Below are positions 1 to 64,000 of a stretch of DNA of 64,000 nucleotides, in pieces. The notes under the pieces are model-generated. The model had not been told where the DNA came from, searched no databases, and saw only the letters and a list, made by a program, of their open reading frames with translations. This DNA comes from Fimbriimonadaceae bacterium (GTDB taxonomy: Bacteria > Armatimonadota > Fimbriimonadia > Fimbriimonadales > Fimbriimonadaceae), in the NCBI GenBank assembly GCA_022843485.1, contig JALHNM010000002.1:94238-158237 (forward strand), in the 5' to 3' direction. The translations under genes were made by a program, and so were the position numbers. The first letter of the stretch is position 1. Every line of letters begins with the position of its first letter.

Positions 1-1
1 C

Positions 2-232
2 CTCAGCCCCGCGAAGGTCAACACTTTGCGGCTGAACGAGGAGGAGCGCAGCGCCTACGTCATCGTCCCGGACACTCAGCTTTCGCTGGCGATCGGCCGC
101 GGGGGCCAGAACGTCCGGCTCGCCGCCCGGTTGACCGAGTGGAAGATCGACATCCGGAGCGAGTCGCAGGCGGCCCAAGAGGCTAAGGAGCGGGCCGGTT
201 CCAACCCCGCACCGGAGGCTCCCGGCGGCTAA
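2..232 (+). CDS. nusA: NusA C-terminal fragment (gene starts upstream of window)
   Basis: ORF 26..232 encodes the KH-domain motif [30 protein letters not shown]; sits immediately upstream of ylxR-infB as in the conserved nusA-infB operon. Confidence 0.8.
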
Positions 233-251
233 GTCGCCCGTCCGCACCTGC

Positions 252-488
252 GTGGTCTGCCGCCGCCGTCGGCCGCAGACCGAGCTCGTCCGCGTTCGTT
301 GGGACGAGACGCAAGGGCGGCTCGCGACCGGGCCACAGGGGACGGGGCGTAGCGTCTACGCCTGCCCAGAGCCGCCTTGTCCACACGGCCTCTTCGAGCG
401 CGGACGGCTCGAACGGGGTCTGCGCCGACCCCTCAGCGACGGGGTGAAGGGATCGTTGTCTCAGGAGATCACGTGCCAGCAGAGGTAA
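252..488 (+). CDS. YlxR/DUF448 family RNA-binding protein
   Basis: Start of the ORF reads RRRRPQTELVRVRWDETQGRLATGP, the YlxR-type N-terminus; located between nusA and infB; its stop overlaps the infB start region. Confidence 0.6.
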   Translation: MVCRRRRPQTELVRVRWDETQGRLATGPQGTGRSVYACPEPPCPHGLFERGRLERGLRRPLSDGVKGSLSQEITCQQR

Positions 489-2428
489 AACCAGCCGGAA
501 TGACTGTCGTCGTCGAAGAGTTCGCCAAGAAACACGGGTTCGTGAAAGACACCGTTCTCGAGGTCTTGGCCGAACTTGGGGTCGAGGTCGAGGGCGGGGC
601 GTTCGAAGCCGACGCCGACGCGCTCGACCTTATCATCGAGGAACTCAAGGGGAGGGTGGCCCCTGCGGCGGACGTACTCGTTCTGGCCCCGGGCCGGACC
701 CCACGCGACCTGGCTGCGGCCATGGGCAAGCCGGACAAGGACGTCCTCAAGACGCTCATGACCAAGGTCAAGGTCATGGCGACCCTGACGACCACGCTCG
801 CCGACGACGTCGCCGAGAAGCTGGCCGCAGAGCTGGGCTTCAAGGTGCGCTGGGAGCAGCCGGAGGCGGCCAAGCCCGCCGCCAAGGCCGCCAAGCCTTC
901 AGGCCCCGCGAAGCCGGGGGAGAAGTCGCTCCGCCCGCCCGTCGTCACGATCCTCGGGCACGTCGACCACGGGAAGACGTCGCTCCTCGACTACATCCGC
1001 AAGACCAACGTCGTCAGCCGGGAGCACGGCGGCATCACGCAGCACATCGGCGCCTACCAGGTCAACCTGAAGGAGGGGACGATCACCTTCCTCGACACCC
1101 CGGGCCACGCGGCCTTTACCGCGATGCGTGCCCGCGGGGCCCAGGTGACGGACATCGCCGTCCTCGTCGTCGCGGCGGACGACGGCATCATGCCCCAGAC
1201 GATCGAGGCGATCAGCCACGCCAAGAACGCCGACGTGCCGATCATCGTCGCCGTCAACAAGATCGATAAGCCGGGCGCCAACCCGGACCGGGTGCTCCAA
1301 CAGCTCACCCAGTACGAGCTTATCCCCGAGGCTTACGGCGGCGAGGTGATCACCTGCCCGGTCTCGGCCCTGACTGGGGAAGGGGTGCCGCAGCTCCTCG
1401 AGATGATCCTGCTCCAGGCCGAGGTGCTCGAACTGAAGGCCGACCCCCGGGGGGCCCTCGAGGGCGTCGTCATCGAGGCCAAGCTCGATAAGGGCCGCGG
1501 GCCGGTGGCGACCGTCCTCGTCGAGGAGGGCACGCTCCACGTCGGCGACGTGGTCGTGATCGGTCGGACGTGGGGCAAGCTCAAGGCGATGACCGACTGG
1601 CAGGGCGAGCGGCTCAAGCTGGCCGGCCCGTCCACCCCGGTCGAGATCCTCGGCCTGGCCGAAGTCCCGATGGCGGGCGACACGATGGAACCGGCCAAGG
1701 ACGAACGCGAGGCCCGCGAGGTCACTACCGCCCGGCAACAGGCCGAACGCGTCCGTGCCCTCACTTCGCCGAAGAGGAAGGTCAGCCTCAAGGACATCCG
1801 CAAGATGGGCGAAGAGGACACGGTCAAGGACCTCAACCTCATCGTGAAGGCGGACGTCCAAGGGTCGGTCGAGGCGGTCAAGGGGCTGCTCGACAAGATC
1901 GAGAACGAAGAGGTCAACGTCCGGGTCATCCACACGGGCGTAGGCTCGATCACCGAGTCGGACATCCTGCTCGCGAGCGCGGCCCACGCTATCGTCGTCG
2001 GGTTCAACGTCAAGCCGGAGGGCGGAGCCAAGATCGAGGCCGAGCGGCAGAAGATCGAGATCCGCACCTACACGATCATCTACGAGCTCATCGAGGACAT
2101 CGAGGCGGCCGTGAAGGGCATGCTCGAACCGAAGTTCGAGGAGCAGTACCACGGCACCGTCGAGGTCCGGATGGTATTCAAGCTCACGAAGGCAGGGAAG
2201 GTCGCGGGCTCGCACTGTACGGACGGCAAGATCACGCGGAACTCGAGCGTTCGCGTACGCCGGGACAAGGAGATCGTGTTCGAAGGGAAGCTGGCCTCAG
2301 TCCGCAACGTGAAAGAGGACGTCCGCGAGATCATCGCCGGTCAGGACTGCGGACTCAAGTTCGACGGGTGGGAGGACTTCAAGGACGGAGACCTCATCGA
2401 GGCGTACGAACTAGTCCAGGTGAACTGA
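473..2428 (+). CDS. infB: translation initiation factor IF-2
   Basis: GTP-binding motifs [32 protein letters not shown]. Track ORF starts at TTG 377; GTG at ~473 preceded by AGGAG (464-468) is the more likely start; ATG at 500 is an alternative. Confidence 0.9.
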
Positions 2429-2444
2429 ACGGGGGCAAGGAGGG

Positions 2445-2744
2445 ATGGGGGGCCGGGCCAGTCGCACTCGAAAGCGGGGGGTCGCCCTCTCTTCCGAGGC
2501 GGTCGCCCTCGTCGAGGCGGCCCTCGACGAGGCGTGGCGCCGGTCGGGACGGCTGGAGAAGCTGACCTGGGAACGCCGGGCGCTGCTGTTGGGCTTGGGT
2601 GAGGCCACGACCAAACGCCTGCTGCAGGGCAAGCCGGTCGATCGGGCGACTATCGACATCGCCTTCGCCCATCTCGGCCGTTGGTGGCTTCAGGGGCAAC
2701 CAGTTCGCCGGAGGTTCCGGGGGAGCGATACGACTTGTCGGTGA
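2445..2744 (+). CDS. hypothetical protein
   Basis: 99-aa ORF directly downstream of infB; no recognisable domain; may be spurious. Confidence 0.25.
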   Translation: MGGRASRTRKRGVALSSEAVALVEAALDEAWRRSGRLEKLTWERRALLLGLGEATTKRLLQGKPVDRATIDIAFAHLGRWWLQGQPVRRRFRGSDTTCR

Positions 2745-2921
2745 CTCTTTACACCTTTCTGGATCTGCTCGTGCAGAAGGTTCGAATGGTAGTGGTCTTG
2801 GTCAATTCGGCTTGAGGCCAACCAATTCAACGTCGGCAACAATGTCGTCCAGACCGCTTCCGTCCTCCAGCCGATCCCCAACAATACTCCTCAGATTTGG
2901 CCTGATGTCCAGGCGCCCGAA

Positions 2922-3215
2922 GTGCGAATAGACACTGTTAACGCACGGGCGGTGAACACAGACCCAAGCGGGAACATGAGCGTGCCCGACCTCTCGGTCA
3001 CGAGCGGGGGAATGGTTCCGGTCGTGCTCGTCACTCGAAACGTCCCGCCCTCTTGGAAGGTGACACTGCGAAACGTGCGGCAGAACACCAGCACTGCCGC
3101 GTTTGTCCAAGCCACTTTCAACCTGGGGACGGGGAAGTGGGAGGCGATGGTCGAGTTGGGCGACAACGGCAACTACCTCGTGGCCAAGGCGGCGGCGCCG
3201 GGGTACCCGGACTAA
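2922..3215 (+). CDS. hypothetical small protein (GTG start) in a lower-GC patch
   Basis: 97-aa ORF in a lower-GC region (~2700-3230, estimated by eye); only GTG available as in-frame start; no recognisable motif. Confidence 0.25.
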   Translation: MRIDTVNARAVNTDPSGNMSVPDLSVTSGGMVPVVLVTRNVPPSWKVTLRNVRQNTSTAAFVQATFNLGTGKWEAMVELGDNGNYLVAKAAAPGYPD

Positions 3216-3227
3216 GGGGCGAACGGG

Positions 3228-3959
3228 ATGCTCTTCGAGCTTTCCCTCGCCCTGGTCGCGGCCTCGGCGGCCGTGCAGCAGGTGCAGGACGTGGCCGTCT
3301 CGCGCGGGGTGGTCGTTGGGGTGAACCGCACCCAGTCGGCCGACGCCGCAACGAGCCGCGGGGTCGTGATCGGGGTCGACCGCACCAGCAGCGGGAACGT
3401 GGCCACCAGCCGCGGCCTGGTGGTCGGGGTCTTCTCGATCTCGAACGCCAACGCCGCCGTTAGCCGGGGCGTGGTCGCGCTCTCGGGGCCGATCCCGCCG
3501 GACAAGGTGACGGTGCGCCTGGGCCGTCGCGAGGCCGGCGACCTGGCCAGCTTCGCCGCCCAGGACGGGAACGTCTACCGCGTCTGCAAGTTCATCGTGC
3601 CGAATCAGACGGTGCCACCGGTGAACGTCGAGGTCGAGGCCGTCTCGCCCGACCCGGTGCTCGGCCGGGTGGGCCTTCGCACGGTGGCCCGGATGACGGT
3701 GACCGGCTCGTTCCAGCAGCGCCTCGAGCTGTGGGACTGGTCCGCATCGCGCTGGGACCCCACGGACACGGTGGCCTCGGCGATCTCGACGACCCTCCGG
3801 ACCCTGGTCGTGCAATCGACCGGCAACGCGAACCGGTACCTGGACCCGAACCGTCGCCTCCGCGCCCGGTACACGGTTCGCCCGACGGGGCCGGTCGGGA
3901 CGAACGCGTGGTGCGTCGAGACGGACCAGGCGGTCTTCCTGACCGAGCCCGGCCCGTAG
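3228..3959 (+). CDS. secreted protein: signal peptide, 4 tandem ~20-aa repeats, shared C-terminal domain
   Basis: N-terminal hydrophobic signal MLFELSLALVAASAAV; repeats (A/T)SRGVV(V/I)GV(N/D)RT...; C-terminal ~150 aa homologous to the C-termini of the ORFs at 25356, 36769 and 46878. Confidence 0.6.
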   Translation: MLFELSLALVAASAAVQQVQDVAVSRGVVVGVNRTQSADAATSRGVVIGVDRTSSGNVATSRGLVVGVFSISNANAAVSRGVVALSGPIPPDKVTVRLGRREAGDLASFAAQDGNVYRVCKFIVPNQTVPPVNVEVEAVSPDPVLGRVGLRTVARMTVTGSFQQRLELWDWSASRWDPTDTVASAISTTLRTLVVQSTGNANRYLDPNRRLRARYTVRPTGPVGTNAWCVETDQAVFLTEPGP

Positions 3960-3967
3960 AACGGCGC

Positions 3968-3999
3968 GAGGCCGGCCGGGGATCCCCCTGGCCGGCCTC
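3968..3999. terminator. GC-rich inverted repeat between convergent genes
   Basis: GAGGCCGGCCGGGGA/TCCCCCTGGCCGGCCTC perfect palindrome between the + gene ending at 3959 and rplL ending at 4023. Confidence 0.5.
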
Positions 4000-4022
4000 G
4001 CCGTTCGCGGTCCTTTCGGGCC

Positions 4023-4412
<390 letters not shown>

Positions 4413-4418
4413 CTTGTG

Positions 4419-5144
4419 TTACTCCTTGGTTTCGGTGTCCGCGGCCGGTTCTTCGGCGGCCTCGGGGGTCGGGGCGGCGTCTTCGGCCGCGGGGGTTTCG
4501 GGGGCAGCTTCGGCAGCGGCCTCGGCGGGGGCTTCGGCAGCAGGTTCCGGGGCAGCGGGTTCCGGGGTCGCGTCGGCTTCGGGGGCCGCAGGGGCCTCCT
4601 CGGTCTTGGCCGGGAGGGGCGAGCCCTCTGCGACCTTGTCCGCGACGGCTCCGATCACGCGGATCGGGTCGGCGTAGAGCGCCTCGATCGTCCCGACGAG
4701 TGTCGAGAGCGGGGCGGCGATAGCGCCGATGACCTGGGCGATGAGGATGTCACGCGGCGGGAGTTTGCTGAACGACTCGACTTGCTTGTCGCTGAGCGGC
4801 TTCCCGCCGATGAGTCCGCCCTTCACCACGAGCGCCTTGTTCGTCTTCGCGAAGTCCAAGAGGAGCTTGGCGATTTCGGGCTCGTGACCCGACCCGAGGA
4901 AGGCGACGGCCGTGGGGCCGCTGTTGAGCTCGGTGGGCAGGTTCTGGGCGTCGTCCCCGATCGCGATCCGGAACAGGGTGTTCTTCACGACGTGGAACTC
5001 GCCGCCCTTGTCCTTGAGCTGCGAGCGCAGCGCTTGGAGTTGGTGGACTTTGAGCCCGCGGTACTCCGCGAAGATCACCCCGGCTGCCTGGTCGTATTTG
5101 GCTTTCGTCTTTTCGATGACTTGCGCCTTTTCGGCAGTCGGCAT
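4419..5144 (-). CDS. rplJ: 50S ribosomal protein L10 with extended acidic P/E/A-rich C-terminal tail
   Basis: True start at internal Met [36 protein letters not shown] (L10 signature); the ~54 track codons upstream are leader read as protein; C-terminus has a ~65-aa PEA-rich low-complexity extension. Confidence 0.9.
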
Positions 5145-5420
5145 AGTTGTGGATCGCTCCTTCCGCCTGGGTAGGGAAGACCCCCCAGAACGGATCAAGC
5201 TCCCGTCCTTACATGGGAAGCGGGAGCTCGATCCAGCGTCCGACCCGACTGGGCCCGACTCGAAACCTCGTTGTCCACGCCACCCTCGGTCGGCCCGTGC
5301 GAGCACGGTTTATGGCCTGCGGCCACCGACGGTCTTCGGAGAGCGGACCGAGTCTAGCACGCCCGGGCCCGGGCTCGCGGGACCCCGCACTGCAGGCCCC
5401 GGCGGACCCGACCGACAATC
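5145..5420 (-). promoter_or_regulatory. putative rplJ 5' leader (L10 autoregulatory leader) and promoter region
   Basis: ~275-nt untranslated stretch upstream of rplJ; bacterial rplJL operons typically carry an L10(L12)4-binding leader. Inferred from position only; no structure checked. Confidence 0.3.
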
Positions 5421-5426
5421 CACGGT

Positions 5427-5777
5427 ATGGCGTCGGCCTCGAAGCGGTTCGTGTGGCCGGGCGTGCTCGGGTCCTCCCGGTGCGCCCTCGTCGCCGGTCG
5501 GCTGGCCGAGCCGTTCCTCACCGAGCGACGCCAGGCCAACGACGAGGTCTGGGCCGACGGGCGTAACTGGCGGGTCGGGTTCTACTTCGGGGCGGGCGAC
5601 TCCCGGCTCTGGGTGCCCCGCCGTGACCGATGGGGCCGGCCGGTCGATTCGGTCCGGGTCGTGAACTTCGCCCACCCCCGGGGCCGGCGAGCGTTCCGGG
5701 TGCTGGTCCTGGCCTACGGGATCGCAGCCGTGACCGCCGCCCTCTTCACGGCCGCCCTCCTCGGCGTGCGGTGGTGA
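5427..5777 (+). CDS. hypothetical small protein with C-terminal hydrophobic helix
   Basis: 116-aa ORF ending in FRVLVLAYGIAAVTAALFTAALLGV (TM-like); divergent from rplJ. Confidence 0.3.
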   Translation: MASASKRFVWPGVLGSSRCALVAGRLAEPFLTERRQANDEVWADGRNWRVGFYFGAGDSRLWVPRRDRWGRPVDSVRVVNFAHPRGRRAFRVLVLAYGIAAVTAALFTAALLGVRW

Positions 5778-5903
5778 GGGGTCGGGGGCAATCCGGTGCT
5801 CCGGCTTGGCTCCCGAACCGCTCGTGGCTGTAGCCTCTAAAGGGCCCGCTGTCGGCGACCCCGAGGAGGAGGGCAACCGTTCGGGGGTAAACCCGGGGGG
5901 CGG

Positions 5904-6758
5904 ATGGGGGTGCTGGTCACGATCGTGTTGCCCACGAGGAACCGGGCGGGGCTGCTGCCGGAGGCGATCGAGAGCGTCCGGGCGCAGACCTTCGGCGATT
6001 GGGAGCTCATCGTCGTCGACGACGCTTCAGACGACGAAACCACGGCGGTGGTCGAAGGGTTCGCACGCCTCGACGGCCGGGTCCGGCTGCTCCGCAACCC
6101 CAAGAACCTGCACATCGCAGCCTCGCTGAACGCAGGGTTCCAACGGGCGGAGGGGGATCTCTGGACGTGGACGTCCGACGACAACCGACTGCGCCCACCG
6201 ATGCTCGAGCGGCTGGTCCCCGAGTGCCAGAGGGCAGACCTTGCGTACTCCGCGATGGCGCTCATCGACGGCGAGGGGCACGTCACGGGGGGAAAGGCGG
6301 CCCTGCCTCCCCGGTTGCTGCTCCTCGAGAACGTCGTCGGAGCGAGCTTCCTCTATCGGGCAGCCGCGGCGAGGCGAATCGGCGGGTACGACCCCTCTTG
6401 GCGGCTCGTCGAGGATTGGGACCACTGGATCAGGCTCGCGAGCCAGGGCCGGCTGGTAGCCGTGCCGGAGGACCTGTACGAGTACCGTCTGCACGAGGGA
6501 TCGCTGACGGAGACGCGGCGAGGCGAGATCCTGGCCAAGGTCGAGGCGCTGCTCCTCCACCACCTCCCGACGCTTCGGCGACCGCACAGCGCGGCGGCCC
6601 GGCTCCACCTGGCGAGCTATGCCTGGCAGCGGGGCGCCCGCGGGGCCTCGCGGCGGCTGGGGCTGGCCTCGCTCCTGCACGGCGGCCTCGGCTTTCGGGG
6701 CGCCCTCGCCGATAGCCTCCTCGGTTCCGGCTGGTCCCGCCGTCGCCGGGGAGGGTGA
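5904..6758 (+). CDS. family 2 glycosyltransferase
   Basis: VTIVLPTRNRAGLLPEAIESVRAQTFGDWELIVVDDASDDET, GT2 DxD-type N-terminus. Confidence 0.85.
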   Translation: MGVLVTIVLPTRNRAGLLPEAIESVRAQTFGDWELIVVDDASDDETTAVVEGFARLDGRVRLLRNPKNLHIAASLNAGFQRAEGDLWTWTSDDNRLRPPMLERLVPECQRADLAYSAMALIDGEGHVTGGKAALPPRLLLLENVVGASFLYRAAAARRIGGYDPSWRLVEDWDHWIRLASQGRLVAVPEDLYEYRLHEGSLTETRRGEILAKVEALLLHHLPTLRRPHSAAARLHLASYAWQRGARGASRRLGLASLLHGGLGFRGALADSLLGSGWSRRRRGG

Positions 6759-6911
6759 TCGGCCCCGGCGCGACCCTCGCGCGTCGGATCGACCGGATCG
6801 CTCACCAGGGCGAGGCCGACACACCTACTCTCCTGGCTTCGACGGACCGGCGACCGAGCACGTCCGCCGTGTCGGGCACGCCGTCCGCCTCGCGGGGGGC
6901 AGAGGGACACT

Positions 6912-7931
6912 TTAGGGGCGGGTCACACTCACCGTGTTGCTGCCCCGCTCGTTCGAGGTCGTCAAAACGACGAAGACCTTGTAGAAAACCCGCGAGCCCG
7001 GGGCGACGAGCCCCTCGTCGGTCAGGAATTGGAGCGCACCGGGCGGGTTATTGTCGATGACGACCGACTCGTCGGCCTTCCAGCGGTCACCAAAGCACGC
7101 ACGCAGCTCGTACTGGTCGAGGTTGGGGTCGGTACTCGCCGTATAGGTCACGCGAGCCTTCCCGAGCGCCACGTCCCATGTCGCGCTGGCGTTCACAGGG
7201 GCCGGGGTGTGGCCGCGAGCGGCCGTGAGCTTCGGCAACGAGGACACGAAGGGGCTGGTCGACGGGAAGCTGGCCAGCACCGCCTGGCGGTACTGCTTAA
7301 GCCGCTGGTAGACGGGGGCAAAAACGGCGTCCCGCTGCTCGCGCGAGAGCTGCGCGACCTGCTCCGCGCTCGCCAAGGCCACGAAAGAGCTCTTCAGCAG
7401 GTTGCTCTCGCCCGTGAAGAGGATGAGCGTGTACGCCCCGGCCAAGAGAAGCGGCGGGGTGAACCCGCTCACCGGCGGGGAGTTCGTGTTCACCGTCGTC
7501 CAGAGGCTGCTCATGTCGTCTAGGGCGTCGCGCCACTTACCGGGGGAGGCGGTAAAGGGCGGCGTCCTGGGGATCGCCCGCTGGTAGCGGGAGCCAGGCA
7601 GCTGGGCGTTGATCGCCGCTCGAAACTGGGCAAAGCGAGGCCGCACGGAGGCACGCCGAACGTCACGCTCGCCCCGAGCCGTCTGCTCGACGTTAAGCCT
7701 AGTCTGCACCTCGGTCACGGCCGCATCGACCGCGGCACGGTCAGTGACGAGGTTGGCCCTAGCATACGCACCGCTGAGCGTCAAAGCCCCAGGCGCAAGG
7801 GCTGTGTTCACGTCCTGCCAGTGCTGCAGGAACTCGTCCATAGTCGGAAGCCACGACGCCACACCAGTGATCGGCATAGTGCGTGCCAGTGTACCACAGT
7901 TAATAGGCGAAGGCCACCTTTTGTGACACAT
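6912..7931 (-). CDS. hypothetical protein
   Basis: 339-aa ORF with no recognised motif; possible alternative starts at internal Met residues (MPITGV, MDEFLQ); lies downstream of the Pnkp ligase ORF after a ~220-bp gap. Confidence 0.45.
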   Translation of the reverse strand: MCHKRWPSPINCGTLARTMPITGVASWLPTMDEFLQHWQDVNTALAPGALTLSGAYARANLVTDRAAVDAAVTEVQTRLNVEQTARGERDVRRASVRPRFAQFRAAINAQLPGSRYQRAIPRTPPFTASPGKWRDALDDMSSLWTTVNTNSPPVSGFTPPLLLAGAYTLILFTGESNLLKSSFVALASAEQVAQLSREQRDAVFAPVYQRLKQYRQAVLASFPSTSPFVSSLPKLTAARGHTPAPVNASATWDVALGKARVTYTASTDPNLDQYELRACFGDRWKADESVVIDNNPPGALQFLTDEGLVAPGSRVFYKVFVVLTTSNERGSNTVSVTRP

Positions 7932-8152
7932 AGGTCAACCGGCGTTAAAAAAGGGTCGCCTTCAGGCCGTAACTGTCGGTCTGCAAGGCACGACTGTCAG
8001 CCTACGGGCCTTACCGGTAAGGCTTCAAACGGCTCCCGTCGAGCTAGAACACACGGCCGTAGAGCTTCGGCTCATGAACGTGTGCCGTTTGGAGAGGACT
8101 GCTGGCCTAGCGGCCGTGCGTGCTGGGTGCTGCGACCGGGTGGGGCGCGAAC

Positions 8153-9400
8153 CTAGAGCCGCGGGTCGACGGGCTCGCTCTCAAGGGCGAGTACGGCGAA
8201 GGCGCACTCGTGGACCCGTCGCAACGGCTGCCGAGCGACGAACCGCTGGAGCCCTTCGAGCCCGAGCGCGAACTCGCGGAGGGCCAAGGAGCGCTTGGCT
8301 GCGAGCCCCCGTTGGCGGAGGCGGTCCAGGTTGTCCGGTGCAAGGTAGTCCGGGCCGTAGATAATGCGCAAGTACTCGAGTCCGCGGACCTTCAAGGCCG
8401 GTTGCGCCAGCCCCTTGCGCCCTTTGGCGACGAACGACGACGGTTTGACGACCATCCCCTCGCCGCCCGACCCGACCAAGTCCTCCCACCACTCGACCGC
8501 GGCGGCTACGGCGGACTCATCGGCGAGTTCGACCTCGCGCCAGGGCGTTGCGGACAGGAGTTGGCGATCGACGGAGCAGACCGAGGCCAGTTCGTCCATG
8601 TGCTGGGCGTGGGGGAGGACGGCCCAGACCCGTCCCTCCGTCGCCATCACGTGGAACGGGGCCAGCCGGTACCCGGCAAGCCCGTCCACGGGCCAGCAGT
8701 AGCGTCGGTAGGCCTCGACGTACAGGCCGAGGGCGGCGCGCCGGGAGCCCAAGCGGGCGGCGAGGGCATCGACGAGCGGATCGGGCCCCGCCGTCGCCGC
8801 TGCGGCGGAGACGGCGGCCTCGGCGGCGGCCAACGACGCAGCTCCCGCCGCCCCGACGGGGGCGTACTGGGTGCGGAGCAGCTCTTGGGCCTTGGCCGAC
8901 CAGGGCATCAGCTCGCAGTCGATCACTGCCCAGTCCGTGCGCCACGCTTCCCACCGCCCGGACTCACCGATGGCCTTCGCCACTCGACCGATCAGTGCCG
9001 CCTCGAGGTCTAGGTCGGTGAAGAACCGCCGACCGGTGCGGGTGAGGACGATTCCGGTCTCGCCGGTCTCGACTCCGAAGCGCGCGCGGGCCGCTTTGGC
9101 GTCGCGGCAGACGACGACGACGGCCCGCGACCCCATGTGCTTCTCCTCGAGCACGACTCGCTCGACGCCCTCGTCCCGGAAGTAGCTGAACGCCTCCTCT
9201 GGGCGCTCCAGGTAGCCGGGTTCCTTGCTCGTCTGGACGGGTGACATGGTCGGCGGGAGGTAGACCATCCACTTCGGGTTCGCGCCGTAGCGGCTGACGA
9301 CCTCGAGCGCGGCCGAGGAGTTCTGTGCCTGGATCGTCACGCGCGACATGAGGGATGTCTCGACATACCTGCGGCCGAGCACGTCCTCCATGTCGAGCAC
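8153..9400 (-). CDS. pnkp: Pnkp C-terminal RNA-ligase (nucleotidyltransferase) domain, separated from the kinase-phosphatase part by an in-frame stop
   Basis: Contains EEKHMGSR (lysine nucleotidyltransferase motif I-like) and a C-terminal region resembling bacterial Pnkp ligase domains; same reading frame as ORF 9416..10771, separated by TAA at 9416-9418 plus 5 codons. Confidence 0.75.
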   Translation of the reverse strand: MLDMEDVLGRRYVETSLMSRVTIQAQNSSAALEVVSRYGANPKWMVYLPPTMSPVQTSKEPGYLERPEEAFSYFRDEGVERVVLEEKHMGSRAVVVVCRDAKAARARFGVETGETGIVLTRTGRRFFTDLDLEAALIGRVAKAIGESGRWEAWRTDWAVIDCELMPWSAKAQELLRTQYAPVGAAGAASLAAAEAAVSAAAATAGPDPLVDALAARLGSRRAALGLYVEAYRRYCWPVDGLAGYRLAPFHVMATEGRVWAVLPHAQHMDELASVCSVDRQLLSATPWREVELADESAVAAAVEWWEDLVGSGGEGMVVKPSSFVAKGRKGLAQPALKVRGLEYLRIIYGPDYLAPDNLDRLRQRGLAAKRSLALREFALGLEGLQRFVARQPLRRVHECAFAVLALESEPVDPRL

Positions 9401-9415
9401 GTCGTCCGCTTCGTG

Positions 9416-10771
9416 TTAGGCGGAGAGGGTGGCGGCCTGGAGGGGCCGGGCCGGTTCGGCGTAGGTGGCCCGTGCCGGGACGCTGAGGGTCTCGCGCTCC
9501 GGCCAGCGCAGGGCTGTGAGCTTGCCTCCAAAGGCGCAGCCGGTGTCCACGCACAGTGTGTTGTTGAGCCACTGCGGTTCTAGGGTCGGGGTGTGCCCGT
9601 AGACCACGGCCGCCTTGCCTCTGTAGTCGAGCGCCCAGGGGTAGCGGACGGGCAGGCCGAATTCGTCGGACTCGCCGGTCGTTTCGCCGTAGAGGGCGAA
9701 GTCTCGGATCCGCCCCGAGGCCCGTCCTTGGTACCGCTCCTTCATTCCTGCATGCGCGACGACGAGTCTGCCCCCGTCGAAGACCAGGTGTGAGACTAAG
9801 CACCGGAGAAAGGTGCGTAGCCGGCCTTGTTCCTCCCCGGGGAGGGCTTCGACCTGGGCCACGGTCTCGGCCAGCCCGTGGTTGAGGCTGACTTTCTGGC
9901 GGTTCATGTGCTTGAGGAGCTTCTCCTCGTGGTTGCCGGGGACGCAGTAGCCCGCTCCCTGCGCCACGACGCTCATGACGAGGGTGAGGGCGCTGGCGGA
10001 GTGGGGCCCGCGGTCGACGAGGTCGCCGACGAACACGAGTTTGCGGCCTTCGGGGTGGCTCACTCGCCACGACCAGGCGAGTTCTTGCCATGGGCCGTCG
10101 TGCCGGCCGGGCGGCTCGCTGAGTGTGGTGGGTCGGGGCTCGTCGATCCGCTCGACCTCGTAGCCCAGGGCACCGAGGAGTTCGAGGAGCTCGACCAGAC
10201 ACCCGTGCACGTCGCCCACGATGTCGAATGGCCCCCGTTCATGGCTCTTGTCGTGCCAGCCCTTGTCGCGGACGATCTCGACCGAGTCGATTTCCTCGGG
10301 GGTCTTGAGGACTGTCACCGACCGGAACCCCTCTCGATTGAGGCCGCGCAGGCTTGCGCGGAGGTCGCGCGTGTGGTTGCGCACGACGTGCGGCCCGAAG
10401 TCGCGCCCGGGCCGGCCGACGTTGCGCTCTTGGCACACGGCCTCCGGGAGGGCGAAGACGATGGCGACGGCGGGGACGTCGTGCTCCTTGGCGTACTTCA
10501 GGAGCCCGGCCCGTGCGTGCGCTTGGACGTTGGTGGCGTCGACGACGGTCAGACGCCCGCGCCTGAGCCGGACGTCCAGCATCGTGTGGAGGAGTGCGAA
10601 GGCGTCGTTCGTGGCGTCCATCGAGGTTTCGTCGTCCGAGACCGCCGCTCGGCACCAGTCGGACGACAGCACCTCGGTCGGCAGGAAGTGGTGGGCGGCG
10701 AAGGTCGACTTACCGCTGCCGGAGGCGCCGATCAGTACCACGAGGCTCAGGTCGGGGACGTGGACGGTCAT
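9416..10771 (-). CDS. pnkp: Pnkp N-terminal polynucleotide 5'-kinase plus 2',3'-phosphatase (calcineurin-like) domains
   Basis: MTVHVPDLSLVVLIGASGSGKSTFAAHHF (P-loop kinase), then GDVHGC ... GDLVDRGP ... GNHE (metallophosphoesterase motifs). The ~300 codons upstream in the track ORF are an Arg/Pro-rich artefact. Confidence 0.85.
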   Translation of the reverse strand: MTVHVPDLSLVVLIGASGSGKSTFAAHHFLPTEVLSSDWCRAAVSDDETSMDATNDAFALLHTMLDVRLRRGRLTVVDATNVQAHARAGLLKYAKEHDVPAVAIVFALPEAVCQERNVGRPGRDFGPHVVRNHTRDLRASLRGLNREGFRSVTVLKTPEEIDSVEIVRDKGWHDKSHERGPFDIVGDVHGCLVELLELLGALGYEVERIDEPRPTTLSEPPGRHDGPWQELAWSWRVSHPEGRKLVFVGDLVDRGPHSASALTLVMSVVAQGAGYCVPGNHEEKLLKHMNRQKVSLNHGLAETVAQVEALPGEEQGRLRTFLRCLVSHLVFDGGRLVVAHAGMKERYQGRASGRIRDFALYGETTGESDEFGLPVRYPWALDYRGKAAVVYGHTPTLEPQWLNNTLCVDTGCAFGGKLTALRWPERETLSVPARATYAEPARPLQAATLSA

Positions 10772-12132
10772 CGCGTGAACACCGCCATCTGGCTCGGGGG
10801 GCCGTGCTCCTCGTGCTCGGGTCCCACGGGCCGGATTTCGAACGAGTAGCCGTGGGCACCCGCGACCCGGGCGCACCAGGCCTGGAACTCGGCCCGGTCC
10901 CACTCGAACCGGTGGTCGGAGTGTCGCACCGCCCCCGCCTCCATGCCGAAGACCGCGTTGTGCTCCCGGTTCGGCGTGGTGAGGACGACCGTCCGCGGGC
11001 GGGCCGACTCGAAGACGCACCGCTCGAAGGCGACGAGTCGCTCCGGGTCCAGGTGCTCGACGACCTCTACGATCGCCGCCGCGTCGAACCCTTCCAAGCG
11101 CCGGTCGCGATAGACGAGCGACCCATGGATGAGCCGGATCCGCTCGGCCTGGCTCGGTGGGAGCCGGTCGAGTTTGAGCCGCCGCTCGGCGCGGTCCAGC
11201 CAAGCCAGCGACACGTCCATCCCCACGATCTCCTTGAACTGCTTCTCGCGGAGGAGGAGCGTGAGGACTTTGCCCTCGCCGCAGCCAAGGTCGAGGACGC
11301 GGGAGGCTCCGCTGGCCACGAGCGCCTCGGCGGCGGCGGCTAGGCGTTGGTCGTGGAGCCGCTCCTTGGGCTCGGAGGCGGGTTCTTCCGGCTCGGCGTC
11401 GGGGTCTGGCTCGCCGTCCTGGGTGCTCAACCGGGTGAGGGCCTCTCGCGTGAGGTGGGCGGAACGCTCGAGGTAGCCCCGGACGATCGTCGTCTTCGCC
11501 GGGTGGTCGTTGAGCCACCCCTCGCCGGCGCGGAGGAGCTTCTCCACCTCGTTCCCGTCCAGCCAGTAGTGCTTGTCCCGGTCGAGCACGGGGATGAGGA
11601 CGTAGAGGTGGTTGAGCAAGGCCTGGAGCGTGACAGTCGCCCTTAGCCGGACGTCGTAGAGCGAGCTCTGGCCCCACTCCGGGAAGCGGTCGTCCAGGGG
11701 TAGATGCCGTGACTCAACCTCGTAGCCAAGGGGCTCGAAGAGCGAACGGAGCACGGCCTCGCCGCCGCGGCAGGGGACGCAGGGGAGCCCGGCCTCGAGC
11801 GGGATCGGTGTCTGCGCCAGCTCCGGCCGGTCCTTGCTGCGTCCGGCCATGGCGGTCGAGAAGAGGCCCTTGAGGGCGACGCAAAGGTAGGACGAGGCCA
11901 CGTAGGGCCGGTCGTTGACGTACTGGTCGAAGCGTCCTGGCCCTCGGACAAGCCCGACCGCGTCGACCTCGAGGATGAGCGCTGCCGTGCATCGCTCCTC
12001 GGTCCGCTCTGGGAAGACGACGGTCGCCCGGCCGAACGTGAGGTCGGCTTCGTGCGCGCGCCCCGGGTTCTTGTGGAGCAAGTAGCCGAGGTCGGTCGCG
12101 GGGCGATGGGTCGTCGTCAGAGTGAGCAGCAT
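10768..12132 (-). CDS. hen1: bacterial Hen1 RNA 3'-terminal 2'-O-methyltransferase
   Basis: MLLTLTTTHRPATDLGYLLHKNPGRAHEADLTFGRATVVFPE (bacterial Hen1 N-terminus); C-terminal SAM-MTase motif VLDLGCGEGKVLTLLL; stop overlaps the pnkp ATG (ATGA). Confidence 0.85.
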   Translation of the reverse strand: MLLTLTTTHRPATDLGYLLHKNPGRAHEADLTFGRATVVFPERTEERCTAALILEVDAVGLVRGPGRFDQYVNDRPYVASSYLCVALKGLFSTAMAGRSKDRPELAQTPIPLEAGLPCVPCRGGEAVLRSLFEPLGYEVESRHLPLDDRFPEWGQSSLYDVRLRATVTLQALLNHLYVLIPVLDRDKHYWLDGNEVEKLLRAGEGWLNDHPAKTTIVRGYLERSAHLTREALTRLSTQDGEPDPDAEPEEPASEPKERLHDQRLAAAAEALVASGASRVLDLGCGEGKVLTLLLREKQFKEIVGMDVSLAWLDRAERRLKLDRLPPSQAERIRLIHGSLVYRDRRLEGFDAAAIVEVVEHLDPERLVAFERCVFESARPRTVVLTTPNREHNAVFGMEAGAVRHSDHRFEWDRAEFQAWCARVAGAHGYSFEIRPVGPEHEEHGPPSQMAVFTR

Positions 12133-12194
12133 CCGGGAAAGGGCATTTTAGCCTTATAGAAACGTGTCGCCTGGGCTGGCTTAACCGCCACTCG
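12133..12194. promoter_or_regulatory. AT-rich divergent promoter region (hen1-pnkp leftward / hydrolase rightward)
   Basis: GGGCATTTTAGCCTTATAGAAACG is the only AT-rich stretch in this neighbourhood, with TATAGA / TAAAAT-like hexamers on either strand. Confidence 0.3.
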
Positions 12195-13127
12195 ATGGCC
12201 CTTAGCGACCTTCCAAGGGACCACCAGGAAACCCGGTGGATCGCGTGTGCACCGGATCGGCAGGAGGCGGCCTATACTGAGGGGGTGCGCCGTGCCCTCC
12301 TTGCCCTCGCCCTCGCTCCGTTGGCGGCCCTAGCCCAGTTCGCCGTGCAGGAGGTCCCGGACGTCGTCTACACCCAGGCGAGCGGGTTTCCGCAGGCTCT
12401 CGACCTTTATCTGCCCTTTCCGGTGACGAGCACCGCCCGCCCGGCCCTGGTGCTGGTCCATGGCGGCGGGTGGATGTTCGGCGACAAGAGCGATTTCGCC
12501 GACTGGGGCCGGTATTTCGCGGCCCGGGGGTACGTGTGCGCCTCGGTCGATTACCGGTTGACGCCGACCCACATCTGGCCGGCCCAGCTCGACGACGTGC
12601 AGGCCTCGGTGCGCTGGCTTCGCCGCCACGCCGTGGCCCTTTCGCTGTCGCCGGAGCGGATCGGGACGGTCGGGGGCTCGGCGGGCGGGCACCTGGCGCT
12701 GTTTCTGGGGGCTCGCGAGACGCTGAACGACTTCGACCCCGACCTGCGGGGGTATTCGTCGCGGGTCCGGGCGGTGGTCGATATCTATGGGCCGACGGAC
12801 ATCGGCGACCTGACGGAGTTCCGGCGCGACCTGTGGGTCCTGGTGTTCGCGCTGATGGGCCAGCCCTGGTCGCGGCAGTCGCTCGTGTACCGGGCCGCCT
12901 CGCCGATCACCTTCGTCACGCCCGACGACGCCGCGACGCTCGTGTTCCAGGGCGCGCTCGACGACGTCGTGCCGCCGTCCCAAAGCCGTCGGCTGGTCGA
13001 CCGGATGCGGGCCAGCGGTGTGCCGGTGGAGTACTTCGAGTTCGCGGACCAAGGCCACGGCTTCGACCCGCCGACGAACACGTTCGTGATCGAGACCGCG
13101 GCTCGGTTCCTCCAGGGCACGCTCTAG
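12195..13127 (+). CDS. alpha/beta hydrolase (esterase/lipase, BD-FAE / fold-3 family)
   Basis: LVLVHGGGWMFGDKSDF and nucleophile elbow GGSAGGHLALFLG. Confidence 0.8.
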   Translation: MALSDLPRDHQETRWIACAPDRQEAAYTEGVRRALLALALAPLAALAQFAVQEVPDVVYTQASGFPQALDLYLPFPVTSTARPALVLVHGGGWMFGDKSDFADWGRYFAARGYVCASVDYRLTPTHIWPAQLDDVQASVRWLRRHAVALSLSPERIGTVGGSAGGHLALFLGARETLNDFDPDLRGYSSRVRAVVDIYGPTDIGDLTEFRRDLWVLVFALMGQPWSRQSLVYRAASPITFVTPDDAATLVFQGALDDVVPPSQSRRLVDRMRASGVPVEYFEFADQGHGFDPPTNTFVIETAARFLQGTL

Positions 13128-13167
13128 GGGTTGCGGAGGGGCGCGACCCGGTTGGGGGCCTTAGGAG

Positions 13168-14556
13168 TTAGTTGGGTCGAGGGGCGGTTCGCCCGGTGGC
13201 GTCGGCCGTCTTCGGGAAGACGAACTCGAAGTTCCTTCTGTTCCACTCGGAGTCCTCGCCCCGGCCGTCCGCAGCGATCCCGTCTGGCTGACCATTGGAG
13301 ACTCTGACAATGTCCCCATCGACGCGGAGTTGGTACGGGCCGCCCGAGTAGGGGTCCGTAGCTTGGAACCCAGCCTCAGCCAAGGTCTTGGGAAACCGGC
13401 CCTTCGCGTGCTTGAACTCGACGGCCGCCATCAAGCCCCTGAACGAGCCGACCAGGGCCTGATGCCGGAGAAAGGCGTCTCCCATCTGGCCGAACACGGG
13501 CATCAAGAATCGGTTTATCTCGAGGGTGGGGTCTCCTTCCCGCGTGAACACGCCCACCACCCTCTTTAGGTGCGGCGCGAACAGTCGCGGATCTGAGACG
13601 GCTTCCCGATCGGAGAACACCTCGGACCACATCTGGAGGGATCGGGCTCGATACGCCTTTCGCGCCGTGTCTCGGCCGACGCCGAAGGGGAGCACCCGTC
13701 GGCGGTGGCCGGCGAGCTCGTCCGGTTCGGGCGGGTCCTGGTCGAAGGATAGCGAGCCATCCATGATCTCGTCGATCCCAGCCTCGATCACGGCGGTGGA
13801 GAACAGCGTTTCGCTCCGCAAGTACCATGCGAAGTCGAGCGGCGGGGTGGCTTGCTTCGCGGCCAGATCGGCGAGTGATCGGTGGAAGGCGGCGTCCTCC
13901 GGCCGGGTCGCGAGTGCCCACTCCATCTGGCGAAGTAGGGCCAGGTCGCAGACGACCCGAACGAACGCGCCTATGACTACAGGCTCCGATCCGACGAAGC
14001 GGCTCAGGGCCTGAGCGGTTCTGAAGTCTTCGATCGCGGCGGCAGTATCGCCCTCGAGGGCGCCCAACGTCGCCCGGAGCGAGAGTGCCCGAACTAGCTG
14101 CTTGAACGAGCTGAACTCGGGGAAGCGGATCGTCCAAGGCTTCGGGCTTTCCCAGTCTCTGCCGAAGTCGACCCTTGGCCGCTGGGTGGCGCGGGCGGCG
14201 TCCGCCATGGCCGGGGCCAGCTCGGCCAGGATCTCGCGGGCGGGCCCGACGGCGGCCCCGGTCGGGTCCTTGAGGGCCTTGTCGATCTCTTCGGCCCAGC
14301 CGCGCCGGCTCCTGCTCAAGGCCGTCAGCTTGCCGAAGGCCTCTCGAAGCGCCGGGGCGGCGTTCTCCTCCGGCGTCACGGGCGGGTTCGGCTTCAGCGC
14401 CGAGCCGTCGAGGACAAGCCCAAGGCGCTTGGCCTCCGCCTCTGCCGCCGGCAGCTCCCTCGCCGCTTGCTCGAACGAGCGGGCGGTCTCGCTCTGGCAC
14501 CCGACCAGCGCGAGCACCGCCACCCAAACCGCACACGTGACGTCGAACCGCCTCAT
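13168..14556 (-). CDS. hypothetical secreted protein / lipoprotein
   Basis: True start at MRRFDVTCAVWVAVLALVGCQSE (signal peptide with lipobox-like LVGC); the ~216 upstream track codons are artefact; no known domain. Confidence 0.55.
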   Translation of the reverse strand: MRRFDVTCAVWVAVLALVGCQSETARSFEQAARELPAAEAEAKRLGLVLDGSALKPNPPVTPEENAAPALREAFGKLTALSRSRRGWAEEIDKALKDPTGAAVGPAREILAELAPAMADAARATQRPRVDFGRDWESPKPWTIRFPEFSSFKQLVRALSLRATLGALEGDTAAAIEDFRTAQALSRFVGSEPVVIGAFVRVVCDLALLRQMEWALATRPEDAAFHRSLADLAAKQATPPLDFAWYLRSETLFSTAVIEAGIDEIMDGSLSFDQDPPEPDELAGHRRRVLPFGVGRDTARKAYRARSLQMWSEVFSDREAVSDPRLFAPHLKRVVGVFTREGDPTLEINRFLMPVFGQMGDAFLRHQALVGSFRGLMAAVEFKHAKGRFPKTLAEAGFQATDPYSGGPYQLRVDGDIVRVSNGQPDGIAADGRGEDSEWNRRNFEFVFPKTADATGRTAPRPN

Positions 14557-14663
14557 GACAACAGTATAGGCCGAAAAGTTACGCTTTGCAACACTCCTTC
14601 TTCGGCCGAGGCCCGCCAGCGCAGGGTCGCTTCCCGCCAGCCCGCGCCGACGGGGCCAGAGCC

Positions 14664-15752
14664 TCAGAGCGTGCCGCGGAGGGCTTGCTCGCGTTCGATC
14701 GACTCGAAGAGAGCCTTGAAGTTGCCCTTGCCGAAGCTCTTTGCGCCCTTGCGGTGGATGATCTCGTAGAACAGGGTCGGGCGGTCCGTGATCGGCTTGG
14801 TGAAGATCTGGAGGAGGTAGCCCTCGTCGTCCCGGTCGACCAGGATGCCGAGGTCGGCGAGGACGTCGATGTCCTCGTCGATCTTCCCGACCCGATCGGG
14901 GAGCATGTCGTAGTACGTCTTCGGCACGGAGAGGAAGTCCACCCCCCGAGCCCGCAGGCGCGAGACGGTGTAGACGATGTCGTCGGTGCGCATCGCGACG
15001 TGCTGGACGCCCGCGCCGCCGAAGAACTCTAGGTACTCGTCGATCTGCGACTTCTTCTTGCCCTCGGCGGGCTCGTTGATCGGGAACTTGACCCGCCCGT
15101 TGCCGCTCGCCATCACCTTGGACATGAGGGCGGTGTAGTCGGTCGAGATGTCCTTGTCGTCGAAGCTGATGAGGTTGGCGAAGCCGAGCACGTCCTCGTA
15201 CCACTTCACCCAGACGTTCATCTTGCCGAGCTCGACGTTGCCGACGCAGTGGTCGACCTCGATGATCCCGATCCCGTCGCCGGGCTGGTTCTCGGCGCGG
15301 AAGCCGGGGAGGAACGGGCCGTTGTAGGCGTCGCGGTTGAGGAGGGAGTGGACGACGTTGCCGTAGGTGCGGATGGCGGCGTGGCGGACCTTGCCGTGGT
15401 CGTCCTCGAGCGTGCGGGGCTCGACGGCGCCGATCGCGCCGCGGTCCGTCGCGGCCTTGTAGGCCCAGTCCACGTCGTCGACCTCGAAGGCGATGTCCTG
15501 GACGAAGTCGCCGTGCTCGGCGATCAGCGGGGCCATCGGGTGGCCGGGCCGGAGCGGGGCGGTGAAGCAGAGGGTGAGGTCGTTCTGCTTGAGGACGTAG
15601 CTCGCCTCGTCGCGGCTGCCGGTTTCGAGGCCCGAGTAGCCGGAGATCGAGAACCCGAACGTGTGCTGGTAGAAGAAGCTGGACTGCCGGGCGTTGTTGA
15701 CGTAGTGCCGGACGTGGTCGACCCGGCGGATCGGGAAGGTGTCGGTGCTCAT
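14664..15752 (-). CDS. hppD: 4-hydroxyphenylpyruvate dioxygenase
   Basis: Two VOC-fold modules, RRVDHVRHYVNN and HIAFEVDDVD-type motifs, length 362 aa typical of HppD. Confidence 0.8.
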   Translation of the reverse strand: MSTDTFPIRRVDHVRHYVNNARQSSFFYQHTFGFSISGYSGLETGSRDEASYVLKQNDLTLCFTAPLRPGHPMAPLIAEHGDFVQDIAFEVDDVDWAYKAATDRGAIGAVEPRTLEDDHGKVRHAAIRTYGNVVHSLLNRDAYNGPFLPGFRAENQPGDGIGIIEVDHCVGNVELGKMNVWVKWYEDVLGFANLISFDDKDISTDYTALMSKVMASGNGRVKFPINEPAEGKKKSQIDEYLEFFGGAGVQHVAMRTDDIVYTVSRLRARGVDFLSVPKTYYDMLPDRVGKIDEDIDVLADLGILVDRDDEGYLLQIFTKPITDRPTLFYEIIHRKGAKSFGKGNFKALFESIEREQALRGTL

Positions 15753-15986
15753 CGTTGGTTCCTACCTTGCCTTACGTCGCTCGCCCCAATTTCCGACTGA
15801 AACGGAATACGGTCGCTCGGGCAACGAAGAGCGTCCTTGCCATTATATCCCGGCTCGTGCTCCCCTAGGAGCGCGGGACCGGGGAGCGGGTCCACGGATC
15901 CGCGCTCCGGGCGTCTATGATAGGGAAGCCGTGGCCAGCCCTCGCCAACGCCCCACCCGGGGGTTCGTCTGAACGCCCATGCCTCG

Positions 15987-16406
15987 GTGCGCGTGCGCAC
16001 CGATCGCAAGGGCTCGGCCCGCGGCTACGCGGGCAAGGGGTCGTTGGAGTTGGGGACCCGCCTCAGCTTCAGCGAGGCCGACGACCGCTTCGACCCCCTC
16101 CGCGCCCTCCTCCTGAGCCTTTGCGCCGAGCTGGCTGGGCGCCTGACGGCCGAGATGGCCCGCGCCCGGGCCGTCCTCGACGACCTTGAGATGGTCGCCA
16201 GGCTCTGGCTGGACGACCCCATGGCCGCCATCGGCGTCGTCGGCGCCCCAGGGGACGGCCGGGTGCGGCGGATCGAAGTGTCCGCCTTCGCGTCGACCCC
16301 CGACGGCGACCCCGTCCTCCAAGCCGCCTGGCGCCGCGCGTGCCAGGGGTCCGTCCTCGCCCGCTCGCTCTCCGCCGAGCTCGACCTCCAGTGCAAGTCC
16401 GTTTAA
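15987..16406 (+). CDS. possible OsmC/Ohr-family protein
   Basis: DPLRALLLSLCAELAG resembles the OsmC P-x-ELLLAALAxC first-Cys motif; second Cys in RRACQGS; weak assignment. Confidence 0.35.
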   Translation: MRVRTDRKGSARGYAGKGSLELGTRLSFSEADDRFDPLRALLLSLCAELAGRLTAEMARARAVLDDLEMVARLWLDDPMAAIGVVGAPGDGRVRRIEVSAFASTPDGDPVLQAAWRRACQGSVLARSLSAELDLQCKSV

Positions 16407-16416
16407 CCCCACCGCC

Positions 16417-17559
16417 ATGTACCGATTGAACCCACAAGAGACGCTCGCAGTGACCCGCGCCGCCGAAGTTGCGGACCGAACCATCGCCCCCCTCGCCGCC
16501 CAGATCGACGAACAAGCCCGCTTCCCGAGCGAGTCCGTGAGCGCCCTCGCCGAGGCCGGGTTGTTCGGCCTCACCGTCCCAACCGAGTTCGGCGGACAAG
16601 GGGCGGGCCTGCGTGCCGCCGCCGCTGTGCTCGACACCGTCGCCCAGCGCTGCCCGTCGACCGCGATGGTCTATCTCATGCACCTCTGCGGTATTGCGTG
16701 CTACAAGGCGAACCCCCATGTCGCGTCCGAGGCGCTGCGGGCCGCCGCCCGGGGCGAGCACCTCTCCACCCTCGCCTGGAGCGAAATGGGCTCCCGCAGC
16801 CACTTCTGGGCCCCGGTCAGCAAGGCCGAGCCCCAGGGCGACGCTGTCCGGCTCCGGGCCGAGAAGTCCTGGGTGACCTCCGCCGGGCACGCCGACGGCT
16901 ATGTCGTCACGACCGGCACCGCCGAAGGCGGGATCGACCTCTATCTGCTCCAGAAGGACGACGCTGGCCTCGAGGTGGCGGGCCCCTGGAACGCCCTCGG
17001 GATGCGGGGCACTGCCTCCGCCCCGATGCGCCTCGCCGGGGTCGAGGCCGGTTCCGACCGCCGCCTCAGCGAGCCCGGCCAGGCGTTCGGCATGATGATG
17101 GGCCATGTACTGCCCCAGTTCCAGACCGGCAACGCCGCCGTCTCGATCGGTGCCGCCGAGTCCGCCGTCCGCGCCACCGCCGGGCACCTGACCGGGCAGG
17201 GGTTCGAGCACCTCGGCACCAAGCTCGCCGACCTCCCCAACCTGCGCCACCGCCTCGCCGCGATGCGTATCGAGACCGACAAGGCCCGCGCCCTGCTCGC
17301 CGCCACGTTCGACGCCCTCGAGTCGGAGGACCCTGGAGCCATGCTCCTCGTCCTCGAGTCCAAGGCGATGGCGGCCGACACCGCCCTCCTCGTCACCGAC
17401 CTCGCGATGAGGGCTTGCGGCGGGGCCGCCTTCAGCCGCCACCTAGGCGTCGAGCGCGTGTTCCGTGACGCCAGGGCCATGAGCGTCATGGCCCCGACTT
17501 CCGACGTGCTCCACGACTTCGTCGGCAAGGCGCTCTGCGGCATGGAGCTCTTCTCGTGA
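16417..17559 (+). CDS. acyl-CoA dehydrogenase family protein
   Basis: MYRLNPQETLAVTRAAEVADRTIAPLAAQIDEQARFPSESVSALAEAGLFGLTVPTEFGG (ACAD N-domain); C-terminal ACAD helical domain; the 77 upstream track codons are artefact. Confidence 0.8.
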   Translation: MYRLNPQETLAVTRAAEVADRTIAPLAAQIDEQARFPSESVSALAEAGLFGLTVPTEFGGQGAGLRAAAAVLDTVAQRCPSTAMVYLMHLCGIACYKANPHVASEALRAAARGEHLSTLAWSEMGSRSHFWAPVSKAEPQGDAVRLRAEKSWVTSAGHADGYVVTTGTAEGGIDLYLLQKDDAGLEVAGPWNALGMRGTASAPMRLAGVEAGSDRRLSEPGQAFGMMMGHVLPQFQTGNAAVSIGAAESAVRATAGHLTGQGFEHLGTKLADLPNLRHRLAAMRIETDKARALLAATFDALESEDPGAMLLVLESKAMAADTALLVTDLAMRACGGAAFSRHLGVERVFRDARAMSVMAPTSDVLHDFVGKALCGMELFS

Positions 17560-18356
17560 GGCCCGTCCTCGTCGGCGCCGTTGTCTACGACCCCAAGGTC
17601 GTCACGATCTGGGAGATCATCCGCCGCTACTTCGCCGAGCAGGGGGTGCCGATGGAGCCGGTCTTCTACGGCGACTACACCACCCAAGTCCAGGGCCTCC
17701 TCGACGGGCAGGTCGACGTCGCCTGGAACTCGCCGCTCGCCTGGGTGGACGCCCAACGGCGCAGCGGCGGCACCTGCCGGGCCATCGCCATGCGCGACAC
17801 CGACCGCGACCGCCAAACCCGCTTCGTCGTCCGCCGCGAGTCGGGCTATGGCTCGCTGGCCGACCTCGCCGGGCGCCCGGTCGGCTTCGGCGCCCAAGAC
17901 TCCCCCCAGGCCCACCTCATCCCGCTCCGGCGGCTGATGAGCGAGGGGATCGACGTCACCGTGCGCCGTTTCGACGTGAAAGTCGGCCTCCACGGCGACC
18001 ACGTGGGAGGCGAGCGCGACGCCTTCGACGCCCTCGCGGCCGGGGAGGTCGAGGCCGCCTGCGTGCTCGACCTCAACTGGGAGCTCTGGACCAGCGACGG
18101 CACCGCCGACCCCGCCCGCTTCGAGGCGCTCGACTCCACCGAGCCGTTCGACCACTGCGTCTTCACCGTCCGCGCCGACTTCGACCAGGAAACCGAGCGG
18201 CTTTGGCTGGCGGCCCTGCACTCGATGAGCTACGACAACCCCGAGCACCGCGAGATGATGGACATGGAGGGGCTGAAGGCGTGGCAGCCCGGACGCACGG
18301 ACGGCTTCGCCCAACTCGAGGACGCCGTCGCACGATTGGGGTACTTCCAGGCGTGA
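17556..18356 (+). CDS. PhnD/SsuA-like (phosphonate-type) substrate-binding domain protein, no signal peptide
   Basis: PVLVGAVVYDPKVVTIWEIIRRYFAEQGVPMEPVFYGDYTTQVQGLLDGQVDVAW; GTG start overlaps the ACAD stop (GTGA). Confidence 0.6.
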   Translation: MRPVLVGAVVYDPKVVTIWEIIRRYFAEQGVPMEPVFYGDYTTQVQGLLDGQVDVAWNSPLAWVDAQRRSGGTCRAIAMRDTDRDRQTRFVVRRESGYGSLADLAGRPVGFGAQDSPQAHLIPLRRLMSEGIDVTVRRFDVKVGLHGDHVGGERDAFDALAAGEVEAACVLDLNWELWTSDGTADPARFEALDSTEPFDHCVFTVRADFDQETERLWLAALHSMSYDNPEHREMMDMEGLKAWQPGRTDGFAQLEDAVARLGYFQA

Positions 18357-19528
18357 AGCTGCCCCTCCTGCCCGTCACGACCGTCGGCAGCTGGCCCCGG
18401 TCCGAGGCGCTGCTCAAGGAGCAACGCGCCCTGCGGGCGGGCCGCAGCTCGCGCGAGCGGTTCCAGGCCCTGGCCGCCGCCGAGGTCGCCGAGTTCGTGG
18501 CGCTGCAGGAGGCGGTCGGCGTCGACGTCCTCACCGACGGCGAGCAACGGCGGGACAACTTCTACTCGTTCGTCGCCGACAAGCTCGACGGCGTGCAGCT
18601 CATGACCCTCGGCGACATGCTCGACCTCGTCGAGGACAAAGCCGGTTTCGAACGCCTCCTCCAGACCCTCGACGTACCCGCCTTCGGGATCAGCAACCCC
18701 ACCTGCGTCGGAAAGGTGTCCGTCCGCGAGCCGATCGCCCTGGACGAGGCCCGGTTCCTGCGGGCGGCCACCGACCGGCCGATCAAGGTGCCGCTCCCCG
18801 GGCCGTACCTGCTGACCCGGGCGATGTGGGTGCCCGAGGCCGCAGGCCGCTACTACGCGAGCAAGGAGGAGCTGGGCGAGGAGGTCGTGGCGATCCTGGC
18901 CGACGAGGTGCGGCGGCTCGTGGCGGAGGGCGTGGACTTCGTGCAGTTCGACGAGCCCGTGCTCACCGAGTTGGTCTTCTCCCAGGGCGAGACGCGCACG
19001 TTCATGTGCGCCGCCCTCGCCGCCCGCAGCGACCCCAAGGAGGAGCTCGACTTCGCGGTCGGGCTGATCAACCAGGTCGCCGAAGCGGGGAAGGGGTGCC
19101 GCACTGGGCTCCACGTCTGCCGCGGCAACTGGAGCCAGCGCGAGGAGACCCTGCTCGCCGGGCCCTACCACCCGCTCGTGCCCGTCTTCGACCGCCTCGC
19201 CGTGGACCAGCTCGTGCTCGAGTACGCCACCCCCCGGGCCGGGCCGCTCATCCCGATGGGAGGGAAGGAACTCGGGCTCGGGGCCGTCAACCCCCGCACG
19301 GCCAAGGTCGAGACCCCAGACGAGATCGCTGCCCGCATCCACGAGGCCCTCGCCCACGTCCCCGCGGACCGGCTGTGGCTCAACCCCGACTGCGGGTTCG
19401 GCACCTTCTCGCTCCGACCCATGAACGACCGCGACACCGCCCGGCGCAAGTTGGAGTCGCTCGTCGCCGCCGCCCAGGCGGTGCGGGCCGAGCTGGCCGG
19501 GGCCGCCGACCGCCGGGAAGGGGCCTGA
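18353..19528 (+). CDS. cobalamin-independent methionine synthase II (MetE C-terminal-domain-like) protein
   Basis: LPVTTVGSWPRSEALL ... ELDFAVGLINQV ... CGFGT (UROD/MetE-like fold); GTG start overlaps the preceding stop. Confidence 0.7.
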   Translation: MKLPLLPVTTVGSWPRSEALLKEQRALRAGRSSRERFQALAAAEVAEFVALQEAVGVDVLTDGEQRRDNFYSFVADKLDGVQLMTLGDMLDLVEDKAGFERLLQTLDVPAFGISNPTCVGKVSVREPIALDEARFLRAATDRPIKVPLPGPYLLTRAMWVPEAAGRYYASKEELGEEVVAILADEVRRLVAEGVDFVQFDEPVLTELVFSQGETRTFMCAALAARSDPKEELDFAVGLINQVAEAGKGCRTGLHVCRGNWSQREETLLAGPYHPLVPVFDRLAVDQLVLEYATPRAGPLIPMGGKELGLGAVNPRTAKVETPDEIAARIHEALAHVPADRLWLNPDCGFGTFSLRPMNDRDTARRKLESLVAAAQAVRAELAGAADRREGA

Positions 19529-19551
19529 AGAGGGCCGAGTACACTCCGGCG

Positions 19552-19740
19552 ATGGGGAACGAGGACGAGGGGAAGGTCGCCGAGGCTCGGGCCAAGTGCG
19601 GCGAGCAGGACGCCTGGGGGAACAGCGTCGCCGCCCTCCGTGCGAACCTCAAGCTGACCCCGCTCGAGAGGCTTCGGCGGCTCGAGCGGGCCGCCCGGTT
19701 CGTGGAGAAGTATCGTGGGGCAGCCCGAAAGGCCGATTGA
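19552..19740 (+). CDS. small protein (62 aa), possible antitoxin-like partner of the downstream nucleotidyltransferase
   Basis: ATG at 19552 in the tail of a spurious 304-aa track ORF; sequence ...LKLTPLERLRRLERAARFVEKYRG; overlaps the start of the NTase gene by ~26 nt. Confidence 0.35.
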   Translation: MGNEDEGKVAEARAKCGEQDAWGNSVAALRANLKLTPLERLRRLERAARFVEKYRGAARKAD

Positions 19741-20218
19741 GTTCGAGCGCGTCCTTGCCCTCGTCTTTGACGCAGGGGTGGACTTCGTCACGATCGGCGG
19801 TGTGGCGCTCGTGCTCTCCGGTGGCGCCCATGTGACGCAGGACGTCGACTTCGCCTTCGTCCGCCGTCGCGAGAACGCCAAGCGGCTCGCGGACGCCCTC
19901 GCCCCCTTCCACCCGCGGCCGCTCGATTGGCCCGAGGGGTTGCCCTACGTCTGGGACGACCAGACCTTGATGAACGCCACCACCCTGACCCTGGAGACCG
20001 ACATCGGCCGGATCGACCTCCTCGCCGAGCCCGACGGCGCCCCGCCCTACGAAGCGCTCAAGGCCCGGGCCAACGTGTTCGACCTGGACGGCCGCCCCGT
20101 GCGTGTGGCCTGCATCGAAGACCTCATCGCCATGAAGCGCGCCGCCGGCCGCCCCAAAGACCTCGCCCACATCGCCGAGCTCGAGACCATCCAACGCCTC
20201 CTCGCCGAAGGCAGTTAG
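19715..20218 (+). CDS. nucleotidyltransferase-fold protein (AbiEii / DUF6036-like)
   Basis: FVTIGGVALVLSGGAHVTQDVDFAFV (Pol-beta-type NTase G-S-x9-DxD motif) and C-terminal IAMKRAAGRPKDLAHIAEL. Confidence 0.55.
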   Translation: MGQPERPIEFERVLALVFDAGVDFVTIGGVALVLSGGAHVTQDVDFAFVRRRENAKRLADALAPFHPRPLDWPEGLPYVWDDQTLMNATTLTLETDIGRIDLLAEPDGAPPYEALKARANVFDLDGRPVRVACIEDLIAMKRAAGRPKDLAHIAELETIQRLLAEGS

Positions 20219-20541
20219 CCCCCGGCGCGCAGGCCACCAGGCCCGCAGGCGCACCGCCGCGAACGCCCACGCCTGCCCCCTGACGACCACACTAGGTCCC
20301 CGCCTCGCTCCCACTCAACCACGGCGCGAGTTGGGGCCCCGGAAGGTAACGGTGAGGGGAGGGAGCTGCTCCGGGTCTATCGGCTGCGTTATAGTGCCCC
20401 ATGGCCACCCAGGCTCTCCGAATCGTGACGGCGCTCTCGACCTTAGGCGCGGCCTCGGTCGCCCTCCAGCTCGAGTTCCAGTACCGGACCGGCGTCTAAG
20501 GCTTCGACCAACGACGCTCCGGTCTTCTTAACGGCGGGAGA

Positions 20542-21441
20542 ATGTACTGCGTACCGTCGAGCTTCGTGAACGCTTGCGGCTACCTGCGGGACAACGGGAT
20601 GCGCACCATGCTGGGCGGGAGCAACCCCAACAGCCACGCGGAGATCACCTACCTGCTCCTTCTCATGGGGGCGCCCATGGGAACCGACCCCACCAAGGGC
20701 ATAAAGGGCTCCTACCCGGTCGAGTGGTCGTGGGTGGACTGGAAAACCAGCAAGCTCGTCTACCTCGGCGCCTGGAGCCCCACCGGCTCCTGGAACCACG
20801 ACACGGTCATGGACCTGTTCCGCTCCGGGGCCATGGTGAGGCTCGGCTATGGCCGCTACGCCAACGTCAACGGCACCTGGTTCCGCACCGGCGGCCCGGC
20901 GGTCACCCGCAACCTGAGGGGGCGTGTCGCCGCCATCGACGTCGACGAGGTCACGGGCGGGTTCGTCGCCCTTGACGCCAAGCTCGGGGGCACGACCGCC
21001 TACGACACCGACTTCGTCACCTCCCGACGCGAGCCGCTGCTCGGGATTGTCCCCGCCCGGCCGGTGACGAACATCGCCGTCGGTGAGGCTGTGTTCTCCG
21101 TGGACTCCGAAACCGGCGACTACCTCGTCGCTGTCACCGGGGAGCAAGGCTGGACCCGGTTCGCCCGCGCTGGGGCAGCCCGGTTCGGCACTCGCGTCAC
21201 GGCGAAGGTGGCGGGCGGGGTGCAAGGGCTCATGGCCGGGCCGCAAGGCACCGTGTTCGTCCAGAACGGCTCCAACCGGCTGGACGCCTACTCTCACACC
21301 GGGTCCATACGGCCGTCCGAGTTCACCGGCCTCCAGGCGAGAGGGCCGTTCCAGATCCCCAAGAGCTTCCGTGCCGTCCGCCCAGGCCAAATGACCGGCC
21401 CCGGCTGGAACGACGTCCCCCCGGAAGGCAACAACCCCTAA
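20542..21441 (+). CDS. hypothetical protein (unknown function)
   Basis: 299-aa ORF with no recognised motif; N-terminus MYCVPSSFVNACGYLRDNG. Confidence 0.4.
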   Translation: MYCVPSSFVNACGYLRDNGMRTMLGGSNPNSHAEITYLLLLMGAPMGTDPTKGIKGSYPVEWSWVDWKTSKLVYLGAWSPTGSWNHDTVMDLFRSGAMVRLGYGRYANVNGTWFRTGGPAVTRNLRGRVAAIDVDEVTGGFVALDAKLGGTTAYDTDFVTSRREPLLGIVPARPVTNIAVGEAVFSVDSETGDYLVAVTGEQGWTRFARAGAARFGTRVTAKVAGGVQGLMAGPQGTVFVQNGSNRLDAYSHTGSIRPSEFTGLQARGPFQIPKSFRAVRPGQMTGPGWNDVPPEGNNP

Positions 21442-21613
21442 CCACCCGCCGTCGGCCGGCCGGGTCGGGCGGGTCGAAGGCGAGGAGCGGGCAGGGTGAC
21501 GAGGTCTCCCCAGCGAGTGGGGCTAGGGGGTAAGGGCTATCATGCGAGTGCGAGTGGTACCGGGAGACACGGGGGCCAGAGAGTCCCCGCTCCAGGCTCT
21601 CCCCGGAGGCGTC

Positions 21614-22135
21614 ATGAGAACGAGCGAGGCGACCCTCTACATACTCTCCGGACTCCCGGGAAGTGGGAAGACGACCCTCTCCCAGTCGCTGGCACGGCGC
21701 CTCGGTGCCGCGCACCTCCGAATCGACACGATCGAGCAGGCGCTCAGAGACCTGGGCCGTGTCGATGTGCACGACGAGGGGTATCGCCTCGCGTACCGGG
21801 TGGCCTCAGACGTCCTCAACGCAGGCGTGAGCGTGGTCGCCGACTCCTGCAACCCTCTCGAGTTGACCCGGCGTGCATGGGAACAGGTGGCCATGGACGC
21901 CGGCGTCCCGTACGTGAACATTGAGATCGTCTGCTCCGACGCACGAGAACACCGGGAGAGGGTGGAGACCCGAGCCTCGACCGTGCAAGGGTTGCGCCTG
22001 CCGACGTGGGCCGAGGTCGTGAGTCGCGACTACGACGATTGGACGGCCGAGCGTATCCTTCTCGATACGGCGCGCAAGCCCGAAGAGGAGTGCCTCGATG
22101 AACTGCTCTCCAGGCTATCGGGCGCGGCCGGCTAG
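21614..22135 (+). CDS. P-loop kinase (AAA_33 / zeta-toxin / chloramphenicol-phosphotransferase-like family)
   Basis: LYILSGLPGSGKTTLSQSLARRLGAAHLRIDTIEQAL Walker A; ~170 aa. Confidence 0.6.
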   Translation: MRTSEATLYILSGLPGSGKTTLSQSLARRLGAAHLRIDTIEQALRDLGRVDVHDEGYRLAYRVASDVLNAGVSVVADSCNPLELTRRAWEQVAMDAGVPYVNIEIVCSDAREHRERVETRASTVQGLRLPTWAEVVSRDYDDWTAERILLDTARKPEEECLDELLSRLSGAAG

Positions 22136-22206
22136 GGGCCGCGCTGATCGGATCGGCCGAGCAGGCGGGTCGAGTCCCGCCAGCGCCTGTGGTTTGGGCC
22201 CCCCGG

Positions 22207-22827
22207 TCAGGCGGTGCCGTAGAGGCGGTCGCCGTAGTCGCCTAGGCCGGGGAGGATGTACTTGGAGTCGTCGAGGCCCCGGTCGACGGCGGCGGTGAAG
22301 ACGGGAACGTCCGGGTGGGCCTCGGCGAGGCGGGCGATGCCCTCGGGGGCGGAGACGATCGAGGCCATCGCGACGGACGCGGCGCCGTGGGACTTCAGGA
22401 GCCCGACCGCCTGGGCCGCCGATCCCCCAGTCGCGAGCATCGGGTCGACGAGGAGGGTGTGCCGGTCACGCAGCGGCGGCAGCTTGACGTAGTAGCTGTG
22501 GGCGACGGCGGTCTCGTGCGAGCGTTCGAGGCCGATATAGCCCACGGCGACGTCGGGGAAGAGCTCCAGGGCGGGTTCGAGCATCGAGAGCCCAGCACGC
22601 AGGACGGGCACCACGGCGAGCCCGACGGCCAGCGAGGCACCGTCGGTCGTCTCGAGCGGTGTCTCGACCGGGTGGGCGCGCTCGGGCACGGACCGGGTGG
22701 CGTCCAGGATGACGAGCGTCGAGAGCACCCAGGCGTAGCGCCGGAAGGTGGCAGGCGGGGTCGTGCGGTCGCGCAGTCCGGTGAGGAGGTGGCGGGCGAG
22801 CGGGTGGTCGACGACGTGGACGGCCAT
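22207..22827 (-). CDS. upp: uracil phosphoribosyltransferase
   Basis: MAVHVVDHPLARHLLTGLRDRTTPPATFR ... DPMLATGGSA (PRPP-binding motif). Confidence 0.85.
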   Translation of the reverse strand: MAVHVVDHPLARHLLTGLRDRTTPPATFRRYAWVLSTLVILDATRSVPERAHPVETPLETTDGASLAVGLAVVPVLRAGLSMLEPALELFPDVAVGYIGLERSHETAVAHSYYVKLPPLRDRHTLLVDPMLATGGSAAQAVGLLKSHGAASVAMASIVSAPEGIARLAEAHPDVPVFTAAVDRGLDDSKYILPGLGDYGDRLYGTA

Positions 22828-22880
22828 GGGCGCGATGCTACATCAGACTGGCCTCCCCGGGGTATCGTCTAGCCCCACCC

Positions 22881-24299
22881 ATGGCCCCCACCCCCACCGC
22901 CGGCCTGATCCTGGCCGCAGGAAAAGGCACCCGGATGAAGAGCGACCTGCCGAAGGTGCTGCACGAGGTGGCGGGCACGCCGATGGTGCGGCTGGTGGTG
23001 GCGGCCCTTGCCGAGGCGGGCGTTCGGGAGCCTGTGGTCGTGACAGGGTACGGCGGCGAGTTGGTGCGGGAGTCGCTCGCGCCGGACGGGTGCCAGTTCG
23101 TCGAACAGGCGGAGCAGAAGGGCACCGGGCACGCCGCGCTCATGGCCGCCCCGGTGCTCGGCGAGTTCGAGGGGCCGGTCGTGGTCGCCGCCGGTGACAC
23201 GCCGTTGCTCACGTCGGGCACGGTGCGGGGACTCGTGGAGGAGTTCCTGGGGTCGGGGGCGCAGGCGGTCGTGGCGTCGTTCGTGACGTTCGAACCGAAA
23301 GGCTACGGACGGATCGTCCGGGACGGGGACGTCCGGGTCGTGGGCATCGTCGAGGAGAAGGACGCCACGCCCGAGCAGCGCCGGATCCAGGAAGTGAACG
23401 CGGGGCTCTACTGCTTCGACTCGGCGACGCTGTTCCGGATCCTGCCGACGCTGGGGACGGACAACGCCCAGGGTGAGGTCTACCTGACCGACGTCGTGGC
23501 GGCGATCGCGGCCGAGGGGGGGCTGGTGACGGCAATGACCGCGGACGACCCGGACGAGTTCATGGGCGTCAACGACCGGTGGCAGCTCGCCGAGGCGTCG
23601 CGGGTCATGCGCCTGCGGGTGTTGCGGCGCCATGCGATGAACGGCGTGACGATCGTCGACCCGACGAGCACCTACATCGGGGCGGAGGTGGTGATCGAGC
23701 CGGACGTGACGATCCAGCCGATGACCGTGCTTGAGGGCCGCACCGAGGTCGAGACCGGGGCGGCGATCGGCCCGAACGCCTGGGTCAAGGACAGCGTGAT
23801 CGGCCGGGGCTGCCGCGTCTTCATGAGCCACATCGACCAGGCGGTCATGGAGGCCGAGTCGCGATGCGGGCCGTTCAGCAACCTCCGCCCCGGCACCCGG
23901 CTCGGGCGCAAGGCGAAGGTCGGGAACTTCGTCGAGGTGAAGAACAGCGACATCGGGGAGAGCACCGCCGTCTCGCACCTCACCTATATCGGCGACTCGA
24001 CCGTAGGCGCCCGGACGAACATCGGCGCGGGCACGATCACGTGCAACTACGACGGGTTCGAGAAGCACCGCACGACGATCGGCGACGACGCCTTCGTCGG
24101 GAGCAACTCCACGCTCATCGCCCCCCGGAGGATCGGCGACGGGGCGATGGTGGCGGCCGGGAGCGTGGTGCACGAAGATGTCCCCGACGACGCCTTGGCG
24201 ATCGGACGGGCCAAACAGGAGAACAAGGAGCAATGGGTAGCGTCATGGCGGGAACGGCGATCGGGACAACGGGACGAGAAGGCGAATTCCAGGCCTTGA
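22881..24299 (+). CDS. glmU: bifunctional UDP-GlcNAc pyrophosphorylase / GlcN-1-P N-acetyltransferase
   Basis: GLILAAGKGTRMKSDLPKVLH N-terminal NTP-transferase motif plus C-terminal left-handed beta-helix hexapeptide repeats. Confidence 0.9.
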   Translation: MAPTPTAGLILAAGKGTRMKSDLPKVLHEVAGTPMVRLVVAALAEAGVREPVVVTGYGGELVRESLAPDGCQFVEQAEQKGTGHAALMAAPVLGEFEGPVVVAAGDTPLLTSGTVRGLVEEFLGSGAQAVVASFVTFEPKGYGRIVRDGDVRVVGIVEEKDATPEQRRIQEVNAGLYCFDSATLFRILPTLGTDNAQGEVYLTDVVAAIAAEGGLVTAMTADDPDEFMGVNDRWQLAEASRVMRLRVLRRHAMNGVTIVDPTSTYIGAEVVIEPDVTIQPMTVLEGRTEVETGAAIGPNAWVKDSVIGRGCRVFMSHIDQAVMEAESRCGPFSNLRPGTRLGRKAKVGNFVEVKNSDIGESTAVSHLTYIGDSTVGARTNIGAGTITCNYDGFEKHRTTIGDDAFVGSNSTLIAPRRIGDGAMVAAGSVVHEDVPDDALAIGRAKQENKEQWVASWRERRSGQRDEKANSRP

Positions 24300-25240
24300 A
24301 GATCTTTAGCGGCAACGCGCACCCGGAACTCGGAACGCGGCTCGCCGCCTACCTCGAGGCCGAGCCCGGCCATATCACCATCACCCGGTTCAGCGACGGG
24401 GAGATCCGGCTCATGGTCGAGGAGAGCGCGCGGGGGAACGACGTCTACATCCTCCAGCCGACCTGTGCCCCGGTGAACGACAACTTGATGGAGTTGCTCA
24501 TCATGCTCGACGCCTTCCGCCGGGCCAGCGCCAGCCGAATCACGGTCGTCATGCCCTATTACGGCTACGCGAGGCAGGACAAGAAGCTCAAGCCCCGTGA
24601 GCCGATCACCGCTCGGCTCGTCGCCGACCTCATCGTCGAGGCTGGGGCCCACCGCGTCGTCTGCGTCGACCTCCACGCGGAACAGATCCAGGGCTTCTTC
24701 GACATCCCGGTCGACCACCTCTACGCCGGGCCGGTAATCGGACGCTGGCTCGTCCAGCAAGGGTTCTCGGAGGCCGAGGACGTCGTGGTCGTAAGCCCGG
24801 ACGTGGCCGGCGTGCAGCGGGCGCGGTCGCTCGCGGAGATGCTGAGTTGCCCGATCACGATCATCGCCAAGCGCCGCCCGGAACCGAACAAGGTCGATAT
24901 CATGGAGATCATCGGCGACGTGAACGGCAAGCGCTGCGTGATGATCGACGACATGATCGACACCGGTGGGACGATCATCCGGGGGGCTGAGGCGCTGCTC
25001 AAGCGCGGGGCGACCGAAGTGCTCGCGGTGGGGACGCACGCCGTCTTCAGCGGCAACGCCCCCCAACTCCTGCAGGACAGCGTGCTCTCGAAGGTGGTGG
25101 TGACCGACACGGTGCCGATCCCGAGCGTCAAGGTGTTCCCGAAGCTCACCGTCCTCCCCATCGCCCCCCTCCTCGGCGACGCGATCCGGCGCATCCACAC
25201 GAACGAGTCGGTGAGCACGCTCTTCGACGGCTGGCGGTAG
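24233..25240 (+). CDS. prs: ribose-phosphate pyrophosphokinase
   Basis: LKIFSGNAHPELG ... RITVVMPYYGYARQDKK ... MIDDMIDTGGTI; start ATG 24233 (or 24245) overlaps the glmU end. Confidence 0.9.
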   Translation: MGSVMAGTAIGTTGREGEFQALKIFSGNAHPELGTRLAAYLEAEPGHITITRFSDGEIRLMVEESARGNDVYILQPTCAPVNDNLMELLIMLDAFRRASASRITVVMPYYGYARQDKKLKPREPITARLVADLIVEAGAHRVVCVDLHAEQIQGFFDIPVDHLYAGPVIGRWLVQQGFSEAEDVVVVSPDVAGVQRARSLAEMLSCPITIIAKRRPEPNKVDIMEIIGDVNGKRCVMIDDMIDTGGTIIRGAEALLKRGATEVLAVGTHAVFSGNAPQLLQDSVLSKVVVTDTVPIPSVKVFPKLTVLPIAPLLGDAIRRIHTNESVSTLFDGWR

Positions 25241-25355
25241 TCGGCGCGGCACCCAGTATAAGTGCGAGACTTGACACTCGTATCACTCTGATCCTGCGGG
25301 TTCCGGGTCAAACTGTGCGTCGTTCGCCTCGGTTTTCGGGGCGGGGTTCGTCAGT

Positions 25356-28106
25356 ATGCGTCACAGTCGTCTTCTCACGTTCGCCCTGTTCCTGGGCCTC
25401 GCCGTCGCCGCTCCGGCGGACTGGACCCTCTCTCTCTCCCAGGCTCTGAGCCGGCCGGACGTGGTCCGGGGCCTGCCGGGCCTTGACAAGGAGCGGAGTG
25501 CCGTGATGGCCGTCCGACAGCGGGCTCAGGCCCGGCTCGGGGCCGACGGCACGGCTCCGCCGAACGCCCTCTGGCGGGCGAAGCTCCAGCGGGACGCCCT
25601 CCTGGCGGCGCAGGGCGAAGAGCCCGCTCTGAGCGCCCTGAGCTGGACGAACTTCGGTCCGGGGAACATCGGCGGCCGGATCCGGGCCATCCTGATCCAC
25701 CCGACGGACCCTAACACCATGTGGCTCGGCTCGGTCGGTGGGGGCGTCTGGAAGTCCGTGAACGCGGGCGGCTCGTGGGTGCCGATGGACGATTTCCTGC
25801 CCGCCCTGAGCATCGGGTGCATGGAGTTGGACCCGAACGATCCGAACGTCCTTTATGCGGGCACCGGGGAAGGGTTCTTCGAGACGGTCGAGGGCTCCTC
25901 GAACACCGCCGCCCTGCGTGGGGCCGGGATCTTCCGAAGCACCGACGGGGGCACGACCTGGGCACAGATCCCGAGCACGGCGGGCATTGACTTCCAACTC
26001 GTCAACCGCCTCGCGATCGACCCGCGCGACTCGAACCGGATCATGGCCGCCACGAGCACCGGCCTCTTCCGCTCGATCGACCGGGGCCAGACGTGGCAGA
26101 AGACCTTCACCGGCTGGGTCTACGACCTGAAGCTGAACCCTAACAACCCCGATCAGGTCGTCGCCGGGCTGCACGCGGGGGCGGGCGTCATCCACTCCTC
26201 CGACAACGGGGTCACCTGGGGCAACTCGACCGGCATCACGGGCGCCCACCGGTGCGAGCTCGACTGGTCGAAGAGCGCGAACGGGACGGTCTACGCCGGG
26301 GTGAGCGCCAACGAACGGATCCGGATCTTCCGCTCGACCGACTTTGGCCGGACCTGGACGCTGCGGACGAGCGGGAGCGGGGTCTCGACGTACGAGTCGT
26401 ACAACTCGGCCCTCTGGGTCGACCCGACCAACGCGAACAACCTCGTCGTAGGCGGGGTCTTCGTCTACCGGAGCACCGACGGGGGTGTGACGGTGCCCCG
26501 CGTCTTCAACGCCATGCACCCGGACTTCCACGTCATCGTCGAGGCGCCCGGCTACGACGGTTCGACCAACCGGAGGGTCTACTTCGGGCACGACGGCGGC
26601 ATTTCCGTCGCGACCAACGTCTACGGCTCGACCTACACGGACCTCAACAACAACCTGGGGATCACCCAGTTCTACGGCGTGGCCGTTAACGACGCGACGG
26701 GCGTCATCGTGGCCGGGGCCCAGGATAACGGGACGCTCCGCTACACCGGCAACGTCAACACCTGGAGCGACCGGATCGGCGGCGACGGAATCTTCTGCGG
26801 CAGCGACCCGACCAACCCGAACTACTTCTACGGCGGCTACTACTACAACCGGATCTTCAGGTCCAGCGACGGCGGCGCGAACTTCAGCGACATCAGCACC
26901 GGGATCACCGACCGGGACAGCTCGACGAACTCGAACTTCATCGCCTACTTCACGCTCGACCCGAACGACCCGAACCGGATGCTCGCCTGCGGGCGGCGGT
27001 TGTGGCGGTCCAACACCGTCAAGGGCACGCCGGGGTGGACGATCATCAAGCAGCCCATCGCTCTCGGCCCCGGGGACGGGCCCGGCGACCCCCCGAACGC
27101 CCACATGAACTCGAACCCCCCGCAGAACATCTCGACCTGCACGATCGCGCGGGGTAACTCGAACCTCATCTGGGTGGGCCACAACAATGGGCAGCTGTGG
27201 AAGACGACGAACGGCACGGCCGGGACCCCGTCCTGGACGCGGGTGGACGGTGGCGTGACCCCGGGCCGTTGGGTGGGCCGGATCGTGATCGACCCGAACG
27301 ACACGAACCGGGTCTACGTGGCCTTTATGGGTTGGGAGGGGGACAACGTCTGGCGCACGACCGACGGCGGCGCGACGTGGCAGCAGGCGACGGGCGTCGG
27401 GGCGCGGAAGCTCCCGGCGGCGCCGGTCTCGGCGTTGGCGGTCGATCCGGCCCGGCCCGGCCGGCTCTTCGCCGGTACGGACGTTGGGCTCTTCACGACC
27501 TGGGACGACGGCCAGACCTGGTCGGTCGAGTCGCAGGGGCCAGGCACGGTCTCGATCGACGAGCTCGTCTGGCGAAACCCGACGACCCTCGTGGCCGCCA
27601 CGCACGGTCGCGGGGTCTGGCAGGCCAACGTGACCCCGGGGGCCAACGAGGCGAGCCCCGAGAGCTTCACGATCGCCAGGGGCGTCAACCAGGGCGGCGG
27701 TCTTGCTGAGCTCACGACGAGCGACGACGCCTACCTCAACGTCGGGCGGGGCCTGGTGTTGAACCAGCAGGAGTCCCCGGTGACCGTCGAGTTCTCGACC
27801 ACGGCCCGGACGTCGACCGCCCAGTCGATCGAGGTAACGCTGGAACTCGGGGCGAACACCGCCGGCCTCCAGCAGACGATCCAGGCTCGGGACACCCTAG
27901 CGGGAGCGTGGGTCGAGGTCGACCGGCGCAACGCGAGCCTGAGCGACCTCGTCACGACGGTGACCCTGCCGGGCAGTGCGAGCCGGTTCGTCGACGGGGC
28001 CACTCGAAGGGTCAGGCTCCGTGCCCTGGTTCGCCAGACCGGTCCGACGACCCTCTTGAACTGGTTCGTGAGGTTCGACCTGGTCCGCTGGCGGATCGTC
28101 GACTGA
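25356..28106 (+). CDS. large secreted BNR/Asp-box repeat protein with shared C-terminal domain
   Basis: Signal peptide MRHSRLLTFALFLGLAVAAPA; multiple S-x-D-x-G-x-T-W repeats (STDGGTTW, SIDRGQTW, SSDNGVTW, STDFGRTW, TTDGGATW, WDDGQTW); last ~150 aa homologous to the C-termini of ORFs 3228, 36769 and 46878. Confidence 0.75.
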   Translation: MRHSRLLTFALFLGLAVAAPADWTLSLSQALSRPDVVRGLPGLDKERSAVMAVRQRAQARLGADGTAPPNALWRAKLQRDALLAAQGEEPALSALSWTNFGPGNIGGRIRAILIHPTDPNTMWLGSVGGGVWKSVNAGGSWVPMDDFLPALSIGCMELDPNDPNVLYAGTGEGFFETVEGSSNTAALRGAGIFRSTDGGTTWAQIPSTAGIDFQLVNRLAIDPRDSNRIMAATSTGLFRSIDRGQTWQKTFTGWVYDLKLNPNNPDQVVAGLHAGAGVIHSSDNGVTWGNSTGITGAHRCELDWSKSANGTVYAGVSANERIRIFRSTDFGRTWTLRTSGSGVSTYESYNSALWVDPTNANNLVVGGVFVYRSTDGGVTVPRVFNAMHPDFHVIVEAPGYDGSTNRRVYFGHDGGISVATNVYGSTYTDLNNNLGITQFYGVAVNDATGVIVAGAQDNGTLRYTGNVNTWSDRIGGDGIFCGSDPTNPNYFYGGYYYNRIFRSSDGGANFSDISTGITDRDSSTNSNFIAYFTLDPNDPNRMLACGRRLWRSNTVKGTPGWTIIKQPIALGPGDGPGDPPNAHMNSNPPQNISTCTIARGNSNLIWVGHNNGQLWKTTNGTAGTPSWTRVDGGVTPGRWVGRIVIDPNDTNRVYVAFMGWEGDNVWRTTDGGATWQQATGVGARKLPAAPVSALAVDPARPGRLFAGTDVGLFTTWDDGQTWSVESQGPGTVSIDELVWRNPTTLVAATHGRGVWQANVTPGANEASPESFTIARGVNQGGGLAELTTSDDAYLNVGRGLVLNQQESPVTVEFSTTARTSTAQSIEVTLELGANTAGLQQTIQARDTLAGAWVEVDRRNASLSDLVTTVTLPGSASRFVDGATRRVRLRALVRQTGPTTLLNWFVRFDLVRWRIVD

Positions 28107-28202
28107 TTCGGGAGCGGTCCGGCGACCCCGCCGGACCGCATCCCCGACGAAACCGGCAACTTCGCAGAGGCGAGGCAAGGCTGGCCCTCCGAACATCCAT
28201 CT

Positions 28203-28436
28203 GTGCCCACGGAAGGGGCACGGGGTGCATGGATGGCACGGAGGCAGCTCAAAGTCGTCAGGCTGGTCGAACCCGACCTTTGCCTAGAATGTCGGTTCGC
28301 CCAAATGGCGTCCGTCGAGCTCAAGGACGGGTCGGTGCAGCGGATGATCCACTGCCGCCGGCTCGACTGCGACAACTGGGACTACTCGACGGCGGAGGCG
28401 GCTAAGGGCGTCCACGTGGACGACGACGGCGCCTGA
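28203..28436 (+). CDS. small Cys-containing hypothetical protein
   Basis: CLEC ... CRRLDC four-Cys arrangement; 77-aa ORF. Confidence 0.25.
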   Translation: MPTEGARGAWMARRQLKVVRLVEPDLCLECRFAQMASVELKDGSVQRMIHCRRLDCDNWDYSTAEAAKGVHVDDDGA

Positions 28437-29230
28437 GGCGGGGGCCGCCGGACGGGCACGGTCGTCCGTCCCGACGCCTCGAGGACCCCGCCCTCGAGCC
28501 GGACGCGGTCGACGAGAATGGCGTCCTGGAGGCCGAGGTCGCGGTCGAAGTCCACGACCGGGTTGAGCGTGTCGAGGAGCACCTTCGCCGCCGCCGGGTC
28601 GGCCCTGCGCCAGTCGAACCAGATCTTGGCCTCAGTGAGCGAGAGCTTCGTGCCGTCGATTGGGGCCAGGCGGGCGATGACGGTGAACGTGCTGTTCACG
28701 ATGAGGAACTCGCCGTAGCCCTCGACCCAGACGATGCCGTTGTAGACCTTGACCGTGACCCGCTTCACCTCCGGGAATTTGCGGAGGATGAAGGCGGCGA
28801 GGTCGGCCTCGCGAACGCGCACCGTCCCCGTGCCTACCCCAGCCCGACTGAGCCGGATGCTCTTCTCGCGCCGGGCGAGTCCCAGGTCGTAGCGACAGGC
28901 CGGGATCCGGGCGGAGAGGGATTCAACCCGCAGGCCGCGAAGCTCGAATTCGCGCAGCTCGATCCGCAGTTCGCCCAGCCGGCCGGCTTGGGATCGCTGC
29001 GGCTCGGTGAACAGAGGGAGCCCGTCGACCGAGAACCCTTGGGCCTGGATGGTGGCCCGCCGCACCTCCCCCCACGCCGCCCCGAGACCGGGTTCGACGT
29101 CCACCTTGACGGTGCCGCCCCTTAGCTGAGTGGCGATGTCCCGGGCGGCAGCGCCCTCGAAGACCCTGATCTCTCGATCGGCGAGCCCAGCCCCCAGCCC
29201 GAAGGCGACCAATGCGACTAGGGGCCCCAT
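28382..29230 (-). CDS. DUF2993 (LmeA-like) family protein
   Basis: N-terminal hydrophobic segment MGPLVALVAFGLGAGLA followed by the extended beta-rich region typical of DUF2993; a paralog lies at 56318..56833. Confidence 0.5.
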   Translation of the reverse strand: MGPLVALVAFGLGAGLADREIRVFEGAAARDIATQLRGGTVKVDVEPGLGAAWGEVRRATIQAQGFSVDGLPLFTEPQRSQAGRLGELRIELREFELRGLRVESLSARIPACRYDLGLARREKSIRLSRAGVGTGTVRVREADLAAFILRKFPEVKRVTVKVYNGIVWVEGYGEFLIVNSTFTVIARLAPIDGTKLSLTEAKIWFDWRRADPAAAKVLLDTLNPVVDFDRDLGLQDAILVDRVRLEGGVLEASGRTTVPVRRPPPQAPSSSTWTPLAASAVE

Positions 29231-29296
29231 TTTGCGCCTCGAGCCCGTCTCGCATCGTTAAGAATCCCCAGGGGGGGCCACGGGCCCCGAACTTCG

Positions 29297-30250
29297 ATGA
29301 CTGCGCCTTCCATGACCGTCCCCGCAGGATACGACTCTTTGACCGAGGGGGCCGGGCTCTACGCGGAAACTGGGCTCAGCCTCCTCCTCGTGACGGGTGA
29401 GGACCGCAAGGGCTGGCTCCAGGGCCAGGTCACGCAAGACCTTCGCGACTTTGCCCTGGGCCACTCGTTGGACGCCTGCCTCGTGGCCGCGACGGGCCAG
29501 ATCCGGGCCGTGTTGCGTCTCTGGTCGCTGCCCGGGCGGATCGCCGTGCTGACCGAAGCCCCGGAGGCGTTGCTCGAGAGGGCCGCCAAGTTCGTCGTGC
29601 TCGAGGACGTGCGGGTCGAGCTAACCCAGAGCCGGGTGGTCAGCGTCCAAGGTCCGCGAGCGACCGGCACACTCGCGAGCCTCGCGGACCTCCCGCACCA
29701 GGACGGGGGAGAGGTGTCCCTGGGTGGCGGCGTCGGCCTTGCGCTCCGCTCTCGGCGCACCTGGGCCGGCGGGTGGGACCTGTGCCTGGACGACGGGGCC
29801 GCGCCCGCCGTTCTGGCGAGAGGGCTTGAGCCGGTGAGCGCGGAGGCGTGGAACCTGGCCACCCTCGAGGCTGGGTTCCCGCTGATCGGGGTCGATACCG
29901 ACGCCAAGACCTTACCGCCCGAGCTCGGGCACCGGTTCGAGGCGCAACACGTGAGCCATAGCAAGGGCTGCTACATGGGGCAGGAGGTGCTCCACCGGAT
30001 CCATTCCCGGGGCCACACGAACCGGACGTGGGTCGGGCTGGAACTTGCAGGGTCGGTCGTGCCGGGGGACACCGTCTCCGTCCGCGGACGCTCTGACGTC
30101 GGACGTGTCACCCGCTGCGTCTGGAGCGCGGCCCACGGTTGGATCGGGGCCGCCATGGTACGCAACGAAGCGGCCGAGTCGGGGACGCCGGTGACAGTGG
30201 GGTCCGTCGTGGGCGAGGTCTGCAGCCTTCCGCTCGCCTCGGACGACTAG
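29297..30250 (+). CDS. YgfZ / GcvT-like folate-binding protein
   Basis: Aminomethyltransferase-fold architecture; KGCYMGQE motif typical of the YgfZ family. Confidence 0.65.
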   Translation: MTAPSMTVPAGYDSLTEGAGLYAETGLSLLLVTGEDRKGWLQGQVTQDLRDFALGHSLDACLVAATGQIRAVLRLWSLPGRIAVLTEAPEALLERAAKFVVLEDVRVELTQSRVVSVQGPRATGTLASLADLPHQDGGEVSLGGGVGLALRSRRTWAGGWDLCLDDGAAPAVLARGLEPVSAEAWNLATLEAGFPLIGVDTDAKTLPPELGHRFEAQHVSHSKGCYMGQEVLHRIHSRGHTNRTWVGLELAGSVVPGDTVSVRGRSDVGRVTRCVWSAAHGWIGAAMVRNEAAESGTPVTVGSVVGEVCSLPLASDD

Positions 30251-31389
30251 CGCCAGGTCTCCAACGCCGGGGATTCGATGGTGGGGTTCGGGACCGTCCC
30301 GCTCGACGTCGACTCCCGCTGGGAGAGCAGGGCGATGAGGCCGCCGACGACGATGAGGCCGAGGAGGACGGCGAGCAGCACCTTCCAGAAGCTGATCGGC
30401 GCCTCGCCCCGTACCTCGCCGGTCTGACCGTTCACGAGGAACCGCCACGACCGACCCCGGTAGCGGTAGGCCCCGCTCCAGATCGGGAGCAGGACGTGCT
30501 TGAAGGTGACGTCGCTGTAGTGGGTGTCCTTGTGGTGGATCTGCTGCTGGTCGCCGCCTATGTCCTGGCGGATGGCCGTGTCGATGTGCGGCTGCATCAT
30601 CTCGGTGGCCGTCCCCCAGCAGGTCGCGAGGTCGCGGTCGTAGCGGGCCGCCTGGAAGCCGCTTAGGTACTGAGGTTGGTAGGGCGCGAGCCCTCCGAGC
30701 TCCCAGGTGTTGAGGGCCTGGGCGTACTCAGGTGGCAGCTTGTCCGAGCCGAGCACGAGGACGTCGTCGAAGTGGACGTGCACGGTGCCGGCGGCGGGGT
30801 ACCAACGCGTGCGCATGACCTGGCGAGTCTGCGTCCGGCCTTCGGAGTCGGTGTACGTCTCCGTCTCCCAGTAGTTCTCGCCCCGGAGGCCGGTGTAGTG
30901 GGTGAGGGTGTCCGAGTCGTAGGTCCAGTACGGGACGTAGACGCCGTCGAGCCCGGCGTGGGCGAGGGCGAGGCGCTTGAGGTCGTTCGGGGCCCAGAAC
31001 CGGCTCGTGACCCAGTCCTTGTACTTCTCGCGGGCGACCCGGCGGTCGGTCGCGAACGGGAGGACGGCGTTCGGCGGGATCCGCTTCTCGGCGTCGGTCG
31101 GGACGACGACGTTCGAGCCACAGAAAGGGCACCGGGTCGCCTCCTCGTTCGCCCCGAGGGTGAACTCGGCGGCGCACTGGTTACAGTGGACGGCGTGGTC
31201 GCTCTCGAGGACGGCGTCGAGCCGGGCCCGGTCGAGATAGGCATTGATGTCGAGTTCCTCGACCGTCGCCGTACCGGGCCCGATCTCCTGGTCGTGGCCG
31301 CAGTAAGGGCAGTGGAGCGCGTTCGTACCGGGCCGGAACTCGAGTTTCGCCCCGCACTGCTCGCACGGGTAACGGAGGACCTGGCTCAT
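30247..31389 (-). CDS. zinc-ribbon membrane protein paired with the SPFH protein
   Basis: Two CxxC...CxxC pairs at the N-terminus (CEQCGAKL ... CPYCGH; CNQCAAEF ... CPFCGS) and C-terminal TM helix VLLAVLLGLIVVGGLIAL. Confidence 0.6.
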   Translation of the reverse strand: MSQVLRYPCEQCGAKLEFRPGTNALHCPYCGHDQEIGPGTATVEELDINAYLDRARLDAVLESDHAVHCNQCAAEFTLGANEEATRCPFCGSNVVVPTDAEKRIPPNAVLPFATDRRVAREKYKDWVTSRFWAPNDLKRLALAHAGLDGVYVPYWTYDSDTLTHYTGLRGENYWETETYTDSEGRTQTRQVMRTRWYPAAGTVHVHFDDVLVLGSDKLPPEYAQALNTWELGGLAPYQPQYLSGFQAARYDRDLATCWGTATEMMQPHIDTAIRQDIGGDQQQIHHKDTHYSDVTFKHVLLPIWSGAYRYRGRSWRFLVNGQTGEVRGEAPISFWKVLLAVLLGLIVVGGLIALLSQRESTSSGTVPNPTIESPALETWR

Positions 31390-31451
31390 CCCATCGCCCG
31401 AGGCGCGTCGAAGCCTGTCGCCCTTCCAACCCCCTTACTGACCCCCATGTC

Positions 31452-32549
31452 TCAGATGCCGGGGATCGGGGGCGGGGCGTCGTTGAGCAGCGCGACGACC
31501 TCGGGCACCTCGCTCGCGGCGACCCACCCGGCCATCCCCGCCGACCAAACGAGGGTCTCGCGGGTCAGAGTCCCGCTCGCGACCATCTGCTGCAGGGTCG
31601 AGAGAGGGAAGGGCCCGGTCTGCTTGCCGTCCACGGCGACGTGGAACTGCTTGCCCTGGGGCACCGGCGGGGGGGCGACGGGAGGGGCTTGGGGCAGCAT
31701 CGCCTGTCCCGCCATCTGCGCCGCGATCTGGCCCGCTGCCATCTGCGCGCCGAGTCCGCCCATTCCGCCGGGGTTCTCGGCGCCCTTGACCATCGCCTCG
31801 CCCGCCTGCATCTGCATGTACTCGGTCATCACCCCGCCCATGGCGCCGATCTTGCTGCGGGTGTCGATCGCCGCCTCGACCTCTGGCGGGACGCTCACGT
31901 TCTCGATCAGCAGGTTGATGAGTTCGAGGCCGTGCTCGCCGAACTTCGGCTGGAGCTTCTCGGCCAGGAAGCTGCCCATCTCGCCGTACTTGGCGTAGAG
32001 GTCGAGCACCGGCATCTTCGTTTCGGCGAAGGCTTCCGCGAGGCTGCTCACAATGAAGTTGCGCAGCTGGTCGCTGATCTGGTCGGTCGTGAACTCCCAG
32101 TTCGTGCCGACGACCTCCTTAAGGAACGTGGCCGCGTCCTTGACCCGCATCGAATAGGTGCCGAACGCCCGTACGCGGACCATGCCGAAGTCGGCGTCGC
32201 GCATCATGATCGGGTTCATCGTGCCCCACTTGAGGTCGGTGAACCGCTTCGTGTTGACGAAGTAGACCTCAGCCTTGAACGGGGAGTTGAAGCCGTACTT
32301 CCAACCCTGCAGGGTCGAAAGGATCGGCAGGTTCTTGGTCTCGAGGGTGTACATCCCGGGCTGGAACACGTCCGCGATCCGACCCTCGTCCACGAAGACG
32401 GCGACCTGCGACTCGCGCACGGTCAACTTCGCCTCGTTCTTGATCTCGTTCCCATGCCGCTCGAAGCGGTAAACCATCGTGTCCGTGGTCTCGTCGGTCC
32501 ATTCGATGATGTCGACGAACTCGCCGCGCAGCTTGTCGAAGATGCCCAT
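31452..32549 (-). CDS. SPFH/Band-7 domain protein with C-terminal GYF-like (DUF4339) domain
   Basis: True start MGIFDKLRGEFVDIIEWTD (SPFH-family N-terminus); C-terminal QFHVAVDGKQTGPFPLSTLQQMVASGTLTRETLVWSAGMAGW; upstream track codons are artefact. Confidence 0.7.
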   Translation of the reverse strand: MGIFDKLRGEFVDIIEWTDETTDTMVYRFERHGNEIKNEAKLTVRESQVAVFVDEGRIADVFQPGMYTLETKNLPILSTLQGWKYGFNSPFKAEVYFVNTKRFTDLKWGTMNPIMMRDADFGMVRVRAFGTYSMRVKDAATFLKEVVGTNWEFTTDQISDQLRNFIVSSLAEAFAETKMPVLDLYAKYGEMGSFLAEKLQPKFGEHGLELINLLIENVSVPPEVEAAIDTRSKIGAMGGVMTEYMQMQAGEAMVKGAENPGGMGGLGAQMAAGQIAAQMAGQAMLPQAPPVAPPPVPQGKQFHVAVDGKQTGPFPLSTLQQMVASGTLTRETLVWSAGMAGWVAASEVPEVVALLNDAPPPIPGI

Positions 32550-32703
32550 GTGCCTGGGAGTATACAGCGGGGGGCGAGAAGCGGTTGCAGCGGTGGCCGC
32601 CCGACCTGGAGCCGCTGCCTGTCGCGCAGCGACCCTGCGCCGAGACGAAGGCCTTCGTTGATCGCTGTCCTCCTCCGCGGGGTCGCCTCGCGACAGCCCG
32701 CGA

Positions 32704-33138
32704 CTACTGTCGGGTGAGCAACGCGGCCGCGAACGGCTCGGCCCAGGCCTTGATCTGGTCGCGGGTGGTGCGGAAGCCGTCCTTCCATGTCGCCGGGTCG
32801 ATCGAGTCGCCCTCGGGGTCGGGGAAGCCGTGGTGGACCCGCTGGTCGGCGTTCGTGAAGACCGGGCAGACCTCGTTCGCATGGTCGCAGACGGTGACCA
32901 CCACGTCGAAGCGCTCGTCCTTGTACTGGTCGACGTGGTCGGAGGTGTGGTGGCTGATGTCGATGCCGACCTCGCCCATGACCTCGATCGAGAGCGGGTG
33001 GACGCCGCCGGGACGGGTGCCGGCCGAGGAGACCTCGAGGCGGCCCTGGCCGAAGTGCCGGAGCCAGCCCTCCGCCATCTGGGAGCGGGCCCGGTTCCCG
33101 GTGCAGACGACAAGGACTTTGAGCGGGGTCTCGGCCAC
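32704..33138 (-). CDS. arsC: arsenate reductase / LMW protein-tyrosine-phosphatase family
   Basis: VLVVCTGNRARSQMAEG (CX5R P-loop) plus downstream Cys pair VCDHANEVCP. Confidence 0.8.
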   Translation of the reverse strand: MAETPLKVLVVCTGNRARSQMAEGWLRHFGQGRLEVSSAGTRPGGVHPLSIEVMGEVGIDISHHTSDHVDQYKDERFDVVVTVCDHANEVCPVFTNADQRVHHGFPDPEGDSIDPATWKDGFRTTRDQIKAWAEPFAAALLTRQ

Positions 33139-33227
33139 GGGGAGAGGTTACCCAGCGGACGGGGGGCCCAAGTTTCAGCCGGAAGTGAAAGTTCCCGCCC
33201 GTCGGGGCAGTAGAATGGATAAGAGCT

Positions 33228-34388
33228 ATGGCAGCAATCGCGGAGAGGCCCACCATCGACGGGATCGCGGACAAGGTGTTCGCCGGGGAGCGGATCAGTG
33301 CCGAGGACGCGCTCGCGCTCTTCCAGCACCCGAACCTGAACGACCTCTCCGCGCTCGCCGACCACTGCCGGATGCGGACGACCCTGTGGGCGGAACCCGG
33401 GCCCTCAGTTTCGGTGGGCACGAGCCATCCCTCCGAAACCGAGGGGGGGGCTTCCCGGAAGCCGATCGTCACCTACCTCGTCGGGCGCATCCTGAACTAC
33501 ACCAACGTGTGCTGGGTCCGGTGCAAGTTCTGTGCGTTCTATCGCGTGCCCGGCCACGGCGAGGGCTACCTCCTGAGCGACGAGGAGATCCTCGACAAGG
33601 TCCGCGACACGGTCGAGCAGGGCGGCACCGAGATCCTCTTCCAAGGGGGCCTCAACCCGAAGCTCAAGATCGACTACTTCGAGCGGGTCTTCGGGATGAT
33701 CAAGGACGCGTACCCAGATGTGGTTTTGCACGCCCTCAGCCCGGCCGAGATCATCTACGTCGCCCACATTTCGAAGCTCACTCTCGAGCAAACGTTGACC
33801 CGACTCAAAGCCGTTGGCCACCACTCGATCCCCGGCGCAGGGGGGGAGATCCTCGTCGACCGGGTCCGCAAAGTCATCGCGCCCTACAAGGACACGACCG
33901 ACGAGTGGCTCGAGTGCATGCGGGTCGCCTCAGGCCTCGGCATGCGGTCGACCGCGAGCATGATGTTCGGCCACGTCGAGACGCTCGAGGACCGGGTCGA
34001 GCACCTGGGACGCATCCGCGACCTCCAAGACGAGTGCCGACCGTTCCGAGCGTTCGTAACGTGGAGCTTCCAGCCCGAAGAGACGGACCTGCCGATCGCG
34101 AAGAAGGCGTCGTCGTTCGACTACCTGCGTACCGTCGCCGTCTCGCGGGTGTTCCTCGATAACTTCGAGAACCTCCAGCTCTCGATCCTCACCCAAGGGC
34201 CCAAGATCGCCCAGACCGCCCTGCGGTACGGCGCGAACGACTTCGGGTCGACGATGATCGAGGAGAACGTCGTCAGCGCGGCGGGGAACAAGTTCATCCT
34301 CAACGCGGAGGAGTTCGAACGCCTCATCCGGGACGCCGGCTACGAGCCCCGGCAGCGGAACACGCGGTACGAGTTGCTTTCTGCTTGA
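33228..34388 (+). CDS. radical SAM menaquinone (futalosine pathway) enzyme, MqnC/MqnE family
   Basis: NYTNVCWVRCKFCAF radical-SAM CxxxCxxC in MqnC/MqnE-type context; C-terminal similarity to the CofH/MqnC family; ~24-aa insertion before the cluster. Confidence 0.7.
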   Translation: MAAIAERPTIDGIADKVFAGERISAEDALALFQHPNLNDLSALADHCRMRTTLWAEPGPSVSVGTSHPSETEGGASRKPIVTYLVGRILNYTNVCWVRCKFCAFYRVPGHGEGYLLSDEEILDKVRDTVEQGGTEILFQGGLNPKLKIDYFERVFGMIKDAYPDVVLHALSPAEIIYVAHISKLTLEQTLTRLKAVGHHSIPGAGGEILVDRVRKVIAPYKDTTDEWLECMRVASGLGMRSTASMMFGHVETLEDRVEHLGRIRDLQDECRPFRAFVTWSFQPEETDLPIAKKASSFDYLRTVAVSRVFLDNFENLQLSILTQGPKIAQTALRYGANDFGSTMIEENVVSAAGNKFILNAEEFERLIRDAGYEPRQRNTRYELLSA

Positions 34389-34419
34389 CCGGGGATCTGT
34401 CGTCGTGCCACCATAAGGC

Positions 34420-35199
34420 GTGAGACTGTACTGCACCGTTTTCCTTTTAGCGCTAGCATCCAGCGCCTTCGCTCAGGATCCTCTCCGAGTGACGATCGGC
34501 AGTCACCGAGACAAGTCGGTCCACGAGTACATGGAGGCTCATAGCAGGGACGTCGAGGAGCAGAAGACGATTCTTCGAACGGCCTCGACGTACCTCGCGC
34601 AAGGGCGGAGGATCGAGGCGCTTTGGTACATCCAGGATCGTATGGGCCGAGGTCGCCCATGGGGCGACACCTTGCTCGGTCGAGGGTACGAGGCGGCGCT
34701 CCTCACGCTGGATCGCTGGGATGACCTCTGTCGCAGGTATGAACCCTGGAGGTTCCTCTACGGTCGTCTCGACGAGGATTCGGAGGCCTTCGGGCAGTTC
34801 GCGTTGGCGATGCTCGGGAAGCCGTCCCGCGAGACGCACGAACGGTTCCTCGCGTTTTTGAGGGGGGATGCCCTCCAGGGGTGGGACTACGGTTTCGACA
34901 CCTCCTTCTCACCGACCAGCGCGACCGTCGTCGCTGCGGCGTACTTCGTGCGGGCGACCCGTGCCGACTACATCCCCGGGTTCTCGACTCGCCAGTTGAT
35001 CTTGCGCAGGGCGCTTCAGGTCGACCCCGGCAACGCGCTCCTCAAGGCAACCCTGGGCATGGAAGTCGGTGGGGCCGAACAGGTTCGGCTCTGTCGCGAG
35101 GCCGGCCTTGCAAGCGTAGGGCCGTTCAGTGAGTGGAACCTTCGGCTCGCAAAGGAGATGGAACGGAGCACCGAGCGTGAGCGGCTGCGCAAGAAGTAG
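34420..35199 (+). CDS. secreted hypothetical protein (lower GC than neighbours)
   Basis: Signal peptide MRLYCTVFLLALASSAFAQ; no known domain; 5' region noticeably lower GC. Confidence 0.5.
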   Translation: MRLYCTVFLLALASSAFAQDPLRVTIGSHRDKSVHEYMEAHSRDVEEQKTILRTASTYLAQGRRIEALWYIQDRMGRGRPWGDTLLGRGYEAALLTLDRWDDLCRRYEPWRFLYGRLDEDSEAFGQFALAMLGKPSRETHERFLAFLRGDALQGWDYGFDTSFSPTSATVVAAAYFVRATRADYIPGFSTRQLILRRALQVDPGNALLKATLGMEVGGAEQVRLCREAGLASVGPFSEWNLRLAKEMERSTERERLRKK

Positions 35200-35314
35200 T
35201 CTTTCGCAAGCTGCCACCGGGTAGACGCTTCGCGGGTAGCGAGGTATCGACCAGGGACGCGAGACCGCGACGGTCAAGTAAGTGCGTGCGAGACGTCGAT
35301 CGGAGGGCGGGGCG

Positions 35315-36163
35315 CTAGGCGGAGGCCTCGCCCTCGACCCAGTACAGCTCCGGCCGGCGGCGACCCGTCACGTCGATCTCGTACTCGCCGGGGCGGACGA
35401 CCGTACGTTTGTCGCGAGCCTCGGAGAGGTCAAGGTCAGCCAGGAGCACGGTCTCCTCGGCCCCCGCCCCGGTCACGGTCCGGCCGAAGACGTCGTAGAC
35501 CGCGCTCCGGCCGATGAAGTCGAACCCGTTCTCCGTCCCCACCCGGTTGCAGGTCGCGACGAAGACCTTGTTCTCGGCCGCCCGGGCGGGGGCGATGAAG
35601 TCCGGCCCGGCATGGGCCCCGACCGGCCAGTTCGTGGGCAGCACGATGAGGTCGGCCCCCTTCAGCGCCAGCGTCCGGGCCGCCTCGGGGTAGCGCAGGT
35701 CGAAGCAGACCAGCACCCCGATCCGGCCGATCGCCGTTTCGAACACCGGCAGCGCGTCCCCCGGCCGGGCGAACTTGTCGAACCCCAAATCCGGGAGGTG
35801 GGTCTTAACGTATCGCCGGGTCCGTCCAGAAGGCTCGACCAGGAGGGCGCCGTTGTAGAGCCCCTCGGCGTCTTGGCCCGCGAAGCCGACCACGACGTGG
35901 GCCCCGGAGCGGCGGGCCGCCTCCTTGACCGTCCGGACGGCGGGGTGGGCATCGATGACCTCGCCGTCCGGGCCGCCCCCGACCTCGATCGCGATCCGGG
36001 CGGCCTCCTCGGGGCTGGCCACGCAGTACCCGGTCAGGAACGCCTCTGGGAAGACGACGAGGTCGCACCCCGCCGCCTCGCGGCAGAGGACGGACTCGAG
36101 CCGCTCGGCGTTGGCCTGGGGGTCGGCGAAGGCGACGTCGATCTGGGCGACGGCGAGCCGCAT
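35315..36163 (-). CDS. carbon-nitrogen hydrolase (nitrilase superfamily)
   Basis: MRLAVAQIDVAFADPQAN ... FPEAFLTGY ... IGVLVCFDLRYPE (E-K-C catalytic triad context). Confidence 0.8.
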   Translation of the reverse strand: MRLAVAQIDVAFADPQANAERLESVLCREAAGCDLVVFPEAFLTGYCVASPEEAARIAIEVGGGPDGEVIDAHPAVRTVKEAARRSGAHVVVGFAGQDAEGLYNGALLVEPSGRTRRYVKTHLPDLGFDKFARPGDALPVFETAIGRIGVLVCFDLRYPEAARTLALKGADLIVLPTNWPVGAHAGPDFIAPARAAENKVFVATCNRVGTENGFDFIGRSAVYDVFGRTVTGAGAEETVLLADLDLSEARDKRTVVRPGEYEIDVTGRRRPELYWVEGEASA

Positions 36164-36615
36164 CAGGCCACCAGGATCAGGGGATCACCGGGGTTGACGA
36201 GTTGGCCGTTCGTCGCGACGACCTTGACGACGCGCCCGCTCACGGTCGATGTGATCTCGTTGAACACCTTCATCGCCTCGATCAGCCCGATCACCTGGCC
36301 CGCGGTCACGGTGTCGCCCTCCGAGACGAAGGGCGGCGACCCCGGGTTCGGCGACGAGTAGTAGATCCCGGTCGTCGGGCTGTTCACCGGTGTCCCCAGG
36401 GGCTCGGGAGGTTCGGCGGGGTAGTGGTCCCCGTCGTCCTCGGCGTCCGGCGTTGGGGTCGGTTCTCCGAGGATCGCGGTCGCAAGACCTTTCGGTCGGG
36501 GCGCGCCGCGGTCGAACTCGACCGACCATTCGTCCCCACTCCAGCGCGCGCGTTCGAGACCGTACTCGTCCATGAGCGCGGCCAACTCGTCGATCCGGCG
36601 GTCCAGTTCCGACAT
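36163..36615 (-). CDS. accB: biotin carboxyl carrier protein of acetyl-CoA carboxylase
   Basis: C-terminal biotinyl domain with EAMKVFNEI; likely start MSELDRRIDELAALMDEY preceded by GGGAAGG; stop overlaps the ATG of the CN-hydrolase gene (ATGA). Confidence 0.8.
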   Translation of the reverse strand: MSELDRRIDELAALMDEYGLERARWSGDEWSVEFDRGAPRPKGLATAILGEPTPTPDAEDDGDHYPAEPPEPLGTPVNSPTTGIYYSSPNPGSPPFVSEGDTVTAGQVIGLIEAMKVFNEITSTVSGRVVKVVATNGQLVNPGDPLILVA

Positions 36616-36768
36616 CCTTCCCGAAGGGTACCCAAGCGCGGTCGTCGTCCCGTAGTGGGCGTTGCGACCTATTAATGATATGAGTTCTCTAAGAATTCGC
36701 TCGACCGACCGGAACGGACGATACACTAGGGCATTCCCCGCTCGGCTTGCGAACGGGGAGGTGAGAGA

Positions 36769-39165
36769 ATGAACCTAAACACACGCTTCGCGCTCGTCGC
36801 GGCGTCCGTCCTGTGCGCGGTAGCTGGGAACTCCCAGAGCCCGCCGAGGCCGACGCAAGGGTCGTTGGCGCCCCCGACCGGCGCAGTTGTCTCGATCCCG
36901 AACACGCCGTGGAGGATCCCGAAGGGCAGCAACGAGGTCTTGGTCACGGCGACGCCGAAGACGATCGACACGTACACTCCCGTCATCGACTACCCGAACC
37001 CGACGCGGACTCCGAACGAGGACACCTCGATCCCCGGGCCGAAGATCCGGGTGTCGCAGGCCCCACTCGCCCAGCAGGTCGAGGATCAGGCGGGCATCTC
37101 GGCTGAGGCCCTCATCGAGAGCTGGGAAGGGATCGGCCAGACGAACCTCTCCCCGCCCGACCCCGCGTTGGGCGTCGGTATCGACCACGTCGTCACCGCC
37201 GTCAACGCCACTTGGCGAATCTCGGACAAGTGTGGCAACACGCTGTTCAACGCAGACTTCGGCGACTGGGTGGGCGATCCGGGCGGCTTCTACTTCGACC
37301 CGAAGGTCCAGTTCGACCCGTGGCGCCAGCGATGGGTGATCATGTACCACCTGTTCGACCAGTCGGCGCAGACCTCGCAGCTCGTTCTGGCCGTCAGCCA
37401 GCAGTCCAGCCCGATCGGCAACTACTGGATCTACCGGTTCAACGCGAACACGGGGAGCGGCGGGACCCTCGCCTGGGCCGACTACTACGACCTGGGCTAC
37501 TCCAACGAGGTCGTGACCGCCTCCGGTAACCAATTCCGGTACTCGGGCGGCTTCGGCGGCGGGTACGTGCGCTGGTGGAACCCGGCGGAGATCTATGCCG
37601 GTGCCGCCGCGACGATGCGCACGCGCAGCCTTGGGAACAACCCGGACGGTTCGGCAGCAGCGACCCCGCGCAGCGTCCGGCTCCTCCAGGACAGCCTGAC
37701 CGCGTTCATCAACTCGCGCGGCGGCGGTGGCAACCGGATCACCCTGTGGTGGTACATCGACCCCCTCGGCGCTGCGACCCAGAACGTTCGCGAGTACACG
37801 GTAGGAGGCTACTCGTCCCCGCCCGAAAGCCGACAGCCGAACGGGGCCTTCACCGACACCATCGACTGCCGACTCATGCCGGCCTACATGAAGGTCATCA
37901 ACAATGCCTTCTACGTGTTCACCGGACTCACGACGAACAACTCGAACCAGAACGGGTTCGCTACGACGCGCCTGCTCGTCATGGACGTGACGAACAGCAC
38001 GAACCCCCTCGACATCGACTTCTTCGCGACGGACGCGCACTCGTCCTTCCCGAGCCCGGCCCTCAACTACCAGAACACGTGTAACTGGGTCTTCACGCGG
38101 ACGAGCACCACGCTCAACCCGAACATCCGGTACGTGAACTGGGAGAACGGGGCCTTCACGAACGCGTCAAGTTCGCTGAGGACGAGCTCGTCGAGCTACG
38201 GCTCGGTGGCCGGTACGGTCTACCGGTGGGGCGACTACTTCGCGGGCGACCTCGACTGGGGAGACTACAACTTCCAAGGCGGCTCGGGCGGTCGCCAAAA
38301 GATGTGGGTCTACGCCGAGTACGCCGCGTCGACGTCCAATTGGGCCACCTTCGTGGGGTCCATGGGCTCGGCGGGGACGGCGGAGGGCGCCTTCAGCCTC
38401 ACGGGTAACGCCTACAACCTCGTCGGCTTCGAAGGCGGGTCGTTCAGCCCCGGCAGCCAGGCCTACACCGTGACGAACACGGGCCAGCTCGGCGCGATCT
38501 GGGAGCTCGAGCTCCCGAACTGGCTCTCGGCGAACGAGTCGGGCGGCACGCTCTACGCGGGCGGTTCGACGCCGTTCACGGTGACGCCCAACGCCGCCAC
38601 CAACGCCCTGACCTACGGGATCTACAACGGTAGCGTCCGGATCCGGAACTGCTTCAACGACGCCACGACCTCTCGGTCGGCCAGCGTCACCGTCCGCGCC
38701 CGGATCTCTCCGAACCGGGTGACCGTCCGACTCGGTCGGCGAGACGCGGGGACCCTCGCGAGCTTCGAGAGCCGAGACGGCAACGTGTACCGCGTCTGCC
38801 GGTTCGTCGTCCCGAACTCGACGACCCCGCCGATCAACGTCGAGCTCGAAGGGCAGGCTCCGGGAACCACCGCCTCGGCGATGGACTGGAACCTGACCTC
38901 GCGGATGGCCCAGTCCGGGTCGTTCCAGCAGATCATGGAGATCTGGGACTGGAACCTTAACAACTGGAGCCCGATCGACCGGCGGACCGACGCCATTAAC
39001 CAGACCCTGACAGCCCGGTCGCTCGCCGCGACTGGTGTAGTCAACCGCTACATCAACGCGAGCCGCGTCGTCCGTGCTCGCTACCGCATCCAGGCGACCG
39101 GCCCGGTCGGCGCCTCGGTCTGGTGCCAAGAGTCGGACTTCGCGAGCTGGACCTTCACGCCGTAA
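36769..39165 (+). CDS. large secreted protein of unknown function with shared C-terminal domain
   Basis: Signal peptide MNLNTRFALVAASVLCAVAG; 798 aa; N-terminal ~650 aa unrecognised; last 149 aa (38716..39162) homologous to the C-termini of ORFs 3228, 25356 and 46878. Confidence 0.7.
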   Translation: MNLNTRFALVAASVLCAVAGNSQSPPRPTQGSLAPPTGAVVSIPNTPWRIPKGSNEVLVTATPKTIDTYTPVIDYPNPTRTPNEDTSIPGPKIRVSQAPLAQQVEDQAGISAEALIESWEGIGQTNLSPPDPALGVGIDHVVTAVNATWRISDKCGNTLFNADFGDWVGDPGGFYFDPKVQFDPWRQRWVIMYHLFDQSAQTSQLVLAVSQQSSPIGNYWIYRFNANTGSGGTLAWADYYDLGYSNEVVTASGNQFRYSGGFGGGYVRWWNPAEIYAGAAATMRTRSLGNNPDGSAAATPRSVRLLQDSLTAFINSRGGGGNRITLWWYIDPLGAATQNVREYTVGGYSSPPESRQPNGAFTDTIDCRLMPAYMKVINNAFYVFTGLTTNNSNQNGFATTRLLVMDVTNSTNPLDIDFFATDAHSSFPSPALNYQNTCNWVFTRTSTTLNPNIRYVNWENGAFTNASSSLRTSSSSYGSVAGTVYRWGDYFAGDLDWGDYNFQGGSGGRQKMWVYAEYAASTSNWATFVGSMGSAGTAEGAFSLTGNAYNLVGFEGGSFSPGSQAYTVTNTGQLGAIWELELPNWLSANESGGTLYAGGSTPFTVTPNAATNALTYGIYNGSVRIRNCFNDATTSRSASVTVRARISPNRVTVRLGRRDAGTLASFESRDGNVYRVCRFVVPNSTTPPINVELEGQAPGTTASAMDWNLTSRMAQSGSFQQIMEIWDWNLNNWSPIDRRTDAINQTLTARSLAATGVVNRYINASRVVRARYRIQATGPVGASVWCQESDFASWTFTP

Positions 39166-39192
39166 GGCACGGTCCGACAGCGATCCCCTCTG

Positions 39193-39227
39193 CCCCCCGG
39201 CCCTCGCGCCGGGGGGCGCTTCGTTTC
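39193..39227 (+). terminator. rho-independent terminator-like hairpin
   Basis: CCCCCCGGC-cctcgc-GCCGGGGGG followed by CGCTTCGTTTC. Confidence 0.5.
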
Positions 39228-39506
39228 AGCGGTTGGGTTCGAGTCAAGGGTGCCTTGGCCGGGTGGCGAACGAGGGCCGACGGATCACCGGAGGGGCTCC
39301 GGGAGCCCGCCTGACCTTTGGGCCTGCCACGACCCTGCGCAAGTGTGCCGTGGGAGGGCTTGTGTCCGCTTGAGATCGAGCGCAGGGGCGATCGACCGTA
39401 AGACGTTTCAAAACTCGGAACCCAGGCGCCTGTCCGAATCCGTCCGCCCGGCGCGAACTCCTCGTGTGGCCCCGCATAAAGGCGGGTTCACAGAGAGAGA
39501 TCGACC

Positions 39507-40160
39507 ATGCACAAGACCCTACTCATCGCCGCGGCCCTTAGCGCTGCCGCCCTCGCCAACGCCACCTACATCGTCAACGGTGGGTTCGAGACCGGGAGCC
39601 CGGGCACCATCAGCGTGATGCGCTCGCCCTGGTACAGCTTCTACAACTCCCCCGACACCCTCGACACCACCGGGATCAACGGGTTCTCGACCGTCGGCTA
39701 CGACTTCGACGGCGCCGGGGCAGGAGAGGGCACTGTCTTCGCCCGCACGATCAATATCGGCTCGTACATCGAGGGCTTCGGGCAGACGATGACGACCGCC
39801 ATCACGGGCGGCACCGAGATCACGATCGGCGCCCTCCTCGCCTCGGAGCTGAACCAAGGCGGCGCCTATAACGCGACCGTCCTTGGCGGCATCGACGTGT
39901 TCCTGTACGACGGCGTCACGACCCAGTTCGTCGGCGCCCTCGCTGCGAGCACGGCCGTCCGAACCTGGCAGTCCCGCTCGCTGACGTTCGTGGCCCCCAC
40001 CGGGACCTGGACGGACATCGTCTTCAGCGGCCAGGCCACCGCGGGCGACATCTCCCAGACCGCCATCGACGCCATCAACGTCGAAGTGGTCCCTGAGCCG
40101 GCCACCCTGCTCGCCCTCGGGGCCGGCCTTGCTGCCCTGGCCCGCCGCCGCCGGAAGTAA
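39507..40160 (+). CDS. PEP-CTERM sorting-domain protein
   Basis: Signal peptide MHKTLLIAAALSAAALANA; C-terminus VVPEPATLLALGAGLAALARRRRK (PEP motif, TM helix, basic tail). Confidence 0.8.
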   Translation: MHKTLLIAAALSAAALANATYIVNGGFETGSPGTISVMRSPWYSFYNSPDTLDTTGINGFSTVGYDFDGAGAGEGTVFARTINIGSYIEGFGQTMTTAITGGTEITIGALLASELNQGGAYNATVLGGIDVFLYDGVTTQFVGALAASTAVRTWQSRSLTFVAPTGTWTDIVFSGQATAGDISQTAIDAINVEVVPEPATLLALGAGLAALARRRRK

Positions 40161-40192
40161 GCGCCCCCGCCTCGGTTCGAGTCCGCGATCCC

Positions 40193-40225
40193 GACCCCCG
40201 GAAACCGGGGGTCGGGTCGTTGTTC
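40193..40225 (+). terminator. terminator-like hairpin
   Basis: GACCCCCGG-aaa-CCGGGGGTC followed by GGGTCGTTGTTC. Confidence 0.45.
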
Positions 40226-40353
40226 AGGGTCACCCTGACGCTGGGGGCCGTTGCCGCCGACCATTCTAGGGCGACCCCGGACGTCCTACCTGTCCTGGGG
40301 GTCGAAGGGAGTCTGTGACGCCCGACGGCCGTATAGGGTAGGAAGGACACAGC

Positions 40354-40953
40354 ATGAGTACCTGGAACATGGGCGTGCCGTTCGTTATCGAGCAGACTGC
40401 GCGCGGGGAACGCAGCTACGACATCTGGAGCAGGTTGCTCAAGGACCGGATCGTCTTCCTCGGCACCGGCGTCGACGACTACGTGGCGAACCTCATCATC
40501 GCCCAGCTCCTCTTCCTGGAGAAGGAGGATCCGGACAAGGACATCGAGTTCTACATCCACAGCCCGGGAGGGGTCGTGAGCGCGGGGCTGGCGATCTACG
40601 ACACGATGCAGATGATCAAGCCGGACATCGCGACGTTCTGCGTGGGCCAAGCGGCCTCGATGGGCGCGGTGCTCCTTGCCGGGGGCAAGAAGGGCAAGCG
40701 CTACGCCCTCGACAACGCCCGGATCATGATCCACCAGGTGAGCGGCGGTGCACAGGGCAGCCTGAGCGACATGCAGATCAGCCTCAAGGAGGCCGACCGG
40801 CTCATGGAGATCCTGGTGGGGATCCTGGCGAGTAGTACCGGTAAAGATGCGGAGTCCGTGCGCAAGGACATGGACCGCGATTACTGGATGTCGGCCGAAC
40901 AGGCCCGCGATTACGGGCTCGTGGATAAAGTTCTCAAGCCTGGCGAGCGATAA
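40354..40953 (+). CDS. clpP: ATP-dependent Clp protease proteolytic subunit
   Basis: [24 protein letters not shown] ... [14 protein letters not shown] (active-site Ser) ... IMIHQ. Confidence 0.95.
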
Positions 40954-40973
40954 TAGGAGGGTAGGGACACTCG

Positions 40974-42287
40974 ATGGCCAAACCGGACGAGCGAAGAGAC
41001 CGCTGCTGCCTCTGCGGCAAAGCGAAGGAGCAGGTACCGAAGCTGATCGTCGGCCTTCACGGGGCCGTGTGCTCGGACTGTATCGACCTCTGCAACGACA
41101 TCCTGCAGAACGAGGGCGGGGCGCCCGTGCGGGAGTCCCGACGGGAGGATAAGGAGACCCGTCGCGAACGGACCCCGGCCACGGTCGGCGGACCCAAGGC
41201 GACCAAAGTCCCCAAGCCGAAGGAGATCGTCGGCTTCCTCGACCAGTACGTCATCGGACAGGAGAACGCCAAACGGTCGCTCTCGGTCGCGGTGTACAAC
41301 CACTATAAGCGGGTGCAGGATCAGGACGACTCGGGGGTCGAACTCCAAAAGAGCAACATCCTCATGGTCGGCCCGACCGGCTCTGGTAAGACGCTCCTGG
41401 CCCAGACGCTGGCCCGGATGCTCAACGTGCCGTTCGCCATCGCCGACGCCACGGCCCTCACCGAGGCCGGGTACGTCGGCGAGGACGTGGAGAACATCCT
41501 GCTCAAGCTCTGGCAGGCGGCCGAGACGCTCGACTCTCGCAACGCCAAGGAGCTCTGCGAGCGGGGCATCATCTACGTCGACGAGATCGATAAGATCAGT
41601 CGCAAGTCGGACAACCCGTCCATCACTCGCGACGTGAGCGGCGAGGGTGTCCAGCAGGCGCTCCTCAAGATCCTGGAAGGCACGACCGCCAACGTCCCCC
41701 CGCAAGGCGGCCGTAAGCACCCGCAGCAGGAGTACCTCCAGATCGACACGAAGAACATCCTGTTCATCTGTGGAGGCGCCTTCGAGGGCCTGGCCGAGAT
41801 CATCATGCGGCGCCAACGGGAGAACGTCATGGGCTTCCGTGCCGACCCCGCCAGCAAGGCCGAGCGCAAGAAGGACGTGCTCCGCGCCGTGAACCCGGAA
41901 GACCTGCTCAAGTTCGGGCTGATCCCCGAGTTCATCGGGCGACTCCCCGTCATCACGACCCTCGACGAACTCGACGAGGAAGCGCTGGTGCAGATCCTCA
42001 CCGGGCCGAAGAACGCGATCCTCAAGCAGTACGCCAAGTTCTTTGAGCTTGACGGGGTTCAGCTCGAGGTCCATCCGGGGGCCCTGCAGGAGATCGCTCA
42101 GGAGGCGATGCGCCGGAAAACCGGTGCCCGCGCCCTGCGATCGATCATCGAGCACGTCATGCTCGAGGTCATGTACGAGGTCCCGAGCGACGACAAGATC
42201 AAGAAGGTCGTCGTCCCGGAGGGCGTCGTGACCGGCCAGACCAAGCCGATGCTCCTCACCGAGGAGATGATCCGGCAGGCCAGCTGA
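40974..42287 (+). CDS. clpX: ATP-dependent Clp protease ATP-binding subunit
   Basis: Zinc-binding N-terminus CCLCGK ... CSDCIDLC; Walker [18 protein letters not shown]; GYVGEDVEN. Confidence 0.95.
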
Positions 42288-42304
42288 ACTGGGTCGAAGC
42301 GAGC

Positions 42305-42336
42305 GAAGGGCCCGGGGAACCCCCCCGGGCCCTTCG
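42305..42336 (+). terminator. terminator-like hairpin after clpX
   Basis: GAAGGGCCCGGGG-aaccc-CCCCGGGCCCTTC, a 13-bp perfect stem. Confidence 0.5.
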
Positions 42337-42486
42337 CGCGTCCGGGGGCTGCGGATTGCGGGCCCGCAAGGGGCCTGGCTGGCAAGAGACCCGGAACCGA
42401 TCCGAGCCTGACAACCCTGCGAGCGGGCCGATCCGCCAGACCGTGAATAACCCAAAGGGAGCAGGTACGGCGGAAACGCCCACCCT

Positions 42487-42846
42487 TTGTCACCGATCAT
42501 GTACACGTTGAATTGGAACCCAGACTCGCAGCGCCTTGAAGCCAGCTTTGGAGGTGTCGTCACCGCCGGCGAGGGACAGGTCTTCCTCGAAGACCTGCGC
42601 GAGGCCCTCGAATCGGAGAATGGCAGCCCGTTCGCCTTCGTCCTCGACTTTGCGACCGTGCGCTCGCTCGCCAGAGGGGTCGAAGACGCCTTCTCCGAAG
42701 CCCGGGACATGGCGAAGTTCAGTGGAGCGAAGGAGGTCGTGTTCGTCGCCCGCGACGAGGACGAGGTCCAGCGGCTCACCGAGCAGCGGCTTCAGCAGGT
42801 CATCGAGGGCCAGGAGCGGTACGTCGCCTACCGACTCGCCTCGTAG
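42487..42846 (+). CDS. hypothetical protein
   Basis: 119-aa ORF, acidic, no recognised motif. Confidence 0.4.
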   Translation: MSPIMYTLNWNPDSQRLEASFGGVVTAGEGQVFLEDLREALESENGSPFAFVLDFATVRSLARGVEDAFSEARDMAKFSGAKEVVFVARDEDEVQRLTEQRLQQVIEGQERYVAYRLAS

Positions 42847-42927
42847 GCCCCCAGGCCCCCGGGTCCCAACCCGGACGGGCCAACCGTGCAGAGTCCGGGC
42901 GGTTCGAGCCATAATGAAGGTTCGAGC

Positions 42928-43001
42928 TGCCCGATCGTCTAATGGTAGGACACCGGTTTCTGGTACCGTCAGTTGGGGTTCGAGTCCCTGTCGGGCAGCC
43001 A
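42928..43001 (+). tRNA. tRNA-Gln (anticodon CTG)
   Basis: Hand-folded cloverleaf: acceptor TGCCCGA/TCGGGCA (U1:A72, as in bacterial tRNA-Gln), D stem GTCT/GGAC, anticodon loop TTCTGGT, T arm TGGGG-TTCGAGT-CCCTG, discriminator G, encoded CCA. Confidence 0.65.
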
Positions 43002-43062
43002 AAAGAGTCCCCTCGCCCCCGTCGAGCGGTTGACTGAGACCCCTTTTCCGCGCTGAATCTGC

Positions 43063-44046
43063 GTGGGTCGGCCCTGGCCGACCGCGGACTTCAGCATGCT
43101 CAACCCTTCTAAGTTCCCTGTGCTGCCGATGCGCGCGGACCGGTTCTACCGGGTCATGCCGTTCGGCGATAGCCTCACGAGTGGCACCAGCACGTTCTCC
43201 GGCTGGCGCGGGCCCCTGAAGCGGGTGCTCGCCGACCTTGGCGTCACCAACTGGGAGTACGTCGGTAGCCAGACCGGTCAACAGGGCTACCTCGCCGATT
43301 ACGGTCGCGACTGGCAGCATGAGGCCTACGGCGGCGAGACCGTGACCCAGCTCACCGCCCGGATCGCGACGGCCCTGACCTCGAACGCCCCGGACGTGAC
43401 CGTCGCGATGATGGGCTCGAACGACGGCGACACCACCGACGTCCAGGTGATCAAGGGACGGTTCGACCGGTTCTTCGACGCCTACTTCGCGGTCACGACG
43501 AACCCGATCGTCTCCCTCAGCCGACCCCCCGCTAACACGAACGGCGCGATCACGATGGACTCAGTGGTGCAGGCGGGGATCGATGGGTGGCGCCTTTCGG
43601 TCCAGGGCCAGCTCTCGCGAGGCCGGAGCGTGCTCCCGGTCGACCCCCACGCCCTGATCCGGGACCACTTCCACCGGTACATGTTCAGCGGCGACAACAC
43701 CCACTACAACGAACTCGGATACCACCAGCTCGCGCTCGGTATCGCCGAGGCCCTCGCCGGGCGGACGCGGCCCCCGGTGGCTCCGACGGCGAGCGTGAGG
43801 ATCACAGCCGCGGGGACCGACTTCGACTTCGCCGAGGGGGCGAGCGTGGCCAAGCTCTCGTCGCTCGACACGTTCGACGTCACGACCGTGGCGGGGCGGA
43901 CGGTGCGGATCCCGGCGCAGTGGCCCGTCGGGACGGCTTGGCCTGCCGCCGTTGTCCGCGTCCACGGCGCCGACGTCACGAGCGGCGGCGCGGTCGCGAT
44001 GTCGAACATCGTCGCCTCCGCGTTCGCCCCTGCGACCCGCTGGTAG
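43063..44046 (+). CDS. SGNH/GDSL hydrolase family protein
   Basis: FGDSLTSG (GDSL block I), MMGSNDG, GDNTHYN (block V D-x-x-H); start may be at 43096 or 43129. Confidence 0.7.
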   Translation: MGRPWPTADFSMLNPSKFPVLPMRADRFYRVMPFGDSLTSGTSTFSGWRGPLKRVLADLGVTNWEYVGSQTGQQGYLADYGRDWQHEAYGGETVTQLTARIATALTSNAPDVTVAMMGSNDGDTTDVQVIKGRFDRFFDAYFAVTTNPIVSLSRPPANTNGAITMDSVVQAGIDGWRLSVQGQLSRGRSVLPVDPHALIRDHFHRYMFSGDNTHYNELGYHQLALGIAEALAGRTRPPVAPTASVRITAAGTDFDFAEGASVAKLSSLDTFDVTTVAGRTVRIPAQWPVGTAWPAAVVRVHGADVTSGGAVAMSNIVASAFAPATRW

Positions 44047-44073
44047 GGCCCCCCGGGGTAGAACCGGCCGCAG

Positions 44074-45060
44074 ATGGGGAAGAGCGGTCGGTTCCTCCGG
44101 GAGTACGGGGCCTTGGTGGCCCTTGTCGTGCTCGTCGTGCTCAACGCCGCCGCCCAGCCGGACGTGTTCCTCCGCCCCGAGAACCTGCGCAACCTCGTCA
44201 ACCAGAACGCGGTCGTCGGGATCGTGGCAGTCGGGATGACGCTCGTGATCATCGCGGGCGGCATCGACCTCTCCGTGGGGAGCCTCTGTGCCCTGGCGGG
44301 CGCGGTCGGTTTGCACACGGTCGCAAGGGCGATCCCGATGGGCGAGGTTTCGGCAGTGGCTCTCGGCGTGGTGGCCTGCGTGGGGGTGGGCCTCGCGTGC
44401 GGGCTGGTGAACGGAGCGCTCGTCGCCTATGGGCGGGTCACCGCCTTCATCGCCACGCTCGTCGGGCTGGTCGGTTACCGGTCGTTGGCGCTGGTGTCGG
44501 CGGACGGCGGGGAAGTCAGGTCGGCGAGCGCGACGGTGCTGCCGGCCATTGGGCAGGGCGGCATCCCGCTCCCGATCGCGACCGCTTCGGGAAGGCCTCT
44601 CGAGCTGACGTGGAACATCTTGGCGTTCGTGGCCGTGGCCGTGGCCGGGCATGTCCTGCTGACCCGGACGACGTTCGGTCGGAACGTGGTGGCGGTCGGG
44701 GCAAACGAGCAGGCCGCGTTCCTCGCCGGGATCGCCGTGCAACGGGTCAAGCTCGCGACCTACGCGCTTTGCGGGGCGCTGTCGGGGCTGGCCGCGGTCG
44801 GGCTGGCGGGCCGGATGAACTCCGTGTCGTCCTCACAGACGGGGGTGCTCTACGAGCTTGACGCCATCGCGGCGGTCGCGATCGGGGGGACGAGCATGGC
44901 CGGTGGCCACGGGCGCGTCTGGGGGACGGTGGTGGGCGTGCTCATCCTCGGGGTCATCTCGAACATGCTCGTCGCGAACGACGTCTCGCCCTACTGGCAA
45001 GGCCTGGTCAAGGGTGTGGTCATCCTGCTCGCCGTCTTGCTCCAGCGGTCGCGAGCGTAA
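44074..45060 (+). CDS. ABC transporter permease (sugar/ribose-type, RbsC/BPD family)
   Basis: Multi-pass hydrophobic profile; GIDLSVGS motif typical of the ribose/branched-chain permease family. Confidence 0.75.
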   Translation: MGKSGRFLREYGALVALVVLVVLNAAAQPDVFLRPENLRNLVNQNAVVGIVAVGMTLVIIAGGIDLSVGSLCALAGAVGLHTVARAIPMGEVSAVALGVVACVGVGLACGLVNGALVAYGRVTAFIATLVGLVGYRSLALVSADGGEVRSASATVLPAIGQGGIPLPIATASGRPLELTWNILAFVAVAVAGHVLLTRTTFGRNVVAVGANEQAAFLAGIAVQRVKLATYALCGALSGLAAVGLAGRMNSVSSSQTGVLYELDAIAAVAIGGTSMAGGHGRVWGTVVGVLILGVISNMLVANDVSPYWQGLVKGVVILLAVLLQRSRA

Positions 45061-45116
45061 GGCCCGCCTGACTGGCCTACTCGCGAGCGCCGAAGGGTAC
45101 GTGCCAAGATGGGGGC

Positions 45117-46127
45117 GTGAAGACCGTCGGTCGAATCGTCACCTGCGTCCTGCTCTGGGTCGCGCTCGTCGCCGTCGTCGGGTGTGGAAGCGCCCCTGCC
45201 CCGGTTGCAGGGGGAGCCTCAAGGTTCGTGGACTCCGGTTCCGCTCCGAAGAAGCTCAGGATCGGCGTCTCGATCCCGGCCGCCGACCACGGCTGGACGG
45301 CGGGCGTCGTCTGGTGGGTCGAAGAGGCGAAGAAGTCGATTCCGGACGTCGAATGGACGGTGGCTACGGCGGACAAGCCGGAGAAGCAGATCGCCGACGT
45401 CGAGACGATGCTCGCGAAGGGCGTGGACGCCATCGTCCTCCTCGCGACTGAGAGCGCCCCCCTCACCCCGGTGGCGAAGAAAGTCAAGGAGGCTGGGGTC
45501 TATCTCGTCAACGTCGACCGCGGCCTGCTCGAACCCGTTGCAGACGTGTTCCTGGAAGGCGACAACGTGGCGTTCGGCCGCAAGGCGGGCGAGTTCATCG
45601 GCCAGAAGCTCAATGGGCAGGGAAGGATCCTCGTCCTCGAAGGCGTCCCCAGCACGGTCAACACGGACCGGAACGCGGCCTTCCGCGAGGCGCTCAAGGC
45701 CTACCCAGGGGTTCAGATCCTCGACTCTCAGGCCGGTAAGTGGGACCGCAAGACCTCGCTCGAAGTCACGCAGACCATGCTCGTCAAGCACGCCCAGGTC
45801 GATGCGATCTGGGCGGCGGACGACGACATGGCCCTCGGGGCCGAGCAGGCCCTGAAGGAAGCGGGTCGCACCGGCGTCTGGATCGTCGGCGGTGGCGGGA
45901 TGAAGGACGTCGTCAAGCGAGTCATGGACGGGGACGCGACGTTCCCGGCGACCGTCACGTACCCCCCGTCGATGGTCGCGACGGGGATGTTCCTCGCGAC
46001 GAGCGCCTTACGAGACGGGAACGTCAAGGAGAAGTCGGCCTTCCTCCCCAGGCACATGCTCATCGACGTCGAGCTCGTGACCCCCGAGAACGCCGGGCGC
46101 CACTACTTCCCGAACTCGGTGTACTGA
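45117..46127 (+). CDS. ABC transporter periplasmic sugar-binding protein (RbsB/LacI-type PBP fold)
   Basis: Lipobox-like LVAVVGC signal; KLRIGVSIPAADHGW ... VDAIVLLATES ... VYLVNVDRGL. Confidence 0.75.
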   Translation: MKTVGRIVTCVLLWVALVAVVGCGSAPAPVAGGASRFVDSGSAPKKLRIGVSIPAADHGWTAGVVWWVEEAKKSIPDVEWTVATADKPEKQIADVETMLAKGVDAIVLLATESAPLTPVAKKVKEAGVYLVNVDRGLLEPVADVFLEGDNVAFGRKAGEFIGQKLNGQGRILVLEGVPSTVNTDRNAAFREALKAYPGVQILDSQAGKWDRKTSLEVTQTMLVKHAQVDAIWAADDDMALGAEQALKEAGRTGVWIVGGGGMKDVVKRVMDGDATFPATVTYPPSMVATGMFLATSALRDGNVKEKSAFLPRHMLIDVELVTPENAGRHYFPNSVY

Positions 46128-46804
46128 TGCGCGAGCGGGGAAGGGCTTTCACACTGATCGAACTCCTGGTGGTGATCGCCATCATCGCTGTGCTCGCAGC
46201 GATCCTGTTCCCCGTGTTCGCGAGCGCGAAGCTGGCCGCTCAGGCCACGTCGTGCGCGTCGAACATCCGCCAGATGGGGGTCTCGTTCACGCTCTACACG
46301 GGCGATACGGACGGCGTCTACCCCCTCGCCGCCTATCCGACCGGGGGCCAAGGGTTCGCGCTCTGGCACGACCTCGTCGATCCGTTCGTCAAGAACAAGG
46401 ACGTGTGGCTCTGCCCCTGTAGCCGGGTCAAGCCTCGGGACGAGAGCGGGGCCCCGACCTCGCACTTCGGCTACAACGTGCGGGGTCTCACGGACATCCG
46501 TCTCGACTTTGCCAACGCCGTCGGCCACCGGGCCGTCTCGGAATCGCAAATCGAACAGCCCAGCGAGACCGTGCTGCTCGTGACCGCCAAGGCGAGCAGG
46601 CTCTCGAGCTTCTGCGGCGACGACGGCAAGCTCCTGCTCTTCCCGAGCGACCCCGACGACGACTGCTGGGGCAGGCCGGACCCGAACGCGCAGGGCAAGG
46701 CCATCGTCCAATGGGCCGACCTTCATACCTCCCGGCGCGCGGCGGGGGGCTTCAGTGTCGGGGCCAACCCAGCCGACCGGTTCTTCGACACCCTCGGAGA
46801 TTGA
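46127..46804 (+). CDS. prepilin-type N-terminal cleavage/methylation domain protein with DUF1559 (H-X9-DG-like)
   Basis: MRERGRAFTLIELLVVIAIIAVLAAILFPVF (class III signal / pilin-like N-terminus); start ATG overlaps the stop of the upstream SBP (TGATG); the 129 upstream track codons are artefact. Confidence 0.75.
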   Translation: MRERGRAFTLIELLVVIAIIAVLAAILFPVFASAKLAAQATSCASNIRQMGVSFTLYTGDTDGVYPLAAYPTGGQGFALWHDLVDPFVKNKDVWLCPCSRVKPRDESGAPTSHFGYNVRGLTDIRLDFANAVGHRAVSESQIEQPSETVLLVTAKASRLSSFCGDDGKLLLFPSDPDDDCWGRPDPNAQGKAIVQWADLHTSRRAAGGFSVGANPADRFFDTLGD

Positions 46805-46877
46805 CCCCGGCAATAGTGCTGGAATCGAAGGAGTCGCTCGTAACCCTTCCAGGCGCTGCCGGTATCCTTGGCCCGCC

Positions 46878-48335
46878 ATGCCCTGTTCTTCATTGCCTCT
46901 AAAGCGGAGTTCCCGTTCGGCTCTCATCGGCTCGCTCCTGCTCCTCTCGCTCACCCTCCCGGTCGTCGGCGCGGCCCAGGGCCCTCCCCCGTGGCTCTGG
47001 AAGGCGAGCGGCTCGGACCCGGCGAACGCGGTCGGTTTCTCGGCGGACGGCACTGCGTTCGCGAAGGGCACGACCGGCTCCGACGTGCTCGTATTCGACT
47101 CGATCGAGGGTTCTCCGAGCCAGGTGCTCTCCGGTCACACGGGACAAGTCTTGGCCATCGCGTTCCCCAACAGCGGCGACGTCGTCGCCACCGGCTCGTT
47201 CGACCGCTCTGTTCGGCTCTGGAACTGGCGGACCGGCGCGCTCATCCGGTCGCTCCCCGGCCACTCCGCCCCGGTGAACGCCATCGCGTTCTCGCCGAAC
47301 GGTAACCTCTTGGCATCGGCTTCCACCGACCGGACGGTCCGCATTTGGCGTGTCGGGGATGGGGCTCTGCTTAACACGTTGACAGGCCACACGGACGCCG
47401 TCAATTCGCTGGCCTGGGGTTCTTCGAACGTCCTCGCGAGCGGCTCGAGCGACCTCTCGATCCGTCTCTGGGACCCGGCCACCGGGATTCTCCTGCGCAC
47501 GCTGACCGGGCACGCGGGTCCCATCAGCTCGCTCGCCTTCAACACCGACCTCTCTCAGCTCGCCTCGGGCTCGTGGGACGCCACGGTCAAGCTGTGGAAC
47601 CCGCAGACCGGCGACCTGTTCCGGACTATCCCGGGCCACACCGACTGGGTTCTCGGGCTTGTCTTCACTGGTGACCGCAGGACGCTCGTCTCGGGTTCGC
47701 TCGACGGCACCATCAGGTTCTGGAACCCGCAGGACGGCACACTGCGCAAGCGCTACGACGAGGAGACCGGTGCCGTGCTCGGCCTCGCCTTCGGTTTCGA
47801 CGACGCCCTCCTCGGCATCGCCGCCGAACAGTCCGGCGTGGCCCGGAACCCGTTCGGCGTACCGGACGTGCAGTTCCCGATCGCGTTCCAGGCCCTGCGC
47901 GGCCGAGTCGATCGTGGCGATCTCACGAGCCTGCGAGGCGATGACTCGAACCCGCTCCGCGTCTGCCGGTTCATCGTCCCGAACGACCCGCTGCGGGTCG
48001 TCGAGCTCCGGTACACGCTGCGCACGATCACGCCGAAGCCCGGCGCCCTCGTCGTGGCCGTCCGCTCGCGGGCCTCGGTCGGTGGGTTGCTCCAGCAGAC
48101 GCTCGAGCTGTTCGACTGGGCCGAGAACCGCTTCGACCCGACGGACGTGCTCCAGGGGAACCTCAACACGACCTTCACGAGCCGGGTCTTGACGGCCACG
48201 GGCGATCTGACCCGTTACGTCGACTCCAACCGGCGCATCCGGGTCCAGCAGACCATGCGCATCGTCGGCCCCATCCCGAACCCGAACCCGTGCCTCGAGA
48301 CGACGCTCGTCCGAGCCACGGTCACCCCGTCCTAA
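46878..48335 (+). CDS. secreted WD40-repeat protein with shared C-terminal domain
   Basis: Signal peptide ...LIGSLLLLSLTLPVVGAAQG; seven WD repeats (GHTGQVLAIAF ... SFDRSVRLWN etc.); last ~140 aa (47913..48332) homologous to the C-termini of ORFs 3228, 25356 and 36769. Confidence 0.75.
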   Translation: MPCSSLPLKRSSRSALIGSLLLLSLTLPVVGAAQGPPPWLWKASGSDPANAVGFSADGTAFAKGTTGSDVLVFDSIEGSPSQVLSGHTGQVLAIAFPNSGDVVATGSFDRSVRLWNWRTGALIRSLPGHSAPVNAIAFSPNGNLLASASTDRTVRIWRVGDGALLNTLTGHTDAVNSLAWGSSNVLASGSSDLSIRLWDPATGILLRTLTGHAGPISSLAFNTDLSQLASGSWDATVKLWNPQTGDLFRTIPGHTDWVLGLVFTGDRRTLVSGSLDGTIRFWNPQDGTLRKRYDEETGAVLGLAFGFDDALLGIAAEQSGVARNPFGVPDVQFPIAFQALRGRVDRGDLTSLRGDDSNPLRVCRFIVPNDPLRVVELRYTLRTITPKPGALVVAVRSRASVGGLLQQTLELFDWAENRFDPTDVLQGNLNTTFTSRVLTATGDLTRYVDSNRRIRVQQTMRIVGPIPNPNPCLETTLVRATVTPS

Positions 48336-48351
48336 GCGCCTGACCGGCCGC

Positions 48352-49806
48352 CTAGCCGCCCCGCAGCAGCTGCAACACGCTCTGCGGGGCCTGGTTGGCC
48401 TGGGCCAGCACCGAGACGCCGCTCTGGCGAAGGATCTGGACCTTCGTGAACTCCGTCATCTCCTTGGCGAGGTCGGCGTCACGGATCTGGCTCTCGGAGG
48501 CCGTGATGTTCTCCTGGGCGACGGCCAACGAACGGCCGGTCGACTCGAGGAAGTTCTTCTGGAAGGAACCGAGGTTGCCGCGGAGGGCCGAGAGCTGGGA
48601 GATCGCGTCGTCGATGATCGCCATCGCGTCGCGGGCGCCTTGCGGCGACCGCAGGTCGATTGTCGAGAGGTTCTGTCCCGCGACGGCGGCCGTCCCGAGC
48701 CGAGAGGGGTCGACGCTGGGGATCGAGAACGTAGTTGCCTGGTCCGAGTTGCTGCCGATCTGGAAGCGCATGCTCCCCACGTTCAGTTGCCCGACCACGG
48801 TCGCGGCGCCGACCGCGTTGCCCGCCACGGTAACCACGAGCTTGTTCCCGCTCGGCGAGGTCAGCGTCAGGCCGTCGTCGTTCGGGCCGACCCCGCCCGT
48901 GAAGGTCTCCGTCTGGGTGCCCGAGGGCTCGACGGGGACGGTCACGTCGTAGACCGCGTTCGCCCCGACCGCTGGGGTGGCGCCGGAACCGTTGTTGAGG
49001 ATTGTCCCTGTCTCGAGGTAGTTGATCGGGTAGCGCGAGCCGAACTTCGTGGACGTGAGCGTGAACTGGAGCGGGGTGCCGGCGACCGTCGCCGAGACGC
49101 CGGTCGTGGCCGACTGCTGGTTGACCATCGCGAGCACGTCGTTGACGGTCATGCCCGCTTGGACCGTGAAGGCCTGGCCGTTCAGGACGAACGTGCCTGC
49201 GCCCACCGTCGCGCCCGTGCTGGCAAAGGTGGTCGCCAAGGCCCCGGTCGTCGTCCGGGTCGCTGCTGTGGTCTGGTCGATGGTGATGGATCCCGTCCGT
49301 ACCGTCGCGCCGTTGAACGTCGAGCCGACGAACGCGCTGGAGACGAGGTCGGTGCGGGTGACGGAGGTTGAGACCCCGGAGCTCCCGTTGAGCAGCCGCT
49401 TGCTCCCCCAGGTCGTCTGCTCGGCGATGCGCCGGATCGAGTCGACGACCGACCGCACCTGGGTCTGGTTCGCCTCGAGCTGTGCCGCGTCGATGGTCGC
49501 GGTGTTGGCCGAGTGGACAGCGAGGCCGCGGACGTCCCGGAGCAGGCGCGAGATCTCGTCCATTGCGCCCTCCGCCGTCCGTGCCATGTTGACCGCGTCT
49601 TGCACGTTGCGGCTCGCCTGCTCGATCCCCTTGATCTGGGACCTCAGGCCTTCGCTGATGATGAGGCCGGCCGGGTCGTCGGCGGCCGTGTTGATCCGCA
49701 GGCCGGTGGCGAGGCGGGTCACCGAGCCCGACATCATGGCGTCGGTCTGGCTCAGGTACCGCATCGCGGTCATCGCGGGGACGTTGGTATTGATCCTCAG
49801 GCTCAC
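48352..49806 (-). CDS. fliC: flagellin
   Basis: Conserved D0/D1 termini: MSLRINTNVPAMTAMRYLSQ ... GLRINTAADDPAGL at the N-end and LGSFQKNFLESTGRSLAVAQENITASESQIRDADLAKEMTEFTKVQILRQSGVSVLAQANQAPQSVLQLL at the C-end; variable Thr/Gly-rich middle. Confidence 0.9.
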   Translation of the reverse strand: MSLRINTNVPAMTAMRYLSQTDAMMSGSVTRLATGLRINTAADDPAGLIISEGLRSQIKGIEQASRNVQDAVNMARTAEGAMDEISRLLRDVRGLAVHSANTATIDAAQLEANQTQVRSVVDSIRRIAEQTTWGSKRLLNGSSGVSTSVTRTDLVSSAFVGSTFNGATVRTGSITIDQTTAATRTTTGALATTFASTGATVGAGTFVLNGQAFTVQAGMTVNDVLAMVNQQSATTGVSATVAGTPLQFTLTSTKFGSRYPINYLETGTILNNGSGATPAVGANAVYDVTVPVEPSGTQTETFTGGVGPNDDGLTLTSPSGNKLVVTVAGNAVGAATVVGQLNVGSMRFQIGSNSDQATTFSIPSVDPSRLGTAAVAGQNLSTIDLRSPQGARDAMAIIDDAISQLSALRGNLGSFQKNFLESTGRSLAVAQENITASESQIRDADLAKEMTEFTKVQILRQSGVSVLAQANQAPQSVLQLLRGG

Positions 49807-49890
49807 AGTCTGGGCTCCAAGCCGGATCCACGGAGGAAACCGGCAGTCTTGCTATGAGGGATTCTCGGCTGAGTGTGGAAAGAACCTTAG

Positions 49891-51330
<1,440 letters not shown>

Positions 51331-51436
51331 GGCCGTCGCTCTCTTGCCCTAGTGATTCGCAGGGGGAGGTCTGCGACACGAGGAGCACGCGTGGCGTCTA
51401 GAGAGTGGTGTCAGACCACGTGGAGAAGGACAGGAC

Positions 51437-52699
51437 ATGACGAGGTTCGGAAGCCAGGGGCCGTTTCATTTCGCTTCTTGGGGGAGGGTCAGCTTGGCGA
51501 TCGCCGGGTCGCTCCTCCTGGCGGGGTCGGGGCTGGCGGCTACCGAGGACGACTCGTTCGCCAAGACGAAGGCCCTCGCGCTGAGTCGATTGATGGAGGC
51601 GGCGAAGAAGCTCGGGCGGCCCTTGATCGTCGAGACGACCATCGAAATGGCGCACATCCCGGACGAGCTCTGGGAGGGCGCGATGAGCCTGGAACCGGGC
51701 CAGTTCTTGACGCTTCTCGCCGGTTGGACCGGGACGAAGCGGGAGCAGCACAACGGCGTCCAGCTCCTTCTGCGAGACCGTCAAGATGGCTCGCCCACCG
51801 GGGACAGCGACGCCGCCCAGGCCCTCGCCTGGGCCTCCCGACTGTCGCCCGACCAACTGAAGGCTCTCCTGACCCCGGACGGGCTCTCGACGGCGAAGCT
51901 GGACGACCAAACCCTGTGGACGCTGGCTTCGGTGGGGGGGCCGAGTTCGTTGGGGCTCGCCATGATCCGTCACCGCGCCGATTCGAACGTGGGGGTCATG
52001 GGGTCGCCCTACGTCGAGTTCGTTCGCGAGGGAAAGGTTCGACGAGTCCCGTTGCCAGGCTCGGATATGCGCCGGATTCACCGTGACGACCCTGTCTCCC
52101 CTCCCGCAGACTGGCGGACGCTGGTGCCGTCGGTGAGTCTCGAGGAGACCGTGCCCGGCCCGCTCGATTTTGGCCCCGGCGCCTGGACCCCGTTGTACAA
52201 GATGGTGAACGCCGCGACCCGGCAGTTCGACCTCCAATTGGGCTACGACTTCCGGCTTGCGGAGGCGGAAGTCTTCGCGGCGGGCTCGATGACCGAAGAA
52301 ACTTGGCTGAAGGTGTTCCGACGCTTGGTCACGTCGCAAGACCCGTCGTCCAGTCGCCGGTCCGAAACCGCTGAACACGGCGCCCTCGCGCTGAAGAACT
52401 GGTTTGGGAGCGACCCGGACTCGATCCCGCTCCAGACCGAACCGCTGAACGGGTTTACGGCGAAAGACTTCCTCGAAGGGCGGGAGATCGCTCTTGGGGG
52501 CTTGCTGTCGCAGAACCCCCATTTAGGGGACTGGGCGAGGAAGCAGCTCAACCTCGGGCCGAACGACCGGGTTCGCTTGGGACTGAGGCCGATTCTGCGC
52601 CTCGAGGCTCCAGGTTGGAGAGAACTGCCGAGGCGGATGCTTACCGGCGCCCATAGGGTCGTCTTCGACAACGTCGGCTCGATCGCGTTGGACGACTAG
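51437..52699 (+). CDS. secreted hypothetical protein
   Basis: Signal-like N-terminus GRVSLAIAGSLLLAGSGLAA; 420 aa; no recognised domain. Confidence 0.5.
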   Translation: MTRFGSQGPFHFASWGRVSLAIAGSLLLAGSGLAATEDDSFAKTKALALSRLMEAAKKLGRPLIVETTIEMAHIPDELWEGAMSLEPGQFLTLLAGWTGTKREQHNGVQLLLRDRQDGSPTGDSDAAQALAWASRLSPDQLKALLTPDGLSTAKLDDQTLWTLASVGGPSSLGLAMIRHRADSNVGVMGSPYVEFVREGKVRRVPLPGSDMRRIHRDDPVSPPADWRTLVPSVSLEETVPGPLDFGPGAWTPLYKMVNAATRQFDLQLGYDFRLAEAEVFAAGSMTEETWLKVFRRLVTSQDPSSSRRSETAEHGALALKNWFGSDPDSIPLQTEPLNGFTAKDFLEGREIALGGLLSQNPHLGDWARKQLNLGPNDRVRLGLRPILRLEAPGWRELPRRMLTGAHRVVFDNVGSIALDD

Positions 52700-52703
52700 C
52701 CCT

Positions 52704-54179
52704 TCAGTCCAGTCTGGCGAGGCGGCGGAGGGCGCGGTAGAGCTCGACCATCGCGAGGGTGTCGCGTTCGCAGTAGCGGAGGAGCGCCTCTCGCGTGGCC
52801 TCCGCGGCCTCGGGCGGCAGGGCACCGGAGACGAGGTCGAGGTACGCCTGACTCGCCGCGTCGCCGCCCTTGATCGCGAGGTCGGAGTAGTCGAGGCCGG
52901 GCACGAGCGCGGGGAGCACGGCCTTGATCGAGAACTGCCCCCCGAACGCCCGGTCGTAGACTCCCTCACGGACGATCGGATAGAGGTCGACGAGACGGTC
53001 GAGGACGTACCCCAAGAGATCCTTCGCCCCGTCGATCCCTTGGCGCTCAAGGGCCTCGAGACGCTGCTTCTCGTAGGAGCTGTAGACCGCGATCGACCGG
53101 GCCCCTTCTACCGCCAGCCGCAGGGAGGCGACGAACCCGGAGCGTGGGTCCTGACCGGTCACGTCCAGGAACTCGGAGTGGACGGCCTCGCTGCCCGGTG
53201 AGTCGAGGCGGTGGCACGACCACTGGAACACGACGGGGCCGTATGGGCCGAGCCCGGGGAACAGCGGCAAGAGCGGCCCGGCCGCCTCGAAGTCCACAAA
53301 GCACGCCGGGAACTCGATCGACGCGAGCTCCCCAGCCACCCCCGGCTCGACCCGGGGCCCGCCGAAGCGGACGACCTCGACGACCCTCCGCTCGATCGGG
53401 CTCAGCCGCTCGCCGTCCGGGATCTGCTCGATCGTATCGACCCCCTGCGCCCGGAACCGGACGATCCGGTCGTGACGCATCCCGGGGATCGTCTCGATGT
53501 CCGTCTCCGACTGCCCCTCGCGACAGTGGGCCGTGAACGGGCAGGGCACGGGGTTCCTGCAGGCGGGACCGAGAACGGCGTCCGGTCGGCGTCCCGCCTC
53601 GCGGAGGCCCTCCCACGTTCGGATCGCGTCGAGCACCGCCGTCCTGAGTTGGTCGACCCGCCTGGTGAGATCTGTGAGGAGAAGGAGGTCGGCGTGCTCC
53701 AACGGGCGGTCGCCGCGGACGAGGGTCTTGTCCACGAGCCCAAGGCTAGCCCTGACGACCTCGATCCCGGCTCGGCGCAGCACCTCCACCTGGAACGCGA
53801 CTTCCTCCTCGTAGTGTGGCTTGACGCTGGTGGAGGACTTCACCTCGACCAGACGCCAGGCAGTACCCTCGCGGAGGAGGACGTCGCACCGCACGTAGAG
53901 GCCGTCCGCCAGGAAGGCGGGCTCGAAGAGGGTGTCGGCGCCGGATTCCAGAGCCCGCCTGGTCTCTTCGAGGGCCGCTTCCGGCTCCGTCGCCTCGATG
54001 AGCACCCCGCCCGGGAACCGGGTCCGGACGTCCTCGCCGAACGCTCGCCCCGTCTCCATCCGTGCTCGCGAGGCGGGGTCCGGCGGAGTGGCCGCGTCTG
54101 GGTCGTTGACTTCGAGCCACCCCCGTCGAGGGCATTGCCGAAGGGAGACGTAGAGGGACTTGGTGAGGGGACGGCTCAA
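52704..54179 (-). CDS. DUF2779-family protein (RecB-like PD-(D/E)xK nuclease N-terminus plus RNase-H-like C-terminal domain)
   Basis: N-terminal Cas4/RecB-like core ...LVEVKSSTSVKPHYEEEVAFQV... ; overall length and architecture match DUF2779 proteins. Confidence 0.55.
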   Translation of the reverse strand: MSRPLTKSLYVSLRQCPRRGWLEVNDPDAATPPDPASRARMETGRAFGEDVRTRFPGGVLIEATEPEAALEETRRALESGADTLFEPAFLADGLYVRCDVLLREGTAWRLVEVKSSTSVKPHYEEEVAFQVEVLRRAGIEVVRASLGLVDKTLVRGDRPLEHADLLLLTDLTRRVDQLRTAVLDAIRTWEGLREAGRRPDAVLGPACRNPVPCPFTAHCREGQSETDIETIPGMRHDRIVRFRAQGVDTIEQIPDGERLSPIERRVVEVVRFGGPRVEPGVAGELASIEFPACFVDFEAAGPLLPLFPGLGPYGPVVFQWSCHRLDSPGSEAVHSEFLDVTGQDPRSGFVASLRLAVEGARSIAVYSSYEKQRLEALERQGIDGAKDLLGYVLDRLVDLYPIVREGVYDRAFGGQFSIKAVLPALVPGLDYSDLAIKGGDAASQAYLDLVSGALPPEAAEATREALLRYCERDTLAMVELYRALRRLARLD

Positions 54180-54248
54180 CGACCCGGGAGTGTATCACCC
54201 GCCAAGGGCCCCGGGTACCATGTTGGTTCCTCGTAGAGAGAACAGGAC

Positions 54249-54848
54249 ATGAACTTCCACGACCGTCTCGACAACGTCATCGCCCGCTACGACCTGCTCC
54301 AGCACCCGTTCTACAAGGCGTGGAACGAGGGCACGCTGCCGGTCGCGGCGCTCAAGGACTATGCGACCGAGTGGGGGGCGTTCATCGAGGTCGTCCCGCA
54401 GACCTGGGAGGCGGTCGGCGAGTTCGCGATCGCGGCCGAAGAGCGGACGCACGTCGAGATGTGGCGCCGGTTCGCCGCGGCCTTGGGCACCGACATCGAC
54501 CGCCCGAAGGGCCCCCGGGTCGGTGACCTGGTCGCCCGGACCCGCGAGTCGTGCGGTATGGCGAGCGACGCGCTTGGCGCCCTTTACGCCTTCGAGGCCC
54601 AGCAGCCGAACACCTCGAGCTCGAAGCTGGACGGGCTTCGGGAGCACTACCGTGACCTCGGCGAAGCGGCCATGGAGTACTTCGTCGTGCACCAGGACGA
54701 CGACACCGAGCCGAAGATCATCCTCGATCGCATCGCCGGTCTGAGCCCGGACGAGCAGGAGCGGGCCGTCGAGTCGTGCACGACGATCTGCCGCTCGCTC
54801 TGGGACGGCCTCACCGAGATCCACGACCGCCACTGCCCGGCGGCGTAA
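54249..54848 (+). CDS. heme-oxygenase-like fold protein (CADD / TenA / PqqC family)
   Basis: LLQHPFYKAWNEGTLPVAALKDYATEW, characteristic of CADD/PqqC-like iron-dependent enzymes. Confidence 0.55.
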   Translation: MNFHDRLDNVIARYDLLQHPFYKAWNEGTLPVAALKDYATEWGAFIEVVPQTWEAVGEFAIAAEERTHVEMWRRFAAALGTDIDRPKGPRVGDLVARTRESCGMASDALGALYAFEAQQPNTSSSKLDGLREHYRDLGEAAMEYFVVHQDDDTEPKIILDRIAGLSPDEQERAVESCTTICRSLWDGLTEIHDRHCPAA

Positions 54849-54897
54849 GCCCTGTGTTCGACGGGGGGCACCGAGAGACCGGTGCCCTCCGTGATCC

Positions 54898-54950
54898 CGG
54901 ACTGCGTCTGCTCGCAGACGCTCTGGAGTAGCGAGCTTGCTCGCTCGTCT
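54898..54950. terminator. double hairpin between convergent CADD-like gene and tRNA-Leu
   Basis: GCGTCTGC-tc-GCAGACGC followed by GCGAGC-ttgc-GCTCGC; same two-hairpin architecture as the 67-bp tandem-repeat unit at 56061. Confidence 0.4.
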
Positions 54951-54963
54951 CCCGTCCGATGAG

Positions 54964-55048
54964 TTGGTGGACAAGGTGGGACTCGAACCCACACGCCTTG
55001 CGGCACTGGAACCTAAACCCAGCGCGTCTGCCAATTCCGCCACTCGCC
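54964..55048 (-). tRNA. tRNA-Leu (anticodon TAG), long variable arm
   Basis: Reverse complement GGGCGAGTGGCGGAATTGGCAGACGCGCTGGGTTTAGGTTCCAGTGCCGCAAGGCGTGTGGGTTCGAGTCCCACCTTGTCCACCA: acceptor GGGCGAG/CTTGTCC (two G-U pairs), D arm GCG-GAATTGGCAGA-CGC, anticodon stem CTGGG/TCCAG with loop TTTAGGT, long variable arm, T arm GTGGG-TTCGAGT-CCCAC, CCA encoded. Confidence 0.75.
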
Positions 55049-55110
55049 CGAGGGCCGACAGGATACCAGGCGGGGCCAGGCGGCGACGGCGGCTGGTAGA
55101 GTCCTGATCC

Positions 55111-56082
55111 ATGGTGCTCGTCGTCGGCGGGGCCGGTTACGTCGGCTCCCACACCCTGCTCGCGTTGCGCGAGGCCGGTCGGGAGGCGATCGCGCTGGAC
55201 GACCTCTCTCGAGGTCATGAATGGGCCCTCCTCGGCGCCCCGCTCGTCCGAGCTGACGTGACCGACCTCGAAGCACTCCGCTACGTCTTCGGCCGTCATC
55301 AGGTCTCGGCCGTGCTCCACTTCGCCGGGCTGATCGAGGTCGGCGAGAGTGTGAAGGACCCCGCTGGCTTCTACCATGCCAACGTCCACGGCACCTGGTG
55401 CCTGCTCGAGGCGATGCGCGAGGCGGGGGTCCGCGACCTGGTGTTCAGCTCCACCGCGGCAGTGTACGGCGAGCCCGAGCACACCCCGATCCCGGAGATG
55501 CACCCCAGGAACCCGACGAGCCCGTACGGAGACACGAAGCTGGCCGCGGAACGACTGATCCAGGCCTATGAGGCTGCCTACGGGTTCCGGGCGGTGCGGC
55601 TTCGCTACTTCAACGCGGCAGGCGCCGACCCGGAGGGAAGGCTAGGAGAGGCGCACGACCCGGAGACTCACCTCATCCCCCGAGCCCTGCTCTCCGTCCT
55701 GGGGCGCGGGCAGTTCACGGTATTCGGAGACGACTACCCGACGCCGGACGGAACGTGTGTTCGGGACTACGTCCATGTGTGCGACCTTGCTGCGGCCCAC
55801 GTGGCGGCTCTCGACGCCTTGCGCCGGGGCGAGTCCGGGGCGTTCAACCTCGGGACGGGGCGAGGGGCGAGCGTTCGCGAGGTGGTCGAGGCGGTCCGGG
55901 CGGTGACGGGGGCCGACTTCTCACCTGGGGTCGCTCCCCGGCGACCGGGGGATCCGGCCGTCCTCGTGGCCGACCCCGGGCTGGCGGGGTCCGTGCTCGG
56001 TTGGCAGCCCCAGCGCAGCGACCTCCTCACCGTGGTCGAGGACGCTTGGCGCTGGCACCGGCGGAGTCTGCAAGCAGACTAA
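55111..56082 (+). CDS. galE: UDP-glucose 4-epimerase
   Basis: VLVVGGAGYVGSHT Rossmann motif and YGxxK-type catalytic region; final 7 codons and the stop lie inside the first copy of the 67-bp tandem repeat. Confidence 0.9.
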   Translation: MVLVVGGAGYVGSHTLLALREAGREAIALDDLSRGHEWALLGAPLVRADVTDLEALRYVFGRHQVSAVLHFAGLIEVGESVKDPAGFYHANVHGTWCLLEAMREAGVRDLVFSSTAAVYGEPEHTPIPEMHPRNPTSPYGDTKLAAERLIQAYEAAYGFRAVRLRYFNAAGADPEGRLGEAHDPETHLIPRALLSVLGRGQFTVFGDDYPTPDGTCVRDYVHVCDLAAAHVAALDALRRGESGAFNLGTGRGASVREVVEAVRAVTGADFSPGVAPRRPGDPAVLVADPGLAGSVLGWQPQRSDLLTVVEDAWRWHRRSLQAD

Positions 56083-56328
56083 TCCAGTGCGAGAGCACGC
56101 TCTCGCACTCCGGGCCTCGCTGCGCTCGCGGAGTCTGCAAGCAGACTAATCCAGAGCGAGAGCACGCTCTCGCACTCCGGGCCTCGCTGCGCTCGCGGGG
56201 TCTGCGAGCAGACTAATCCAGAGCGAGAGCACGCTCTCGCACTCCGGGCCTCGCTGCGCTCGCGGGGTCTGCGAGCAGATTGATCCAGGGCGAGAGCAGG
56301 CTCTCGCACTCCTGGGGCTAGGGTGTGA
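56061..56328. repeat. 4 x 67-bp direct tandem repeat, each unit carrying two hairpins
   Basis: Units begin GCGG at 56061, 56128, 56195, 56262; copies 1-3 near-identical, copy 4 degenerate. Each unit contains AGTCTGC-aa-GCAGACT and GCGAGAG-cacg-CTCTCGC palindromes. No unique spacers, so not CRISPR. Confidence 0.8.
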
Positions 56329-56833
56329 CGGGGACTCTGCCTTCGATGGCGATCCGGCCACCCTCGACCGCGACTCGGGTCAGCTCCAAGGCCAGCGGGA
56401 GGTCGGCGACGTCGAACACCGGGTTGAGCTGCTCCAACTGGCCCTCGACGAGCCCCCGGGCGACGGGGACGCTCAGATCGACGAGGTCCACGAACACCTG
56501 CCGCCCCTCCACGACCCTCAACCGGCACGTCAGAGTCGCCCGCACTTCGAACACGACCTTCGCCGTCGCCTCGATCTCGATCTCGCCGTCCGGCATCCGC
56601 ACGACGACGTCCCGGAGCATCCCTTTCGACCGGGCCTCCAGCAGGGACGTCACTCCCTCCGGCAGGATCTCGGCCGTGAGCCGACCCTCCGCCCCGAGCT
56701 CGAGCGCCCCCGTCTTGATGTCCACCGTCGCCGCCTGCGCCTCGATCACGATGTGCTCCAACCGTAACCCGAAGTGCAAGGTGAGCCCGTTCACCTCCGC
56801 GTGGAGGCGGTCGAGGGTGAGTCGCTTGCTCAT
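56318..56833 (-). CDS. DUF2993 (LmeA-like) family protein, short paralog
   Basis: Probable start MSKRLTLDRLHAEVNGLTLHF; beta-rich sequence resembling the ORF at 28382..29230; N-terminal 62 track codons overlap the tandem repeat and are probably not translated. Confidence 0.45.
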   Translation of the reverse strand: MSKRLTLDRLHAEVNGLTLHFGLRLEHIVIEAQAATVDIKTGALELGAEGRLTAEILPEGVTSLLEARSKGMLRDVVVRMPDGEIEIEATAKVVFEVRATLTCRLRVVEGRQVFVDLVDLSVPVARGLVEGQLEQLNPVFDVADLPLALELTRVAVEGGRIAIEGRVPVTP

Positions 56834-56855
56834 AACCTTCGGGTAGTGTGACCGC

Positions 56856-58292
56856 GTGAGCCCGCTCCTGCTGGCGGCCCTGGTCATGCGTGAGACGTCC
56901 GACCCACCGACCCTGACCCGCGAGTTCAGGGGGGTCTGGATCGCCACCGTCGCCAACATCGATTGGCCGAGCCGCCCCGGTCTCCCGGTCGCCGAGGCCA
57001 AGGCGGAGATGCGCTCCACTCTCGCGGCCCTGTCCCGAGCAGGGTGTAACGCGGTCGTGCTCCAGGTCCGGCCGATGGCCGACGCCCTGTACCGCTCGCG
57101 CCTCGAGCCCTGGTCGAGTTTTGTTTCAGGGCGCCAAGGGAAGAGCCCCGGCTTCGACCCGCTGGCTTTCGCGGTGACGACCGCCCACGCGGAGGGGATG
57201 GAACTTCATGCCTGGGTCAACCCGTTCCGGGCTCGCCACGCGACGTTCGAAGGGCCCGCCGACCCCACTCACGTCACCCGGCGGCACCCGGGGTGGGTCG
57301 TCGAGTACGGCAATCAAGCCTGGGTCGACCCCAACGCCCCCGGCGCCCAGGCCCATGCCCTCGCCGTCGTCGAGGACATCGTCCGGCGGTACGACGTGGA
57401 CGGGCTGCACATCGACGACTACTTCTATCCCTACCCCGTGCGCCGGGCGGACGGGACGAAGCTCCCCTTCCCAGACGAGCGCAGTTGGGCGAAGCGCGCC
57501 CCGGGCACGACGGACCGCGACGCGTGGAGGCGAGCGGCCTGCGACCGGTTCGTACGCGACCTCTACCGCCGGGTCAAGGCGGTCAAGCCCTGGGTGAAGG
57601 TGGGGGTGAGCCCCTTCGGCATCGCGCGCCCGGGCGTGCCGGAGGGGGTCACGGCCGGGATCGACCAGTACGCCGACCTCCACGCCGACCCGGTGAAGTG
57701 GCTTCGGGAGGGGTGGCTGGACTACCTGTCGCCGCAACTGTACTGGCGCCGTTCGGCTCCGCAGCAGCCGTACGACCAGTTGCTCGAGTGGTGGCTGGCG
57801 CAGGAACGACCGTCGCGTGTCCGGGTCTGGCCGGGTCTGTTCACGTCCCAAGTGGGTCCGCAAGGCGCGGACTGGCCCGCCAGCGAGATCGTGGCCCAAG
57901 TCGAGTCGGCCCAGCGCGAGGCGGGAGGTAGTGTCCACTTCAGCGCGAAGGCCCTTGTGGGCGATTGGGACGGTGTGGCGAAGGCCCTGGCGGAGGGGCC
58001 GTACCGAGACCCCGCGCTCGTCCCGACGTTCGTGGCCTCGGGCGCGGCACCCCCTCCGCCCCGGGTAGGGCAAGCCTCGGGCCGAGCGTGGCGGCTGGAA
58101 CTTGCCCCTGGGGGCACGGCCCCGGTCCGGTTCTACGTTGTGGCCCCCGAGGGCCCCGGCCGGCCGATCGTGACGACTCGGACGACGGTGGCGGTGCCGA
58201 AGGGGTGGACCCGCGTGCGGGTGGCCGCGGTCGACCGGGCTGGGCGGATCGGGCGGGCACGGGTCGTCCACCGGCCGGGGTCGGGCTCGTGA
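56856..58292 (+). CDS. glycoside-hydrolase-like family 10 (GHL10 / DUF187, YngK-like) protein
   Basis: FRGVWIATVANIDWPS ... CNAVVLQVRP ... ELHAWVNPF ... DGLHIDDYFYP, hallmark GHL10 motifs. Confidence 0.7.
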   Translation: MSPLLLAALVMRETSDPPTLTREFRGVWIATVANIDWPSRPGLPVAEAKAEMRSTLAALSRAGCNAVVLQVRPMADALYRSRLEPWSSFVSGRQGKSPGFDPLAFAVTTAHAEGMELHAWVNPFRARHATFEGPADPTHVTRRHPGWVVEYGNQAWVDPNAPGAQAHALAVVEDIVRRYDVDGLHIDDYFYPYPVRRADGTKLPFPDERSWAKRAPGTTDRDAWRRAACDRFVRDLYRRVKAVKPWVKVGVSPFGIARPGVPEGVTAGIDQYADLHADPVKWLREGWLDYLSPQLYWRRSAPQQPYDQLLEWWLAQERPSRVRVWPGLFTSQVGPQGADWPASEIVAQVESAQREAGGSVHFSAKALVGDWDGVAKALAEGPYRDPALVPTFVASGAAPPPPRVGQASGRAWRLELAPGGTAPVRFYVVAPEGPGRPIVTTRTTVAVPKGWTRVRVAAVDRAGRIGRARVVHRPGSGS

Positions 58293-58735
58293 GGGCGGTG
58301 GTCCAACGGGTCTCTCACGCTTCGGTCACCGTGGACGGCCGCGAGGTCGGGCGCTGCGGACCCGGATTCGTGGTCCTCGTGGCAGCGGGGAAGGGGGACA
58401 CCGAACTCGAGGCGAGGAAGATGGCGGACAGAGTCTGGGGAATGCGCGTCTTGCCGGACGAGACCGGGAAGATGAACCTCGCCCTCAAGGACGTGCCAGA
58501 GACGGGGGAGCCGAACGTGCTGGCCGTGAGTAACTTCACGGTCTACGGCGATGCCACCCAGCGCCGGCCGAGCTTTACCGCCGCCGCACCCTACGACGAG
58601 GGCGAGCGGCTCTTCGACGCGTTCGTCGCCGAGCTCCACCGACTCGGCGCCAGGGTCGAGACCGGCGTCTTCGGCGCGGAAATGGCCCTCACGCTCACGA
58701 ACACGGGGCCGGTCACACTCGTTGTTGAGACTTAG
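58289..58735 (+). CDS. dtd: D-aminoacyl-tRNA deacylase
   Basis: VRAVVQRVSHASVTVDGREVG ... SNFTVYGD (SQFTL-like motif) ... NTGPVTLVVET; GTG start overlaps the upstream stop (GTGA). Confidence 0.85.
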   Translation: MRAVVQRVSHASVTVDGREVGRCGPGFVVLVAAGKGDTELEARKMADRVWGMRVLPDETGKMNLALKDVPETGEPNVLAVSNFTVYGDATQRRPSFTAAAPYDEGERLFDAFVAELHRLGARVETGVFGAEMALTLTNTGPVTLVVET

Positions 58736-58880
58736 CGGCGCGCCCCCGCGGGCATCGGATGATCTGTGGCCCCGTTCACGGCCGAAAGAGCAACCGCCTT
58801 CGCCGGTATCGGTGCGAGCTCGCAAATGCTGGCTGGCAGTCGTAAAGACACCGAGCGATCCGGCTCGACACGAGCGTGAC

Positions 58881-59666
58881 TCAGAGGTCGCCTACCAGCC
58901 CTAGGGCCTCCTCGAACTCCGGGTGTTTGCGGCAGAGCGGCAGGAAGTCGCACGTCGGGCAGATCGCCTTGGGCACGGGTAGCAGCGAGGCGTAGTCGCG
59001 GTCGAGGATCTCGTGCCCGATCGCGAGGACGCACGCTTCGAACTCGGCGGCTTCCTCCTCGGTGAACGTGGCGCTGGCCCGGTCACCAGAGCGCAGGGCC
59101 AAGATCGTCGCCCGCACCGGGCGGTCGGGGAAGCTGCGACGGAGGAGGAGTTGGTAGCAGCCCATCGCGATGTCGGTCGCGACGTCCTCAGGGGTGACCG
59201 TGCCCCGTCCCGACTTGTAGTCGACGACTTCGACCGTGCCGTCCTCGTGCTCGTCGATCCGGTCCAGCCGACCGAGCAGCACGAACCGTCCCATGTCCGC
59301 CCGTAGGGTCTTCTCCACGAAAAGCGTCTTCGCGCTGACCGCCTCGACTGCCCGTAACTCCACGTACCGCTCGACGATCGCCTTACCCTCGCTCAGCGCC
59401 TGCGCCATTTCGTCCTGGCTCGAGTACCCGGCTTCGACCCAGCTCTCCTCGAGGGCGGCGACGGCCTCGGAGGTGGTCGTCACGCCCCGGTCGCCGGTGT
59501 CGTGGAAACGCTGGAGCACGGAGTGGAGCGACGTCCCGAACGAGTAGTACGACTTCGACCGGAGGTACCACTTCCCGCGGGCGTCCAGGTACGTCCACTT
59601 GTACTTGTCCGGGCACGCCAGGTAGGTGGTGATCTTCGTCGGGCTCAGCGTCGGCTTTCGGGCCAC
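58881..59666 (-). CDS. PD-(D/E)xK nuclease superfamily protein (Cas4/RecB-like) with C-terminal Cys cluster
   Basis: N-terminal LACPDKYKW Cys plus C-terminal CPTCDFLPLC (Cas4/AddB-like four-Cys Fe-S arrangement); core ...RLDRIDEHEDGTVEVVDYKSG (D-x-n-E-x-K-like). Confidence 0.55.
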   Translation of the reverse strand: MARKPTLSPTKITTYLACPDKYKWTYLDARGKWYLRSKSYYSFGTSLHSVLQRFHDTGDRGVTTTSEAVAALEESWVEAGYSSQDEMAQALSEGKAIVERYVELRAVEAVSAKTLFVEKTLRADMGRFVLLGRLDRIDEHEDGTVEVVDYKSGRGTVTPEDVATDIAMGCYQLLLRRSFPDRPVRATILALRSGDRASATFTEEEAAEFEACVLAIGHEILDRDYASLLPVPKAICPTCDFLPLCRKHPEFEEALGLVGDL

Positions 59667-59709
59667 GGCGGGTTTGTACCCAGTCCGGGCCGGGTACCTT
59701 ACCGGGGCG

Positions 59710-60768
59710 ATGAGAACGGTCTGGACGGCGGCAGTGGTGTGCGCGATCGCGGTGCTCGCGTGTACGGGCGGGGTCAGCGCGCGTCAGGGGCGAGACGGGT
59801 TGACCCGAGTCATGACGTACAACGTGGAGTGGTTCAGCGAGGACGCGAACCCCGGACGGGTCAGCAACCTGAAGGCAGTGCTCGACGAGACCGCCCCCGA
59901 CGTGGTCGGGCTCCAGGAGATCCAAAGCCGCAAAGCGCTCGGGCAGGTCTTCGGAGGCGAGTGGCAGATCGGGATGACCGACGACCCGGACGACGCACAG
60001 GAACTCGCGATCGCGGTGAGGAAGCCGCACGTCCTCGTGAGCAGCGAGATGGTCTTCCCAGGGCCGACGTTCGAGGAGTTCTTCCCGAACGGTCGCGACG
60101 CGCTGCGGGCCGTCGTCCAGACGCCCAGCGGAAGGAGGCTCATCGTCTATGTTCTCCACCTGAAGAGCCGCCGGGGCGGGCGGATGCAGACGGACTTCCA
60201 GCGCGAGGGCGCGGCCGGGCTGCTCGCCGCCTACATCGCCGCCCGTCCCGATGAGAGGAACGTCGTCGTGCTCGGCGACCTGAACGACACTCCGAACGAC
60301 AGGAGCGCCCGTATCCTGGCCACCGGCGACCTCACCGTCCCGGCCGGGGACGCCAAGCCGCCCCGCTGGCTGCTCCAGAACCTGATGACGCCGCTTTGGG
60401 ACGAGGACTACGTGACCATCGGCGTGAGCAGCCTCTTCCAGGGCTCGGCGCTCGTCCCCCGCGTGCCCGGCGCCAAAGCGGACAGCGACCGCCTCCGCGG
60501 GGTCGACTACCGGTTCCCCGACGACGTCCGGGTTCGGCAGACCCTGTTCGACCAGATCCTTGCGAGCCCAGCCGTCGCCAAAACGGCCAGAGAGCGCCCG
60601 ACCGTGTTCGCTGGACCCGCCGCGATGAGGGGTCAGGGCGGACGGGTAGTCGTCGAGGAGGGTCGCCCCGTGCAGTACACCGAAAAGGGCGATCGTGCGA
60701 GCGACCACCTCCCCGTCTACGTCGATGTGGCCGTCCCCGAAGAACCGGCGACGACCGTCGGGGGCTGA
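59710..60768 (+). CDS. secreted endonuclease/exonuclease/phosphatase (EEP) family protein
   Basis: Signal peptide MRTVWTAAVVCAIAVLACTG; RVMTYNVEWF ... VVGLQEI ... VVVLGDLNDTPND ... SDHLPVYVDV (EEP catalytic motifs). Confidence 0.7.
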   Translation: MRTVWTAAVVCAIAVLACTGGVSARQGRDGLTRVMTYNVEWFSEDANPGRVSNLKAVLDETAPDVVGLQEIQSRKALGQVFGGEWQIGMTDDPDDAQELAIAVRKPHVLVSSEMVFPGPTFEEFFPNGRDALRAVVQTPSGRRLIVYVLHLKSRRGGRMQTDFQREGAAGLLAAYIAARPDERNVVVLGDLNDTPNDRSARILATGDLTVPAGDAKPPRWLLQNLMTPLWDEDYVTIGVSSLFQGSALVPRVPGAKADSDRLRGVDYRFPDDVRVRQTLFDQILASPAVAKTARERPTVFAGPAAMRGQGGRVVVEEGRPVQYTEKGDRASDHLPVYVDVAVPEEPATTVGG

Positions 60769-60993
60769 CCTTGCGGGCCTGGCTCCGAGGCGGGGCGCAT
60801 TCGTTGTGGCTTCTCCCGGTAGGGGTCGTGGCCCTCGGCACCAAGACTAACCTCGCCCGGCGGGTTACGGGAAATCTTACGTACATATACGGGTTCTATA
60901 GCGATCGGTAGTCACAGTCTCGTCTTCTTGGTCTAACATGTCTAGCACCACCCCGGGTGGACGGCCCTCGCTTGGAGGGCCGAGGGATCAGAC

Positions 60994-61554
60994 ATGAAGA
61001 AGCTTGCTGTGCTGGCGCTCGTCGCCGTTTCGTCCTTCTCGTTCGCTCAGTCCGCCGTTTGGGACGGCGCCCTGACCTCGGCCGACCCCGTTTACAACCG
61101 AACAGTCGAGGACGGCAGCGGCCTGTCCGGCGTCGGCACGGCCGTCTTCTACGACGTCCAGCCGTTCTTCGTGCTGGCCACGGGTGAGTACACGATGGAG
61201 GTCCGGGCCCGGAACGCCGGCGAGGACACCTTCGCGTTCATCTACCGCGACCTCTTCAACCCGGGTGCCCCGACGGTCAACTTCGTCGGCGGCAACGACG
61301 ACTGGCTCGACTTCACCACCTCGAAGATCGGTGGTGGCAACGGCTCCCCGACCACGCTGATCCTCACTTCGGGCGTGCAGTACTTCGCGATCACGACGAG
61401 CTTCAGCAACGGCGACCAGTTCGCCTACGACAACAACGTCACGCCGCTGTTCCAGGGCGGTGAAGCCCGGCTCGGCATCGTTCCGGAGCCGGCGACGATG
61501 CTCGCGCTCGGAGCGGGCCTCGCGGCGATCGCCGCCCGTCGCCGCCGCAAGTAA
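60994..61554 (+). CDS. PEP-CTERM sorting-domain protein
   Basis: Signal peptide MKKLAVLALVAVSSFSFAQ; C-terminus IVPEPATMLALGAGLAAIAARRRRK. Confidence 0.8.
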   Translation: MKKLAVLALVAVSSFSFAQSAVWDGALTSADPVYNRTVEDGSGLSGVGTAVFYDVQPFFVLATGEYTMEVRARNAGEDTFAFIYRDLFNPGAPTVNFVGGNDDWLDFTTSKIGGGNGSPTTLILTSGVQYFAITTSFSNGDQFAYDNNVTPLFQGGEARLGIVPEPATMLALGAGLAAIAARRRRK

Positions 61555-61668
61555 GCGGTCCGGTATGGCGCCAAGGAGGGTCGGGGCCTAGGGCCCCGGC
61601 CCTTCTTCGCGTCAGGGAGTCCCGGCCGAGTCGGTCTCCGGGTGCCTCACTGGTACGCTCAGCCTCAC

Positions 61669-62514
61669 ATGCTCATCCGCATCGGCCACTCGCCCGACTC
61701 CGACGACGCGTTCATGTTCTACGGCCTGGCCAACGGGGTCGTCCAGTCGGAGCACGAGTTCGAGCACATCCTCCGCGACATCCAGACCCTCAACGAGTGG
61801 GCGAAGGAAGGGCGGCTCGAGTCGAGCGCGGTGAGTGTCCACGCCTTCGCCTACGTGGCCGACCGCTACGCCCTCCTCCGACACGGCGGCAGCTTCGGCG
61901 AAGGGTACGGGCCCATGATCGTCGCCCAGGCCCCGATCCCGGTCGACGAGCTCAGGGAGACCGTGATCGCGGTGCCCGGGGAACTCACGAGTGCGTTCCT
62001 TCAACTGAACGTCTGGTTCGACGAGACTTTCGGCGCCGGGGTGCGCCCGCAGTACGAGGTCGTGCCGTTCGACGAGATCATGCCTGCGGTCAAGGAAGGC
62101 CGGTTCCGTGCGGGCCTCATCATCCACGAGGGACAGCTCACCTATGCGGAGGAGGGGCTCGTCGAAATCGCCAACATGGGCACCTGGTGGCGCGACCGGA
62201 CGGGTGGACTGCCGCTTCCGCTCGGGGTGAACGTCGTGCGCAAGGACCTCGGGCCGGAGCTCTGCGCCGAGGTGTCACGGTGTATGCGGGAGAGCATCGA
62301 CGCTGGCCTTAACGCCCGCCCGAAAGCCCTCGACTACGCCCTCCAGTTCGCCCGGGGGATGGACCGACAGACCAGCGACACGTTCGTCGGCATGTACGTG
62401 AACGAGCGGACCCGGGACATGGGCGACGAAGGCGTCCGCGCGATCCGGATGCTCCTCGCCGAAGGCGCCCGCATCGGCCTCGTCCCGCCGGTGGACGTCG
62501 AAGTCGTGGACTGA
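61669..62514 (+). CDS. MqnA/MqnD family (futalosine-pathway menaquinone biosynthesis; chorismate dehydratase / 1,4-dihydroxy-6-naphthoate synthase)
   Basis: MLIRIGHSPDSDDAFMFYGL ... DIQTLNEWAKEGRLESSAVSVHAF, typical MqnA/MqnD PBP-like-fold N-terminus; track ORF starts 9 codons earlier. Confidence 0.65.
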   Translation: MLIRIGHSPDSDDAFMFYGLANGVVQSEHEFEHILRDIQTLNEWAKEGRLESSAVSVHAFAYVADRYALLRHGGSFGEGYGPMIVAQAPIPVDELRETVIAVPGELTSAFLQLNVWFDETFGAGVRPQYEVVPFDEIMPAVKEGRFRAGLIIHEGQLTYAEEGLVEIANMGTWWRDRTGGLPLPLGVNVVRKDLGPELCAEVSRCMRESIDAGLNARPKALDYALQFARGMDRQTSDTFVGMYVNERTRDMGDEGVRAIRMLLAEGARIGLVPPVDVEVVD

Positions 62515-62636
62515 CTCTCACGTTTCATGTGAGGGATCGTTGAAAAGACGGTCAACAGCGTGGTAGGCTTCCCATATCGGTAAGTCTGTCGCTGGCGCCT
62601 CTGGACGTGTGCGCTTGCGCAAGGAGCGCTCACTCT

Positions 62637-64000
62637 ATGTCTCATCAGGCCCCCCAGGGCACTCGGCGGCCCTCGTTCCTGAAGAAAGTTGCTGCCACGT
62701 GCGGGTCTCTGATCGAATGGTTAGCCAATAGGATTCCTTCACTCAGGGATAGCGTCGTAAGTCGGACGAGGAGTACCTGGTACCGAGTTAGGGCCTGGCG
62801 TCTACCGCCTATTGTTGCTCTCCCATTGTGGCTAGTTTGCCTTCTGGCGCTCCTAATCGTCCCCTTTTCGCCGTCTGTGCAGAAACACCTTAGCGTCGTC
62901 GAGACGCCGCGCGCCCGGAACCAATGTTGCGCGGCCAGCTACCTTCGTTTCTTTTCAGTCAGGGATGCGTCTAAGGCGGTTTACGTTCCCAACTCGAAGC
63001 TACCTCCGAGCGACTTCGCCCGTTGGCTTCTCGTGAACGAGGTCCAGCTCGATGAGCAGATGGCGGAGTCGCTTATGCCTGACCTGGGCCGCACCCCTGT
63101 ATACGTGCTGGGGTTCGATGTTCGTGACCTCATGGCCAGGCATCTGACCCTTATCCGGCGGAAGAGAGAGCGGCGTATTGAGGTCATCCTCCTCGCGTTC
63201 TATCGATCCTATCTTACGGAAGCGGGGGTGAACCAACCGGACTTCTTGGTTCGACACGAGCAGTACCTCGGTTCTTCGATCAGCAGGCCCGATGGCGGCG
63301 ACCCTGCTCTAGCGACTGATCGGGACGTTCCCCGGCTCACACCATACGTCCTGAGGTTCGAGTACTGCCCTACCCGGCTCGTTTCGGCGGATCCGGCCCG
63401 ACCAAACCCGAACGTCCACTCTGTGGCGCGGATCATCGGGATGGACATCTATCCGTCGGGCGACCTGCCCGCGTTCGGAGCGGCAGGGAGCACGTTCTCG
63501 GCCCTTCTCGCTGGCTTCGCCCTTACGGTCGCAGCCCTCCTCTTGGAGCGCAGGGGCTCGAACACGACGAAAGCGAGCCGTGCAGACCGCCACCTGCACC
63601 GAACGGCTGTATCGCTCCTCTTGCTTTCGTGTGGCCTACTTGCTTTCGCGACTGCATCTGGGCTCATTGTGTCTGGACTTCCCGCCTACTCAATGCAAGC
63701 CCTGCTGCTCCTTCAAGTGTTCGCGCTTGGCCTGATCATGGGAATCTCGGTCATGTTCTACGGCCTGTTCCTCGCCATGTTGCAGAACTCGAACAGCGAG
63801 GAGTACCGCGCCGCCCAGTACGTCCTCTTGCTTGCCGTCACGGGTACGGTCGTTCTCGGTGCGTTTCAATCAGCCACGGTGCCTGCCGTACTGGTTACGG
63901 AAGAGGGGAGGGCGGCAGCATTTCTCCCTGGTCTCTCCTATCTTGCGGGTGGCTTCCTCCTGGCGGTCAACGCGATGTACCGCGCTTGGTGGAGACCACG
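62637..64000 (+). CDS. hypothetical multi-pass membrane protein, 3'-truncated by window end (absent from ORF track)
   Basis: ATG 62637 preceded by AAGGAG (62621-62626); open frame of >=454 codons to the window end with no stop. Lower GC than surroundings, many rare codons (TTA, AGG, ATT, TCA, GTA, AGT). N-terminal TM PPIVALPLWLVCLLALLIVPF and at least four C-terminal TM segments. Confidence 0.6.
   Translation, partial: MSHQAPQGTRRPSFLKKVAATCGSLIEWLANRIPSLRDSVVSRTRSTWYRVRAWRLPPIVALPLWLVCLLALLIVPFSPSVQKHLSVVETPRARNQCCAASYLRFFSVRDASKAVYVPNSKLPPSDFARWLLVNEVQLDEQMAESLMPDLGRTPVYVLGFDVRDLMARHLTLIRRKRERRIEVILLAFYRSYLTEAGVNQPDFLVRHEQYLGSSISRPDGGDPALATDRDVPRLTPYVLRFEYCPTRLVSADPARPNPNVHSVARIIGMDIYPSGDLPAFGAAGSTFSALLAGFALTVAALLLERRGSNTTKASRADRHLHRTAVSLLLLSCGLLAFATASGLIVSGLPAYSMQALLLLQVFALGLIMGISVMFYGLFLAMLQNSNSEEYRAAQYVLLLAVTGTVVLGAFQSATVPAVLVTEEGRAAAFLPGLSYLAGGFLLAVNAMYRAWWRP

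Follow-up and report, generated by a model that had tools for sequence, protein, structure and literature searches.

The pneumococcal BOX elements are modular: boxA and boxC enclose tandem copies of boxB. MIRU-VNTR loci are reportedly intergenic tandem repeats of 40 to 100 bp that lie inside operons, between co-directional genes, and MIRUs are said to carry small ORFs that couple translation. To our knowledge, repetitive extragenic palindromes (REPs) have not been reported from the phylum Armatimonadota. That phylum is absent from those in the REP survey of Di Nocera et al. 2013 (PMC3733652), in which REP stems are mostly 6 to 9 bp long, loops of 2 to 3 nt often read ‘TY’, G-T pairs are frequent, and sub-families carry alternative complementary residues in their stems. 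The Escherichia coli REP array REP325, which consists of 12 palindromic units with Z2 and Y alternating, acts both as a partly Rho-dependent terminator and as an mRNA stabiliser, and the two members of a convergent gene pair tend to be expressed more highly when REPs lie between them (bioRxiv 10.64898/2026.03.23.713779). Here we describe a repeat array in a stretch of 64,000 nucleotides from an uncultured Fimbriimonadaceae bacterium (Armatimonadota), called the window below, and compare it with these systems. On balance, we lean toward regarding the array as a cluster of a lineage-specific REP/BIME-like palindromic element.

A tandem array of two-hairpin units between galE and an LmeA-like gene

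In the window, galE and a gene for an LmeA-like protein converge on a gap of 235 bp that is filled entirely by a tandem repeat. The presence of this repeat is confirmed, and it is by far the strongest tandem array of the 64 kb: TRF reports a period of 67, 3.8 copies, 96% matches, 0% indels, and a score of 441 over positions 56061-56312. The features of the locus are as follows.

54965 to 55049, minus strand: tRNA-Leu(tag), divergent from galE (ARAGORN, Rfam).
55111 to 56082, plus strand: galE (UDP-glucose 4-epimerase), 323 aa (Pfam Epimerase, 7e-59; homologues named UDP-glucose 4-epimerase GalE).
56061 to 56315, plus strand: whole array, four 54-nt two-hairpin cores and three identical 13-nt spacers, 255 nt (TRF, alignment).
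56061 to 56127, plus strand: unit 1, hairpin 1 at 56065-56080, hairpin 2 at 56086-56109 (10-11 bp); encodes GalE RSLQAD and TAA.
56128 to 56194, plus strand: unit 2, hairpins at 56132-56147 and 56156-56173.
56195 to 56261, plus strand: unit 3, hairpin 1 with a G-T wobble (A5>G) and the loop GA, not AA; hairpin 2 at 56223-56240.
56262 to 56315, plus strand: unit 4, core only, the most diverged; hairpin 1 with two G-T wobbles, hairpin 2 at 56290-56307 with the loop CAGG.
56115 to 56127, 56182 to 56194, and 56249 to 56261, plus strand: 13-nt spacer CCTCGCTGCGCTC (alignment).
56318 to 57019, or 56318 to 56833 from the start MSKRL, minus strand: LmeA-like gene (PF11209, formerly DUF2993; Pfam 5.6e-9), convergent on galE.

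The first-pass annotation, made from the letters alone, had placed unit starts at 56061, 56128, 56195, and 56262 and the array between convergent galE and a DUF2993 gene; the alignment, the TRF period, and the Pfam assignments agree with it on both points. It had also called copies 1 to 3 near-identical and copy 4 decayed. Consistent with this description, one substitution separates unit 1 from unit 2, two separate unit 2 from unit 3, and three separate unit 1 from unit 3, while unit 4 departs from unit 3 at 5 of its first 54 positions; beyond about position 54 (56315), 2 nt short of the LmeA stop codon (56318-56320), its homology to the unit ends. Its phrase “4 x 67-bp” has the period right, but the structure is better described as 54-nt cores, each bounded by GCGG...TCCGGG, separated by 13-nt spacers. 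These spacers bear a weak resemblance to the galE sequence just left of the array, with CGCTG in common. As the earlier reading had also held, the array is not CRISPR: a CRISPR array requires direct repeats with unique spacers, and here the spacers are identical to one another, making this a plain tandem repeat. A coding repeat was rejected because the period (67 = 3 x 22 + 1) is not divisible by 3, and an integron attC site was rejected on anatomy. Every reading frame of either strand meets a stop codon within the insert.

In each core the linker AATCCAGA joins hairpin 1 to hairpin 2, and the two GC-rich palindromes recur in all four copies. They are different near-perfect palindromes (arms AGTCTGC and GCGAGAGC), and perfect palindromes of 16 to 18 bp with a 2-nt centre are regularly repeated through the array. 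The annotation had credited every unit with both hairpins in full. This is correct for hairpin 2, GCGAGAG-cacg-CTCTCGC, which is found in 4/4 copies (with the loop cagg in unit 4), but hairpin 1, AGTCTGC-aa-GCAGACT, is perfect in units 1 and 2 only and is held by G-T wobbles in units 3 and 4 (GGTCTGC-ga-GCAGACT and ...GCAGATT). Inside the array, hairpin 1 has three stem changes, each of them a G-U wobble on the plus strand. Stems are 6 to 7 bp long in hairpin 1 and 8 bp in hairpin 2, with loops of 2 to 4 nt; hairpin 2 of unit 1 lengthens to 10 to 11 bp, and this is the sole copy in which T28:A47 is paired. A single unit folds no better than shuffled sequence (z -0.35 to -1.8).

The array separates genes that overlap in relatives

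The gene order tRNA-Leu(tag) (minus), galE (plus), LmeA (minus), GHL10 (plus) is common to four distant relatives, and in all four the 3' ends of galE and LmeA overlap with no spacer between them, by 25 nt in L001-L005 and L006/L007 and by 13 nt in L008/L009 and L010; the named Armatimonadota genomes L011 and L012 have no galE/LmeA synteny and are uninformative at this junction. Because the genes overlap in these outgroups, the array is, as judged by the sequence comparison, a derived insertion that split the old galE/LmeA overlap and replaced the HPxGY.. tail of GalE by RSLQAD*. GalE here is 3 to 7 residues shorter than its nearest homologues, it lacks their HPxGY tail, and what follows AWRWH comes from the array. 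The comparison of outgroups (13-25-nt overlaps and HPxGY.. tails) with this locus (a 235-bp insert and RSLQAD*) bears out the earlier suggestion that the repeat remodelled the gene end. The accompanying count of seven repeat-derived codons, RRSLQAD, plus TAA needs trimming: the stop (56080-56082, within unit 1) and RSLQAD do come from copy 1, but strictly these are six codons, and only the third base of the preceding Arg codon is supplied with them. On the other side of the insert, the C terminus of LmeA is unaltered. If translation begins at MSKRL, the protein has 171 aa, the same length as its homologues in L001 and L002, with which it aligns to its end. The right flank CAC TCC TGG GGC TAG was considered as a relic of the HPxGY tail but is not claimed as one, since conservation of the LmeA C terminus, encoded on the opposite strand, accounts for its likeness to the relatives' DNA. 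The locus provides a clear before-and-after case, with overlapping genes and a conserved GalE tail in the outgroups against a separation of 235 bp here and a GalE end whose six new residues and stop come from the element, and it is a clean, datable example of a small palindromic repeat rewriting a gene end.

A solitary inverted relative of the unit beside tRNA-Leu

A single relative of the unit lies 1.1 kb from the array, 16 nt downstream of the 3' end of tRNA-Leu and between this gene and a convergent haem-oxygenase-like gene.

54889 to 54949, minus strand: solitary inverted relative of the unit, with hairpins at 54930-54945 and 54904-54921 (blastn; covariance model).

Array and solitary copy both sit at convergent junctions directly after a gene, and the orientation of the solitary copy relative to tRNA-Leu is that of the array relative to galE. 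R2, a covariance model trained only on the four units of the array, finds the solitary copy at full length with 37.1 bits (E about 1e-10 to 2e-10 in 64 kb), against 12.4 bits for the opposite orientation. Conserved in it are the linker TCCAGAGCG, the flanks AG..CT and GCG..CGC, and the tail AGTCCGGG; linker identity to the array is 9/10, and the exact linker CGCTCTGGANTAG is confined to these two loci within the 64-kb window. Solitary copy and array differ at 18 to 20 of 54 positions, and 12 of these positions form six perfectly complementary stem pairs, changed on both sides with none broken; three cells are G-U. Overall, 94% of cells are paired, compared with 24 to 47% when the partners are slid. 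The six seemingly compensatory pairs may nevertheless represent one or two swaps of hairpin modules between slots, not six independent events. The slot-2 core and loop of the solitary copy, TCTGCGAGCAGA, are identical to the slot-1 core and loop of units 3 and 4. The basic element of about 54 nt can be written GCGG-[AG NNNGC NN GCN'N'N' CT]-A(A/C)TCCAGA-[GCG NNNGC NN GCN'N'N' CGC]-A(C/G)TCCGGG; its conserved scaffold frames two hairpins, both short and GC-rich. A likeness between the array and tRNA-Leu itself was dismissed, the common 8-mer GCAGACGC being not beyond chance.

Search for further copies

No further copy of the unit was found in the 64-kb window at up to 3 mismatches (chance expectation, 0.00-0.34), and palindromes of the form N3-GC-NN-GC-N3' outside the two loci occur there at chance frequency (17 observed versus 15.8 +/- 4.2 expected). 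The covariance model returned a marginal single-hairpin match at 15873-15918 (18.9 bits, 64-kb window); a two-hairpin stretch found at 15984-16034 was rejected as a member of the family on account of its linker, which differs. In about 136 kb of relatives' DNA (L001-L014), covariance model R1 found nothing below E = 0.1. The unit core and two-hairpin pattern had no match in 185,579 representative genomes, JGI metagenomes, or IMG/VR, and the collections searched include neither the source genome nor a second genome of its lineage; the first exact and degenerate pattern scans predated knowledge of the positions that vary in the solitary copy and were stricter than ideal. A blastn search of the array against plasmids and phages gave no match. 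Rfam searches at two thresholds assign the array to no family: only two tRNAs reach the gathering score, and the best match of the array is mir-8904, with 21.9 bits against a threshold of 96.9. A Pfam scan of the 25 predicted proteins in the 34-64 kb part of the window detected no transposase family. The occurrence of two loci, with one marginal match besides, 1.1 kb apart and around one tRNA-Leu/galE pair counts against a REP. REPs are defined by high copy number and dispersal, and in the 64 kb the element is seen at these two neighbouring loci only.

Comparison with REP, BIME, MIRU, and BOX elements

The annotation had likened the array to REP/BIME elements, and the inverted single second copy, the conserved scaffold, and the alternative complementary stems strengthen that comparison, matching published properties of REP clusters (PMC3733652). 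Like the GTAG-tagged REP clusters of that survey, the array consists of short GC-rich stem-loops with 2-4-nt loops that are extragenic, downstream of ORFs, and between convergent genes, its termini supply stop codons, and its dimers are reiterated in tandem together with flanking DNA. The hairpins are small palindromes of the REP kind (stem about 6-13 bp, short loop), both array and solitary copy occupy the extragenic positions downstream of convergent or co-directional genes that are expected of REPs, and alternative complementary stems with G-T pairs are present, subject to the caveat that modules may have been swapped. The solitary copy has GTAG directly 5' of a TT-loop stem. Differences from GTAG-tagged REPs are that the tag of the array is degenerate, that its stems, with 5-8 bp, fall toward the lower limit of the range, that there are two loci here, in 64 kb, and that no RAYT is found among the 25 proteins scanned (34-64 kb). 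Read in tag orientation, the solitary copy is GTAG-CGAGC-TT-GCTCG and the array TTAG-TCTGC-TT-GCAGA; the tag is canonical in the solitary copy only, being TTAG in units 1 to 3 and TCAA in unit 4. Because its AG is able to pair with the CT on the 3' side, the tag is not clearly ‘unpaired’, and hairpin 2 carries no tag.

With Escherichia coli BIME-2/REP325 the array shares a tandem two-hairpin unit (four cores here) with fixed, conserved linkers, a location in the 3' UTR, and the lack of a U-tract. The mosaic make-up of BIME-2 also has a parallel, in that hairpin cores appear to be swapped between slots in the solitary copy and the array. However, there is no sequence relation, and BIME units are related REPs in opposite orientation; in the array, related Y/Z variants in alternating orientation are not seen, and the stems give no orientation. 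REP325, furthermore, lies between the co-directional genes yjdM and yjdN, whereas the array lies between convergent genes. As in MIRU-VNTR loci, an intergenic tandem repeat overlaps the end of the upstream gene with its first unit and supplies its stop codon, and copy number is expected to vary, but the array separates convergent genes, has a period of 67 nt that does not keep the frame, and is characterised above all by its hairpins. Instead of an operon repeat whose ORF overlaps both the upstream stop and the downstream start, the upstream stop alone is supplied. Pneumococcal BOX is similar as a modular intergenic element with stable secondary structure and tandem copies of one module of about 45-70 bp, but the array has no terminal modules like boxA and boxC, belongs to another phylum, and has no sequence similarity to BOX.

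Proposed origin of the array

If the array is a REP/BIME-like cluster, one copy of the element would have entered the 3' end of galE at a site where, to judge from the outgroups, galE overlapped the convergent LmeA-like gene. Its entry would have cut away the old GalE tail, and the CTAA motif of the element (the reverse complement of TTAG, a degenerate GTAG-like tag) would have provided the new TAA stop; in unit 2, CTAA gives TAA in frame +1. The anatomy of the units suggests that the element was amplified head to tail to four copies along with 13 nt of adjacent DNA, presumably by replication slippage or unequal recombination, and that the inner copies stayed homogeneous while the outermost copy, unit 4, decayed. 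The insert would have parted the formerly overlapping convergent genes by 235 bp and placed eight stable hairpins in both 3' UTRs. A bolder and distinctly more tentative proposal is that the two loci are the tip of an undescribed Armatimonadota family of REP/BIME-like elements, with a fixed two-slot scaffold and swapped hairpin cores, whose tandem amplification was kept as a bidirectional insulator and mRNA-end stabiliser that uncouples convergent genes overlapping in all examined relatives. If such a family proved to be dispersed, REP/BIME-type elements would extend to Armatimonadota, and the two-slot scaffold would allow one to ask whether hairpin structure, not sequence, is maintained. It would represent no new kind of biology, as clusters of REPs, stop codons derived from them, and their arrays in 3' UTRs are already established.

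Alternative explanations

The array might be a purely local minisatellite (VNTR), in which a 67-bp native piece of the galE 3' end slipped in tandem, with no family and no function, and the copy by tRNA-Leu is a by-product of local inverted duplication. That only two related loci exist, 1.1 kb apart, that the public collections searched hold no match, and that the 13-nt spacer has CGCTG in common with adjacent galE all fit this explanation, as does the gradient of differences (unit 1 = unit 2 < unit 3 < unit 4), which is typical of slippage arrays. We nevertheless consider it unlikely. In the relatives, the overlapping genes leave no native intergenic sequence to duplicate, so that the material of the array must come from elsewhere, and the pattern of divergence of the solitary copy (18-20/54 differences, 12 of them in six complementary pairs, with a linker identical at 9/10) is unlike the neutral decay of a local duplicate. 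It is far less probable that the copy number is an artefact of short-read MAG assembly, in which repeats were collapsed or expanded or a chimeric join was made. The assembly is metagenome style, with a single NCBI contig of 445 kb, and short reads struggle to fix the length of a 255-bp stretch of nearly identical 67-mers, but the distinguishing substitutions are ordered across the units, both flanks run in frame into genes ordered as in relatives, and an artefact would not make a solitary relative 1.1 kb away.

Another possibility is that the array was selected primarily as a bidirectional multi-hairpin terminator or insulator against galE-LmeA collisions and antisense read-through, the repeats being secondary. 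Its placement exactly between two convergent stops with the whole gap filled, and its eight GC-rich hairpins, which being palindromic fold on both strands, agree with such a role, and the solitary copy likewise follows a gene, tRNA-Leu, by 16 nt. Against it, the relatives do without an insulator although their gene ends overlap, single units fold with no better energy than shuffles, and T-runs are missing after every hairpin. Neither array nor solitary copy is flagged by the consensus scan, and terminator-like sites in the region are no more frequent than in shuffles (6 versus 6.1); a canonical Rho-independent terminator was rejected on these grounds. The missing U-tract is a weaker objection here, because the window (68% GC) has at least one further hairpin at a gene end, 28114-28139, that lacks a T-run too. 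Taking both sides together, we regard selection primarily as a terminator or insulator as rather improbable; it is compatible with the REP/BIME-like reading, as it equals the inferred function of the element. Least probable of all, in our view, is a set of protein-binding sites (operators, or centromere-like or partition sites) at which dimeric proteins bind a palindrome every 67 bp. The perfect 16-18-bp palindromes with their 2-nt centre and regular spacing would suit such proteins. However, the half-sites change between solitary copy and array while the symmetry stays, which fits a structural constraint better than one recognising protein, the sites are at gene 3' ends with nothing promoter-like, and no regulator or partition gene adjoins them.

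Possible functions of the hairpins

The annotation had also raised the possibility of an sRNA locus, for which neither a promoter-like site nor an Rfam match was found at the array. By analogy with E. coli REP arrays, the hairpins of the REP/BIME-like element would most likely work on the RNA, where they would hinder 3'->5' exonucleases. Partial termination, probably with the help of a factor, may add to this and restrict convergent read-through, or the element may be largely selfish or neutral. The dual role of REP325 in termination and stabilisation would be the best functional analogy for the array.

Structure of the array and its effect on galE

The array is a tandem 67-bp repeat with two hairpins per unit, for which Tandem Repeats Finder reported a period of 67 at 56061-56312, with 3.8 copies, 96% matches, no indels and a score of 441 (the second-ranked tandem repeat in the window scored 57). 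Alignment of the four units (u1-u4) reproduced the unit starts of the first-pass annotation and showed that u1 differs from u2 at one position and u2 from u3 at two. Over its first 54 positions u4 has 5 differences from u3, and homology is lost beyond approximately position 54. The array is most accurately viewed as four 54-nt cores (GCGG...TCCGGG) with three identical 13-nt spacers between them (CCTCGCTGCGCTC), rather than as four full 67-bp units, since u4 is homologous over the core only.

The unit reads GCGG-AGTCTGC-AA-GCAGACT-AATCCAGA-GCGAGAGC-AC-GCTCTCGC-ACTCCGGG. As annotated, both palindromes are present in all units. Hairpin 1 (AGTCTGC-aa-GCAGACT) is perfect only in u1 and u2, whereas u3 and u4 preserve it with G-T wobbles; hairpin 2 (GCGAGAGC-ac-GCTCTCGC) is present in all four, lengthened to 10-11 bp in u1. 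The core motifs occur nowhere else in the 64-kb window with up to 3 mismatches allowed. Pfam searches bore out the location between convergent galE and DUF2993 genes.

Array, flanking genes and single related element (window positions)
54889-54949, - strand: solo, a single inverted relative of the array unit
55111-56082, + strand: galE, UDP-glucose 4-epimerase (Pfam Epimerase, 7e-59; homologues named GalE)
56061-56315: array
56318-57019 as ORF, probably 56318-56833 (171 aa), - strand: convergent LmeA/DUF2993 gene (PF11209)

The galE TAA (56080-56082) lies inside u1, and the repeat therefore contributes the stop codon and RSLQAD to GalE, six residues rather than the seven (RRSLQAD) first proposed. 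The LmeA stop (56318-56320) lies 2 nt past the final core, so the whole 235-bp gap is occupied by the array. Each of u1-u3 contains CTAA, giving TAA on the + strand and TAG on the - strand, and because 67 = 1 mod 3 these provide stops in all frames on both strands.

Relatives lack the array

The source genome has a GC content of 68%, and the exact GalE and ClpX sequences are on record from only one NCBI contig (445 kb). ClpX is 84% identical to Fimbriimonadaceae/Armatimonadetes MAG proteins (the named top matches are all Armatimonadota), and the closest GalE homologues share only 60-65% identity with the window protein. The order tRNA-Leu(tag) (-), galE (+), LmeA (-), GHL10 (+) is nevertheless kept at four homologue loci, one of which (L010) also retains the upstream DUF2779 and haem-oxygenase-like genes. 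At every one of these loci the array is absent and the galE and LmeA 3' ends overlap, leaving zero intergenic DNA. The overlap is 25 nt in L001-L005 (L001 6398-6422) and L006/L007 (L006 6969-6993), and 13 nt in L008/L009 (L008 10969-10981) and L010 (6969-6981). In L008 and L010 the LmeA stop (CTA on the + strand) falls within the Gly-Tyr codons of the GalE tail. Beyond the conserved AW.W motif, this tail reads (H/R)xHPxGY.. in the syntenic relatives, whereas it reads HRRSLQAD in the window, in agreement with the earlier proposal that the repeat remodelled the gene end. LmeA has 171 aa in the window and in L001/L002 alike, and the alignment reaches the last residues. GalE tails vary naturally from 3 to >30 residues among 120 homologues, and the altered end is therefore probably tolerated.

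The parsimonious reading of this comparison is that the ancestral convergent genes overlapped and that foreign sequence was then inserted in this lineage. It would have entered the galE tail immediately outside the LmeA stop, truncating GalE and giving it a new end. A single element may have inserted, with the core plus 13 nt then amplified by slippage or unequal recombination; the inner copies would have been homogenised while the edge copy, u4, decayed.

A related element near tRNA-Leu

Sensitive blastn of the unit, a check proposed in the first-pass annotation and run on the 64-kb window, gave one weak inverted match near 54896-54940. Read on the - strand (54949-54889), this solo element has the same architecture as an array unit: GACG-AGCGAGC-AA-GCTCGCT-ACTCCAGA-GCGTCTGC-GA-GCAGACGC-AGTCCGGG. 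R2, a covariance model trained on the four array units only, recovered it full-length at 37.1 bits (rough E of 2e-10 for the window), with only 12.4 bits in the opposite orientation, and in the window exact matches to the 13-mer linker pattern are confined to the solo and the array. Identity to the solo is 34-36/54 for u1-u3 and 30/54 for u4. Twelve of the differences are six stem pairs altered on both sides, with none broken, and paired cells make up 94% in the true structure versus 24-47% with partners slid.

These alternative complementary stems may reflect a swap of hairpin modules between the first and second hairpin positions (slots 1 and 2) and hence a mosaic, rather than six independent compensatory events, since the solo slot-2 core and loop (TCTGCGAGCAGA) are those that u3 and u4 carry in slot 1, and the solo slot-1 core (CGAGC..GCTCG) is one pair off the array slot-2 core. 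Either way, the scaffold is conserved and palindromy is kept within it. The solo follows the tRNA-Leu(tag) 3' end at a distance of 16 nt, with a convergent haem-oxygenase-like gene on its other side. Solo and array thus flank the divergent tRNA-Leu/galE pair, and the orientation of each relative to the gene it follows is the same.

A separate 8-bp GC-rich hairpin (GGGCACCG-agagac-CGGTGCCC; 54866-54887), with no T-run after it, lies 18 nt past the haem-oxygenase-like gene stop, before the solo. In L001, the position of the solo, downstream of tRNA-Leu and on the upstream side of galE, is taken by a different hairpin repeat (CCCCTCAgATGCgCCtGAgCGAATCTGAGGGG) in two copies (5086-5131 and 5225-5262). 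Palindromic elements seem drawn to the tRNA-Leu/galE spot, and in more than one lineage.

Distribution of the element

A REP family is defined by its copy number across the genome. Beyond array and solo, the window holds one marginal match (15873-15918; 18.9 bits), a single hairpin; away from array and solo, N3-GC-NN-GC-N3' palindromes are about as frequent as chance predicts. Searches of ~136 kb from relatives (with the syntenic Fimbriimonadaceae locus L013 among them), of plasmids and phages (blastn) and, by pattern, of 185,579 representative genomes, JGI metagenomes and IMG/VR yielded no copy; the source genome is not part of this set. Pfam identified no transposase family among 25 predicted proteins in 34-64 kb of the window.

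The marginal match, found by both R2 and a second covariance model of the element, R1, has the GCGG head and CTCCGGGC tail in common with the element. It lies in ~430 bp of gene-free sequence (15753-16185) with several strong hairpins (15869-15909, GGAGCGCGG...CCGCGCTCC; 15984-16003; 16017-16034) and no Rfam match. This stretch may represent a leader or an ncRNA, or else a degenerate relative of the element.

Nature and possible role of the array

Tagged REPs have stems of mostly 6-9 bp, loops of 2-3 nt, often "TY", frequent G-T pairs and sub-families with alternative complementary stem residues; they favour sites past the ends of ORFs, where the flanking genes converge or run in the same direction, and their termini give stop codons to adjacent ORFs (PMC3733652). 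All of these features are matched by the array and solo, and together with the solo's conserved scaffold they strengthen the REP/BIME resemblance first noted. In tag orientation the solo carries a canonical GTAG beside a stem with a TT loop, whereas the array has a degenerate TTAG, whose reverse complement, CTAA, provides the galE TAA. In the strict sense, a BIME comprises two related REPs alternating in orientation, which the array does not. On the features tested, the array also falls outside the definitions of MIRU-VNTRs and of CRISPR, the latter as previously noted, its spacers being identical. Armatimonadota are absent from the phyla listed in the REP survey (PMC3733652), and a literature text search returned no paper on such repeats in this phylum. 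The best explanation, to which we give slightly better than even chances, is a lineage-specific palindromic repeat cluster of the REP/BIME kind, known here from two loci in the window. The overall characterisation in the first-pass annotation was correct and the feature is real; it is best classed as a new, lineage-specific example of REP/BIME-type palindromic repeat clusters, one whose effect on a gene end is well documented.

Suggestions that the array is an sRNA locus or a terminator array fared less well. Consensus scans found no promoter-like site at the array, and Rfam returned two tRNAs only for the window. A canonical intrinsic terminator is not supported, as no array hairpin is followed by a T-run, and the scan did not flag the array as terminator-like. 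Across 50-64 kb the scan gave 6 terminator-like sites versus 6.1 in shuffles; canonical U-tract terminators appear rare in the source genome. Single units fold no better than dinucleotide shuffles (z of -0.35 to -1.8). The whole array does (z of -4.45 on the + strand and -3.9 on the - strand), as would any tandem palindrome be expected to.

By inference, the array may act at the RNA level, blocking 3' exonucleases or partially terminating transcription. The one direct hint comes from the three stem changes within the array, which form G-U wobbles when read on the galE-sense strand but would give A-C mismatches on the opposite strand; frequent G-T pairs in REPs have been read as a mark of RNA-level function (PMC3733652). 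The nearest parallel in function is E. coli REP325, a 12-unit BIME whose transcription gives a ladder of truncated products and which combines partly Rho-dependent termination with stabilisation of the upstream mRNA; in the same study, a REP located between convergent genes correlates with raised expression of the two genes (bioRxiv 10.64898/2026.03.23.713779).

Other features of the window

Perfect 11- and 12-bp GC-rich hairpins lie directly past gene ends at 28114-28139, lacking a T-run, and at 40190-40216, with a weak T-run only (TCGTTGTTC). Synteny with L013, a Fimbriimonadaceae MAG, extends over ClpP-ClpX and the ABC-transporter genes downstream. The window also encodes two PEP-CTERM-anchored small proteins (39507-40160 and 60994-61554), and a gene for a bacterial WD40 beta-propeller protein (46755-48335) adjoins a flagellin gene (48352-49806).
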